Assembly: GCA_951406725.2 (NCBI GenBank)
Contig: OX597819.1
Span: 133,114,001-133,178,000, forward strand
Direction: 5' to 3'
Source of the DNA: Octopus vulgaris
Lineage: Eukaryota
Length of the DNA: 64,000 nt
In this document: piece by piece, positions 1-64,000 of the stretch
Position numbering within the stretch: the stretch's first letter is position 1
Layout: each line of letters starts with the position of its first letter
The notes under the pieces: generated by a model
Database searches by the model: none
Told to the model about the DNA's origin: nothing
The model's input: the letters and a program-made list of their open reading frames with translations, nothing else
Made by a program: the position numbers and the translations under genes

Positions 1-665
1 ACATACTGACACCATAGAACATATTAATTTCTGTAAATGAAGAAGATATAAATCTAAAAATTACATTATCGAGGTTTCGTATTACATTTTTGATAGATAT
101 ATATTATATATTTACAACTGCAGTCTATTTATACATATGTCGAATTTGGTGAATTAATAACAACTTATACTGTGGAGACTTAATTCCTATTGGCCACCGT
201 CTGACTGCGAATAAAAGTTAACAGTCAGATGTAATATCCTAAAAGGATAACTCAATGTCATCAGTTTGACGCCAGTTCCAGTTTTCTATTGTCTTCCTTC
301 GTTAGGACAGCTGCTGTCAGTGTTAATCATTTGGCACAATATTATGAAAGTGGGTTCTTGAGATATTTCGCTTTCTAATCTTGCTTTTCTGAAATCTTGG
401 CAAACCACAGAAATGCATGGATTTACGTTTAAAGATTCGTTGTATAAATCGCATTTACACAACGTTTGTCTATTAATGGACATTTAGAATCTGGTGCTGG
501 TAAATCGTTAAACAAATGTTCGAAAGCCTTTATTATACCAGGATTCTCATTAAGCATTGGAACCTCAGCGGATCAATACAGATTGCAGCCAGTGACAAAT
601 ATCCATCTCAGTGCGAAGTGGGTTCAAATCGAGGCTACTTCATGGCACAATATAAGTGGAGACTA

Positions 666-1066
666 AGGCGGCGAGCTGGTAGAATCGTTAGCACGCCGGG
701 CGAAATGCTTTGTGGTATTTCGTCTGCCGTTATGTTCTGAGTTCAAATTCCGCCGAGGTCGACTTTGCCTTTCATCCTTTCGGAGGTCGATAAATTAAGT
801 ACCAGTTACGCACTGGGGTCGATATAATCGACTTAATCCGTTTGACTCTCCTTGTTTGTTTTCTCTGTGATTAGCCCCTTGTGGGTAGTAAAGAAATAGG
901 TATTTCGTCTGTCTTTACGTTCTGAGTTCACATTTCGTCGAAGTCGAATTTGCCTTTGATCCTTTCGGAGGTCGATAAATTTAGTACCAGTTGCGTACTG
1001 GGGTCGATCTAATCAACTGCCCCCTGCCCCAAGTTTTCGTGCCTTGTGCTTTGATTAGAAAAGAAT
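666..1066 (+). mobile_element. tRNA-derived SINE, dimeric/nested form
   Basis: A-box-like head AGGCGGCGAGCTGGTAGAATCGTTAG, B-box-like GAGTTCAAATTCC, body GCCTTTCATCCTTTCGGAGGTCGATAAATTAAGTACCAG present twice. GGTATTTCGTCTG is repeated at 714-726 and 899-911. Homologous copies occur elsewhere in the window. Confidence 0.85.
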
Positions 1067-1260
1067 AAAAGTGGAGACAACCAAAAGCCAACTGGTTCAC
1101 ATGGTATTTAATCCCAAGCGTGGGTCCTAACAGGTGCTGCTCGTCTGGGTTAGAGTAGACCAACGAGTAATAGGGGCTAAAGGGGTAGTTTCACAGTCCT
1201 CAACACTCTGGAATCCTAGTACCAGGGCGCACAGCTGGAAGTAGTTTAAAGTCATACCTT

Positions 1261-1300
<40 letters not shown>

Positions 1301-2025
1301 AATGCTTAGGGTTGGAATACATATTCAAATGCTATTTTACTGTTCGAGATATCCATACAGAAGGAATATTACGAATGAATACATATATTTAGTGTCTGAC
1401 CAAGTGGTTTCAATGATAACCTTTATAGTTTTCATCCTGTCAAAAAACAAAGAAAAAACAATCCTTAATGATTTCCTCTGACAACATTACTGAAATATAC
1501 AACTTAATGCATTGCAAAAAGAGCAACTCTCGCAGACTTTATTCCTCTCTCACATTCACGTTCTCTGAGAGTTTCAGCCAATAAAATTAGAACCTTTACG
1601 TATAAGTTGCTCATTATCAGAGAAATACAGCACCATATATTCCCTGAATATTTTCGTTCTCTTTGGCCAGCGGTAACAGACAATTCGCCATAATATAAAT
1701 CGCAAAACAATTCAGACCGATTCCAATGAAGACTTCATATTTTTTCACCACATTTTATGATATTCTTGTGAAATGAGCCAATATGTGGTTTGTTGAAACT
1801 GATTTTTTTTTCAATAATCGTTATATTTTATCGATAACCAATACAATAAAATAACTGGTGTATTATACAAGAACTCACTCATTAGATCAACAACTAGAAA
1901 ATCATTCTCTCCTATACAGCCTGGCGTCTATGACTGCGTGAAACGACCGGATTAGCAATACTTTAAATGCTGTGAATAATAACCAATTCTTATACATACA
2001 TATGCATTATACATATACATACATC

Positions 2026-2059
<34 letters not shown>

Positions 2060-2418
2060 TATAATGTATGTGTGTTGCTAATACACATACGTACACACAC
2101 ACATACATACACGCACACGCATATATATATATATATATGTTGTTTTTTTAAAATTATTGTTAAGCATCGGATTTTCATGCGCAGCATCAGTGATGGTTTT
2201 CTTTTTGTTGTCTGAGTATTGTCCCCTTCCTTCTCTCGTTAGGAAAACTGGCGATTCTCACGGAAAAGCAGCCATAACAATGAGAGCCTGGTGCTGGGTT
2301 AACATCGACAATCCTGCAAAGCAAATACAAAAGCGGACTCTTTCATCGTACGTCAACATCAATAACAGTTTGCAGGTTTATGCATGCATGTCTGTGCAGA
2401 CATAAAACATACTGATTG

Positions 2419-2493
2419 GTGTTGTTGTTGTTGTTGTTGTTGTTGTTCTTCTTCTTCTTCTTCTTCTTGTTCTTCTTCTTCTTCTTCTTCTTC

Positions 2494-2561
<68 letters not shown>

Positions 2562-2570
2562 AATAATGAT
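2419..2570. repeat. compound microsatellite (GTT)n(CTT)n(AAT)n
   Basis: Read directly; the (AAT)n part abuts the R4/Dong element. Confidence 0.95.
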
Positions 2571-3553
2571 AAGGTGAAAATAATGGCAACGAAAAAAGAG
2601 CACGAGCAATTGGCTGATAGGTGGGAGGAGAAACCTCTGCACGGCAAATATGTGGCCCGCAGCAAACAAGCTGATGTTGACCAGAAGCAAACCCATCAGT
2701 GGCTACGGAGCTCAGGGCTAAAAGCAGCGAGCGAAGGTTTCATCCTGGCTGCTCAAGATCAAAGCTTATTAACCCGGAACTACCAGGCCAATGTGATGAA
2801 AAATGGAGCAGACCCAAAATGCCGATTCTGCAACGACATGATTGAAACAGTGGACCACCAAATCTCTGGATGTAAAGTCTTAGCCCCAGTGGAGTATAAA
2901 TTAAGACATGACAGAGTTGGCCAATATCTACACTGGCTAATAAGTCGGCATTACAATATCAAATCTGCCGACAAGTGGTATAATCACCACCCTGCAGCTG
3001 TAACTGAAGGAGAAAATGTAACGATTCTGTGGGACTTTCCAGTACATACAGACCGAACCATCAAAGCCAATCAACCAGATATTGTTGTGAAAGATTAAAA
3101 CAATAAAGTTTGCTTATTGATCGGCATGAGCATCCCCTGTGATCATAATATCTCGGCGAAAGAGTTTGACAAGCTCAGAAAATATAAAGACCTGCTCATT
3201 GAAATTGAGAAAATGTGGCATCTCAAGGCGGTTACAATACCAGTGATCGTAGGAGCACTAGGAATGATCAAGAAGGGAATCGAAAATTATATGAGAATGA
3301 TCCCTGGCTTACCATCCCTGCAAGAAGTGCAAAAGATTGTCTTAACTGGTACATCACACGTATTGAGAAGAGCATTGTCGATGTGAGAACTATTACCACC
3401 CATGTATTTTAATTTAACTTTTAAAAAAAAAATTGAACGAACTATTGAGTTTAGTTTAATGGCCTACCAATGTATACTATGAGTTTCTCTGCTCTAGTAG
3501 TCTGGAAGACACTCGGCAAGAAATGGAAGCAAATTTGAAAGAAGAAAAAAAAG

Positions 3554-3554
<1 letters not shown>
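2571..3554 (+). mobile_element. 5'-truncated R4/Dong-clade non-LTR retrotransposon (C-terminal CCHC + restriction-like endonuclease), copy 1
   Basis: ORFs 2574-3098 and 3117-3386 contain EGFILAAQDQSL, CRFC...H..SGC (CCHC), RHD, QPDIVV and K..KY RLE motifs. An in-frame stop splits them. Flanked by (AAT)n on both sides. Confidence 0.9.
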
Positions 3555-3621
<67 letters not shown>

Positions 3622-3629
3622 AATGATAA

Positions 3630-6600
3630 AAACAATGTGACAACAGAAATGAACGGACCGGTACCCTACGAAAATGACGACCGTCAAAATAAAGGCCGGA
3701 CGTTGTCCCTCATGTCCCGCAAATGAAATCCAAAAGACATAAATGGACACGTGAGGAATACATTTCTATCCTACATACTTATTTTACAGCAGTGCTCTAC
3801 CCAAAGAATGAAAACACAAAAACACATACATATAAAATATGGAAGGAAAACAACATAAATATAGACTTGGATACAGCAATGAACCCTAACAAACTAGCAA
3901 ATATACGGAGATATATTCTCAACGCAAAAAAAATATCAGAAATAGAAATAGAACATCTAAAAGAAAAAATACATCAGGAAAATGTAGATAGAAGCCAGAC
4001 AACAATGCCCAATAATATAAACACTGAAACAGTAAAACACGAAGACAAATGTTACACGAGAAACAAACATACAAATAAGAAAGAAAACGACACAAATCTA
4101 AAACCTGGAAACAATGAAGGGGAGCCTAATGAATATGATAATATAAAAAGTAGAATAATCAAAGAACTGAAAACCACAGAGCTCAAAATGGACCACCGAC
4201 CATACCTCCCAAAAATCAAAATAGACGAAACAACAACACCAATTATAAACAGCATTAACCTAGCCGTCACGGAACTAATAGCCACTGAAACAAAAAGCGA
4301 TATCACTGAGCTAAATGACTTAGTATACGCAGCAGCCACTGCAGCCACAAAAGAAGCTGGATACTCACTCAAACCCGTCCAAACAGAAGTACCACCACCC
4401 AAACAAACCCTGTGGATAAATAACATCCAAAACAAAATACAAAAAGTAAAAAAAATCTGTCGATTCTCAATGAAATCAGTAGACAATCAACGCTACTGAG
4501 CAACAAAAAGAAAACAAAAATACTCCGCAAACACAACATCACACAAAAATATTTACCTGAGATAAAAGAAAAGCTAAAGCAAGATATCCTTGCCAAAGCA
4601 CAAAGGATCCGCCGGTACGAGAAACGCCAGCGCTTCTTTGAACAAAACAAAAAGTTCTACCAAGAACTTGGCAAAAATAAAATAGAAATCACTGCGGCAC
4701 CAACGGTAGAAGTGGAAGAATTCTGGAGAGAAATATGGTCGGCGAACGAACAACCAAAAAAGAAGAATTTTAAAATAACAAACTCAGCGTCTGAGCAACT
4801 TTGGACCCCCATAACAACTGAAGAGGTCACCCAGGCACTGCAAAGACTATGCAACTGGAAGGCACCTGGGCATGACAAGATCCCCAACTTCTGGTTGAAA
4901 TATCTAACAGGAATGCACAAAAAAACTGTAACAACATACTAGCAGAGCCAGAGACAATGCCTGAATGGCTCACGAAGGGGAAAACCATCTTAATTCCCAA
5001 ATCAAATGAAACAGCAAAACCAGAAAACTACAGACCAATAACCTGTCTTCCTACAATGTACAAGACTTTTACTGCAGTGATATCGCAACGGGTGAACAAG
5101 CACCTGGACGAAAACAACCTGTTTCCAGAAGAGCAGAAAGGATGCCGCAAAGGCTCATACGGCTGTAAAGATCAACTAATGATCAATACAGCCATAACTG
5201 AAGACAGCCACAGAAAGAAGAAAGGCCTCAGTATGGCCTGGATCGACTACGAAAATGCGTTTGATAGAATCCCCCACATATGGATCCTCGAAACACTAGC
5301 CATTAACAAAGTAGCACCAACAATTATAAAATTCATTGGGCACTCTATGAATAAATGGCAAACAGTGCTACAGCTCCAAACAAAAGAGGGACTCATGAAA
5401 ACCAAAGCCATCCCCATTAGAAGAGGAATATTCCAGGGAGACACGCTCTCTCCACTCCTTTTCAGCTTGGCACTGTCACCTCTATCTGATATGCTAAATA
5501 GAACTGGATGCGGATATAAATGTTACGGCAAAACGATCAGCCACCTTTTATATATGGATAACCTAAAACTATACGCTGCAAATGACAAACAGCTGGAAAC
5601 ACTATTAAAGACAGTTCATGGATTTACCAAAGAAATAGATATGAAATTTAGATTAGAAAAATGCGCCAAAGTAACCATGAAAAGAGGAAAACTAGTTAAG
5701 AGTAACAACATCACACTAGATAAAACCAATGAAATAAAAGAATTGGACCAAAGCCAAACTTACAAATACTTAGGAATCCATGAACTAGATAAGACACAAC
5801 ACACACAAATGAAAGAGAAAATAAAAAAAGAATATTATAGACGAGTTAGATCAATACTAAAAACAGAGCTCAATGCTAAAAACAAGATAATAGTTATTAA
5901 CACTTTAGCTGTCCCAGTTATAAGTTACAGCTACAATATCCTTAACTGGACACTAAATGAACTGACCAAAATAGATAGGAAAACAAGAAAAATAATGACA
6001 GGGTCTAGGATGCATCACCCAAAATCTGACATAGAAAGACTATATATACAACGTATAGAAGGTGGTAGAGGCCTTATACAGCTGGTAAACTACTATAAAA
6101 TAACCACCATAGGACTGCAAAAATATCTACTTCAGAAGGAAGGAAAACTGATCCAGATAGCAGCAAAACACGAGCAAAACAAAAAACTGTTGTCAGTATT
6201 TAAGGAAGCTGACAAATACAAACAAGAAATCATACCACTTAACAAATATAAAGAAGAAGAAGAAGAAGAAGAAGAAAAAGAAGAAGAAGAAGAAGAAGAA
6301 GAAGAAGAAGAAGAAGAAGAAGAAGAAGAAGAAAAAACAAAAGCTATAAAACAAATGAAATCCAAACTAAAACTAGAACAGCAAAGAACCATGATAAAAC
6401 GATGGCAAGAAAAACCCCTTCACGGTAAATACTGGACTAAACTAAATGCAAAAGAAATAGACAAAGAAAAATCCCAGCAATGGTTGAGAAGCTCAGGACT
6501 CAAAGCAGAGTCAGAGGGATTTTTAATTGCAGCACAAGACCAAAGCCTCCCCACCAGAAATTGCCAAAAACATGTAATGAAAAGAAATATTACAAGTAAC

Positions 6601-7230
6601 TGCAGAGTATGTGGAGATGGACAAGAAACAATAAATCATATTATCTCTAGCTGCCCAGTCCTGGCTAAGAAGGAATATATTCACAGACGTGACAGAGTTG
6701 GAACCTACATACACTGGAGGCTATGCCAACATTATGGAATAACAACAGAAAAAAGATGTTAGGCACACACCAGAAAAGGTCACAGAAAACGAAAAAGCAA
6801 CCATACTTTGGGATATGCCGATACACACAGATAGAGAAATTAAGGCCAACAGACCAGATATAGTTGTCAGAGATCATGAAGAAAAAAAATGCTTTCTAAT
6901 TGATGTATCAATACCGGAAGATGACAACGTGTCTCTAAAAGAAATGGAGAAACTCTCAAAATACAAAGACCTGGAAATGGAGGTAACCAGAATGTGGAAT
7001 CTAAAAACAGAAACAATTCCTATCATAGTAGGTGCATTACGCATGATAAAAAAATATTCAGACAAATACATAACAAAAACACCAGGACTACATGGCATTG
7101 CACACATCCTACGCAGAACACTTTCCATACAATAACCATCAGAGCATCACAACAAATCACAGCACATACCCAAGGCACACAGAGCTGCGCTCGGTAGTGA
7201 AGTGAAAGCACGCTATAAAAAATAAAACTC
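3630..7230 (+). mobile_element. near full-length, disrupted R4/Dong-clade non-LTR retrotransposon, copy 2
   Basis: Colinear fragments 3723-4499, 4712-4942 (NWKAPGHD), 4957-6762 (RT: YRPITCL, QGDTLSP, YMDNLKLY; CCHC) and 6815-7135 (RPDIVV...IDVSIP...KLSKY). Preceded by (AAT)n. Confidence 0.92.
4957..6762 (+). pseudogene. reverse transcriptase ORF fragment of the R4/Dong element
   Basis: RT motifs present, but catalytic YMDD reads YMDN. Stops at 4942 and 6762. In-frame (GAA)n poly-Glu expansion at about 6251-6333. Confidence 0.85.
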
Positions 7231-7342
7231 AACCACAACATAAACTTTCCGCGTGTAATCGCACGCATAGAATGAATATATGCTCTTCTTTGCTGTCACG
7301 TCTCACGAATGAACCTTTTTGGGGACCCTCTCTACATGTCTA

Positions 7343-8383
7343 TTGGGTCATCCCATAAGTAATGCGGTTTTTATACTTCTTTTTATTTTTCAAAATTAAG
7401 ATAAAGAAATTCCTTTTTAATCTGAAACATACTCCCCTTCATTTTCTACAATGCTCTTCCATCTATCTAGTAGACTTGCAAGGCCCCTTTTCCAAAATAC
7501 ACTTGTCCGTGACGAAAAATGACTCCTCCAGTACTGTTCTGACCTCGTCTACAGAATTCATATTTTCCCCGTCCAAATGATTTTGGAGACTGCAGAATAA
7601 ATGATAATCAGATGCGGCAACGTCAGGCGAATATGGTGGGTGGGGCATCGTTTCTCATTCAAACTGCTTCAGCCTTTGGAATGTCATCTTTGTTGTATGT
7701 GGCCGAGAATTATCCTGACGGAAGAACACCTTTCGTCTTGAAACCAAAGATGGTCGTTTTTCTTTAGTGCTGACTTAAGCCGCTCAAGTTGCTCGCAGTA
7801 GATCTCCTTTGTTGTCCTTTGGTTTGAGTTAAAAAGTTCAAATTGGACAAAACCTTTCATATACCAACCAAACAGATAACAACACCTTACGTGGGTGAAG
7901 TCCATCTGTTGCCTGGGGTGCTGGTGTTTCTCCTTTCCCTTCCCACTGTCTTCGGTGTTTGACATTTTTATAGAGAACCCATTTCTCGTTATCAATTCCT
8001 ATTCGGTTCAAAAGGATTCATTCGTGAGACGTGACATTAAAATAGAGCACACATTCACTCTCTGCGCGCGATTAGACTCAGAAGGTTTATGAGGAACCCA
8101 TTGACCTAATTTTCTGACTTTTCCTATGGGACGCATCAGTCGATGAATGGTTAAATGACCAAATCCAAGCTTCTCTGCTAGTTCCTCAACAGTTACGATG
8201 AGATTTTGTTCCAAAAGGGTCTGAAAGACGTCCTTGCTGAGCTTGACAGAACTTTCAGGACGAGGCACGTCTTGTAGGCTATAGTTTCGGGCCCAGAATG
8301 TCCGATACCCAAATACTGCACAAATTGTTGCCTTTATTGAAATCATAACGCAAAATATGTCGAATATGCTTCTTTGTCACCTC
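7343..8383 (-). mobile_element. degenerate mariner (DD34D) transposon
   Basis: Minus-strand fragments carry WVPH (GQWVPHK) and HPPYSPDVAASDYHLF motifs and an N-terminal EVTKKHIRHILRYDFNKG. TA followed by TIR-like TTGGGTCATCCCATAAGTAATGCGGTTTTT at 7341-7372; the other TIR is missing. Confidence 0.9.
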
Positions 8384-8535
8384 CTTTATACAGAATATAC
8401 AGACATGCGTATATACAGATATATATATATATATTCCTTTATCTTATATGTTTCAGCCATGAGGCTGCGGCAATGCTGGAACACCGCCAGTGTAATACAT
8501 GCATGCATGCATACATACATACATACATACATACA

Positions 8536-9088
8536 TGGTGGCTGCCCCCTCGTTATCGAGTATGGCCATTGCACGAAGCTTAATCAATGTTGTTATCGTG
8601 CAATGCCTGTGCCAGAAGATTTTTTTTTAAAGTGAGGAAAGGCTGTGCACGGAGTCAATCCCACCCACTAAGCAACAGCAGCCATAATCCGAAAAGAAGA
8701 ACAAGTCAACATCATCGGTAACCACTAAGCCGCAGGTTTTATGTCGGGGTTATCCCAGTTACCTGAGTTACCTTCTCCTAGAAGAATGCCCTAACAAAGG
8801 CTAGAAGTCCTTCACTCCCAATGGTTTAACCGCGCGATCGGGTATTGAGTCCGCTTATTTCTATGTCCCCGCATATGATACAGCCCTAAGACATTTATTG
8901 GATGGTCGTTGACTCTCAAGAGTTCCTCCGCCCTTTGACGGGTTTTGTTTTTCATCGCGCAGGGTGTCCAATAAACACCCTCCTCACCAAGCAAGCTTGG
9001 TGGGGTTGCCGGTTTAGTCGCCGACGACCCGACCATGCAACAGGTTGTACATGGTTACATGTTACCAGTAGCACTCAAAAGTGACCTG
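8536..9088 (-). mobile_element. non-autonomous RTE-derived element (5'UTR-like region joined to a 3' tail)
   Basis: GC-rich 550-bp block between (ACAT)n runs, with no long ORF. Contains CTAGGAGAAGGTAACTC, which resembles the RTE 5'UTR motif (from memory). Confidence 0.55.
9009..9086 (-). ncRNA. candidate HDV-like ribozyme
   Basis: Minus-strand order GGTCAC...CCATGT-ACA-ACCTGT-TGC-ATGGTC-GG-GTCGTCGGCGA-CTAA-ACCGG fits P1-P2-P3-L3-P1'-P1.1-P4-J4/2-P2'. P1 and P2 pair imperfectly. Confidence 0.4.
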
Positions 9089-9103
9089 ACATACATACAT
9101 ACA

Positions 9104-9155
<52 letters not shown>

Positions 9156-9187
9156 CATATATATATATATACATACATATATACATA

Positions 9188-9230
<43 letters not shown>

Positions 9231-9239
9231 TATATATGG

Positions 9240-10481
9240 GTGTGTGTGATTGTGTATAGAAGAATATATTAATAAAAAGAATTCCAACCTTGTCTGATTT
9301 TCACGTTTTATTTACAATCTTATAATGATATATTATAAGATAATATATTATAATTGAATAAAATAAAATGAAATAGTAGAATGTTAAATATTCATTCTGA
9401 TTGAACTAGTACTTTCATGCATTGAATTCTGCAATCTTCGGGTTCATGTAGTAGTGTTGACAGTCATGCTTCACAATTTTTGACTGTAGCAAGATAGTGA
9501 TTCTGTGCTATAAATACAGCTGGGTAGGCTCCAGAGTGCTAGGTTTTGCAAACTGTATTCTGACCAATCAGTGTGTAGTATCACTCAATTACTTAAGCTG
9601 ATTGGTTGGTTGAGCTGATTGGTTTAGGCATCACGCTTTGTTGGACAGGTCAAGAGTCCTGTATCTTGACCCTGGCCAAGCAGCAATTGTTGGGTTATTT
9701 TTAGAAATGTTGTAAATATCCTTTGTCAGAGATTTTTATATTTTTATATTTCAATTGTCATCATCATCATTGTCAGCACCTTAATTATTGTTGCTAGTGG
9801 TGATGGTGGTGGCAATAGAACTTTTAACCCTAAATAAGATAATTTTCCTGCTATCTTCGTCTTGATCACCTTTATATTGTTGTTGTTGTTAGTGGTCATG
9901 GTCGTAGCAGTGGATAATACCTCTAAGTATTATTATTATTGCTTATTTAGCTTGGGTTCGAATTTATCAATAAAATTCTTTTCTCTGATTTTCCTCTCGA
10001 TTTCACTTGGGCTGTGTAATTTGTAGAATGGAAATATTATATATATTTTCCGACCACATGTTGCTAGGTGGTTACTCAAAGGTATCTGACGGACCTCTGG
10101 GTCTCTAATCTGTTGCCGGTGTACACGTGAGCGTTCTAATAGTGCGTTTCCCGTCTGACCTACATATATTTCTTCACAATTTGGGCATTTGATGCAGTAA
10201 ATTAAATTTCTGCTTTTGCAGTTCATATTCGCGTTTGTGAATATTTTCCGGTTTTTGTGTTTATATATTGACCGGTATGTATGAATTGGCATGTGCCACA
10301 TCGGCTATCATTGCATTTAGATACCGTGAATGTTTGGTCTTTGTTGCTGAGGTCAAATTTTGCCTTTGTTAGTAATGTTTTCAAGTTTTTAGGCTGTCTT
10401 TTACTAAGCACCATAGCTCGATCCTTGATTATGTCTTTTAATTCATTACTTTGGGCAATGATTGGTAGGTTTGCTTTGGCA

Positions 10482-10484
<3 letters not shown>
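9240..10484 (-). mobile_element. 5'-truncated Penelope-like element (GIY-YIG endonuclease + 3' region)
   Basis: ORF 9936-10301: NLIYCIKCPNCEEIYVGQT...R..VH...H...E..FI..F.P.LN. Frameshifted upstream part includes a C..SRCGTC linker. Both ends abut (TA)n. Confidence 0.88.
9402..9446 (-). ncRNA. minimal type I hammerhead ribozyme variant in the Penelope 3' region
   Basis: TGAAC-CCGAAGA-TTGCA..TGCAT-GAAA-GTAC-TA-GTTCA; core reads CCGAAGA instead of CTGAAGA. Confidence 0.6.
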
Positions 10485-10550
<66 letters not shown>

Positions 10551-10570
10551 TACATATATATATATATATA

Positions 10571-10875
10571 TCACCGTCACCGTCACCGACCAGGCTATCA
10601 GATGTCGCTACACATCGCTGGTCACAATGCGCTTCGCATTGTTTTAGCCATCAAATTTCGCCACCCCGCTGGCTAAGCGAGCAGGCCAACAGAAGAAAGA
10701 GTTAGAGAAAGTTGTGGCGAAAGAGTACAGCAGGGATCGCCACCACCCCCTGCTAGAGCATCGTGGAGCTTTAGGTGTTTTTGCTCAATAAACACTCACA
10801 ACGCTCGGTCTGGAAATCGAAACCGCGATCCTACGACCGCGAGTCCGCTGCCCTAACCACTGGGCCATTGCGCCT

Positions 10876-10879
<4 letters not shown>
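10571..10879 (-). mobile_element. tRNA-derived SINE (second family)
   Basis: Minus-strand head GGAGGCGCAATGGCCCAGTGGTTAGGGCAGCGGACTCGCGG...GGTTTCGATTTCC (A/B boxes); (GACGGT)n tail. Confidence 0.85.
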
Positions 10880-10923
<44 letters not shown>

Positions 10924-11566
10924 CTTTATGTATGTATGTATGTACACAGGGTACATCTAAACACATAAGAGGTAACCGTCATAGGAATCCTGGCACGCTA
11001 GAAGGAACAGCCAAAATCCAAACCACTATTAGGGATAAAAATTTCGAAGGGAATGAAAAATAAAACCATGTACCATCTATCTCCTGAACCATGGTTTCTG
11101 ACTTTATTTTGACAAATAAAATAATTTGCTAGGCGGAGTCTTCATCAACAGGTACACCTAGATTAAACATATAAGTACAATTTTCGCAATAACGATAGTA
11201 TTATATTTTGCTGCCGACAAAAAACTGCGCTTGCGCGGTGGATTTGAATTAGGTATACATTAATAGAATAAACTGTCGGTTTTCCAAATAGCAAATGAAA
11301 ACTTAAAAGAGAAAGTGAGAGACTTTGCAAATGAGAATGGAATAATCCGCAGTGAAAGCAATGAATATTTAAATTTGTGAAACTTGAGAAATGAAAATTA
11401 TAGGAAATTTCTTAGAACTTAAATTTATAAAAGATATTTCAAGTCAGTCAACTCTTTGATGATTGCTTTCTTTTAGTACTTTTAGTAATTGTTTTCTACC
11501 TAATTAATAAGTAGCTTTCTCCATTATAGTAGAGACATACATATATACATATACATATAAATATAA

Positions 11567-11622
<56 letters not shown>

Positions 11623-11671
11623 ATATGTATGCTATGCATATAAACACATATATAAGTATATATACATACAT

Positions 11672-11738
<67 letters not shown>

Positions 11739-12931
11739 TACTTACATATGTGTATGTGTTAGGATATACGATATACGTGTTGATGGGTGAAAAAGTTAAA
11801 GTAATTAAAGAATTCGAACATTTTGAAAGTATTTGATGTTTGTTTCTTTATATATTTCTTAACAATTTTTATCAGTCGCAAGTTCTCCAGCACTTCCAGG
11901 GGAAAAAAACCGATTGTTATGTGAATATATGTTGAGAAGAACGAAAATATGGAAATCAGTAGTGTAAGAAAATAAATAAAGTTATGATGGTAAAGTCTGA
12001 AAGCGCGTGAGGTTAAAGTAGAAACTCGAAGAACCGTCTAATTGTATCAAGAGATGAAAGCGAACAACATAGAAGTTACATACAGACTTAAAATAGATGA
12101 ACGAGTGTAGAATTAGAAAACAGAACAGTTAAAAATAAAATTTATATATGTATTAAAAAAATATGTCAGTCAGCTATTTACTGAAATTTAAGGAAGCTTT
12201 TTTTTTTTTTTTTGAAATTGATAAAAGTAATTTACGTGAAAGCGTTTTTGTATTTATGAAAGTATGATCCATGTGAAGACTTGAATGTTTGAGTAAGTAA
12301 AGAAAGAGCAAGTAAAATGCGTAGATTAATATAGAGGTAAGAGCATTTGGTGGATGTGAAATTAATGGCATAGTAATATTATTAGTTCATTTGATGAGGA
12401 ACAAAAATAACCATTTTAAATGGCATAGTGTTATTGTTGCATTGATTAAATATATTGTAGACTGCTGTACAATAGATTATAATAAGCATTGATAAAAAAA
12501 CTGAAGGAGCAAAATGAAATTTATCATGTTATAGCTGGTGGTGGGGTGGAATAAGAAAGAGTAATTATACACAAATATACGTCACAAAATTAAAATACAA
12601 AAATAGAGTCGAGATAAAGTAAAAGGAATCTCTGAATGAAATGAAGTTGAGAGATATGTCCGCTTGTATAAATTACTGGTGCGAAAGATGGGAGAGAATG
12701 AATTATCGTTTGAAGATGTAATAGAGAGGGACATTACCAATATGGCCTTAAGATATAGAAATAAGAAAAATAAATTCGCAAAAGGTATACGAAAATAAGA
12801 AAACAAAAAATGAAAAATATTCTGAATACAGAAACGTGAAGATGTATGAATGCAGATATCTAGTAGAAACCCAGTTATGTGCAAACGCTTTAACAGATAA
12901 CAATATTATATAAAATATAATATAAAATAAT

Positions 12932-12981
<50 letters not shown>

Positions 12982-13147
12982 AAAATAAGGTGCGGACCGG
13001 GATTTGTTAGGAATGCATTTCGAAAAATCTAAAAAAAAAAAAAATACAAGGAAAGGTATCTTAGTTTATGACCTAAATTTCTTCAAGATGTTAACAGCTA
13101 AAAGTACAAATGAATAGAATGTGGTGAAGAAACATATCATGAGTTGT

Positions 13148-13194
<47 letters not shown>

Positions 13195-13742
13195 CATAAA
13201 CGTTTTGGTGTATGCCCGTGGCGCTTGTATTTATAGTATATATTTTTGTATATGTATGCATGTATATATATGCGCATGAGAGTGTGTATATAAAAACCCT
13301 AATTGAAAAGGCAGTGTTCTATATGTAGATGCAGCTTTCTGTATATCGTTTGTTATTAGAGGATTGGAGCTATTTGTAATAATGTTGGTTTATAAAAACA
13401 TCAACTTTTGACCGGAAAACCGTATTCATAATGGTGTATCATTTTCTTACTTCTAATATCACAGCTTCTCATAAATGAAATATCCTAATTTGATCATAAT
13501 GATATTGAATCAAACTGTGTAAATTACAAACGTGGAGCCTCCACATAATCGCTGGACCGGGACGCCTTCTATAAAAGATCTGCTAAAGTAGAGATTGTTG
13601 AGGCGAGGACAAGCAACCACATCAACAAGAACAACAAGCAACGAGAGTTTATCTTGAAGTGTAGAGTTTACGTTTTCTGAAAGCAAATTGTATTTAAATT
13701 ATGTAATTTTAAAAAGATTTCGTTAATCACATGACAAATTTG

Positions 13743-13791
<49 letters not shown>

Positions 13792-14000
13792 GTTCGTATG
13801 TGTATTTTTATTTTGCTTGCGAGATTAACTGTTTAACTAAAGTGTTTAACATACAAGTTAGAAAAACTAGTAAAAGAAAACGGCTGGTCGCTGAATTTGT
13901 TAGTGGTGTAACTAACCCATTAAATAACAATTACAATAAATGACTGAACCAGTGCGTGTGTTTATTATTACCGGCATAATGCCCCACCCAACGTCCAATA

Positions 14001-14031
<31 letters not shown>

Positions 14032-15539
14032 ATACAATATAATATGTGAAATTCATATACATATACACATATATAATATGATAAATATATCATTATATAT
14101 TATGTATATAATATAGTATATAATATAATATAATATAATATAATATAATATAATATAATATAATATATATATATATACAGAGAGAGAGAGAGAGAGAGGG
14201 GAGCGATATTCTGTGTCACTAGTTATTACCTAAATAGCTTTATTTCAGCGAAACTGCATTAAAACTAATTTGTCTTCCAAAACAAGCTGTTTTTATTGCT
14301 GTTTCTTTCGCCTTACCTTTTTTCGGTGAATGTCTTTCTGAAAGCTTATTTAACAGAGTAATTCCGAATATCTGCCCCAAGGTATCTCCACTTTGAGGAA
14401 ATGTTGTATGAAGTTAAATGTATTCATTATAAAGCTTGTTTATGAAAATAGTTTGTTTCGTTTCGCCTGCAGCAATTTTTCCCTCTCTTTCGCTTTAATA
14501 GAATGTGTTTTTCATTTTGATGAATGGAACTGGTGTACTTGAGCAGCGATGCCAATAGGCGGCCTGCCAAGTATGGCGAGGAAGAGATGTGATAGGATGG
14601 AAAACCACATAAAATTTCCTATAAAACTATTATCAAAATAAACTCCGACCATTCATGGTGAATTAGATGACTTACATATAAACATAGAGACACGCGCCCA
14701 CCGCCACCGCCACCAACGTATGTGTGTTCATGGGAATACGTGTGCGTGCGTCAGTCTCACACAGCTGTGCATACGCGCGCATCTGTGTATGTGCTATGGT
14801 GGTACAACTGATGTAAGAAGCAAATAAAGAGGGCCTACGTTTATCGGTGAAAATAAATTTCGTTTCGTTTAAGTGGATTGTTTTCCAAGTGGTAAGACTT
14901 AGGCTAAAGGGGGGGATCCTCCGATGAAGTAACAACGAAGGAACCCATCAAGATTAGTTACGACTCGACGTGCGTAGTAAACTTCCAGTTTGTCCCCTTC
15001 GTTTAAATCCAAACAACCAAAAAGGGCATTTAGAGCTTTATTGAAGCTCATCACTGCTGACAGACAAGAACACTCCTTCGCGGAGGTGAGGCTAACTGTC
15101 AGATTTTTCTCTGGTTGCTACAGAATAATACTTGATATTGAAACGTATGGTTAGGCTTATTTAAAATGCTGATATATTTCTAGCGTGTTGCAACGAATAC
15201 ACAACGGGTAGCGATGATACGAAGATTATTTCAGTAATTAACGCGATTTAATTGTTAATCTATGCTAGTTGGATACATATTTGAATTATTTAAAGATATT
15301 GAACAAGTTCTTAAATATATTTTGCCTGTAATTCCCATATCAAATTGTTATAATTAAAAACGTATAAAGAGAGAAAACAGCGATGTGGAGGTTGTCATTT
15401 GAATGGTTACGTTACTGTCCTTAGTCATTAGTGTTGATGGAAAAGCATTAAAAACTGTTTTCTCATTCACTTATGTTGGTTCCATTGTATTCAATGTCTA
15501 AGATGTGCAACTGAGCCACTAAAAGGCTTTCAGGCCCTA

Positions 15540-17022
15540 CATGACAGAATGTCTGGCCGGGTCATCGCCAAGAAAGCTCTCCCCGTTTCATTTCCAATTA
15601 TGACTGGTTCGCAGCAAAGATACGTCTCCCTCTCCTTCAATGAAGTGTTCAACGAGATCCCCGGTCAAGCTCCTGGTGTAGACATCCGCTACAAAATGGA
15701 CGGAAGACTTTTCAACACAACCCATCTCAGAGCCCGTCAACCTACCAATTTGGCCAAAGAACATCAGCTGCAGGACGCTGATGACAATGCCACTCTGGCG
15801 CACTCAGTTTCCGGTTTTTACGAGTTTGTGAACTAATTCGAAAATTTGTATACTTGCTTTAATTTGATCACAAAAACATAATGAAGACGACGATCCTTGC
15901 ACAGGGATCCACCGGACAATCTCCCCCTAACACCAGTGGCATAACGGTACAGGAGACTGTCCTGGAAACCGTGGAATCTTTCCTATACCTCGGGAGCTAC
16001 ATGTCCAGCGATTGCACCATTCGGAACGATATCGAGAATAGGATCAGTGCAGCCCATACTGCTCAAAATACCCTCAAAATGAAAGTCTCTTACTAAACCA
16101 CGACCTCACGCTCCAAACAAAAGTCATGCTATTCCGAGCCGTCGTCCTTTTCGCTCTCCTCTACGGCTGTGAGATGTCGATATTGTATCTGCGAGACTTG
16201 AAGAAAATGAAACGTTTCCAACAGTACAGACTTCATGCAATTAAGAGGATTCGATGGAAAGTCTATACATCAATAAAGAGGTTCTGTTCGATGCTGGACT
16301 GCCCAACATTGAGGCCACTGTGGTTCGACATCGTCCCCTGCTTGTCCGGACACACCATACGTATGCCTCAAACGTGCCGTCCCGTCAACTCGTCTTTGCC
16401 ACGTTGGATTTAGGCACCAGATCATGGAGATCCCCAAAATTCTATCCCGAGACCAGTTCAAGTTCACTTGCGTCCGCTGCTCCAAATGTCTGGGAGATAA
16501 CCGCCAAGGAGCGCCCTACGGGGCGGCATGTCTAGGGAAAAGACCTGGTGGAAAATAACTCTTTTCTATTCTAGGCACAAGGCCCGACATTTCAGGGAGG
16601 TGGGGGCCAATCGATTAGATTGACCCCAGTACGCAACTGGTACTTAATTTTTAGACACCGAAAGGATGAAAGGTAAAGCCGACCTCAGCGGAATTTGAAC
16701 TCAGAACGTAAAGACAGACAAAGTATCGCTAAGAATTTCGCCCAGCGTGCTAACGATTCTGTCAGCTTACCGCCTTAACCTGGTGGAAAATAATAACAGA
16801 CATGAAGAGGCACAGATGAGACGTCGAAGACAAACTAAGAGTAACTCGTACTTCCTCGTCTCCAACCAATTCTCCCCCGCGATAGATGCTCCTGGATCTT
16901 CTACACCACCTTTGGTCTGTAGAGCCACCTCAGGCATCAGTGCCTTTCGCATCCATCAAGATGAATAGGCTCAATCAACAGCTACAGGTATATTACACGG
17001 AAACGAGTTAACGTCGACGTCA
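15540..17022 (+). mobile_element. degenerate RTE (BovB-like) LINE, 3' half
   Basis: Fragments GVDIRYKMDGRLFN, LQDADDNATLAHS, ETVESFLYLGS...IENRISAA and RAVVLFALLYGCE; many frameshifts; interrupted by a SINE. Confidence 0.82.
16559..16777 (-). mobile_element. monomeric tRNA-derived SINE inserted in the RTE, 16-bp TSD
   Basis: Reverse-complement homologue of the SINE at 666. TSD ACCTGGTGGAAAATAA at 16543-16558 and 16778-16793. Confidence 0.9.
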
Positions 17023-17601
17023 ACATATGTGTGTGTGTATGCATAACACACACACACACACAGACACACACACACACACTCACTCACACACACGCATAAA
17101 TGTATAAATTACATTTGCGAGCCAGAATAGACTAAGAGGGTGTGTCCAATATAAATCTATGATCACCTTCATGGTAAGTTCATCTTCTTTTAGTAGAGTA
17201 GATTAACCAAGACATTTATAATGGAAAGATGGCAATAATCTTCCCAATTTAGTAATTTCTATTTTTCTATACAAATACATTTGAATAAACGGCATCACAA
17301 CAAGAATCTGACGTATTTGCCGTCTTATTTTTCTGAATAATATTGCAAATATATACATTTGTCTTTAGAATTCATTCCTTTAGAGCGAGTGGTTCGTTTC
17401 TTAAGACAATGTATCTGCCTCAAAAATATTATCATTCCTGAGATCATTTATTTAGAAGTTCGACATCTCTTGACTGGAACAAGAGAGCTAATGAATTCAT
17501 AAATCAAAATTTCCAGAACAAATTCCGCTAATTGTGTCTACTCCAGAAGCATTTATATAACCTTAAAGAGGAAAATTGTTTTCTCTTATTTTTAGTATTT
17601 T

Positions 17602-17658
17602 TATTAATACTAGATTGGTATTAATACTAGATTGGTATTAATACTAGATTGGTATTAA
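17602..17658. repeat. 17-bp tandem repeat x3
   Basis: TATTAATACTAGATTGG three times plus a partial copy. Confidence 0.9.
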
Positions 17659-18139
17659 CCCTTAAAGCTATTTCGTAGAAAACAGGTTCATTTCTACAAG
17701 ATGGTAGAATATATGCAGTAAGTTCGTAATTTTTTTTAAAGTTTGGTAGATATGTTTGTATAAATGTTACCATGATACAGCTGCATATCCCTGCCCCAAA
17801 ATGATTGGTTGATCCAGCTGATACGTCTATGTCTTATTCTTCATGTTTTAAGGTAACCACTGTTATTTTTCTCACAGTTTCAAAGATGTTAGAAAAGGGC
17901 TGGAATCAAATTTGCAGGAGTTTTCTGACAGTTTAGTATCTGATCCGAAAAAGAAAGATACAAAAGAAAAGCGACCCGGGCGCGACCAACAAACAGTATG
18001 AAAAGAAATCATTTCACATTGTAATTTGAAACAGAGGCTGTAAATGGAGAGAATTATAATTCCTTATGCTCTCTATATGTGGTGAATAACGTACCAACGA
18101 GTATATGGCGATGGTCGTAGTGTTAAAATTATTTGTAAT

Positions 18140-18330
18140 TTAAGTACAAGGTTAGCAAATTCTAAGATTAGAGTTTAATCAATGATATGAACCACAGTAT
18201 TTGGCTGGTACTTTATTTTATCGATCCAAATTGATGAATAGCAAAAATCACATGGGCAGGATTTTGACTCAGAAAATACCGAGCCAAAATAAGAACCGGT
18301 GCTCCATCGACTCAGTCAATCCCCACCACT
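18140..18330 (-). mobile_element. old degenerate SINE copy
   Basis: CTGGTACTTTATTTTATCGA...GGATTTTGACTCAGAA matches the SINE body in reverse. Confidence 0.55.
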
Positions 18331-18360
18331 GGAAATCTTAATAACAAGATTAATGGTGTA

Positions 18361-18361
18361 T

Positions 18362-18433
<72 letters not shown>
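18361..18433. repeat. (CTA)n microsatellite
   Basis: Read directly. Confidence 0.95.
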
Positions 18434-19568
18434 GCGGATATTGAAATATTTAATTAGTGGAAGACATCTCGCCTCTGTTGCAATTCCAATTCTTCAACCA
18501 GGTTATTTAAAGACTTGCAACTTGTTGGCTTTAAATGCATTGTCAACGGAGAATTTATTTGGAACAGGCAAACGTAACTCTAATGAATAGCAGGAAGTCT
18601 TTCTTGAAAGAGCGCTGGAAGCATTGTAGAAAGGAAAATGGCAAAGATATGAATGTATGTATGTATGTATGTATGTATGTATGTATGTATGTATGTATGT
18701 ATGCATGTATGTATGTATGTATGTATGTATGTATGTATGCATGTATCTATGTATGCATGTATGTTTATATATGATTTTAATACCCAGTGATATAGCAAAT
18801 TAGACGAATGTTTCGCTCATTGCATATTCATAGCAACTGAATATGCTGGGTCAAATAAACATTATATCGTTCAACTCTATTGTCACAAATATAGAATACA
18901 TGATATGAATGGCAAATTAAAGGCCTGGAATATTTCCTTTGCTTACATAGAGAAATAGTAAAATAATATTGAGGACTGTTGTAAAATGCTTCTCGAAAAT
19001 TCGACAAAAATATATCACAAGATAACTCAACAGTTGGATGGGGAAAGCGCATCTATAAATACTTGAATGATTAAACCGAAATTGTATCTCTATTAAGAAT
19101 AAACTTACTTTATGAAGATTGGAGAAAATCAGTTCTTTCAACTCTATGACGTTAGAAAATAATCTCATTTCGAGGAAAAAGCAGATTGGAACCATTGAAA
19201 ACTAGAAATAGGTTTCTGTTTGTTAAAACTAAATATTGAACAGAATCTATTAGCATGTTGCGTCAGCAGGAAGTGAAAATCCATTTTATCAAAGAATTAC
19301 AATATTTATAATATTTGCGTCTTATTCAATCTCCAAAGCAATTAGTTTATTGTCTTTCTGTGAATTACTGTGATGCCAGGCAACGACCATCATCAATATC
19401 ATCTTAAACGATCCAGATAAAGTTCTTGGATGTCTCTTTGCTAATAACTCTAGGACCAAAGCAAAGATTAACAGATGACACAGTTTACTACTAAACCACA
19501 ACATGTCTGCCGATTAATCTATATCTTGCGTGCTAAAATAATCGCCAAGGGAATGACCAAATATTGAC

Positions 19569-19776
19569 TTGAAAGTTTGGCACAAGACCAGAAAATTTGT
19601 GCGGAGGGTGTAGGTCGATTTTATCGCCTCCAGTTCTCAGCTGGTACTTATCAATCCTGAAAGGATGAAAGGAATAATCGACCTCGGGGGAATTTGAACT
19701 CAGATCGTAAAGACGGACGAAATGATGTTAAGCATTTTGCCCGTCGTATTAACGACTCTGCCAATCCACCGCGTTA
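19569..19776 (-). mobile_element. tRNA-derived SINE with 18-bp TSD
   Basis: Same family as 666 and 16559. TSD GAATGACCAAATATTGAC at 19551-19568 and 19777-19794. Confidence 0.9.
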
Positions 19777-19984
19777 GAATGACCAAATATTGACAAAAAT
19801 TAATCTAATTCCTATAAAGCAGAATGAGTTCTTCTGCGACAAATGATCGGCCTCTTGTGAAGGAGATATGACCGGGAGGTGTTGTGTTACGGACCAACCA
19901 CTGTCATATACTTGGATTGAGTGTAAGGCAAGAAAGGCTCGCCAAATGTAACAAATGATGAATTTATGAATTGTATTAAAGACG

Positions 19985-20300
19985 AAATTTTGGCACATGG
20001 CAAGTAGTTTTGTGGATGAGATAAGTTGAGTACATCGACCCCCAGCGCTCCACTGTTACTTACTTTATCGACCCCAGGATGAAACGGAAAGTCCACCTCG
20101 GCTGGGAACGTAAAGACAGACAAAATATATTGAAGCCTTTTCATCAACATCCTAGCGATTCTGTCAGCTCAATGACTTCAAATTTTAGCACAAGGTCAGA
20201 CGTTTGCGAGGAGAAAGTCGACGGCAAAGTCGATTACCTCGACAAAACGCTGCATAATATTTTCTCCAGGGTGCTAACGATTCTGACAGGTCACAGCCTT
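19985..20300 (-). mobile_element. two adjacent degenerate SINE copies
   Basis: ATCGACCCCAGGATGAAA, GAACGTAAAGACAGAC and GCTAACGATTCTG motifs of the same family. Confidence 0.65.
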
Positions 20301-20402
20301 AATAATATTAATATTAATATTAATAATAATAATAATAATAATGATGGTGAGGAGGAGGATGTAGATGAGGGAGATTAAAAATATTGTATGTCTGACTGTC
20401 TG

Positions 20403-20409
20403 TCTATCA

Positions 20410-20496
<87 letters not shown>

Positions 20497-20545
20497 GATC
20501 TATCTATTTATCTATCTATCTATCTACCTATCTATCTATCTATCA

Positions 20546-20606
<61 letters not shown>
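20403..20606. repeat. (CTAT)n microsatellite
   Basis: Read directly. Confidence 0.95.
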
Positions 20607-20607
<1 letters not shown>

Positions 20608-21346
20608 ATATGTATGAAAATATAGCCGAAATAAAAAAAATTAAATATATATATATATATATATATATAAAATCTTATATAATTATTTGAAACATTGAGA
20701 AATGAGTATGTATAGAATGTCTAAATAAACTTATCTTCAATTTTTTCTGCAACAATTTTCATTTCTTGACGAATTTTCCCGTTTTAATGGGAATAAGACA
20801 CACGTAAACATAGCAGTAAGGAAACTTATACATGCATACGCGCATATATACACATTTCCATATACATACACACATACATACATATATATATATAAGTATA
20901 TATATATTAATAGACATTTATATTTGTATACATATAAGCATAAACACACACACATGTATATGGCCAAACGTCTCTCTCTTTCTCTGTATATATATATATA
21001 AACATATATGTATATGTGTCTATGTGTATGAATATATGTACGAATGAAAGGTGGCTATATTATTGTGTATAAATATTATATACTTGTAATTATAATATAT
21101 ATTAACATACATAAACACATATGTATGAATATATACCAGCATAGATTTACATATATCCATCTACACACATATATATTCACAAATATACACGAACGTATAC
21201 AAATGAAGAGATTTATACATATACACCCACATACAGACACATACACACACAGACACACACAGACACACGCACATATATATATATATGACCCTATACATTT
21301 ACATATATGTAAGTACATGTATAATATACAAGTAAATATGTACGTA

Positions 21347-21385
<39 letters not shown>

Positions 21386-22057
21386 TTAAAACGTTTAGCT
21401 TTATAGACGACTTGTCAATCGTATATATCTCCACACACATATATATGTGTATGTGTGTGTGTGTGTGTGTGTGTAATCTAGAAACATATATCTTAAAAGA
21501 AAATATCACAAACCATTGACATCTTTCTTTTAGTTTTATCTTTGTCTTCCCAAATTCAATGAGTTTGTCTCCAGCGCTTCCGTCATGTGTTCTGTTTCGT
21601 GGGAAATCTCTTTCTTTTGTTTGCTTGAAATTCGAGAAGATTAAATATCATTTCTTCAAACATTAACAGTTTTATATTTTATATCAGATTTTTTTCTCTT
21701 CTCTTTTCATGTTATGAATAGATTTTGGGAAAATAATATTTTATACATATATATTCAAATTTTCAAAGCTCACATTCCGTTGTTCGAATTTACTAGTGTG
21801 GAGAGCAAAGAGTGTTTCGGATGATAAGATTAAATATAACAAATACATGAAAACTAAATATATTGAAATGCGCCAGAAAATAAAACAGTTTTGTTATTAT
21901 CAAAAATGTTTTTTGTTGCTATGGTAGGGAACTTACGGGAAAGGGCAGTGTATGGAGATAAATGTCATGCAGTGTACGGAGATAAATGTCATACAGTGTT
22001 TCATTTCTCCATATTCTGATCTCGAATCTCTCTTTGCTCGATCAAATAAGTATTAGT

Positions 22058-22531
22058 CATCATCATCATCGTTCGACCGTGGTCAAGACAATGGAATTGA
22101 CCATGCTACGCCAGACTTCACGGTCCATCATGGCATTACGGAGGTCCTGTTGCTGGATGCTTGTATCCCTGGAGATTACATCAAGGTAGGAGAGTGTGCG
22201 CCCTCTGGTATCACGAGCAGAGGGCTTCCAGAGGAGAAGAGTAGAAATTACCTCTTTTTCAGCTCTACAACAATGTCCAGCAAACTGGACTCTCCTACCT
22301 TTCACAAGAGATGACACAGGTGGTTGTTTCCCATATATTTGCATTTTGGTTAGATGACGCTTCCAGGAGAGATTTTGAGCTCTCATAAGGAGGCGAGTGT
22401 AGGTTCCATCCAACCGCCTCTCAAGCTTCTTTCATAACGTCCAGGTTTCTGAGCCATATAGTAGAATTGGTTCGACTGTGGCTTTGAAGATTTCAAGTTT
22501 GAAGTCTCTACTTAGATTTGATGACCATTAC
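22058..22531 (-). mobile_element. 5'-truncated RTE-group LINE 3' end with TSD
   Basis: ORF 22066-22413 (LDGTYTRLL..., RRVQFAGHC.R, MMDREVWR); upstream ILLYGSETWT; (TGA)n tail. TSD TAAGTATTAGT at 22047-22057 and 22532-22542. Confidence 0.88.
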
Positions 22532-23359
22532 TAAGTATTAGTAATACAGCTCTTAAGAATTGAATCTGCTCTTGGGCAGATGACAGTGCCACGGACTCCA
22601 TCTGAATCATTAGTCAGTCTATACTGAAAACGTCCTGACATTCATTCTGTCAATACTAAATTTATTTTATTTGGGAAATAAATGAATGTTACAATCTTCT
22701 ATTTTAAACATCGGACATATATTGTGTCGTGCCTAAGTGGGAAACTACATAAAATATTGAAAGCCTTAATAACAATACTGTACATTGTTCCTTCCATTAT
22801 GCTTCTGAGCTATTCACATCATGAGTTTAGTTTTATTATTTCGAAGAGGCTTATTGCTCAAACTTTCACAAGTGTAAGTAAGAGACTTAAGTAGCAGGAA
22901 TCGATTAACGGCAAATATTGAACAAATCAGAATTTTAATACACCAAATCAAACCTTTTTAGAAAACCAGCTCATAACGTGTACTGAAATAAACTAGATTT
23001 CCAGTATTTAGTTTACGGAATAAAAAAAACATTATATTTACTTTTGCTATTTAGGTGATAGTTTTTCTGCCTTTCAAGGAAGTTTCTTTTAATCTATTTG
23101 GTCATTTTATATGTAAGTTTGGTCGTAACAAGAATTCCTATACAAACGTTTGCAGGTCACACATTTACTTAGAACATTGACAGTTTAACATTGGTGGACT
23201 TTGATTAACCGATGACGTTTTCAGTAAGATATTCAACACTTCAGAATATTAGAGCTAGTTTTCTTTTCACACGCACACACACACAAACACACACACACAC
23301 ACACACACATACACACACACATACACACGCACACACACATACATACATACACACACACA

Positions 23360-23399
<40 letters not shown>

Positions 23400-24527
23400 A
23401 AACAAGTAAGATAATGAGATAAAGAAGAAACAGCGAAAAATACACGAAGTCAGAGAAGTGTAACACTTGGATAAAAAGAAATGAACAGATATGAAACACA
23501 ACAAATATTACAACAATAACAACGGAAGAATGTGAAGAATGAAAATAAGAACAAGTCAATGAAAGAGGAGAAATCTAAGCTTTCGGTTTGTACCATTTAT
23601 AAAAAAGGGGGAAAAGGAATGAGACAAAAGAGAAAGAGAACAAGAACCCTTTTCGAATCAAAGACGATTTCTGCCTTACATGGCTTGCTTTGTGAGCACA
23701 TGTTGGAGTTAGTGACCACCACTCCTTACACCGTTTTGTTTCCTCCTTGAATCCGGCTCAGATTGTCTGAACTAAACTTTAAAATATACAATATTATATA
23801 CTCCTCTGTAGACGATCAAACAAATTGGTAACGACACCACCGAAAGGTTGTAATTTCGTGGTGTTATGATTTGCTGTTGGTTCGTTTATAATATTTTTAA
23901 CTGTAACAATACACCATTTTGGCAACAATTGTCTTTACTTGACATCATAATTTTCTCCTTTCTATAAACCATAATTTCCAACTATGAAATATTGGCTTTT
24001 CAATATTTGTTACATTACAATGCTATAATTTTCGCTTCCATTGATATATATATCTGTTACAGACGAAGCTGATCCAACTTTGCCAGTTATTACAAATAAT
24101 ACAACATATGTTTTATTGTTCACATCTGAATACAAAATCTTTACATATTAGTGTAATGATAAGTAGACTTCTATATACAAAAGAAAAAAAAAAGCAAAGA
24201 GCAGCTAATTGAAACCTACCGGACATAAATTGAATACCATAACTATATGGTGGCGTTGAAGCTCAGCAACCACTCATTTCGAATTGATACAAAACTTTAT
24301 CTTTTGGCATCGCATTAAAGACAATCATCGAAAACAGAATTTCAGTTAAGTGAACAATAATCACCCTAACAAACGACAAGAGGGCCTGCAAGAATATGAA
24401 CCCATCTTTTTGAGGTAACAACATTCAAACGATTGTAGCGTTTTAATTAGTTTATCTCTATAAAATCTTTCGTTTTATGGAGAGCGTAAATCTTTTAATA
24501 ACATATTTTAGTGACATCTCTTTTCTT

Positions 24528-24833
24528 ATTAGTCTGCGGCCATGCTGGGGCACCGCCTTGAAGAATTTTAGTCGAACGAGTCGACGCCAGTAGTTATTTG
24601 TTTTGAAAGTCTGGTACTCATTTTGTCGGTCACTTTGGCCGAACTGGCAAGTTACGGAGACGTAATCACACCATATACAACATGGGTTTCTTTCAGTTTC
24701 CGTCGACCAAATCAACAGAGAAGGCTTTTGTCGGACCAAGACTATAGCTGAAGGTACTTACCCAAAGTCCCTAGCAGTGAAACGGAGCACGGAACGATAT
24801 GGATGGGAAGTAAACTTTCTACTACACAGCCAC
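24528..24833 (-). mobile_element. tRNA-derived SINE (third family), diverged
   Basis: Homologous to 48295-48718 and 49597-49812 (GCGGCCATGCTGGGGCACCGCC tail; TTTCAGTTTCCGTC.ACCAAATC body). Confidence 0.8.
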
Positions 24834-27139
24834 GTTAAAAAGTTCTTAGGAACAATATGCAATATGCTTGCAATAGCAAACAGAATCTGCATAAGATAAA
24901 TATAAATACCTCACATGTAAATGGTCAAAGACTAAAACAAAACAGTACAACTAAAACACTAAAGCAAAAAAAAAAAAAGATTTAATGCAAGAAATACTTT
25001 TAAAATTTTCTGGGAAGTGAAATAATTCATTTTTAACAGTTGAAGTCGATGTAGATAAGACTAAGAAGAATAGCGCGGGAATATTGGTGTAACAGAAACC
25101 AATGTTTGTACAGAAGAACTCGAAGTCTGCCTTTGGCATTCGAACTCACATCTTCTGAAAACACAACAGACGTTCTCTCATTGGCTCAAGCAATCCTTCG
25201 AAATTCTTCATTTTAGATTTGTTCTTACTAGCGAACATTCAAATATGGACTAATCTTACCTGAAGTCACACTGCAACACAAAACCTTTTCGATGTGGTGA
25301 CATAAAATATGGAGGATCAGCGATATTTTTCTTCATCGTGATTCACTGTAGTTTCCTTTAAATTTGAAAGTTGGTGAGAAATTAAGTATGACAGAGATCA
25401 TTTTGGGGATTCTTTTCCACCTTTGAATGAAAGTTAGTTTTCTGCTTAAGGTTGGCTGTAAGCATGATGGATTACAAGTATTCCAGCGTCTGCATCAGGC
25501 GATATGACCAGTTCCAAGGGATGGCCGAGTAGGAGATAGCATGAAGGGAAAATAGTAAAATATTAGTCTACACCACCTCATCATTTGTTTCTCCTACCGG
25601 AGTTTTATTTTCCTATATTGTGTGCCCGATTCTTCCCCGTTATTGTACAAACTCGTCGTTTCATACGCTATACCGAATGTTATGGAAACATTCCATTTTC
25701 TTCTCTGCATTTGTGAAAATATTATATTTTCTCTTACCAGAAACTTGTTGGCGAGAGTCGGTTTGTTGATTCAAAAATAATTTTAAAATATCACCAGACT
25801 TTCTATGAACAATTGATCAAAGAAATGTCTAAAGAAATGTTTCACCAGGTCCAAGAGCTCCTTATATGGTCATGTATTGGTTCGGCTGGTTCCATCCTTA
25901 ATACTTACCAAAACATCTGATTTTAAGCAAAATTTGAATGCCTTATGAAGAGTTGTGTTAGAGAGTATGAAGAGGTTTCATGATTCAAGATCTCATCCAA
26001 GTTTCTATTTATGGGGGAAAAAAGCCGTTTAATTTCCTCGGTTCTTCACCTGCAAGGTATGTTAATCTTATCAAGTATTTATCGAGATGTTATGCCATCC
26101 CTGCTCCCTGGGTTCTAAAATACTGGTAAACGCTGCACCAAGGTTACCATTACCTATTTTATTGCCACGTGTTTTTTCCGGGAAGAATAGTAGTAGTAGT
26201 ATTCTCAAATAGCTTTCCTCTGTTCAAAATGCGATCCAATAGATCTGAATAATGATGCTGCGAAAAAGGATGTTTTTCTTTCTTTAAGATGACAAAGGTT
26301 TTCTATATCACTTCAAACAGTTGTTCGGTTTGGTTTATAACACTGTTAAGCTGAAAACTAAGCAGAGTCGATCGATCTGATATGCTAGGGATTTCAATAC
26401 TAGCAATCACTTCATTAACTTCTTCCTCATTTATTCGAAGCATTTAACCGTTTCAGTCTCTAAATTTTGGTGTGTAAAGTTTTTGATGATTTGAGCGTGT
26501 AGTTTTTATAATTTCCAGGTGTACAATTTATCAACTTTGTTTGCTATCATATTTAATGTTTTTATGGTCGCTAACATTTTGTATCTTCTCTGAAATAACA
26601 TGATATTAAAATTTGCATGATAATATTTTCAAATTATGGTTTCATGTAATTATATCAAATAACTTACAAAGATAAAACCATCACAAATATAATTTCAGAT
26701 TTTCATTTGAAATCATGACACCAAGTATATTCGAATCCGCTAATCATGTAAAGAGTTTAAGCCTCGAAAACGCGGATTCATGTTTCGTCAGCGGAAATCG
26801 ACTCCATATTGGCCTAAGCATTGTACACTCGTTCTCAACTTCGACTTTTGATGCCTGCTTTAAATACGAATGCAAAATACTAACAAACTAAAATATTGCA
26901 TTAGTTTTAAATGGAAATTCACTTGTGCCAAATTCAGTACCCGCTCATTTAGTAACAAGAGCCAGAAAGGTAAGTCTAATGCATTCCTTGTACCGTTTCT
27001 GATATATTGAACAATCGTTGATCAACTGATGAAAAGTGGAAGGGTCGATGGCGGCGAAGTGCATAATCATTCTCTGAAAACATAACCAACAAAGTATATG
27101 TGTGTGCAATCCAGCGCTAATACAGACAAAAAATTGACT

Positions 27140-27645
27140 CGATGCAAAAGATGGGCAACTGGGAGAGGCTAAGGAAGCTGAGTCTTCATTCCTTGGAGAG
27201 AAGACGAGAGAGATATGCGGTGATATATATTTGGAAGATGTTGGAGGGTTTAGCTCCCAATTTTGGAATTGACAGCTATATCTATCCTCGAACTGGACGG
27301 CACGGCACCATAGGAAAGATCCCGTCTTCCCCATCTAAAATAAGGACACAGTACTAGAATAGTCTGGGTTTCAAGGGTCCGCAATTGTTCAGCATCATTC
27401 CAGGCAACCTTAGAGGTCTACATGGTGTTGATGTGGAAGTTTTCAAGGAACGTCTGGACGGGTTTCTAACTGAGATTCCAGATGAACCCACATCGCGGCA
27501 GAAGACACAAAAAAAGAGCAGCTTCGTTCAGTCCAACTCGCTGCTTCACTAAAAACAATATCGGAAAGATCACCGAGTAACTGTAGGTGGCGCACCAGAA
27601 TAACCTCAGGCACGGGCTGAAACCAGTAAAAGGTAAAAGATAAAG
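27140..27645 (+). mobile_element. CR1-group LINE 3' fragment
   Basis: WERLRKLSLHSLERRRERYAVIYIWKML; downstream FKERLDGFLTEIPDEP; short (GTAAAAG)n-like tail. Confidence 0.8.
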
Positions 27646-27876
27646 GAAATATATATTTGTTTCTTTCGTTCGAAAAAAGTTCGTTTTCTATGTTTTTGCT
27701 TTGTTATGTTCTCATTTTTCATTTTGTTCCCGTTTTGTTTTGACGTCCTCTACCCATATATGCATGTATATACAGATATATATGTATGTACATATATATG
27801 TGCATATATAGTTATATATATATATATTATTTATATTATATATATACATGTATGTATATATATATTTATATATATG

Positions 27877-27911
<35 letters not shown>

Positions 27912-28079
27912 GTATCGTACAGTGTATAATACTGTCCCATCAACTGAATATGGCCAATCATATTCCATAAGGAATGTGTAATAGCTAATGTTTACGGTAA
28001 AATCGCTGAAAAATTAGCGTCACAGTCGTTTTACTGATCTGTAAAACAGATCGGAAACAAAATAAAAGAAATCATCATG

Positions 28080-28530
28080 GCAACACTAGCAGCCATATTT
28101 GTCAATGGATGTAGTGCACCAACTGACCCAACTCCAACAGGTCAGGGTCACTTCAATGACCTGCTAGCCAGCAACAAACAACATCCTCATTGATATCGTT
28201 ATCTGACCTAATTCCACCCAACACTACCGTGGCAAGCCAGGACTCACTACCACAACAACAAAAACAGTCTGCTACTGCTACTACATTGGAAGCACCGTGT
28301 ATGGCACCACTATTTGACCTGATTCCACCCAGCCCTACTGTTGCAAGACAAGTTTCATTGCCGCTACAGCAACAACAACAACAACAACAACAACAACAGT
28401 CTGCTACTGCTACTACAATAGGAACACTGACCAATGAGGCTGCCAATATAGACAAACCTCTACTATGTCCACATCAAAAACCCTGTCGTTACCATTGTCA
28501 AGGTAACTGCAGATTTGGCTCCAGCGGCAC
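28080..28530 (+). other. ORF fragment with a duplicated Pro/Gln/Thr repeat and a truncated CCCH-like finger; possible LINE ORF1 remnant
   Basis: ORF 28190-28654 has DLIPP.TVA.Q.SLP.QQ..SATATT twice, then KPCRYHCQGNCRFG. Confidence 0.35.
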
Positions 28531-29000
28531 CATTCTTCAGACTAGCTGTTCAGTTTCGCCTATTACCAGTGAGGACCGCTCGCTCGGCAAATATCGAGCA
28601 AATCCATCTGCCAGCATATATGTGTTTACCATAAAGATCCTATGGGTGATCTAGCGGAATGCTAATGCGTATATAGTAAATTAATATATCTGTTTATACT
28701 ACAACTAATAATAATGATAATAATGATGATTATATATATATACACACACACACACACAAAATTTAGAGGACTGACCACTTGCTTATTTTTACACTTTGTT
28801 TTTTTGCGGAATTTTTTTCTTGAGAATACATTCTTCGTAGAAAATGGCAATTATGACGTCTATATCTAGCATATAGGGTGTCCATTTTTTTTAGTAGTCA
28901 CTACTTTAAATTTTGTATGTAAGAAAACTTTTAATCTTCGGATGTTTCTAAAAATGCTAGGCCACTGGTTTTGATTGATTAATAGCAATTTCTACCCTTA

Positions 29001-29047
<47 letters not shown>

Positions 29048-29103
29048 TCTTTTACTCTTTTACTTGTTTCAGTCATTTGACTGCGGCCATGCTGGAGCAC
29101 CAC

Positions 29104-29142
<39 letters not shown>

Positions 29143-29160
29143 CAGCAAATTGAACATCAT

Positions 29161-29236
29161 CACTTACAGCTGTTTCAAATATACTCAGTGAATTAAATAT
29201 CAAGTCCATATTTCTGAGCATAATATCTTCAGAGGG
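29161..29236 (-). ncRNA. type I hammerhead ribozyme in a ~110-bp (TA)n-flanked module
   Basis: CCCT-CTGAAGA-T..TATGCTCAG...CTGAGTATA..T-GAAA-CAGCTG-TA-AGTG. Core intact, stem III palindromic, stem I has one mismatch. Confidence 0.7.
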
Positions 29237-29425
29237 AACAAAAATATACAAATATATATATATATATTTGTTTATAGATTCATTATAGCAGACTGAATGA
29301 TACTATTTATGATTTGTATTATGTGTGCAAGCGAAGGGTTTAAGCTTTGTTGGTAGTAAGATAGATATTCTTCTTCTTCTTCTTCTTCTTCTTCTTCTTC
29401 TTCTTCTTCTTCTTCTTCTTCTTCT

Positions 29426-29469
<44 letters not shown>

Positions 29470-29627
29470 TATATGAATATAAACAATAGGTTTCTAAATA
29501 CAAAACTACTATTTTAAGGAAATCAATTCTCCCGCCCCAAATATTAGGTAATGAACCAGTATATCCTTGCATGAAACCATCCCTTCATGAGGCTAAAATA
29601 ACCTCTAATCAAATTTTATATATATAA

Positions 29628-29679
<52 letters not shown>

Positions 29680-29744
29680 ATAAGTTGAGATGATGCCTTC
29701 TAGTATCTCAAAATTTAATATACAATTATTCATAATTGTAGTAT

Positions 29745-29835
29745 CCTACGCTGATGAGAAAAGAAGTTGGGTAAGGTAGAATTATCTAATTCTTATGCTT
29801 TCCTAAAACTTGATTTCGAAACGTACGTCCGTAGG
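29745..29835 (+). ncRNA. type I hammerhead ribozyme (intact)
   Basis: CCTACG-CTGATGA-GAAA..60-nt stem II..TTTC-GAAA-CGTACG-TC/CGTAGG. Perfect 6-bp stem I; predicted cleavage after 29829. Confidence 0.85.
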
Positions 29836-30328
29836 TGACTTAAAATTGTATGATAGATTGCCGTCATTTCATTCTCTCTTACCTGTCTGTGTTTGCCTTT
29901 CAAGTGCTGTGTTTTTACTGAGATCTCCCTTTTAGTAGAAAGAATAGCTATAACTCTTTGACTGCTATTTCTAAATTCGGTGTGTGGTGAGGCAATTCGT
30001 TGCTAAACCCTTAATTGCTTAGTATTACTTAAATTTTCCTCGAATGAGGCTTTTACATGCCGAAATCTACTTGGTGTAATTAATAATTATTCCTGATTAA
30101 TTAATTTCACCCCCTTTATTGTTACTGATAACCATATTTTATCCCAGTAAATGACCACAGCATCTTGTCTTGGCTACACGCGGGTGGAAAGGGGCTGGTG
30201 ACACAAACTTTCATCCACACTTTGAATTTCGTGGTACTGGTAATGCTTTAGCTCACTCTGACACTGAGTTGAGATGATGCCTTCTAGTATCTCAAAATTT
30301 AATATACAATTATTCATAATTGTAGTAT

Positions 30329-30419
30329 CCTACGCTGATGAGAAAAGAAGTTGGGTAAGGTAGAATTATCTAATTCTTATGCTTTCCTAAAACTTGATTT
30401 CGAAACGTACGTCCATAGG
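30329..30419 (+). ncRNA. type I hammerhead ribozyme, second tandem copy
   Basis: Identical to 29745-29835 except one stem I mismatch (CATAGG); predicted cleavage after 30413. Confidence 0.78.
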
Positions 30420-30467
30420 TGACTTAAAATTGTATGATAGAACTCTTTGACTGCTATTTCTAAATTC

Positions 30468-30524
<57 letters not shown>

Positions 30525-30544
30525 GCATACATACATATAAATAC

Positions 30545-31828
<1,284 letters not shown>

Positions 31829-34800
31829 ACACACTTAAACTCAAACTTACGCATGCGCACACAGAAACACACTCTCACACACATATATAACTTCGCCATT
31901 GTGACAGGGATATTTAATTTCTAAATATTTGTAACCGAAAAATGTCTATAAGAAGGTAGGAAGATGCAATGACTCCATCACTTTGAAGAGGTTTATTTTG
32001 TAAGATGGAAAAGAAAAAGTATGGAACAGTATATAGAATTATGATATGAACTGTGTTTGTAAATCTTGCCATTTCATCGATTGTATTCGAAAAAAAGAAC
32101 AAAAGATTTGTACAAGATAATGCCAAAACATTGTTGAGACGTGCATTATGCTACCAACTACTAAAAATGTGAAATATGTATTTTCCATTTGGAATAAATA
32201 TTGATTTTTTTCGTATTGTGCAGTTTAAAGTTATTGGAGCATTCAGCTATTCTAAAAAATAGGGGAATACGATACTAACCGATTTCCTGTTATTCCATCT
32301 ATTTCAAGCAACATACCGAAAAGAACACAATGCCATTTGCTGGTCAATACATAAAATAAGATAATATAGTGTCTCATAAGTGTTTGACGATATCATCTTA
32401 TTGGAAACTAGTGGAAAAGAATTACATCATAAAATTTCAGGGGGGGGGGGCAAAGCTGAAAGGGGTCTTGTTTAGGGTCTCTTTAATCATTTTTTCGAAT
32501 ATTTGGTTTTTATATAACAAGAATTTTTTTTGCAATATAATATCTTATTTCAGTCCTAAATCAATTGTTATTTTTTCTTTCTTTCATTAATATTTATATT
32601 TGCTGATATGACTGCATACGGTGGCAATTTCTTAATCTTTAATTTATTAAAAATCAATATCAACCTGACACAAATATCCGTGTATATGTAGCAATCTATC
32701 TATGGATTTGTTCATCTATCAACAAATATCTACGCATCTAACTATAAACGTATGCATATATACATCCAATACATAAAGATATTAACACAAAACACACACA
32801 CATATATAAACAAGCATTCTTGCAACCCGTACATAGTTCATATAAATACAGATAACAATATTTGTTGAAGTTCCATACAGTTACAAAGAGATTTGGGACA
32901 AAGCGGAGTCCATGCCTTCCGAAAGCCTTCAGATAAATGCCACTGAAGCAGAAGATTTATTGCCAGCCAATAGCTTTGCCAGACAAGGTACTGCTTTCGT
33001 AAAACAACGTGCTCAACATCCGCTCGTATAACATTCAGAAAAATGCAGGTAAGCAATTTGCGGGTCTAGTACACGATATCTCTCAGCTAGCCATTGCTGT
33101 AAGATTCGCTTGGACAGAAACGTCTGAAAGCTGTCTACATTGAGTCTTTAATTGCAAGACGTTCATCAGACGTAAGCGTGCGAAACGAAGTTGTTTACAT
33201 ATAAATACGTGTCCATGGACACTAAACTCTAAGTGGATCGTATTTAAAGTTAAAGTAGCAATAACTACACCCACCAACCAACCAACCAACCGACCAACCG
33301 ACTAACGTCGCGCGTGGATATAAAAAGAAAACAAAAGGGGTTTAATAAAACTACAGCTGTAGTTAATTTGAAAATGCATTGTTGTTCTTCTATCTATCTA
33401 TCTGTCTATCTCTGTGTATATATATATATATATTGCACATGCAACTAAGCACAGCCTTCCTTATAGTTTAAGACATGCCCGTGTATATGAGATGTATTCG
33501 TGCACTCAAGCGCTCCCAAGCACATAGAAAACACACACAAACGCGCACGCACAGACAAATACACACATATCCACACAAATATACGCACAGCCAAACAAAA
33601 AATATAAACGAATGCAGGTAGCGGACTAATTGAAGGGAGGGTCGTATATGGTGATTCACCGCTCCGTATAAGTGGAATGCAAGTAGATAACATGTATTCT
33701 AGTCAACGGAGATGTGTACAGTGGAGTCAGTGTTGCGAAATCGTTGGTAGCCCAGGAACAGCATAGAATGAAGTTTACTCACCATTGGCTTAATAAGGAT
33801 AATTACGTTTATTCTAATCGTCTACGAAATGCTCAAAATAACAACAGTGATGGTTGAGTGAAAATCTCATGTGATTCGATTCTTGGAAGGTGAACTCAAC
33901 AACATAAACAAAATAATATTAATGAAGTATAACTACAAAATATGAAATATGAAGTAATACGATATGATGTCATATAATAGAAATAGAACTATTATATATT
34001 GTAACAGGCACATTTCGACCAATCTTGAATCCTACATGAACACATATAATTACTAATATGAATAGGCACATACACATGCATACATACATCATACGTACAT
34101 ACATGTCTACCTACATACCTATATACATACATACATACATACATACATACATACATACATACATACAGAGACGTAGATATATCTCAATGTCATATATACA
34201 CGTAGATATATCTCAATACATGCATGTACACACACACACACACACACACACACGAACACATACACACACACATATATTTGTCACATACACATCCGTTTAA
34301 TACCTTATATGGTCATCACTCATTGAAACTGACCTTTCTGTCTAATTAAAATACTAGTAAATACACGAACAAGTTGCTTCATATCTCTCGGAGAGCATTC
34401 TGGAATTCACTTTAAAATTGCACCCTGTATATTAGGCATAAAGCACTTTCATTAAAATTCATATCTTAATTCATACGTTTCTATGTAGGCTTTCAATTGT
34501 TAAGCTTAAAAATCACAAACTTGCAAATTAAATCAAAATATATTTCATTATTAATTTAATCTATATTTGGCATCTCTTCTACTCCATTTGAGTGTCTCAA
34601 TGTGGGGCACATTCTTTTCTAATCGCTTTCCTTATAATGCAACCAACTATGATTGAAAAAGAATGAAATTTATTAAACGTTGTTCTCAGGAAAAGGAAAC
34701 CTTTGGATAAATATAGCTTTGTTCTTTTAACGTTTCTTTCGCTCTAACACATAAACCATATTATGAAAACGCATCAGTTATTCTGTTCTTGAAGTAATGA

Positions 34801-35433
34801 AACAGACAGAAACAAAAAACTCGAAACAGGAATAATGGGAATTTATGAGATTTATAAGAATCTTAACGGTATTAGTAATGAAGAGAAATTATTTTAGCAA
34901 GGAACAGAAATACATTTAACTGATGGTCATCAACAGTAAAATCTATTGAAATATTTTGATATATTTTAAAACTAATTCAGTACACGTGTTGCCAGTGAGT
35001 AATTAAAACGATATCAGGTGATAATTGCTTAGTAGTTCCGTTCAAAATTTTATTCCGTATGTAAAACGTGGAGAGAAATTTAAGTTTATCAGCATTTTAT
35101 GTAAACATCAACGAAAGAAGTGTTTAAATAAAATGATTCTAAATAATAGAAAGTTGTGATGCAGCGACTGAATAAAAGATTAAAGTATTTAGGAAAGAAG
35201 AGAAATAAAAATAATGGAACATAATGCTCATCTCATTTACCTAATACAGACAGGGTTGTTCTTATTTCGAGGCCCGTCTTTGTGAAACGTTTCACTGGCT
35301 TTACTATAAAACAGATTATCTAGAAATGGATACATGCTGAATAGCAATCACAGAACTAATAGAAACACATAATTTCTAAATATATGTGTGTGTATGTTTG
35401 TATGTGCGCGTGTACTTGTGTTAATGTGTGCAC

Positions 35434-35796
<363 letters not shown>

Positions 35797-36007
35797 ATTT
35801 GAAATAGAAAGATGAATAATCTTGTAGTAGATTAATCAAATGTTTAACCGATACCTTAGTAGCAAAAATCACAGCAGTAAACAGCACGGTTGGAGGTACA
35901 ACCATATGGTGTTGCAACCGTGCGTTGGTGCGGATAATTGAAATTAAAACATTATTGGTGAATTGAAGAAATGGAGCTGAACGCAGATTGAACAGAAATC
36001 GTTTTAT

Positions 36008-36094
36008 TTCATTCTACACGTGTTTCGAAAGGCACAAATTACCAAAATCCGATTGAATAATGGGACCATATTGTGTCTTTCTCTTCAGGAAGAA
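36008..36094 (-). ncRNA. type I hammerhead ribozyme (left palindrome arm)
   Basis: Mirror image of 36164-36250. Confidence 0.78.
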
Positions 36095-36163
36095 AATAGG
36101 AAATCCGTTGGAAAAACAAAAACAGAACAGTTCTGTTTTTGTTTTTCCAACGGATTTCCTATT

Positions 36164-36250
36164 TTCTTCCTGAAGAGAAAGACACAATATGGTCCCATTA
36201 TTCAATCGGATTTTGGTAATTTGTGCCTTTCGAAACACGTGTAGAATGAA
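36164..36250 (+). ncRNA. type I hammerhead ribozyme (right palindrome arm)
   Basis: TTCTTC-CTGAAGA-GAAAGACACAA...TTGTGCCTTTC-GAAA-CACGTG-TA/GAATGAA; predicted cleavage after 36243. Confidence 0.8.
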
Positions 36251-36309
36251 ATAAAACGATTTCTGTTCAATCTGCGTTCAGCTCCATTTCTTCAATTCAC
36301 CAATAATGT

Positions 36310-36388
<79 letters not shown>

Positions 36389-38277
36389 GTATAATTAAGA
36401 GAAATAACCTCTAAGTAATTCAATAGTGAACCGGTGGCTGTAAGGAGTGTATCGTCCTCGTACAGGCCTCCGGAGAGTTGTGGAATTGCTGATAAGCCTC
36501 AGAAAGAAGGAAAAGGCAGACCAGGTCAGCAACCTGGGTGGAGTTGTAACAGTCCAAAGTTATACGAAATAAATCCACAAATCAGTTGTGGGACAATTCC
36601 TTGTTACTGAAGTAAATAAGTGTTTTCACAGTCGCCACGGTGATGTCGATGTCAGATCGGGAGTTAGGTGTGTACTGTCATAGTAAAGAAAAACACGAGG
36701 AACTTTTTGAACAGTTATCTGAGCAGACGCATCTGAGCAAATAATGCGTGATAATTGATTGTACAGCATGTCACCTGTAAGGAACCGGCGCATGATGAAT
36801 CAAAATAATCGTAGGGATTCTGAATACAAGACTCTCGTGAATTCCATCATCTCTCTCATCATTTTAAATAAACTCTGCTGACACAAAGGAATTTCTGGAG
36901 TAAATTCAGTGTCTTAAGCCTCCACAGTGTTGTTTACATCAGGTAGCCGGATACTGTAGACAGGCTTTAATCAGCATACTACAAGGTCTCTACCCCAATA
37001 TGAATTCACTACTACACACACACACACACACACACACATACATTCGAGAGGAAGTGTATGTTTTGCTTTGTATATTACACTGAAAAACTGAACATAGACA
37101 TTAATCCGACAAGAAAGATAAGCAATCAAGGAATTAACTTCAGTGGGAATAACAGCAATAATCTCCATTATTTATTCTGTATAATTATGCAATCCCTTTT
37201 CCCCGTCATGTTATGCAAGTTCCCTTCAAAGTCTTGATCAGGAAATAGAAATACCTAATACTGTTCAAATGCGATTGATTACTTTTCTTTTATCTCAACA
37301 CTCAATATAATGTATTCCTTCACCGACTGTGATAAAACATCGACTTATTACCATACATGTTCCTACAACGTTGGAATTATAGATTTTTCCCCCTTCCGGA
37401 TAACTGATTTATTACTGCGCTGCTATCATATATTATCTCCAAGATAGTCTATTTGTTTGTGGTTTCTGTGTGAATATAACTGAATCATCGGCTTTTATTT
37501 TAATATAAAGACCGGCACATAAACAACTTTCAAGTGCTTACCAATGCTGTTGTCAAGAAATGAAATGCTATCTCACAGATTTAAGAAAAGAATTTATCCA
37601 TTTCTCTCCCAAGTTTTCAAACAGCATACGAATAATTCAGCAGAAATTAAACGATAGAAAGCGGGTAGAGTCGCCTACAGGAGAAAAGGTACTTAATTTC
37701 CAACTTCAGTCCTTCTTGATGAAACGGTCATCCTTTTTATATTATACGTGACCTGAGAAACTTTGATGTTTAATCGAATAATTTTCTCAATGAATGCATA
37801 AAACATCAAATAACGAACAAGAAAGAAGAAGCTAATCAACACAATGCCTTCCACCGAAGGCGTTTGTAGCAAAAAGTAAGCAGAGAACATTATAGATCTG
37901 TTTTGTTGATATCTCTTGCTGGAACAACAACTTTAACGCAAATATATATCAGAAGAATGAACAGCAAACAATTGCCCTGAATCTAAAGGAATAGAACACC
38001 TCGAAATCAACCGACTCTCTTAGAACAACAACAACAAAAATCGCTATATATAGAGAGAGATGAATTGTTTCAAGGGAGATTCAAAGAAAATATGTACATG
38101 CATAAAGACATGCATACATACACATACATATATATATATATACACATACACATACATACATAGATATATACATACATACTCTCTCTCTATATATAAACCT
38201 AATGGACCGCATATACTTGACGTATATTGGTCGCGAATGTTTATTTCACTAGCACTGCTTCTATTTCATATTTGAAA

Positions 38278-38340
<63 letters not shown>

Positions 38341-38469
38341 ATGTGTGTGTGTGTGCATACTTAAAAATAGATGCGCGGCATTCAATTAAATAATCATAAT
38401 AATAAATAATATATCTATATGTGAATATATAATTATACACATACGCATGTATGTATGTATGTATGTATG

Positions 38470-38504
<35 letters not shown>

Positions 38505-38508
<4 letters not shown>

Positions 38509-38790
38509 GTACAGGACGTCACCAACTGTGAAAAACGAAATGAAAGACGCAAACGAGTTAAATACGTAAAAACGAGAGAAAATAAATAAAACAGGACAAG
38601 TAAACTCAGAGAAAGGAGCCCCTCCCACACACCATCAGTTGCCGGCTGTCTATCCACTCTTCACTTTGTGCATTCAACGACAATATCGGTCTTCAAAGAC
38701 AGCTGCTCCTATAAATTCTAAAATAAAATTTAGGACCCATGGAAGGTCAAAGTTGGGAACAAAAACAGGACAGTGGAAACACAGATATAT
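38505..38790. mobile_element. (TA)n-anchored interspersed repeat, unclassified
   Basis: Terminus ATGGGTACAGGACGTC is the near reverse complement of GACGTCCTCTACCCAT at about 27742-27757; both abut (TA)n-rich runs. Confidence 0.45.
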
Positions 38791-39377
38791 ATAGAATATT
38801 CTAGACGTAGAATTCTATGTCTTAGTGCAGCTGAGGGTTGCTCTGCATTTAAATTGATGTAATGGTTGCATTGTTCAATTAAATGGACTTGCATGAAACG
38901 ATCGTACTGCATTACTTCTGGATATCCTTGTTGCCTAATTTGATTATATATCTGCGGTGGTGCCCCAGCATGGCCGCGGCCTTCGGGCTAAAACATTTCA
39001 AAGGATTTTAAGGATTTATATATATATATATATATATATATAAATGTCGAAAGATGAGAACGAGTGCTCAACACTGCATTGGTGGCTTGATTTACTTCAA
39101 ATCTACCATTTGTTTTATGCTACAAAATGTCTTAGTACCAGATCACTAAAATTCCATACTTTACCCTTTCACACACATCTCTTTCCCTTATGCCTATCTA
39201 AATATACGCATACACTCTATACATGAGCACATACCCTGATACCCTGCTGCCTTGTCCCATATAGTCTCACGCATAGAATCGCACTTTCACAGAACCCTGA
39301 CTTGCCATCCATTTTTTACTTTCCTAGAGCAACCTTTCTCCTCACACTTTTCTCTTATACTTTCCTCCTATACTTTT

Positions 39378-39410
39378 GTTCTGATGAATGACGTGTGTCC
39401 GAAGCGTTGT
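39378..39410 (+). ncRNA. degenerate minimal hammerhead-like motif
   Basis: CTGATGA-ATGAC-GTGT-GTCC-GAAG-CG-TT; GAAA mutated and stem I poor. Confidence 0.3.
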
Positions 39411-40427
39411 CTCTTTCTGTTTATGTTTTTATGATAACACATTATCTATTAATATTCGTTCTTCTGTGCTATCGTCTTTCATTTTGTATTATTGATTTTA
39501 TAACAGACATATATACACAGAGATGCATAGACACACACTCACATACAAACATACATATACATACATATGTTAATATGATGGAAGAATAGGAGAAAAGAGA
39601 GAAAGGTTGGGAGGAGTACTTTTGTTTGTTTATAAATTTTTCATACAAATTCACTATTTCCCGTGCTATACCTTGCTAATAACAATGGTTTGGTTCGAGA
39701 TTAAAAAGTTCAATATAATTTAGTCTCTTTACTAAAGCTTAACTTCATTTCATGGCGATCGCTAAATTTTTTCGCATTTCCTTCAATCTTCCTTAATAAA
39801 TAATAATTTCCGCTGTTACACATTATTGATTCCTAAGCCTATAATCGGCAGCATAATATTTTTTAATTTTATTTATTCTTTCACCAGGACAGAGTCAAGT
39901 GCATATAGAGGACATAGCCCGAGAAAATACTGTGTACTTGCCTTGTATTTATATTTATAGATCTCTAAAGAGATTTGGGGAATGGCAATTTCTGCCGGAA
40001 TTTATATGCGTAAGGCAAATTAACATAATTAAATAATACAGAATATATATTCTGGCAAAACACTTTCACAATAATAATGAATTTGTTGCATCGATGGACT
40101 GAATTTAAATTAGAAAATGATTGGCAATTATTTCGTATATCCGACGAAGTCTGAAAGAGAGTCGACATCGTTGGGATTTGAAATGTTAACGGAACAGAAC
40201 TAAATTGTAAAATGAATTAAGACAAGCGATGTCATCTAATCAGTGCTGCTCACAATTCACTGGCTTTTGTAGACATTCGCAGGATATTAAATACTCACCA
40301 GTTATTTGTTGGCTCGGGAAGGAATACATTAAGCTAAGATCTTTTACATTTGAACTCAAAATGTTTATTGTCACTATTTCCGTTGCTTAATTATTTCACC
40401 ATAAGAATAAAAATGATTTGTTTCAGA

Positions 40428-40626
40428 GTTAGCTGGTAGAATGGTTAGCACGCTGGGGAAAATGATTAACGGCATCTACGTTCTGAGTTCAAATCGCCCC
40501 GAGGTCGACTTTGTCTTTCGTCCTTTGGTTGCCGATAAAATAAATACCTGTTGAGCGCTGGGGTTGATGTAATCAACTTACCCATCTCCCGCAGAAATTG
40601 CTGGCCTTGTGCCAAAATTTGAAACC
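40428..40626 (+). mobile_element. tRNA-derived SINE (same family as 666)
   Basis: AGCTGGTAGAATGGTTAGCACGC head, GTTCTGAGTTCAAATC, and GGCCTTGTGCCAAAATTTGAAACC tail. Confidence 0.8.
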
Positions 40627-40840
40627 AATATATGTACAGGTATACACACTTTTACAGGTGGCGGTCAACTATTTTGACTCCAGTTTTAGACTGGAATTCA
40701 TTTGGGAAGAATGAAAAAGTAAATGTTGCAAGGATTCGAACTCAGAATCTCTAAGTTGACGTAATTAAAGCGCCTAAAAGACTTTTCCGCTGACAATCAT
40801 TTTATTGCCATTAAGATATGAATGACAAGCTTGATGAAAA

Positions 40841-41007
40841 TTCCTTTCTGCTCTAGGCACAAAGCTCGAAATTTGTGGGAAGGGGGCCAGTCGATTAGAT
40901 TGACCCCTGTACACAAATGGTACTTAATTTATCAACCCCGAATTGATTAAAGGCATTGTCGACCTCGGCAGAATTTGAACTCAGAACGTAAAGACAGACG
41001 AAATACC
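40841..41007 (-). mobile_element. SINE 3' portion beginning exactly at GGTATTTCGTCTG
   Basis: Reverse complement of 899-1066; the head is replaced by the Tx1-type LINE. Confidence 0.8.
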
Positions 41008-42725
41008 AATTTATTTACTGTCCACCGAGGGCCAAACATAGAAATGGACAGAACAACTGATGGGATCAGTAAAGCGATGATTTTACATATAATGTGACTT
41101 TAAAAATTTAAATACAACATAAAAAGATCGAAAGAAATTAACAATACAAAGACAATACAAAGGAAGCGCTGATCAGGCCACGCTCCGACCCCATAAGCCC
41201 CGATCTATCGCTGGTATCTTTTTTTGCTGTTCTTTTTTTCCGTCTGCTTCACATGGTTCCTTGCACGCACAGCACTCGTGCAACATGCTTCCATTTTTTT
41301 TTAACACACTCCCCGACATGCATCTCTTCTCCAGCCAAACCTTCCTTTTCAAGTGAAAAGTGAAGAACGAGCTTAACTCGTGGCCGGAGATAAAGTTACC
41401 CGTCTTAATCCCTTTTATCTAGTCTTCCATTCTGCCACTTTTGCTATTGCAACAACAGTGAGAAAACAATTCTTGCCTTCATTTGTTAAAAATTCCGGTG
41501 GGTCAATTTTTTATAATGTACCCAGTCGAAAGTTGTACTCTTTCTTCGCCGGACAACAGGTGTTCAGCATAAACCCACATTTCAGATATCTCCGGGCACT
41601 GGAAAATAGTGTGAGGGACGGTTTCCCTATCCACCCCACTGCATCTTGGACAGGAGGGTAAGACTTTCCATGTCTTGCGAGTTTATCCCAAACGAACAAA
41701 GCGCCTCTGTAACATTGCCAGGTCAAGAACTTTTGGAAATTGTCCAACGTTCTCAACCTGAATGTACGGTGGAACAAGCTATCGAGTTGAATATACCCGA
41801 GACCTAGAGTCGCACCCAGGCCATCGTCACATTCAGACTCTACCAACCCACTATATAAAAAACGTGTAAAACCCCCACCACTGGCGTTGCTCGAGCGTCG
41901 GAAGAGCAGGAGGGCCTTGCGACACTCCATATGCCACTTACTCGACCTCGGTCTACTAGAACACCAGGCTTCCTGTTTGCAAAATCTTTTGATCTCGGGG
42001 AACATTTGTCTGGCTAACGGAGACCACACCCGTTCACCATCCAGGAGAATCCAGATATGCCCCAACCTCAACGCATGCCTGCGCATCATTAACCAAGGCA
42101 TCCCTAAATCTCCCTTTCACGGCTTCTGACAACAGATAGAGCGTCTCACAAGTGGTGACTTGCCCTTCCACAAAAAGCGAAAGAGCTGCCTCTCCAACCT
42201 GATCACCCATCAAGCACATAGGGAATTCTTGGTATTCTAACCTTAGACGTTCTCATCCCTATGTAAATTGGGATTAATATTGTCTTCCGACTCTAATAAT
42301 TTTACTGAGTGTTGTTGTGCCATTTCTGCGTTCTTGAACCTCACCACGATGGTTCCAAACTTCTTCCCTCTGGCTAGGTATGTAATGTCCTGCCAGATGG
42401 GTTTTAAACACTTTTCAATTTTTTGCTCACATATCTTATCAATTTCGCGAGCTTTTAAGCAGAATGTCTTAAAAATAATAATTTCCACTTTTACCACTTC
42501 ATCTCTTTCTCTTATCATTTCCTAGTATTTTAGTAATTCTTTTTTGCCAGTTGACACCTGTCGTATTCCACTACCATCTACCGATGCAAAACTTTTTCTT
42601 TCTTCATTTTGAATGGTCTTTGCTTCTATATTTCTTTTGGTATCCGTAACTTTTGGTAATGCAGGGAATTCGCTTTTCGAAACATCAGAAACTTTATCAA
42701 AAATCAAACTTTCTATCTTCCTCGC
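41008..42725 (-). mobile_element. internally deleted L1/Tx1-type LINE (probable ORF1 N-terminus joined to ORF2 C-terminus)
   Basis: Minus-strand frames give FRFLWKGKSPLVRRSICCQKP.KGDLGMPWL.MRRHALRL and DNFQKFLTWQCYRGAL.V.DKL.RHG (L1/Tx1 post-RT, zf-RVT-like region). ORFs 42243-42707 look ORF1-like. APE and RT core are absent. Confidence 0.72.
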
Positions 42726-45700
42726 TTCCCGCTCAGTCGATGAATCATAAAATATACATACTTATGATGAGTCATTTCAGTACTGAACATGATTCTCGTT
42801 TAAATGCGATTCGGATGTCTTCCAATTGGAATTCTGTTGTGTCCAGATATGCGTGTGTCGTCAGAACTGTAATGGAGACTATTTGTCACGTGATTGACGG
42901 ATGTAGGTTCTTTAACGTGCGATCATCTTTTATTAGTTTACTTTGTTTCATAGAACCTTGCGTGTCTTACCAAGACAACCTTCAAAAGCCAAAGATTTAA
43001 AGGGACCATCGATATATGTTTATTAAGGTTGATTCTCCTTGCATTCTCCTTTCCAGTTTTGGGTGTCTAATGGGATTCTAAACCTTATGCTTCGGTTTAT
43101 TGACTAAATATTTTCTCCGTGGTGCCCTATCAATCACATTCCATTGCTCTTCTCCAATATTACCTTTTATACCATTCAAGGTAGTCTTTATATGTCTGTT
43201 CTTTTGCAGGACATGATTACTCATCCAGGAGGGACTCTAACATTGTTTCGTTTTGCGTATGAGCTATATAAATTACCCACCTCAGTTTGCTATTTCAGTA
43301 AAGAACTTCTAGTCTTACATTATTCGCTAATTCCAAGACAACCAGCATCACTTATAGTGTTTCTCTCTCTAACAGATACGCTGCATTCGTTAAAGACAGC
43401 TTTGGTAACAACACACCAACTGAGCAATATGCTCTTAATAATGTCCATGGTTCACAGCTACTCAAGAAAATATTTTAAAAGTAGATATTTTAACGTCATT
43501 ATTGCATATATGATTGCAAATCGAATAAAGATTGACATTTGCTATAACTTTACTATGATTTCTAATTTCCGCTTGATAAAGTCATAGTTCAAATCTCAGT
43601 GTAACATGTTACCCATATATTTAAAGGAAGACACCGTCATTCTAAAACCTGCACGAGTCTTTCCACATCAGCGCCAAAAACGAATAACGGGTTTATATAG
43701 ACTCGTCGGGAGGTTAATAACAGTTATGTTTTTATCTTTAAGAATTTTATGCTTTTTCATTGTAAGAACTATATAGCCGTTATTAGCGTACGAGGGCCCC
43801 TTAACGTAAAGTGTGTGACTTAGAATTATGGCGGCCGAGTTTGAATAACATACTAGTAATGCAGTAGCTTATATGTTGCTTTCAGAACAATGTTGGTGAT
43901 TGGAAACAATTATTGTGAAAACTATGTCAAACTGTGGGAGCAGTTATACCACTCTGTTGTACACCACCACTAGTTGGAAACCTATCTAAGCATTCCCCAG
44001 TAACTGCACACTCTCTGATATCACGAAGGAAACACTTGATGAAATGTGTATCTTTGCTTTAAAATTATACACAGCATGTCTTGGTTCACTGAATGAAAAT
44101 CGTTAGTGATATCAATGTAACAATGACTTAGAAAGTGAAAAATTCTTTGCCCAGTCCTTACCGAACTTCCAACGTGTCGTTGCTTCGTCCTCGCGGGAAA
44201 ACCTGTTGGCAGCTAACAAACATATCTTCACATAACCCTATTGAGAATTATTTTTATGAAGACTTTCTCTTTAACGCTTACAAAAGAAGAACCTCAAGAA
44301 CTGTCGCAATTGTTTTTACCACCTTTTCTTTTTATACATCACCTGCAGCAACGTATCTCTCCAAACTTGAGGAGCTGTACCATTTATCCTCAGATTATAT
44401 ATTTAAGTATAAGATTAATCAGAAGATCCAGCACCTCTTTTTTTTTAATCTAAGCACTTCAACAGGAAAACCATCGATCTCAATGTCATTTACATCTTAA
44501 CGGAAAGTATATGTTTCTTCATTGAAAATACATAACAAAAGATGTATTTCATTGGAACTCTTTGAGTGCCTTCTAAATTGGACCAAATCTTATTGAGCAT
44601 CAGTAATTGAGCAGATCCCTTTAAAAGTTATTGAGGGATCTTTCTCGAATATTTGCCTGCGTTGGTCCTAATGGTTGCTCAGGAAATTGAATGAATAGCA
44701 TAAACTTGATTTATAAGAGAGTAGATCGCCATAATATCCTACAAGTTATTTACTTTCAAAAGATCACAGCTACGCTCAATCCGTCACATATTTTCCATGT
44801 TTCTCATTGCTTTTTGAATCTTTGACTTAACAGTTTAATATTGAATCAATAGATTTTCGTTTTGATCGATTCGTTTACGTTGCTCTCGTTGCAAAACGAT
44901 AATAATCTTTGTGTATGCTTATTATTATCGTCAATCTAGTCCTTGCATTTGAACTTTGTAACCCTGAATAGTTCTTTTGAACTTTAGTAAAACTATTTTT
45001 TGCCCGCCACACCATATTAACAATATGCACACGCGAATTAAAACCTTCCACGAACTCTTTTCTGACACACTTTTCCTTTTATGTTGCAACTTCAAATCTC
45101 TTTTAAGTTGTGAGAATTTTGTTTTCTAATTTGTTTTACTTTGAACGTTGATTTAGTTTGTAGAAGATTATGATCTGTATTACTATGCTCTACACTCTCT
45201 CTACATATTATATCTTATACACTGCGCCTCTTAAAACCCACACAACTCTCATATCAATGATATCTCTCATTCAACAATGATATAATCAACCAATAGCAAT
45301 TTTCTTGCCATCTGTATACACTGAAGTTCTTTTCTGAATCATTTTATACTAAAAGAGCATATTTTATTTTGTCACTAAATTAAACCAGAGGAATTTGACT
45401 TCTTCCTACCATATCTTAAACAATTCTACAACTCAGTGATTTCACCAACTCCTACGTTGGAATCCCTATAGTTTATTACTTTATTTCCAGCTGGAATTCT
45501 TCAAATATTGTCTCTTAATAACTCATAAGTAAATATTTCGTCTTCTTCACAAACAGACGTTTGAGGCAGACTGAGCGATCGAAAGATAAATACATGCAGA
45601 AAGATGTCAGCCAATAATTTCAGACTGGCAGAACGCCGTAAGAGATTGAACTAGAGTTTATTTAACAGCAAAATTCCTTTCCAGAGTCTTTTCTTAGTTT

Positions 45701-46730
45701 ATCATTTATTCCACACCAAAAGAAAGAATGGCTAGCATTTACCTCAGCGTATTGGCACCCACTAGGAAAAGAATTCTCAGATATCCAGTGTATACTTAAC
45801 AAGTTTCAAAGAAAGTAAAGCAGTTTTCTTTCATTTCTACAGATATTTCTTCATAACTTTCTGAGAACCAATCAAATTTTATAAAATATGTTTTTGACAG
45901 TTGCTCGATGATAGCACGAGTCAATGAGTCAGCTGCTTTGCTTTGCAAACTCTTCCTGTCTAAAGTGCATGTTGTGAGAGTCGTATAGTATTCTTGCCAT
46001 TTACATTATCGTACGAGTTATAAATTTATAGACTTGAAAAAAACCTGCCAAACATTTTCCTAAGGAATGAATTACACATTAGAAGACATTAAAGAATAAA
46101 CACTGTATATAAGAATAAGTCTCCCAAGAAATTTGATGCCAGTTGATCGCAATTAATGGACCATCCCCCTTAACAATCAACTCCTCTACAGGGATAAGGT
46201 CTAAAACATTCACGCTTGCACAACACGACATCGTCTTACACAGCCATTCATAAAAATCCACGAAACAAAAGTGACAAGGTCTTTGACTGTTACACATGGT
46301 TGCAGATCAGAAATTGTATTGGTTTTACGTGTCAGGCAGAGAATAGAATATTTGGCCAGTTGCATTGACCATGATTAATGAGTACTAGTCCACTCATTAT
46401 TCACATTAAACTCGCTCTCTCGCTACAATGTTTCTATGCTGACGTTCACGCTTACACTTGAACTAATACTCGATTCATTATCCTATTCATGTATATACAC
46501 ATATTACATATACACACATGTGCGCATGTGCACCACCCTACTCGACAGACTGAGACGCACCCCTCCCACACACACATTCATGATGATTTCACGGAATTAT
46601 AGTTCGGTATAAACATCTAACTTCTTTTGGGAAGTCACCAAATCAGATTGAAACCCGAAAGACATAGGTAAAAAAAAACTGGTAAAAGATGACGGCTGGA
46701 GAGAAACAAAAGGTGTAGATATGGATCATG

Positions 46731-46815
46731 GAAGAAGAAGAAGAAGAAGAAGAAGAAGAAGAAGAAGAAGAAGAAGAAGAAGAAGAAGAAGAAGAAGAAG
46801 AAGAAGAAGAAGAAG
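46731..46815. repeat. (GAA)n microsatellite
   Basis: Read directly. Confidence 0.95.
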
Positions 46816-47406
46816 GAATAGAGAAAAGTGTTGAAGACATACTGTAAAGGATTATAGGAATCGAAGGTGTGATAAACACTGCATCAACACAACAACTGAC
46901 TTAAATATTATTAAATAAGTATAGTCTCTATGTTGTTGTTTTTTTGCATTCTAAGAAAAAAATGTTTATATTTCGACATATCTCTCTATCACAGTTAAGG
47001 ACTTGCTAATATTTAAAAATATATTTCAATACTTCTGCTTCACGCTGTTTCGCATAAAATCTGTGTTGTCTACCTAATGACGAGCCGTCACGGATATGCA
47101 AATTAAAACATGATACCTGACATCTTCAGGTAGCAGAAGAATACCCCATGCTGTTTGGGTTGATCGCATCTGAGGACAATTCAACCGCTCACTGAACAGT
47201 TCGTCAGGAGATCTTTCTCTTACAATGGAAGAGAAATGGTATTTACATTACTATATAATTACTTATCGGAGCCCAGCCCGGTCCAACGAGAGTCTCAGGT
47301 TAATCTATAATAAACATATCAGTCAACTACTTACGGCATTTTGAGTTCTTTTCCAGATGATGGCTGCCCTATTTTCAATATGTTTTAATATTCTTTCATA
47401 ATTCTG

Positions 47407-47480
<74 letters not shown>

Positions 47481-47486
47481 CACACA

Positions 47487-47520
47487 CTAGCAAAGGCACC
47501 CGGCGTTGCTCGGGAATGAG
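47487..47520 (-). mobile_element. Helitron-type 3' terminus (extent of element unknown)
   Basis: Minus strand CCCGAGCAACGCCGGG hairpin, 8-nt spacer, then CTAG followed by T. Confidence 0.6.
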
Positions 47521-47646
47521 ATTGTTTCCTATATATTGGAAGGAAAAAGATGATATGTTGTATAGAAATTTGTTATTCTAAATTTAATTTATTCTTCAAT
47601 TGGGAAATCAATTCTGGATTCATAATAATATCAAAAAAACGTAATG

Positions 47647-47726
<80 letters not shown>

Positions 47727-48294
47727 CGAATATACAAAATTTACCACTTTTATGTATGGAGATAATTTCTATCACATATTTTGAAGGAAATTACGTAAGA
47801 CCTTCTGGGTAAACAACATTCTTTGTTTCCTAGTTTGGAGCATAGACAAATGCATCATACAAACTATCAACCCTGGAGCAACCAATATGAAGCTGACTAT
47901 GAATTGAAGCAAGGCCCAATTAAGTGCAAGCCAGTAGATTTCAAATCTGACCTTCAGCTTTATTAATGAACATTGAGTGAGAGAGAAAGATCCAGAGATT
48001 TCAGTATTGGATACATTTTGTAGCGTTCAAAAGGTTTTAGAGGAAGCCGGTTCTACTCAATGCATATTTGCTGCTATTAATTGTAGATTTTTGAGAACTA
48101 TATCTGCTAACATTATGACGTAAGTCTGGGATCCCAGAAACAGCTGTCGAACTTGTAACACCAGACTTTCGTTTTAATTTTCTATGTCTTTCTACTCTGC
48201 GTAAGTTTATATTGATATCCAGAAATTTATACTTGAATATCCATCATTTGAATGTGTTCGATCTTTACTTTCTCTCTTTACGTGTATACGTGTA

Positions 48295-48486
48295 CTCTTT
48301 ACTCTTTTACTTGTTTTAGTCATTTGCCTGTGGACATGCTGGAGCACCGCCTTTAGTCGAGCAAACCGACCCCAGGACTTCTTCTTTGTAAGCCTAGTAG
48401 TTATTCTATCGGGCTCTTTTGCCGAACCGTTAAGTTATGGGGACGTAAACACACTAGCATCGGTTGTTAAGTGATGTTGTGGGGGA

Positions 48487-48556
<70 letters not shown>

Positions 48557-48718
48557 GATATATACGACGGGCTTCGTTCAGTTTCCGTCTACCAAATCCA
48601 CTCACAAGGCTTTGGTCGGCCCGAGACTATAGTAGAAAACACTTGCCGAAGCTGCCAAGCAGTGGGACTGAACACGGAACCATGTGGTTCGTAAGCAACC
48701 TACTTACTACACACCCAC
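48295..48718 (-). mobile_element. tRNA-derived SINE (third family) with internal (CA)n
   Basis: Head GAGTGGGTGTGTAGTAAGTAGGTTGCTTAC...GTTCAGTCCCACTGC on the minus strand; (AGAGTAAA)n tail. Confidence 0.85.
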
Positions 48719-48803
48719 TCTTACGTGTATATATAATTTTTATATATAATACAATCAATTTGATTTGTTTATTAGTATCATTATCTCTGCGTCTGTTTAT
48801 TAT

Positions 48804-48861
<58 letters not shown>

Positions 48862-49596
48862 GCATGTATGTATGTATGTATGTATGTATTTATGTATTCC
48901 GCTTTCGTAGACATAATTTCTTATACTTGAATGACTTATTAAACGTACATAGGAAAACGATTAAGAAAATGTAATGTGTTCTTCTATATTTCCGTATGTA
49001 TACGAGAGGTACGTGATTCCTCAGATTATCTCAGAACAGTAGAGGAATAAGTGGCGATATATTCATAGCTAAACTACATGTACAAGAAGCGATAATTATG
49101 AAGTCTACTTAACAATACTGGAAGATATTTGCATAATTATGGAATGCCAGATTCGATTTTCATTCATTGGTAACCATAGAAAGAATGAGTAATTCTAGAA
49201 TTAGTCATGCATAACGTGATTAACAAAAGGATTGAGATGGTTTTTCACAGACCTACCATTCGCCAGAAGTGATTGCTTACTAAACTTGTTGCAGACTTAC
49301 CTTATATCTCCCACAATTTATTCCTGATTAACACATTTTATTGCAATATTGCAAATTACGCACTTATTACAAATAGCTTTCTAGACTACTGCCCCACATT
49401 GCTCACCGTTTGTCTCTCTATCGCTTAAAAAATATGCAAACACTCACGTACACATACGTATACATACATACATAAATGTGTGCATATATATATATATATA
49501 TAAATATGTTAAATGTAAACAAAGGATAAATCATTCCTCCTTTTATACATATATATATGCTGTATGTATATATATATATATATATATGGAGTGGCT

Positions 49597-49812
49597 GGAG
49601 TGGCTGTGTGGTAGTAGCTTGCATACCAACCACATAGTTCCGGGTTCAGTCCCACTGCGTGGCACCTTGGGCAAGTGCCTTCTTCTATAGCCTTGGGCCG
49701 ACCAAAGCCTTGTGAGTGGATTTGGTAGACGGAAACTGAAAGAAGCCCGTCGTATGCATATGCATATGTTTGTGTGTCTGTGTTTGTCCCTCAAATAACC
49801 GATGCTGGTGTA
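49597..49812 (+). mobile_element. tRNA-derived SINE (third family), 3'-truncated
   Basis: GGAGTGGCTGTGTGGTAGTAGCTTGC...GGTTCAGTCCCACTGCGTGGCACCTTGGGCAAGTG. Confidence 0.85.
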
Positions 49813-49824
49813 TTTATATATATG

Positions 49825-49884
<60 letters not shown>

Positions 49885-49990
49885 ATATATATGTAGGTCC
49901 CGGGTTGAGTCGGGGTTAACCACAGTAAATAAGGTACTCAATACATAGCAGAGTAAATTAATTTATTTTATAGAAGGAGCTTCTACAGGA

Positions 49991-50030
49991 CTAGAACTGT
50001 TTCATTCAAAAGAAATCATCAGGAAGCTAG
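49991..50030 (-). ncRNA. hammerhead-like motif near a (TA)n-anchored element end
   Basis: CTAGCTTC-CTGATGA-TTTC..GAAT-GAAA-CAG-TT-CTAG; stem I register offset. Confidence 0.4.
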
Positions 50031-50235
50031 GTGACAAGAGTAGTTTTAGCATTTATACATTTAGGCAGGTTTAAAGGGGTGGTGGTGGGGGGACTTTTTG
50101 GGGTAAGCATGGCGCAAACTATCATTCTTAGGGGAGTGGTCAAAGGAATCGGTGGTAAAGTAGATAAAAGAATAAATAAAAGAATAAAAGAATAAATAGA
50201 AAAATAGAGTTTTAGGTAAATAAGGAGACTCTCAC

Positions 50236-50259
50236 TTATACATATACACACATATATAT

Positions 50260-50318
<59 letters not shown>

Positions 50319-50696
50319 CATGTACATATACACATACACACACACATACACATATGTATACATATACATACATACATATACACACATATACATACATAGA
50401 CATATACATATATACACATACACATACGTACACATACACACATACACCCATATACACATGTACATATGTACCCATATACATGTATCTATGTACACGCCCA
50501 TACCCATACTCATACATACACTTATATATGTCTACACACATATATATATATAAAAGGGGATATACACCCCCATACACACACGCTCCCATATCCATATATA
50601 TATATATATATATACATACCCATATATATACACACACCCATATACACATATATATACATACATACACATACATACCTATACATATATATATATATG

Positions 50697-50746
<50 letters not shown>

Positions 50747-51097
50747 CACATATATATGTGATGTCGTCCCAAGGGATAGTCTAAAGAGTCCATTTATTGC
50801 CCTTCTCCCTTCCTTTCTATCTTTCTACTCACTGATACGAACACAAACACTCACACACGCACACACACTCACACGTACACTCATACACATACACACACGC
50901 ACGTGTTATATTCATACATACATACATCTACATACATGCACGTATATACACATACGTACACGTACCTACAAATTCATATCTACACGCATACACATACATA
51001 CATCTATACACCCACAGAAGACTAGTCCATACATATACACAAATAAATATATATACATATTCATATACACACACATACACATACATACACATACATA

Positions 51098-51137
<40 letters not shown>

Positions 51138-51390
51138 CATATATACATACACATATACACATATACATACACGTACGCGCATACCTACATATACATACAC
51201 ACATATATACTTACACCAGTCATATACATACCTACATACCCATACATCCATATATCTATACATATACATACACGTATATATACACAAGCACATACTAATA
51301 CACACGCACACACATCTATCTACATATATAAAAAAGAAACCCAACAAGTCCATACATGTACACACATACATATATATACGTATGTATATC
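50236..51390. repeat. ~1.15-kb degenerate CA/TA/(CATA)n low-complexity array
   Basis: Read directly; this array explains the 359-aa His/Tyr/Ile/Thr ORF. Confidence 0.9.
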
Positions 51391-51901
51391 TATGTAAAAA
51401 TTTAACATTAGCCGATATAAATGTTGGTTGGCTGAGTGGTTGCTTTCGCTTGTCACGCTTCACATTGTATCGAGGTAGAGAGAGAGGGGGGAGAGAGAGG
51501 GAGAGAGAGTGTGTGAGAGAGAGGGAGAAGCGGATAAAAAAGTGAGATAGAGAGGAACTCGGGATGAGTGTCATAACTCTGAGAAATTTTGCCGAAATAG
51601 GTTTTTCGATGCAGTCGATTGTGATTACGTTCATAAAATTCTAGACAAATAATGACGCATATTTTATTACAAATATTCCGAGCAGAAAGTTGTATTATTT
51701 AATTATATTTTAAGGTAAACATTTCCTTTTGAAAATTAGTTTCCATTTCCTCACTTTGAATGAGTCGAGAGAAATTTGATAAAATTTAAATTTTCAAAGT
51801 GATTGTATGTATGCCACGCTTCCTGATATTGCCCATGGGGGCTAATGTATATTTCCAAAGTTACTACTCATATAACGGTCAACACTCTGGTGTGTGTGTT
51901 A

Positions 51902-51944
<43 letters not shown>

Positions 51945-52022
51945 GTCTGGCAGTCGCCATGATTGATCGTTAGCCACTACACACATTTTTTTCTCTCCTT
52001 ACTCTCCTTGCTTTTTCTGTCT

Positions 52023-52057
52023 CTTTCTGTAGAAGAGCGTAGGCTCGAAACGTAAAC
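52023..52057 (+). ncRNA. degenerate minimal hammerhead-like motif
   Basis: CTTT-CTGTAGA-A-GAGC-GTAG-GCTC-GAAA-CG-TA. Confidence 0.35.
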
Positions 52058-53515
52058 ACTGGGTTCGATTCGAGTGCTAAATAGGTTGCAGAGAGGATTG
52101 TGGCAGAGAAGTGCTCTGGAGAAATTCTTATTGACCGAATTCGGAGTTATGTTATTGTTTAGAATTTATTCATGTATGTAGAACTTTGTAATCAGGTGTA
52201 TATGCTTATGTGTGTCATCTTGAGGTCATGGTATTGTTTTCTAGTGGTTGACAAAAGGGATGTGCTAGTAATTTCAGTTATTTTTGGTTTATTGGATTTG
52301 ATTTAATTCTTTGCTTCGAAAACGAAAGGTCAAATGTTCAAAGTCGAGTCCAGCATTTGAAAACTCAGTAATTGGGTGTGTCAACTATTTTGTCATGGAA
52401 ATTTTGAAGGGCTCACAATAGAATGTAAATAGATGGTATGTTTTAGCTTGTCATCTTCTTTGTGTAACGTTATTTAGGATATTTCCTGTTTGTATTTGCA
52501 ATGTACGGGTTATTAGTGGGATATGCGATGGTGTTGTTAGTATAGATATTTGTTTATCTTGTGCTTTGGTGTTCACAAGGAGATGTGGGTAGGTTGTAAG
52601 GATTGTTGGTCTCTATGTTTCTCTCTAGCGGATCCTTGTTTTATAAGCAATTTGATTTAAGCTTTGTGTTTTATGGAGGTAGAGTCTGTAGGCTGTGTTT
52701 ATAACTATTTCTTCCAACTTGCTTGCAAACAAATTTATGTGTGTGTACTTAAGTTTGTGGACTTCTTTTAGCAAATCTTTTGTAGAGATTTGGGTCGGAA
52801 ATAGGGAAACTTGTACAGTATTCTCTTAGTATAAAGCTGCAAAAGTGTTTTCATGTATATTATGGGGATGGTTCATAAAGTAGGTGGAAGAAGAGAAGCA
52901 AGTGAGATATTTACATATTTAGGCTTTAGGGAAAAAATTATTGGTTTGAAATATTTTAACGTTTTCAAGATTTTGTGCATGCACGAAGAATCTAGTTCGG
53001 AGTTTCGGTTCGGTATTTGGTTCTTGAATGTGAGAACGTAGTAGGTTTTATTAGTACTAAGCTGGAAGAGTCTCTTGTTAACTTGGTATGGTTGTCTGTG
53101 TGAGAGTATTTTCCAGTTGATGCTAAACGGAATGTTTTTGGTTTTAACCTCTATATATGTTTTGATTGTGACGCATCATTGTTTAGCCTGCGAAAATCTG
53201 GAAGACAGTTTTCTTTTCTAATTCTTCCTTTTCTTAATATTTCGTTTTTTTTAATTTTTAAAATGTTTTTAAATTTACAATTTTTATTTTTCCAATCAAA
53301 ATTTATTATTTTTATACAGGAGTATATATATACACCTTTTATAACGGCCCACTTTTGCATATAACCATAGGCATAAAATAGTATATTATAAAACGCCCAA
53401 ATTTGAAACAGAATTGAAGAAATATATATAAACACATAGCCCAGAAATTATTCTTTCTTTTTTTTATATATTCTATTGAATAATTTAGTATTTTTAGCAG
53501 AATATTCTCTATACA

Positions 53516-54492
53516 TTTTAATCGGATCACTTTCTCTCCTAACAGAAATTACTTTCTCCGTGTCATTTTTGAGGCAGAATGAACAGATGTCTAGACGTGT
53601 AGCAAAACAATGTTTGGCATGTCCTCAGCACGTGAAACTAATAGTAGAACATAAAAACTTCTATTGTGTTTATTAAATAATATTTTGAACTCACCAGATG
53701 GCGTCATTTTTTTTTTTTGTTGATGTTACCATCACGGAACAGTACACTATATATATATATAAATATATATAATTTTGGGGGATTAATTGATATACGGGTA
53801 TTCTATTTCAGATAATACAAAAATAACCAAATGAGTATATCTTACAGTAAACTCGTGGTATCAGTTTGCACATCCCGAAATAATACTTAAAGGATATAAC
53901 CAAAATTTCCAGCTGGGTATATGATGTACTTCATTAATTATGTTATACTTTAGTTAATATTTATATTTATTATGAAGGAACTACACGTGTTCCAGTATTG
54001 GAAGATTAGAATATATATAAATATACACGGCTGTATACCTTTATATATACATATATAAACACAGATATGCAATCGTCAGATTTACAATTATTCCAACACA
54101 TCGGGTTCTATTTCAAATAATTATGTATCTAATTTTACATCTCTTTAAAATAAGCAATACAATTAAGCATTAAAGATTAAAAATTACGAATTAAAAATTA
54201 AGAAAAAATTATACTTTATATATTAAGAATTAAAATTTTAATCGGATCACTTTCTCTTCTAACAGAAATTACTTTCTCCGTGGCATTTCTGAGGCAGAAT
54301 GAACAGATGTCACCCTTTCTCGCTATACTTAATCAAATATTGTCGTTAACTTATCACCTAATCTGAAGCTTGGTACAGGCGTAGTTAATAAACATATGTG
54401 GGCAATGTCTGATGATTGTGCTGGGACACTAGACGTGTAGCAAAACAATGTTTGGCATGTCCTCAGCACATGAAACTAACTTCTATTGTGTT
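53516..54492 (+). repeat. direct repeat pair (53516-53672 / 54236-54492) carrying complementary partial hammerheads
   Basis: Shared TTTTAATCGGATCACTTTCTC...GAACAGATGTC and CTAGACGTGTAGC...GAAACTAA. CTGATGA at 54409 is only in copy 2; the cleavage site TAG-TA-GAACAT is only in copy 1. Confidence 0.75.
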
Positions 54493-54676
54493 GGCGATTT
54501 TTTTCATCCGTCTTCCCTTCTTTGGATCTTTCCTTTTCCTATGTTTATGATGAAGAGCTCCGCTCGAAACGTTAAACCCACCTTTCCTTCTTTCCGGAGC
54601 GTCCAATAATACTATACTAGTTCCACGTCCTCGCGTTGTGTTTTCTCTTTGTGTTTTCATGTTTGGATTAACTTTA
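54490..54676 (+). mobile_element. (TA)n-anchored ~190-bp repeat with hammerhead-like motif (54543-54577)
   Basis: Inverted near-identical copy at 57254-57443. Motif GTTT-ATGATGA-A-GAGC-TCC-GCTC-GAAA-CG-TT-AAAC. Confidence 0.7.
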
Positions 54677-54690
54677 TATATATATTAATA

Positions 54691-54758
<68 letters not shown>

Positions 54759-54762
54759 ATAT

Positions 54763-55079
54763 TTAGTGAGGGAAGAAATGGAGCTGAACGAAGATTCTAC
54801 AAAATTCCTTTTTATTATTTTCTACACATGTTTCAAAGGCTGCAAATTCCCTAATTCGGATTGAATAAGGAGACCATTTTGCAGCTTTCTCTTCAGGAAA
54901 ATCCAGGAATTAAAATCTCCAAACAAATGCGCAGCAAGCTTTTCGAACAAAAGCACGGTTGCGACACCCCATGGTCGTAACCGCAACCGTGTTATTTCTG
55001 TTGTCATTTTTGCTACCCAGGTATCGGTTAAATTTTTAATAATCCGTAACAAGATAATTCATTTATCCATTTCAATTAA

Positions 55080-55082
<3 letters not shown>
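54763..55082 (-). mobile_element. (TA)n-flanked hammerhead-bearing module homologous to 35797-36128
   Basis: GAAGAAATGGAGCTGAACG..., CCGATTGAATAA and CACGGTTGC.ACACC are shared with the palindrome locus, but with different relative orientation of the two segments. Confidence 0.75.
54817..54902 (-). ncRNA. type I hammerhead ribozyme
   Basis: ATTTTC-CTGAAGA-GAAAGCTGCAAA...TTTGCAGCCTTT-GAAA-CATGTG-TA-GAAAAT; perfect 6-bp stem I. Confidence 0.78.
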
Positions 55083-55127
<45 letters not shown>

Positions 55128-55130
<3 letters not shown>

Positions 55131-56643
55131 CTTAGATAAACTTAGATATGTTTCGACCAAAGATTGGTAGAGGCCATGTCTAACTTAATAGCATTACCTG
55201 ATAGGATTATTCGAATCCTGTTTAAGTCAAGTTTTGTTCAAGTAGTGAGTTCTTGTTGGGTGAGTTGTATCCAATTATGGGTGGCTTATCTGGTATTCTT
55301 TGAAGGAATCTATCTAGACTCCGTTTAAAGTTGATGGGATCCTCTTCCTCTTTGATCTCCATCGGGACAATGTTAAATAGGGCAGGGCCTGTTGAGGAAA
55401 TGAAATTATGTTGCAGTGTACATGTATGTTGTGATCTTGAATTGGGCAGGGGACGTAAGGCCCGTGGTCCCAGTCTTGGATGAACCTTGAAGCTAATGTT
55501 TAGGTCGTTTGGGCAAAGTTGGCGGTACATTTTCCACATCGTACAAATGATGTACCGCTCACGGCGACGCTGGAGGGAGTAAAGTTTCAAGGCTTTAAGG
55601 CGATCCCAATAATCGAGAGCAGCCATGCCTTCAATTCGTTTAGTGAGTGCCCTCTGGGGTGACTCAATTCTGGAGGTGTTTTGTCTTGTGTGAGGAGACC
55701 ACAGTGGGCAGCAGTATTCAAGGTGTGGCCGTACAAAGGAGGAAAAAAGTGGTATGATGACACCTTGTTCTCTGGACCGGAAAGTTCTTAAGATCCAGGA
55801 ACTCATCCTACGAGCTATATCGACCTTCTTGTTGATGTGTGCACTCCAACTGAGATCGTCATCAACAATTACACCCAGGTCTCTGATATTGTTAGAGGCT
55901 GTGAGCGGTTCCCCTGAAGGAAGAGAGTATGGTTGTTTTAGTGAGGAATTTCTTCCAAAATGCATCAGCTCAAATTTTCCCTCATTCAGTTGCATTTTGT
56001 TTCTGTCTGCCCATTGACTCACAGCATATAGATCAGACTGGAGTTGAGTTCGGTCTGCTTCTTCATTGACAATTTGTTGGAGCTTAGTGTCATCAGCAAA
56101 TATTTTCACTTTGCAGTTAATGTACGACACTGGAAAGGTCGTTTACGTAAATTATGAAGAGTAGCGGACCCAAAACAGTTCCCTGGGGAACACCGCTGGT
56201 GACTTTTGCTGGATTTGAGTGGACTCCATCAACTACAACATGTTGTGTTCTATTCGCCAGGAAATACTTAATCCAGTGTAGAACTTTTCCACGGATTCCA
56301 ACATTTGCCAATTTTGAGAGTAGGATATTATGGTCTACCGTGTCGAACGCTTTACTGAAGTCAAGATATATGACGTCAGAGTTCGAACCTGTTCCCAAGG
56401 CTTTGAGTACATCTTCAATGTGGTGTAAGAGCTGTGTTAGACAGTCCCTGCCACAGCGAAAGCCATGCTGATTTGGATTTAGGAGTTTGTGGGTCTCCAG
56501 GAAGTCAGCCATCCTTGATCTTAACACTCTTTCAAACACTTTAATGATATGGGAGGTGAGTGAGATAGTTGACTGCGAGGGATCTGTTTGAAAACCGGGA
56601 TGACCGACTGGGATAGAAACTGTTTCGGTATATAACCTGCGTC
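55128..56643 (-). mobile_element. 5'-truncated CR1-group LINE (RT to 3' end)
   Basis: [40 protein letters not shown] and FADDTKL motifs (ORFs 56117-56824 and 55222-56130, frameshift near 56125). (TATCTAAGTT)2 tail; bounded by (TA)n. Confidence 0.92.
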
Positions 56644-56646
56644 TAT

Positions 56647-57443
<797 letters not shown>

Positions 57444-57465
57444 GGTACACACGCGGTCACATTTT

Positions 57466-57534
<69 letters not shown>

Positions 57535-58108
57535 CATGAGCTCACAAACGTAAGCCAGAGTGCTTAGTTATATGTATTTGAAGAATAAAGAAAAATACAG
57601 CCATGTTGAATACCATAAAACATAAATTCGTAGAATTTTTTTATAGATATATATTTACATGTATACAAACATTTATGAACACACACACACATACACACAT
57701 ATATGCACACATGCACACAAGAATGTATGTATAACTGTATTTCTTGTTTTCTACCAATTTCTTGGTTGAAACTAAAACTATTTTAGTAAAACTATTTGAA
57801 ACTAAAACCATTTTGTACATTGAATTAAAGAGATCTTAGTATGAAAGCGATTATAAAGAGAATTACAAGAAAAAGTTAAATTGCGGTATAAAACCAGTTC
57901 CTAATTGATTTGGATATAAAATCAACAAACCTACACGCGCGTCAACATCGATAGACCAATAAAACAAGAGCAAGATTTATGTAGACCAATATTTCTAGGT
58001 CTTTGAGCTCATCAAAAATTCAATAGCATATTTTGTTTGAAGTCTTGGCAGAAACTTTAACGTTAGCTTACGTTAAATCTTACAATACGTTAACTAACTG
58101 ATGGCACA

Positions 58109-58142
<34 letters not shown>

Positions 58143-58688
58143 AATGCTCTCGCGCGTCATGCAATAGATTTTTGAGAAAAACCAGCGAAAATGAATGAAA
58201 ATGAAATTAGTCGACGCAAAAAATTAGTAAAGTGAAAGTAAAACAAGAAAATGAAAGCGAAATAAGCAGAAGGGAAGCCAGCCTAGAATTAGAGGTTGAC
58301 ATTAAAAAAGAAGCTTTTCAGTTAACCTCTAAATTTTCTGCGATAATAGAATCAATTTCACTCAAACTCGAAGAATGCATCACATTTATAAAAAAAAAAC
58401 TAAAAAAAACTTTATGTATGTAGTTGTTTGTTTTGCAGATTTATTTACAAGACTATTTCGTATTTCTTTTTCAGTCTATTTCCTCGCTTGAAATCAGTCC
58501 TTCAGATAATTTCTGAACAAGATCACTTTAACAAGGACTAAAAAGTATCGGTTTCCTGAGATTTCAGTTCCATAGCAAGGCCAAAACATGTAGACCTATT
58601 TAAAATGTTCTTACATGAATATTCGAACGTAGACGATGCATGCACATGCAAGCAGACACACGAACCTAAGTTTACAAGTTATTGGTTT

Positions 58689-58933
<245 letters not shown>

Positions 58934-58980
58934 TTAACTATGTATGTATCTCTGTGTGTGTGTCTGTCTCTTTCTTTCTC

Positions 58981-59011
<31 letters not shown>

Positions 59012-60217
59012 CTCTCCTCTCTCTCTCTATCTATCTATACTCATTCTCGACCACGCATACCTAACGTATAACCATAGCGCAACCGTTTGTTTGCCTGTAG
59101 GCTACGATTTGGTGTGGTGGTGATTAATCCCTCAAAGTGCAGGGTGTTAAAACATGAAAGTGAATTTTGTGACTTATCAACACTATGTACCCGAACGGAA
59201 TTGCAGGCGAATCGAACCCCCGGAGTGCGAATTACATGTTTAAAAAGTCACGTGCTCGTTTGCCCCGAAAATGAAATCCGTAAGAATAAATTCAATTGTG
59301 AAACATAAGCAGCGCTAGTGTGATAATGATCATCGACCAGACACACTTGACGCGCACGTTCGGTGTGTTTGCGAACGGCGTGGTGAAGGGAATTCCTTCA
59401 AAACGCCGGGGACTAAAACCCCTGAAAGTCGTGGACCAGCGAGACAACTCACTCGAAATCTGATACATGTCGTGAACCGGCGGTAGCAATCAGTAATGCC
59501 AACCACCTCGGCAGTATTTCGAAAATTGGTGGCATCCATTCTTTACATCATTCGCTTGCCATACAGATTTTGTAAGAAAGCTTCCCGAGAAATCTGTTAT
59601 GATGCCATATACTTCAGGGTGGGCATCAAACATGTTCTGTAGCTATCTCGTATAATACTCCACAATTTATATTTATAGATACTCATTGAAAATTACTTTG
59701 TATTCGAAAAAATATATCCTGACATCAGTGATGTTTTGGAAGGGTTAAGTTAGTGTCACCAAAATCAATTTTTTTATTGTAAAGAAAATCAATCACTTAT
59801 GAAAATCTATCAATAATCCTTATATTCATAAATATTCAAAAGTATTGTGATGTAATTATATGATTATTTGTTTGTTAAACGGAGAGACGAAAGGAATTTC
59901 ATGGAGTGTGCGGGTAAGAGAGAGTGAGAGAGAGGGGTGAGAGAGTGAAAGAGAGAGAGAGAGAGAGAGAAAAAGGAAAAGACAGGAAGAGGCAGAGAAA
60001 AATAAAAACATAGAGAGCGAGAGAGTGGAAGAGAGGAAGAGAGAGAAAGAAAGAGAGAAGAATTAGAAATATCTGATCAGCGTTCTTGTGGCTGTTTACG
60101 ACAGGCGTGACAAAGCGATATTAATCCATTCGATGAAGACGTGTTATATTCATCAAACAAACATCATTAACAGAGAGCAACTAATTACTGAACTTATTGA
60201 ATATATAACTCACATAT

Positions 60218-60945
<728 letters not shown>

Positions 60946-61627
60946 GTATGTCACCCTGAATAAATGTAGTTTAGACTACTTTCAAAAGGAACTGCTTCGG
61001 GTACAATTTGGCTTCTTGGGAGTTCTCTCAACCGATGCAGATTTGCAACACAGCAGCCGCTCAGTATTTCACTTCCAATGACGTGGAAAACTTCAAAATT
61101 GCAACAGATTTCTGTTATTCTGCGAATAAAAATACAAGAAAAGTGGAACTATGTCAATATCACTAAACAGCTACAACTCATACTGCACAACACTCACACA
61201 AAACGTAGAACTATAAAAATAGAGACATAGAGAGCAAAGCTTGAATTTGAATAAATTCCCTGAAACCTGTTCTTAGAAATTGCTCAAAACAAAATGAATT
61301 AATGAAACACGACTTTCATGTCATCAGCAAAAGATGATCTAGATCTATTACTGATTACGATTAACTCCAGTGTCAACTACAGCATGGACCACTGCAAAGG
61401 AATTTCTTAAAATATTACAAGTAGTGAAGCAATCTCAACAATCATTCATCATCGATCTACCGAACCGGAAGTTTCGAGCATTTACAGGATGCTGCAAAAA
61501 AAAAAAAAACCCGCAAAGGAAAGGGAAAAAAAATTACTTTCACTGTTCTTGATAAACATTTCACAGCGAAGTTGTACGCTGGTTGAAACCACAATGGCAA
61601 CTGAATAAAGAAAAAACCCATAAAACA

Positions 61628-61928
61628 TTGGAGTAAAGATTGTTTGCCAACATAACATGGTGGTCCTAGTTTAGGACGGATATTGCCGTAATTTAGCCCA
61701 GGAGACATCATCTCTAGCTGGCTGTACGACACGATCTGTGTCCTTATATTTTCGAACAAGGGAATCTAGCACCCCAACTCAGCGCAAAACAATATCTGTG
61801 TATCGCGATTTCCGGGTTACTTCCCTTCATCATCACAGAATAATTGAAGTCTCCTGGGGCTAAATTACGGCAACATTCGTCCTAAACCAGGACTGCCATG
61901 TTATGTTGGCAAACAATCTTTACTCCAA
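61628..61928. mobile_element. MITE-like element with ~80-bp imperfect terminal inverted repeats
   Basis: TTGGAGTAAAGATTGTTTGCCAACATAACATGG...AATTTAGCCCAGGAGAC and its reverse complement at about 61848-61928; no clear TSD. Confidence 0.6.
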
Positions 61929-62179
61929 AGTACTGTTGGTGAATATCTGTCGTTGTGAGATTTAAAAATAGTAATTTCCATAAAACATTGCCTAAGCAAA
62001 GTCCTCGTTACCCGCTGCCTAAATTTATAGGGCCCCATTGGTGCCCGAGTAAAAAAGGTCTTTTATTCCGTTGTACCCGAACAAGGTGACTTGAAATACT
62101 CTTTCAATAATCTAACATAGAACAAATTATAAGATTGTCTTCAAGATTGGAGCCAGAACATATTTTAGTTCAAAGTTTG

Positions 62180-62341
62180 AAACTAGGCCAGCAATTGAGG
62201 AGGAGGGTGTAAGTTCATTACATCGACCCCAGTGATGGGGGCGGGAGGTAAGTCCGTTACATCGACCCCTGTACTAAACAGGTACATGTTTTATCGACCC
62301 CCAAAGGATGAAAGACAAAATCGACGTCTGTGAATTTGAAA
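62180..62341 (-). mobile_element. degenerate SINE fragment with internal duplication
   Basis: TTACATCGACCCC occurs twice; TTATCGACCCCCAAAGGATGAAAGACAAAATCGAC matches the SINE body. Confidence 0.65.
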
Positions 62342-62362
62342 GGCGATCACATACACTGCATA

Positions 62363-62409
<47 letters not shown>

Positions 62410-64000
62410 GCACGCACACACACTGTATTTTGGGGCTGGGTAATATCCCGATGTTTTTATTATGCACTATTCAACCCTGGCTAAATTTATCATGAAATTT
62501 TATCATACGTAATCATCAACATGCACACACACAGACATGCATGTGTGTGTGTGTGTGTGTGCATACGTATATATAAGTAAATAATTATGAAAAACACAAC
62601 ATGTATTCGAAACCTAAGGGAAGAAGTGATTAAAATACAAATCTTTTAAAGCCTTGACTTTGAAACGTTAAACAGATGTAAGTAAAAAAAAATATTAAAA
62701 GTTGAAGAAACAACCTAATTTCTACAGCGAAACAAAGAAGTAAATTTAGGTATTTAGGTTCGATTATGAAACATGGAAAACATTGCATTAGAAATTCTTG
62801 AATAAATACTTGATGCTTTCATTTAAACAGTAGAAATGTAATACACGAAAACCAATTTATAATCTCAAATAATATAAAGCAATATTATTTTTTCTCGTAT
62901 GCTATTCTCGCTTCAAACGTTGAAGACAGATTTATGATGTCCTTTATATTAGATTAAAACAGTATTTAAGGTCACTTCGTCAATGCTCGATATTCCGAAA
63001 TTATTCTACGAGCAAGAGATTTGTTATTCGTTAAATCCTTTGATAAAATAATTTTTATTTTATTTTTCATGTTACAATGCTACAAATCTAATGGCATTTG
63101 CTATGACAATTGAAATATTTTATTCATAGAAAATACGAATTTCTATGAAATGCATCAAATCCTTCAACAAAAGTTGCTTTAATGCTAGTCTACGGTGCAT
63201 TATCTTGTTTGTTTGTAAACAAGATAAAATGAGGTTCGTAGATAGTGAGATCTGAGTTGTGTGCAGCTGTCATGGCAAAACTGAAAAGCCAGTCGAAGAT
63301 AAATGGTTATGTGTGCGCAGAAGTATTGTCACGCGATGCGATAGAATGGTTATGTAACATATATGCATTTATATAATTCTGTGATAAATAGAGAAAGGTG
63401 AAGCAATACAAGTTCTACGGGGGATAAATCGGATTCCGTAGCTGATATCTTTAGATGAAGTCTTACTCTTCAGACATTCATTAAAGTATTTGAGGACATG
63501 TAATGTATAAGAAAAGTGGGTGTACCGATAAGTTGTGGATGTCGGAAAAAAAAGGATTTTTGTTGTTCTGAAAAGAATAAATTCTTTATCAAGACAAAGA
63601 ATGTTCTATTTATTCTATTATGTAGTAGAAATAATTTGAAATTGTCAGTTTGTAAAAGAACAACATTACTGTATTATGAAGAACACATTTTCCACAAGTT
63701 TGGATGATTTATATATTCCAGATACAACCACGGATCACACGCTTTTCTATGCTTTATGTTCTACTTAATCTGAAATAACAAATCAAGTTTTATGTCTCAA
63801 GAAATATTTCTACTTTTATTCTCTTGAAAACCAGTGCATGTATGTATGTATGTATGTATGTATGTATGTATGTATGCATGTATGTATGTATGTATGTATG
63901 TATGAATATATGAGGAAAGACAACTCATAGCCACGACAAGCATTATATTAAAGACTGACAATGGAGGTAAACCCCCTCAATATCGGGCACAGCCAGATAA

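Follow-up and report, generated by a model that had tools for sequence, protein, structure and literature searches.

The element at positions 649-1078 of the window, a stretch of 64,000 nucleotides from Octopus vulgaris, is a SINE with a LINE-related tail that is fused into position 48 of a differently tailed SINE. With a probability of about 0.7, the LINE-tailed SINE was joined at this position to a SINE of the other subfamily by target-primed reverse transcription (TPRT) with the proteins of an L1/Tx1-type LINE that stops at the same base (the site-48 LINE). That this self-nesting system of a SINE and a LINE is real is well supported. The evidence comprises the anatomy of the element, the junction that it shares with the LINE, the site preference of LINE and SINE, the age order within arrays, and rare full-length nested inserts with a target duplication, all of which are observed.

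Anatomy of the element

Within the region 667-1063, one head is followed by a body, a 65-bp tail, a second body and a different tail. These parts are enclosed by an outer target-site duplication, recognised from the sequence. The features of the element, and three monomers with which it was compared, are as follows.

649..663, + strand: outer target-site duplication, left copy, 15 bp, one mismatch to the right copy
667..713, + strand: single SINE head, SINE positions 1-47, with an A-box-like motif; 43 of 47 bases identical to the tailed-subfamily consensus
714..833, + strand: body 1, SINE positions 48-166, LINE-tailed subfamily; 117 of 119 bases identical to the subfamily consensus
834..898, + strand: LINE-related 65-bp tail (the "linker"), TAGT variant
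899..1018, + strand: body 2, the target SINE from position 48 onward, other ("A-tail") subfamily
1019..1063, + strand: A-type tail of the target SINE
1064..1078, + strand: outer target-site duplication, right copy, 15 bp
16559..16777, - strand: comparison monomer with an A-type tail, site 48 unoccupied
19569..19777, - strand: comparison monomer, older, with another tail
40428..40634, + strand: comparison monomer, older, with another tail

The head at 667..713 is likely a fusion of the target's head with that of the inserted SINE. Its A-box-like motif was assigned by eye. Body 1 begins at the target site GGTATTTCG and contains a B-box-like motif, and the linker behind it has a GCCC/GGGY hairpin and is without poly(A). 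Body 2 has 13 mismatches to the tailed-subfamily consensus and carries the diagnostic bases of the A-tail subfamily. The A-type tail that follows shows no match to the LINE, its local score of 18-20 being at the level of shuffled sequences. The linker is absent from the monomers at 16559, 19569 and 40428. Since the right half of the element has no head, it is not a dimer of two whole monomers.

The sequence GGTATTTCGTCTG occurs at 714-726 and at 899-911, and the same 13 bp also adjoins the end of the LINE. The original prediction treated this repeat as a duplicated junction. Both copies do stand at these positions, but they form the start of a 120-bp duplication (714-833 versus 899-1018, 106 of 120 bases identical) and are not a private target duplication. 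A true target duplication of 13 bp is thus rejected for this locus.

The linker as a SINE tail

The linker had been likened to the 3' tail of a Tx1 LINE. A recount gives the same 25 of 35 matching positions between the end of the linker and the 3' end of the LINE (41008-41042, - strand), and both tails run into GGTATTTCGTCTG. Aligned locally to a 5.3-kb LINE copy, the window linker matches best at the LINE's last base, with a score of 33. Against 300 shuffles (mean 19.8, maximum 32) this is marginal for a single copy. The consensus tails of the two main subfamilies score 42 and 53 against shuffle maxima of 29 and 31, and the last 35 bases of the CAAT variant of the tail have 31 in common with the site-48 LINE. 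The likeness exceeds chance, and the linker carries a tail motif that is found in L1/Tx1-type LINEs.

A search of the 2.8-Gb genome with the linker gave 40 scored matches at 94-100% identity, and a 28-base motif from its end has 85,454 exact matches genome-wide. The 13 tails found in 200 kb of evenly spaced DNA correspond to about 180,000 copies in the genome, a rough estimate from a sample drawn from two contigs. Among 129 tails picked irrespective of the downstream sequence, the next base belonged to SINE position 48 in 54 cases, to position 15 in 5 and to another SINE position in 4; the remaining 66 were followed by other DNA. The expectation that the linker is always followed by GGTATTTCGTCTG fails, as these 66 tails are not classed as SINE-followed.

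Tailed copies in other DNA are ordinary monomers, whose target duplications start at the tail end, often with GGTA; cores of 11-19 bp are present in only 29 of 91 elements with non-SINE flanks. The linker is therefore the alternative tail of a SINE subfamily, and not part of a dimeric family. The consensus of the tailed SINE is 231 bp long. It has the characteristics of a SINE, being short, non-coding, interspersed and of high copy number, with target duplications of variable length and a 3' end shared with LINEs, to within 3-6 edits in 39 bases for sister copies that have ORF2 upstream. The head contains A- and B-box-like motifs, recognised by eye; ARAGORN reports no tRNA in it, and an Rfam scan gives no match at gathering level to tRNA, snRNA or any other family. 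The family may correspond to OR1/OR2 or to a SINE with a Nin or Deu domain.

The site-48 LINE

The window also contains a copy of the LINE, described by three features.

41008..42240, - strand: 3' 1.2 kb of a decayed LINE, with the end of ORF2, the 3' UTR and the tail, stopping at SINE position 48; its L1/Tx1-type label comes from relatives elsewhere in the genome
42241..42800, - strand: ORF1-like piece resembling the ORF1 start of older LINE copies, from a translation compared by eye; boundaries approximate
40840..41007, - strand: target SINE of this LINE, from position 48 to its A-type tail

The ORF1-like piece is likely to belong to the same LINE copy, with an internal deletion. Pfam finds nothing on the two LINE pieces of the window (41008..42240 and 42241..42800). 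Full-length copies are 5.0-5.8 kb long and have a zinc-knuckle ORF1 and an APE-RT ORF2, with Pfam matches to PF03372 and PF00078 in a 1015-aa frame and to PF00098 in ORF1. The best solved-structure match of ORF2 is human L1 ORF2p (E 4.5e-64), and R2 is found at 1.8e-20. One of 55 homologues is named as a retroelement, "Transposon TX1 uncharacterized 149 kDa protein" (E 4.9e-27). From these comparisons the LINE is classed in the L1/Tx1 group of non-LTR retrotransposons.

The LINE had been described as one that targets the SINE, and two overlapping samples of 30 loci, with six loci common to both, agree. It stops at SINE position 48 in 27 of the 30 best 3' UTR matches. Among loci picked by the tail alone, 24 of 30 are at site 48 when scored strictly, and 27 when three partly deleted targets are included. 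The LINE is rare, with 75 exact tails genome-wide. Copies of a young subfamily, 0.2-1% from their own consensus, have targets of several SINE types. Long open frames are found in L202 (1062-4106, - strand), L210 and L213 (a 1015 aa ORF2 piece, and ORF1 of 513-548 aa), and among 16 young copies examined, none has both frames whole. The older copies L156 and L166 share another 5' head variant, close to that of the window element; each LINE subfamily may carry its own SINE head.

Nesting and arrays at site 48

In a set of 205 SINE tails at site 48, which includes loci chosen for this junction, 101 belong to elements with a single head upstream and 64 to head-less units that follow another tail. 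Another 4 are full-length and carry a duplication, and the remaining 36 are truncated or of other form. Arrays are common, and their repeat unit is a head-less 184 bp that covers SINE positions 48-231. Among parsed elements with heads there are 105 monomers, 57 dimers and 31 longer arrays, so that the predicted trimers exist, together with arrays beyond them. A dimeric SINE family with a fixed unit of two monomers is rejected by these counts and by the three tail types of the last units.

The left and right halves of these elements were expected to differ in subfamily and age, and they do. The halves of the window element differ at 14 of 120 positions. In a sample of 35 arrays that end in a non-tailed SINE, first units are 5.5% diverged and last units 8.0% (p=0.017). 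The first units carry the tailed-type base at position 63 in 33 of 35 cases, and the last units resemble the monomer pool (11/35 versus 15/48 at one diagnostic base). Descent from one master dimer is likewise rejected, as the last units have three tail types and a mean pairwise distance of 16.6%.

Arrays also show a polarity. Where neighbours differ by 6% or more (59 pairs), the lower divergence is found in the head-side unit 44 times and the higher 12 times (p=1e-4), a result that partly reflects subfamily, as divergence was scored against a TAGT-dominated consensus. TAGT makes up 138 of 164 or more internal units and CAAT 20 of about 54 terminal tailed units. This terminal enrichment fits CAAT being the older variant, with a body divergence of 6.9% versus 5.6%. 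Of 20 cases in which the last unit has a rare variant at positions 48-63, only 1 shows it again in the preceding unit, and fused arrays thus retain no ordinary target duplication. The pattern fits repeated insertion at a head-side site. In contigs from four sequencing runs, which end at the repeat, no empty-site allele was seen, an uninformative result.

Not every junction represents an insertion. Neighbouring tailed units are less than 4% apart in 26 of 111 cases, compared with 0.8% of 68,661 between-array pairs, which indicates local duplication. Such neighbours account for 4/39 pairs where an array has two units, and for about half where it has 4-5. Genome-wide junction counts therefore overstate the number of independent insertions. 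The ten-unit array L221 consists of almost identical units with graded shared variants, and L149 and L222 are similar; long arrays thus grow mostly by duplication, or are sensitive to assembly. Homogeneous tandem units are seen in L221 and L149, and not at the window locus or in most two-unit arrays. The window halves, 14/120 apart and of different subfamilies, are not a case of local duplication. Of the claim that the SINE inserts into its own family and so produces nested dimers, the nesting at site 48 stands, but part of the arrays are local duplications.

Probable fusion of the heads

In young LINE copies (0.2-1% from consensus), all 13 heads are single and start with SINE positions 1-63. 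These heads come from 16 oriented copies among 20 loci, after one without a 5' end, one truncated and one duplicate copy were dropped. They are mosaic. Positions 1-39 differ at 28 of 499 bases and are as varied as old SINEs; positions 40-63 differ at 3 of 299 (p=9e-4) and are as uniform as the LINE. Double-headed or duplicated inserts, of which there are 6 cases, are 5-8% diverged. Such inserts therefore persist and are not quickly lost.

Heads thus likely fuse during insertion, a deletion shortly afterwards being less probable. By analogy with R2, the RNA may carry a head and its cDNA may anneal to the head of the target while insertion proceeds. In SINE arrays, heads are mostly of the insert type with a weak trace of the target at the 5' end, and head divergence is weakly linked to that of the last body (rho 0.34, p=0.047, n=35).

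Tail variants and landing sites

The tail variant is tied to the landing site, with an odds ratio of 354. GGTATTT, the start of site 48, follows 22,349 of 51,481 TAGT tails (43%), a count inflated by local duplication, compared with 558 of 11,786 CAAT tails (4.7%). AGAAWCG, which marks a site at position 14-15, follows 1,256 of 11,786 CAAT tails versus 142 of 51,481 TAGT tails. The background in 200 kb of evenly spaced DNA is 48 GGTATTT heptamers and 15 site-48 heads. The idea that the tail by itself leads to self-targeting is not borne out, given the different shares of TAGT and CAAT at site 48. Most of the 30 loci read among the 1,256 CAAT junctions at SINE position 15 continue as SINE there. 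Explaining the end of the CAAT tail as a mere (AGAAAT)n repeat is insufficient, as AGA is also present in several 5' duplication copies.

The SINE had been proposed to have captured the tail of the LINE that targets it. This is disfavoured, and with it the LINE family of the window as tail donor, since the tail is closer to sister LINEs with other targets. Over 39 bases, the oldest variant, CAAT, is separated from the site-48 LINE by 6 edits and from sister LINEs by 3 (median 4); TAGT is 8 edits in 39 from the site-48 LINE and 5 (median 7) from the sisters, medians that exclude the 27 of 46 sister tails with no ORF2 match within 1.5 kb. The same motif ends these 46 further LINE-like tails, 19 of which have ORF2 upstream, and none of the 19 is followed by GGTAT. 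Most simply, the tail derives from the LINE radiation, with the site-48 family an improbable source, and its variants rode different LINE partners of this radiation. With the TAGT tail 8 edits away from the site-48 LINE, the latter is taken as partner from the shared site and not from tail identity.

Sister LINE-like elements are inserted at AAGAAAC/CAGAAAC, SINE position 14-15, at four loci (L311, L314, L325 and L326). This is the site that the CAAT variant prefers. The L311 element is inserted into a young copy of the site-48 LINE, in its head. Another L1/Tx1-type family, with about 50% protein identity and a related tail, runs into (TATC)n or (TGTC)n (L140 near 1150, + strand; L108, L091 and L124). 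A third site is GGTACTT near SINE position 137, where tailed SINEs, mostly with TAAT, lie in antisense and have duplications of 14-19 bp (L012, L051, L052, L134 and L006).

When four tails were folded with three sites, complementarity to the site appeared only for TAAT (-6.8 kcal/mol). The other tails gave -1.2 to -3.9 kcal/mol, with variant and site not matched. Complementarity of a tail to its landing site thus has support only for TAAT. An exact TAGT tail occurs in none of 28 sister tails and in 2 of 75 tails of the site-48 LINE (contig C29, 13626807 and 14786561), where the bases of the SINE are perhaps due to a template switch between LINE and SINE RNA.

A proposed mechanism for nested insertion

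In the proposed mechanism, the LINE endonuclease would nick the target before GGTATTT, with a second nick about 13-17 bp downstream. The SINE RNA would be recognised through its hairpin tail. With the same head present in RNA and target, the cDNA could anneal by its end to the target's head, leaving one fused head and a 184-bp unit (positions 48-231). The fused head would restore the promoter spacing and a fresh site 48, so that later inserts would stack on the head side. Once two units are present, slippage or unequal crossing-over may add near-identical ones. The tail variants would be carried by different members of the LINE radiation with this tail motif, and would for that reason land at different sites.

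Alternatively, whole dimers or arrays could be transcribed and retrotransposed as one RNA from a source locus or loci, nesting having occurred once or a few times. Such a model would suit the outer target duplication on the window element and many arrays, as well as arrays of near-identical units such as L027, which lie in non-SINE DNA with a duplication starting GGTA. Fused-array heads are also mostly of the tailed subfamily (23/35 at position 19, versus 74/105 and 15/48). It is nevertheless unlikely, as it conflicts with last units that are diverse (three tail types, 16.6%) and more diverged than the first (8.0% versus 5.5%), with young LINE copies that have the same fused architecture in different target types, and with the existence of full-length nested inserts with duplications. 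Still less probable is that arrays arise mainly at the DNA level, by unequal recombination, slippage or ectopic conversion between SINE copies. Such a process cannot start arrays at one fixed base shared with a LINE, and it does not account for the younger head-side units in the 59 of 111 pairs that differ by 6% or more. As sole cause it is refuted by mixed-subfamily dimers such as the window element, whose halves show 14/120 differences. The 26/111 neighbours less than 4% apart and the arrays L221 (ten units), L149 and L222 do speak for it, and unequal recombination has been invoked for SINE satellites (PMC10702118, from the part covered). DNA-level duplication is therefore a real second step, and not the origin of arrays. 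The slimmest chance is given to a full-length insertion with target duplication from which one of the two heads is deleted later. In its favour are the existence of the full-length form (4/205 junctions) and the mosaic head that loss of sequence between two heads would likewise leave. Against it, 13/13 young LINE heads are single by about 0.5% divergence, and double-headed forms survive to 5-8%.

A further model concerns the choice of site, and is possible though the balance tips against it. Here one LINE machinery moves all variants, and read-through RNA bases pair with the nicked DNA and set the site, so that each source locus propagates its own. The odds ratio of 354 between variant and site is in its favour. 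In 13 of 14 young LINEs the 3' junction starts with C and not G. Non-tailed targets are included, and 0 of 48 non-tailed monomers have this C; RNA bases therefore likely overwrite the target, but the C could also reflect an endonuclease preference for a C-variant head. At non-SINE sites of TAGT, mismatches between duplication copies favour the tail-side GGTAT by 10 to 4 (16 loci), a small bias. The 5' duplication copies are already GGTA-like, so much of the preference lies in the target, and in folding, only TAAT shows a link between tail and site. Sister families with sites of their own, including position 14-15, explain the split unaided. A tentative extension is a self-renewing landing-pad system, in which the site is picked by the passenger RNA, and two or three tail bases, or read-through bases, switch insertion from scattered sites to the SINE's own head. 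If this is true, fusion would rebuild promoter and target, and older SINE loci would become sources of a new subfamily. The L1/Tx1 group would then offer a naturally occurring example of site choice that RNA can tune, and satellites could be seeded through retrotransposition.

Relation to known systems

The published cases compared here are taken from parts of the papers cited. The closest is that of the Tx1-Mar LINEs and SINEU of crocodilians, which share a transposon, Mariner-N4_AMi, as target. Tandem SINEU copies arise by sequential insertion, and some of the LINEs have SINE-like 5' heads. Kojima found that SINEU-1/2 and SINEU-3 prefer different sites, and read this as a sign of different LINE partners (PMC4494074). 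The octopus system is alike in having a LINE with a transposon as target, SINEs with the same target, sequential tandem insertion and a SINE head on LINEs, and alike also in variant-specific sites read as different LINE partners. It differs in the target, which for Tx1-Mar and SINEU is a third element whose duplication is sandwiched between tandem SINEU-3 copies. In the octopus, the target is the passenger's own head, inserts are fused with loss of the duplication, and there are tens of thousands of junctions. The snRNA-derived head and Mariner target that define Tx1-Mar/SINEU are absent, the target being a SINE head. The octopus system thus works like Tx1-Mar/SINEU without being a member of it.

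Fusion at the 5' end has a parallel in R2. R2 RNA that keeps upstream 28S sequence has been proposed to anneal to the target, which leads to uniform 5' junctions; a minority of insertions are tandem duplications, and junction variants can be propagated through the RNA (PMC3774820). R2 has a restriction-like endonuclease and an rDNA target, whereas the octopus LINE is of the APE type with a dispersed SINE as target, and here a non-autonomous SINE has the same junctions as the LINE. Sequence-specific LINEs of the Tx1 clade include Tx1 of Xenopus, which inserts in Tx1D, and Keno, Kibi and Koshi (PMC4494074). Their targets are DNA transposons, snRNA genes or microsatellites, in contrast to the octopus LINE, which targets a SINE that its group appears to move. 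The octopus LINE is likewise sequence-specific, and the genome also has a (TATC)n-associated relative whose tail is similar.

Satellites derived from part of a SINE are represented by sSat of squamates (PMC10702118) and by PcH-sat of limpets, with a promoter-less 179-bp unit (PMC11121367). Like the octopus arrays they are tandem repeats, but in the parts covered they are attributed to DNA-level duplication, with no site-specific seeding shown. In the octopus, unit ends are fixed by the LINE target site and many neighbours are unrelated copies.

The octopus tRNA-derived SINEs OR1 and OR2 are named in PMC4758252 and PMC4824008; the SINE described here may be of the same type. A reference sequence for the central domain of CORE, Meta or Nin/Deu SINEs was not found in the literature covered, including one supplement of PMC5804259. 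In Octopus vulgaris, 13 recently active L1-Tx1 families and a burst of SINEs and LINEs at distance 0.065 have been described, and the portions of that paper covered make no mention of targeting (PMC13282606). No report of a LINE that targets the head of its passenger SINE was found in the literature covered; Repbase, Dfam and subscription papers lie outside this scope and may hold a prior description. New here are genome-wide counts by tail variant, evidence for head fusion during insertion, an estimate of how much local duplication contributes, and the finding that tail donor and site-48 LINE do not match.

The papers found describe parts of a loop that is complete in this system. The target of the LINE is the SINE that its group appears to move, and the passenger thus supplies landing sites. 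The number of junctions, the three tail variants and the nearly intact young LINE make it possible to test endonuclease against RNA-DNA pairing as the source of site choice, and to study how the 5' junction of a non-LTR insertion forms, in one genome. The arrays offer a route from a dispersed SINE to a tandem repeat. They are also a warning, as in automatic repeat libraries this one family will be broken up into many spurious "dimer" families.

Other elements in the window

A decayed LINE with RT and zf-RVT matches lies at 2560-6762 (+ strand), right behind runs of (TTC)n and (TAA)n at about 2420-2570. It resembles an R4/Dong-type element that targets microsatellites. A second C-terminal LINE piece is present at 2580-3098. 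RT fragments at 55222-56878 and 60289-60975, both on the - strand, are presumably CR1/L2-like. The former lies between inverted repeats at 54490-54765 and 57163-57443 that are 94% alike. Finally, a frame at 30441-30980 (+ strand) has a GIY-YIG-like motif, seen by eye, and is perhaps a Penelope-like remnant; it adjoins a 175-bp direct repeat, with copies at 29683 and 30267 that are 99% identical.

Follow-up and report, generated by a model that had tools for sequence, protein, structure and literature searches.

The window analysed here, a stretch of 64,000 nucleotides of Octopus vulgaris DNA (contig OX597819.1, positions 133,114,001 to 133,178,000 of the forward strand), contains a broken LINE copy that runs directly into the body of a SINE, together with further copies of this SINE and fragments of other retroelements (Table 1). 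Read along the minus strand, the LINE terminates (3′ end) at 41008 and GGTATTTCG follows with its first base at 41007, which bears out the gapless junction of the original prediction. The extent proposed for the element, 40841 to 42725, stood for the SINE remnant, which reaches ~40840 in plus-strand numbering, but not for the LINE, whose 5′ end on the minus strand is at 42746. A missing SINE head had also been reported, and indeed piece 1 starts without 5′ UTR and with neither a SINE head nor a 5′ copy of the target duplication; we infer that the 5′ junction of the window copy was lost by a later deletion. A further ~3 kb is deleted between the two pieces. In four DNA-type sequencing runs, the LINE family was present under four organism codes, and the 5′ junction of the window copy was bridged in X3 and X4.

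Table 1: Retroelement features of the window, with positions counted from its first nucleotide.
Feature	Position	Strand	Remarks
Full-length SINE	667..898	+	A/B-box-like head, intact target at 714, LINE-like tail (~838-898)
Second SINE unit, headless	899..1066	+	start lies at the same target position; 898/899 joins SINE to SINE
Broken RT-encoding LINE	2406..3098 and 3693..7135	+	C-terminal restriction-like motif; presumably Dong/R4-like
GIY-YIG-like frame	9936..10304	-	presumably Penelope-like
SINE, uninterrupted	16560..16777	-	target at 16727 empty, diverged
Older SINE, uninterrupted	19580..19777	-	target at 19726 empty, diverged
GIY-YIG-like frame	30441..30980	+	presumably Penelope-like
Headless SINE, recipient of the insertion	40840..41007	-	B-box motif, body, non-Tx1 tail type
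Target site GGTATTTCGTCTG	40995..41007	-	3′ copy of the duplication; 5′ copy lost in the window
LINE 3′ tail	41008..41060	-	without poly(A); the SINE and sister LINE families have a similar tail
LINE piece 2	41009..42209	-	C-terminal ORF2 (zf-RVT region, frameshifted) and 3′ UTR; family positions ~3779-4985; 88% to family
LINE piece 1	42222..42746	-	start of ORF1, family positions ~203-765, stops break the frame; 84% to family majority sequence
RT fragments	55222..56878 and 60289..60975	-	presumably CR1-like

In the intact SINE at 667–898 the target site lies ~48 nt from the start. As predicted, this position falls between the two promoter boxes, that is, between what we take to be an A-box-like motif at 677–691 and a B-box motif at 741–751, both assigned by eye. 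The fold of the SINE head is not a cloverleaf, the two motifs being visible by eye only, and neither ARAGORN nor Rfam yielded a tRNA match for the SINE head in the window. The junction at 898/899 had been taken for a second, independent LINE insertion. This was rejected, as the preceding sequence is the tail of the full-length SINE, whose last ~45–60 nt resemble the LINE tail, and the junction is one of a SINE within a SINE. The tail end GAAATA and the TATTTC of the target are reverse complements, resulting in a short palindrome at 898–907 and at all SINE-in-SINE junctions. This might be due to chance, since sister families with other targets share the tail end.

Identity of the LINE family

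Full-length copies of the family measure ~5 kb. Features of the L1 group were found: an ORF2 with APE endonuclease, RT and C-terminal zinc-binding region, duplications of 10–20 bp in several copies, and 5′ truncation at 47 of 65 loci. Frames of one copy (L074) matched RVT_1 with 44.7 bits and zf-RVT with 29.3 bits, both above the Pfam cut-offs. The best solved relative was human L1 ORF2, of which residues 109–600 were matched by a frame of L082 (E 4e-26), compared to only E 0.002 for R2; the same frame weakly matched L1 endonuclease chains. The homologues carry PF03372, PF00078 and PF13966, the named ones originating from Octopus sinensis and Argonauta, and the window frame 41511–42116 shares 51% identity across 151 aa with an RT/zf-RVT protein of Argonauta. 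All copies examined were broken, with no intact, active copy among them, and the median identity of their 3′ segments with the family majority sequence is 93%.

For the Tx1 clade, passages of PMC5203782 describe an ORF1 with RRM or CCHC zinc knuckle. In the LINE frames no RRM was detected with Pfam, and the zf-CCHC match in ORF1 (E 0.004, 17.6 bits) was obtained from one broken frame and stayed under the cut-off of 20.8. No Tx1-named protein was among the homologues returned, so that the label ‘Tx1’ is based on architecture, target specificity and the absence of poly(A) rather than on phylogeny. A sequence-specific target, a trait common in this clade but not exclusive to it, was observed at 49 of 59 3′ ends and at all 30 5′ ends described below. 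Judged from these sequence features, the LINE belongs to the L1 group and is likely a member of the Tx1 clade.

Insertion sites of the LINE and its sisters

Copies were gathered with queries consisting of LINE sequence only, a 269-nt piece (40 matches) and a 26-mer (39 exact matches), and one further copy was added; the sample thus represents the best-scoring or exact-match copies rather than a full census. The 3′ end was scored at 65 loci, of which 59 were independent after six duplicates had been dropped (L088, L083 and four of L104, L106, L107, L108 and L109). At 49 of the 59 the LINE ends exactly at the SINE site GGTATTTCG; 47 of these calls were made by script and two (L079 and L114) by eye, with L103 representing a diverged SINE relative. 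Of the remaining ten, one has lost the junction but continues into SINE body, another abuts a sister LINE at its target-like 5′ end, GGTAT-like sites outside SINEs account for five, and three are of other kinds. The 3′ flanks of other copies are therefore not random. As background, 460 kb of arbitrarily placed regions contained at most 53 SINE target sites among 702 GGTAT (≤7.5%), over which the SINE site is enriched ~11-fold (binomial P 3e-45). Scaled to the genome of 2.8 Gb, these 53 sites correspond to ~300,000 SINE target sites. The SINE tails downstream of the 49 insertions were of three types (18, 14 and 6, with 11 unscored).

The terminal segment 41008–41060 might have belonged to a SINE dimer instead of the LINE. 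It is LINE sequence, because it is present in nearly all copies, including L081, L093 and L117, which are not followed by a SINE. A target-complementary stretch in the 3′ UTR was not detected, with no ungapped match of at least 7 nt in the last 3 kb of the majority sequence. At L074 (opposite strand, ~2040 from the start) and L097 the same tail occurs without the end of ORF2; these may be ORF1-only passengers. In five places (L104 and L106–L109; L137–L141) the LINE 3′ end adjoins the first ~900 nt of a sister LINE, and because four of them share further flank they represent one amplified unit.

GGTATTTCGT, extended by CTG or ACG or in a decayed form, stands in front of every one of the 30 best LINE 5′ UTR matches, with a SINE head upstream in 18 and a SINE tail in 12. 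Full-length copies had been expected to show the SINE head and a duplication at the 5′ end, and this expectation was confirmed in 30 of 30 cases in the form of a SINE head or SINE tail with GGTATTTCGT. The 30 ends correspond to ~25 independent events. Six full 5′ ends on two contigs (L221, L226, L229, L238, L243 and L245, within L218–L247) share one upstream flank and represent a multiplied LINE-bearing segment. Duplications with private mutations in both copies were observed at L069 (20 bp), L072 (17 bp), L111 (15 bp) and L082 (13 bp), and off-target duplications at L081, L093 and L117 (16 bp each) and L135 (10 bp). Both kinds demonstrate that the site is target DNA.

Approximately two thirds of the 47 5′-truncated loci, the window copy included, have neither a SINE head nor a duplication at the 5′ end. 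This might plausibly be explained by later deletion, since internal deletions are common (29 of at least 100 bp in 112 kb of LINE) and the loss of ends is symmetric, four out of five copies chosen by their 5′ end having no 3′ end within 8 kb. A 21-nt variant of SINE head plus target has eight exact matches in the genome, and the LINE 5′ end comes next in all eight; it was found only in front of the LINE, in one LINE subfamily. In all four head-variant copies with the 3′ junction in view, the 3′ copy is the ordinary site without the variant. The simplest reading of this comparison would be that the donor RNA contained this stretch of the SINE head and that the 5′ junction was provided by it, as PMC4494074 discusses for R2 and SINEU. 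Movement of LINE-plus-SINE units together was rejected, as no convincing outer duplication was found.

Two sister groups, gathered through neighbours of 70–78% identity and carrying nearly the same tail, were never observed at the SINE site (0 of 30 and 0 of 20). One of them prefers TGGATG, and two copies of the other lie close to the A box, at a second site in the SINE. Among further sisters, whose 5′ ends have diverged, all 27 loci with the 5′ end covered started at target-like sequence (three having been dropped as truncated), 21 of them in SINE context. In the group that prefers TGGATG-like sites and has the same kind of tail (L308–L327), four of 20 loci have a downstream sequence in common, which may be a further repeat target or reflect duplications. 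The second SINE site is AGAAACGTTAG and follows one SINE tail variant (10 of 28 versus 0 of 106); it is occupied by the sister LINE copies L292 and L293 and forms SINE junctions in L062, L089, L090, L095, L110, L112, L150 and L154. Possibly, AGAAACGTTAG marks a second pairing of a LINE with a SINE subfamily.

The SINE as target and likely passenger

The SINE is highly abundant, a 28-mer of its tail having 86,814 exact matches genome-wide. Its last ~45–60 nt align with the end of the LINE and equally with the sister families, with scores of 72 and 63 to site-avoiding sister families versus 59 to the LINE family. As the alignment to the sisters is as good or better, the LINE family need not be the driver of the SINE. 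Solo SINEs with a head are flanked by duplications in 21 of 34 cases (9–23 bp, median 14) versus 2 of 657 shuffled pairs, and the upstream copies mostly start with GGTA, the majority sequence being GGTATT. Among 30 loci chosen for GGTAC downstream, 11 could be scored, eight being SINE body and 11 having no duplication, and GGTA was present in the upstream copy in 11 out of 11; the motif at SINE insertions is therefore target DNA. For these 11 loci a GGTA templated by RNA at the SINE 3′ junction was rejected, barring perfect pairing, as the 5′ duplication copies showed no mismatch at 44 positions.

The SINE also inserts into its own kind. Whole SINEs with a duplication inside SINE targets were found at L059/L114 (duplication of 24 bp; a LINE stands in front), L117, L124 and L146, and in arbitrary regions 11 of 34 SINE tails are followed by SINE body. 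The targeting of the SINE is far looser than that of the LINE. Nevertheless, both share a signature of no poly(A), similar duplication length and GGTA at the start of the duplication. These sequence traits argue that the SINE is likely mobilised in trans by the machinery of this LINE or of a sister. It probably also provides the LINE with its landing sites, since the tails are similar and SINEs have inserted at the same spot in SINEs.

Explanations and biological meaning

Taken together, we consider it probable, and well founded, that the window carries a decayed copy of a ~5 kb L1-group LINE whose family sits at one site in an abundant SINE, that this site is likely nicked by the LINE endonuclease, and that the SINE is likely moved by the same or sister machinery and thus forms a renewing target. 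The earlier view of an abundant SINE as a self-renewing landing pad is supported by the 3′ and 5′ ends at the SINE site and by the SINE-in-SINE insertions, with the correction made at 898/899. We lean slightly towards a more far-reaching version, a closed loop in which Tx1-like LINE families target one base in the SINE that they mobilise, borrow its head as their 5′ end and split its promoter, and in which the SINE multiplies the target and stacks into itself. The LINE family itself, rather than a sister family, would mobilise the SINE. Most likely, an APE nick at GGTATTTCG would start target-primed reverse transcription from the conserved tail, and a second nick 10–20 nt away would lead to the target duplication; each insertion would separate the A and B boxes of the SINE. 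The LINE RNA would start in or before the SINE head, and the 5′ junction would be rebuilt from the donor. The SINE would be copied in trans with a looser GGTA preference, often landing in its own kind.

Several other explanations have to be weighed. The LINE might be site-specific, but the SINE arrays, which have a period of 184 bp, might arise mainly from multimers or local tandem duplication with sister LINEs as drivers, so that the loop between LINE and SINE would be weak. The SINE tail joined to one body variant has 2,638 exact matches versus 734 for the head joined to the variant, although the two patterns differ in length and CpG content, and the tail variant is tied to the following sequence (87 of 106 versus 8 of 28) in a sample enriched for LINE loci. 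In addition, 6 of 79 adjacent units are at least 96% alike compared to 5 of 600 random pairs, and these near-identical neighbours indicate that some arrays are local duplications. However, adjacent units are in general only slightly closer than random pairs (median identity 0.89 versus 0.87), whole SINEs flanked by duplications lie within SINE targets at the four loci named above, and solo copies show a real GGTA target. We therefore regard this explanation as unlikely, though with a real chance of being correct.

Quite improbable, in our estimation, is an origin in which the original target was a tRNA or small RNA gene behind the SINE head, the SINE being by-catch that became the main target by its numbers. 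Target-specific non-LTR elements do use tRNA and snRNA genes, according to passages of PMC4640811 and PMC4494074, and the site lies within the tRNA-like head. Against this, inspection by eye of the 65 3′ flanks and 30 5′ flanks revealed no recognisable tRNA gene, and the searches with ARAGORN and Rfam were negative for the window SINE. Such an origin would be compatible with the preferred explanation as its history.

A loose GGTA preference of the LINE, with SINE insertions over-represented through selective removal of the others or through open SINE chromatin, would account for the five of 59 copies at GGTAT-like non-SINE sites and for the SINE itself showing a loose motif only. The enrichment over the GGTAT background argues against it, and since sister groups of comparable length survive at scattered positions (0 of 50 copies at the SINE site), removal of non-SINE insertions is not general; we consider this very improbable. 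Finally, it is extremely improbable that the SINE body is part of the LINE 3′ end, as a composite element or by 3′ transduction with a junction inherited from one master, since, despite the many truncated copies with no SINE head at the 5′ end and the one subfamily with SINE-head sequence there, three different SINE tail types follow the junction, both duplication copies share private mutations (L069, L072 and L111), the SINE-free copies L081 and L093 have duplications right at the LINE end, and no convincing duplication surrounds LINE-plus-SINE units.

Parts of the preferred explanation have precedents. R2 uses a restriction-like endonuclease and has a host gene as target. In 28S rDNA, the R2 transcript includes target sequence from upstream, by which the 5′ junction can be shaped (passages of PMC4494074), similar to our reading of the octopus LINE. 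The piece apparently carried by the octopus donor, as judged from one sequence variant, is a SINE head, whereas the target of R2 belongs to a host gene. Tx1 families are described to target DNA transposons, LTR elements, snRNA genes and microsatellites (passages of PMC4494074 and PMC4640811). Among them, according to passages of PMC4494074, are Tx1L within Tx1D in Xenopus, Tx1-8_Crp and Tx1-4_AMi in LTR elements and Tx1-9_AMi in Harbinger, all of them APE-type LINEs that occupy a defined position within a mobile element present in many copies, like the octopus LINE. Those targets are DNA transposons and LTR elements independent of the LINE, whereas the octopus target is a retroposon that likely depends on it.

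In crocodilians, too, Tx1-type LINEs of the Tx1-Mar/SINEU system prefer defined sites in another transposon (Kojima 2015, passages of PMC4494074). SINEU, like the octopus SINE, shares the site preference of the LINE and stands in tandem around the duplication, and some crocodilian LINEs carry SINE-like 5′ sequence, as does the octopus LINE subfamily (passages of PMC4494074). The crocodilian target is, however, a third party, a Mariner DNA transposon, whereas in octopus it is one site in the SINE family itself; and those passages of PMC4494074 report that no LINE sharing the SINEU-1 tail was found in crocodilians, whereas the octopus SINE has a recognisable LINE-like tail. For octopus genomes, very abundant tRNA-Core and tRNA-Deu SINEs and L1-Tx1 families in repeat annotations are described in passages of PMC13282606 and PMC8967140. 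The words ‘target’ and ‘nested’ are absent from the main text of PMC13282606, and the passages of both papers do not describe an insertion site. In the open literature, with Repbase, subscription journals and supplements left aside, no described case of a SINE as Tx1 target was found, nor of one that is both target and passenger. Tx1 elements that target other transposons are known, and what appears to be new here is a SINE target that is likely also the passenger.

The sister families, with nearly the same tail and different targets, offer a natural series on how APE endonucleases change specificity, and the question arises why the passenger SINE is looser in its targeting than the LINE. Both the 184-bp SINE arrays and a portion of the SINE load in octopus genomes might be accounted for by the LINE–SINE system. 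If true, a LINE directed at a SINE whose tail is of its own kind would couple the two populations, the success of the SINE creating targets for the LINE, and the usual parasite would become the host site of its own carrier.
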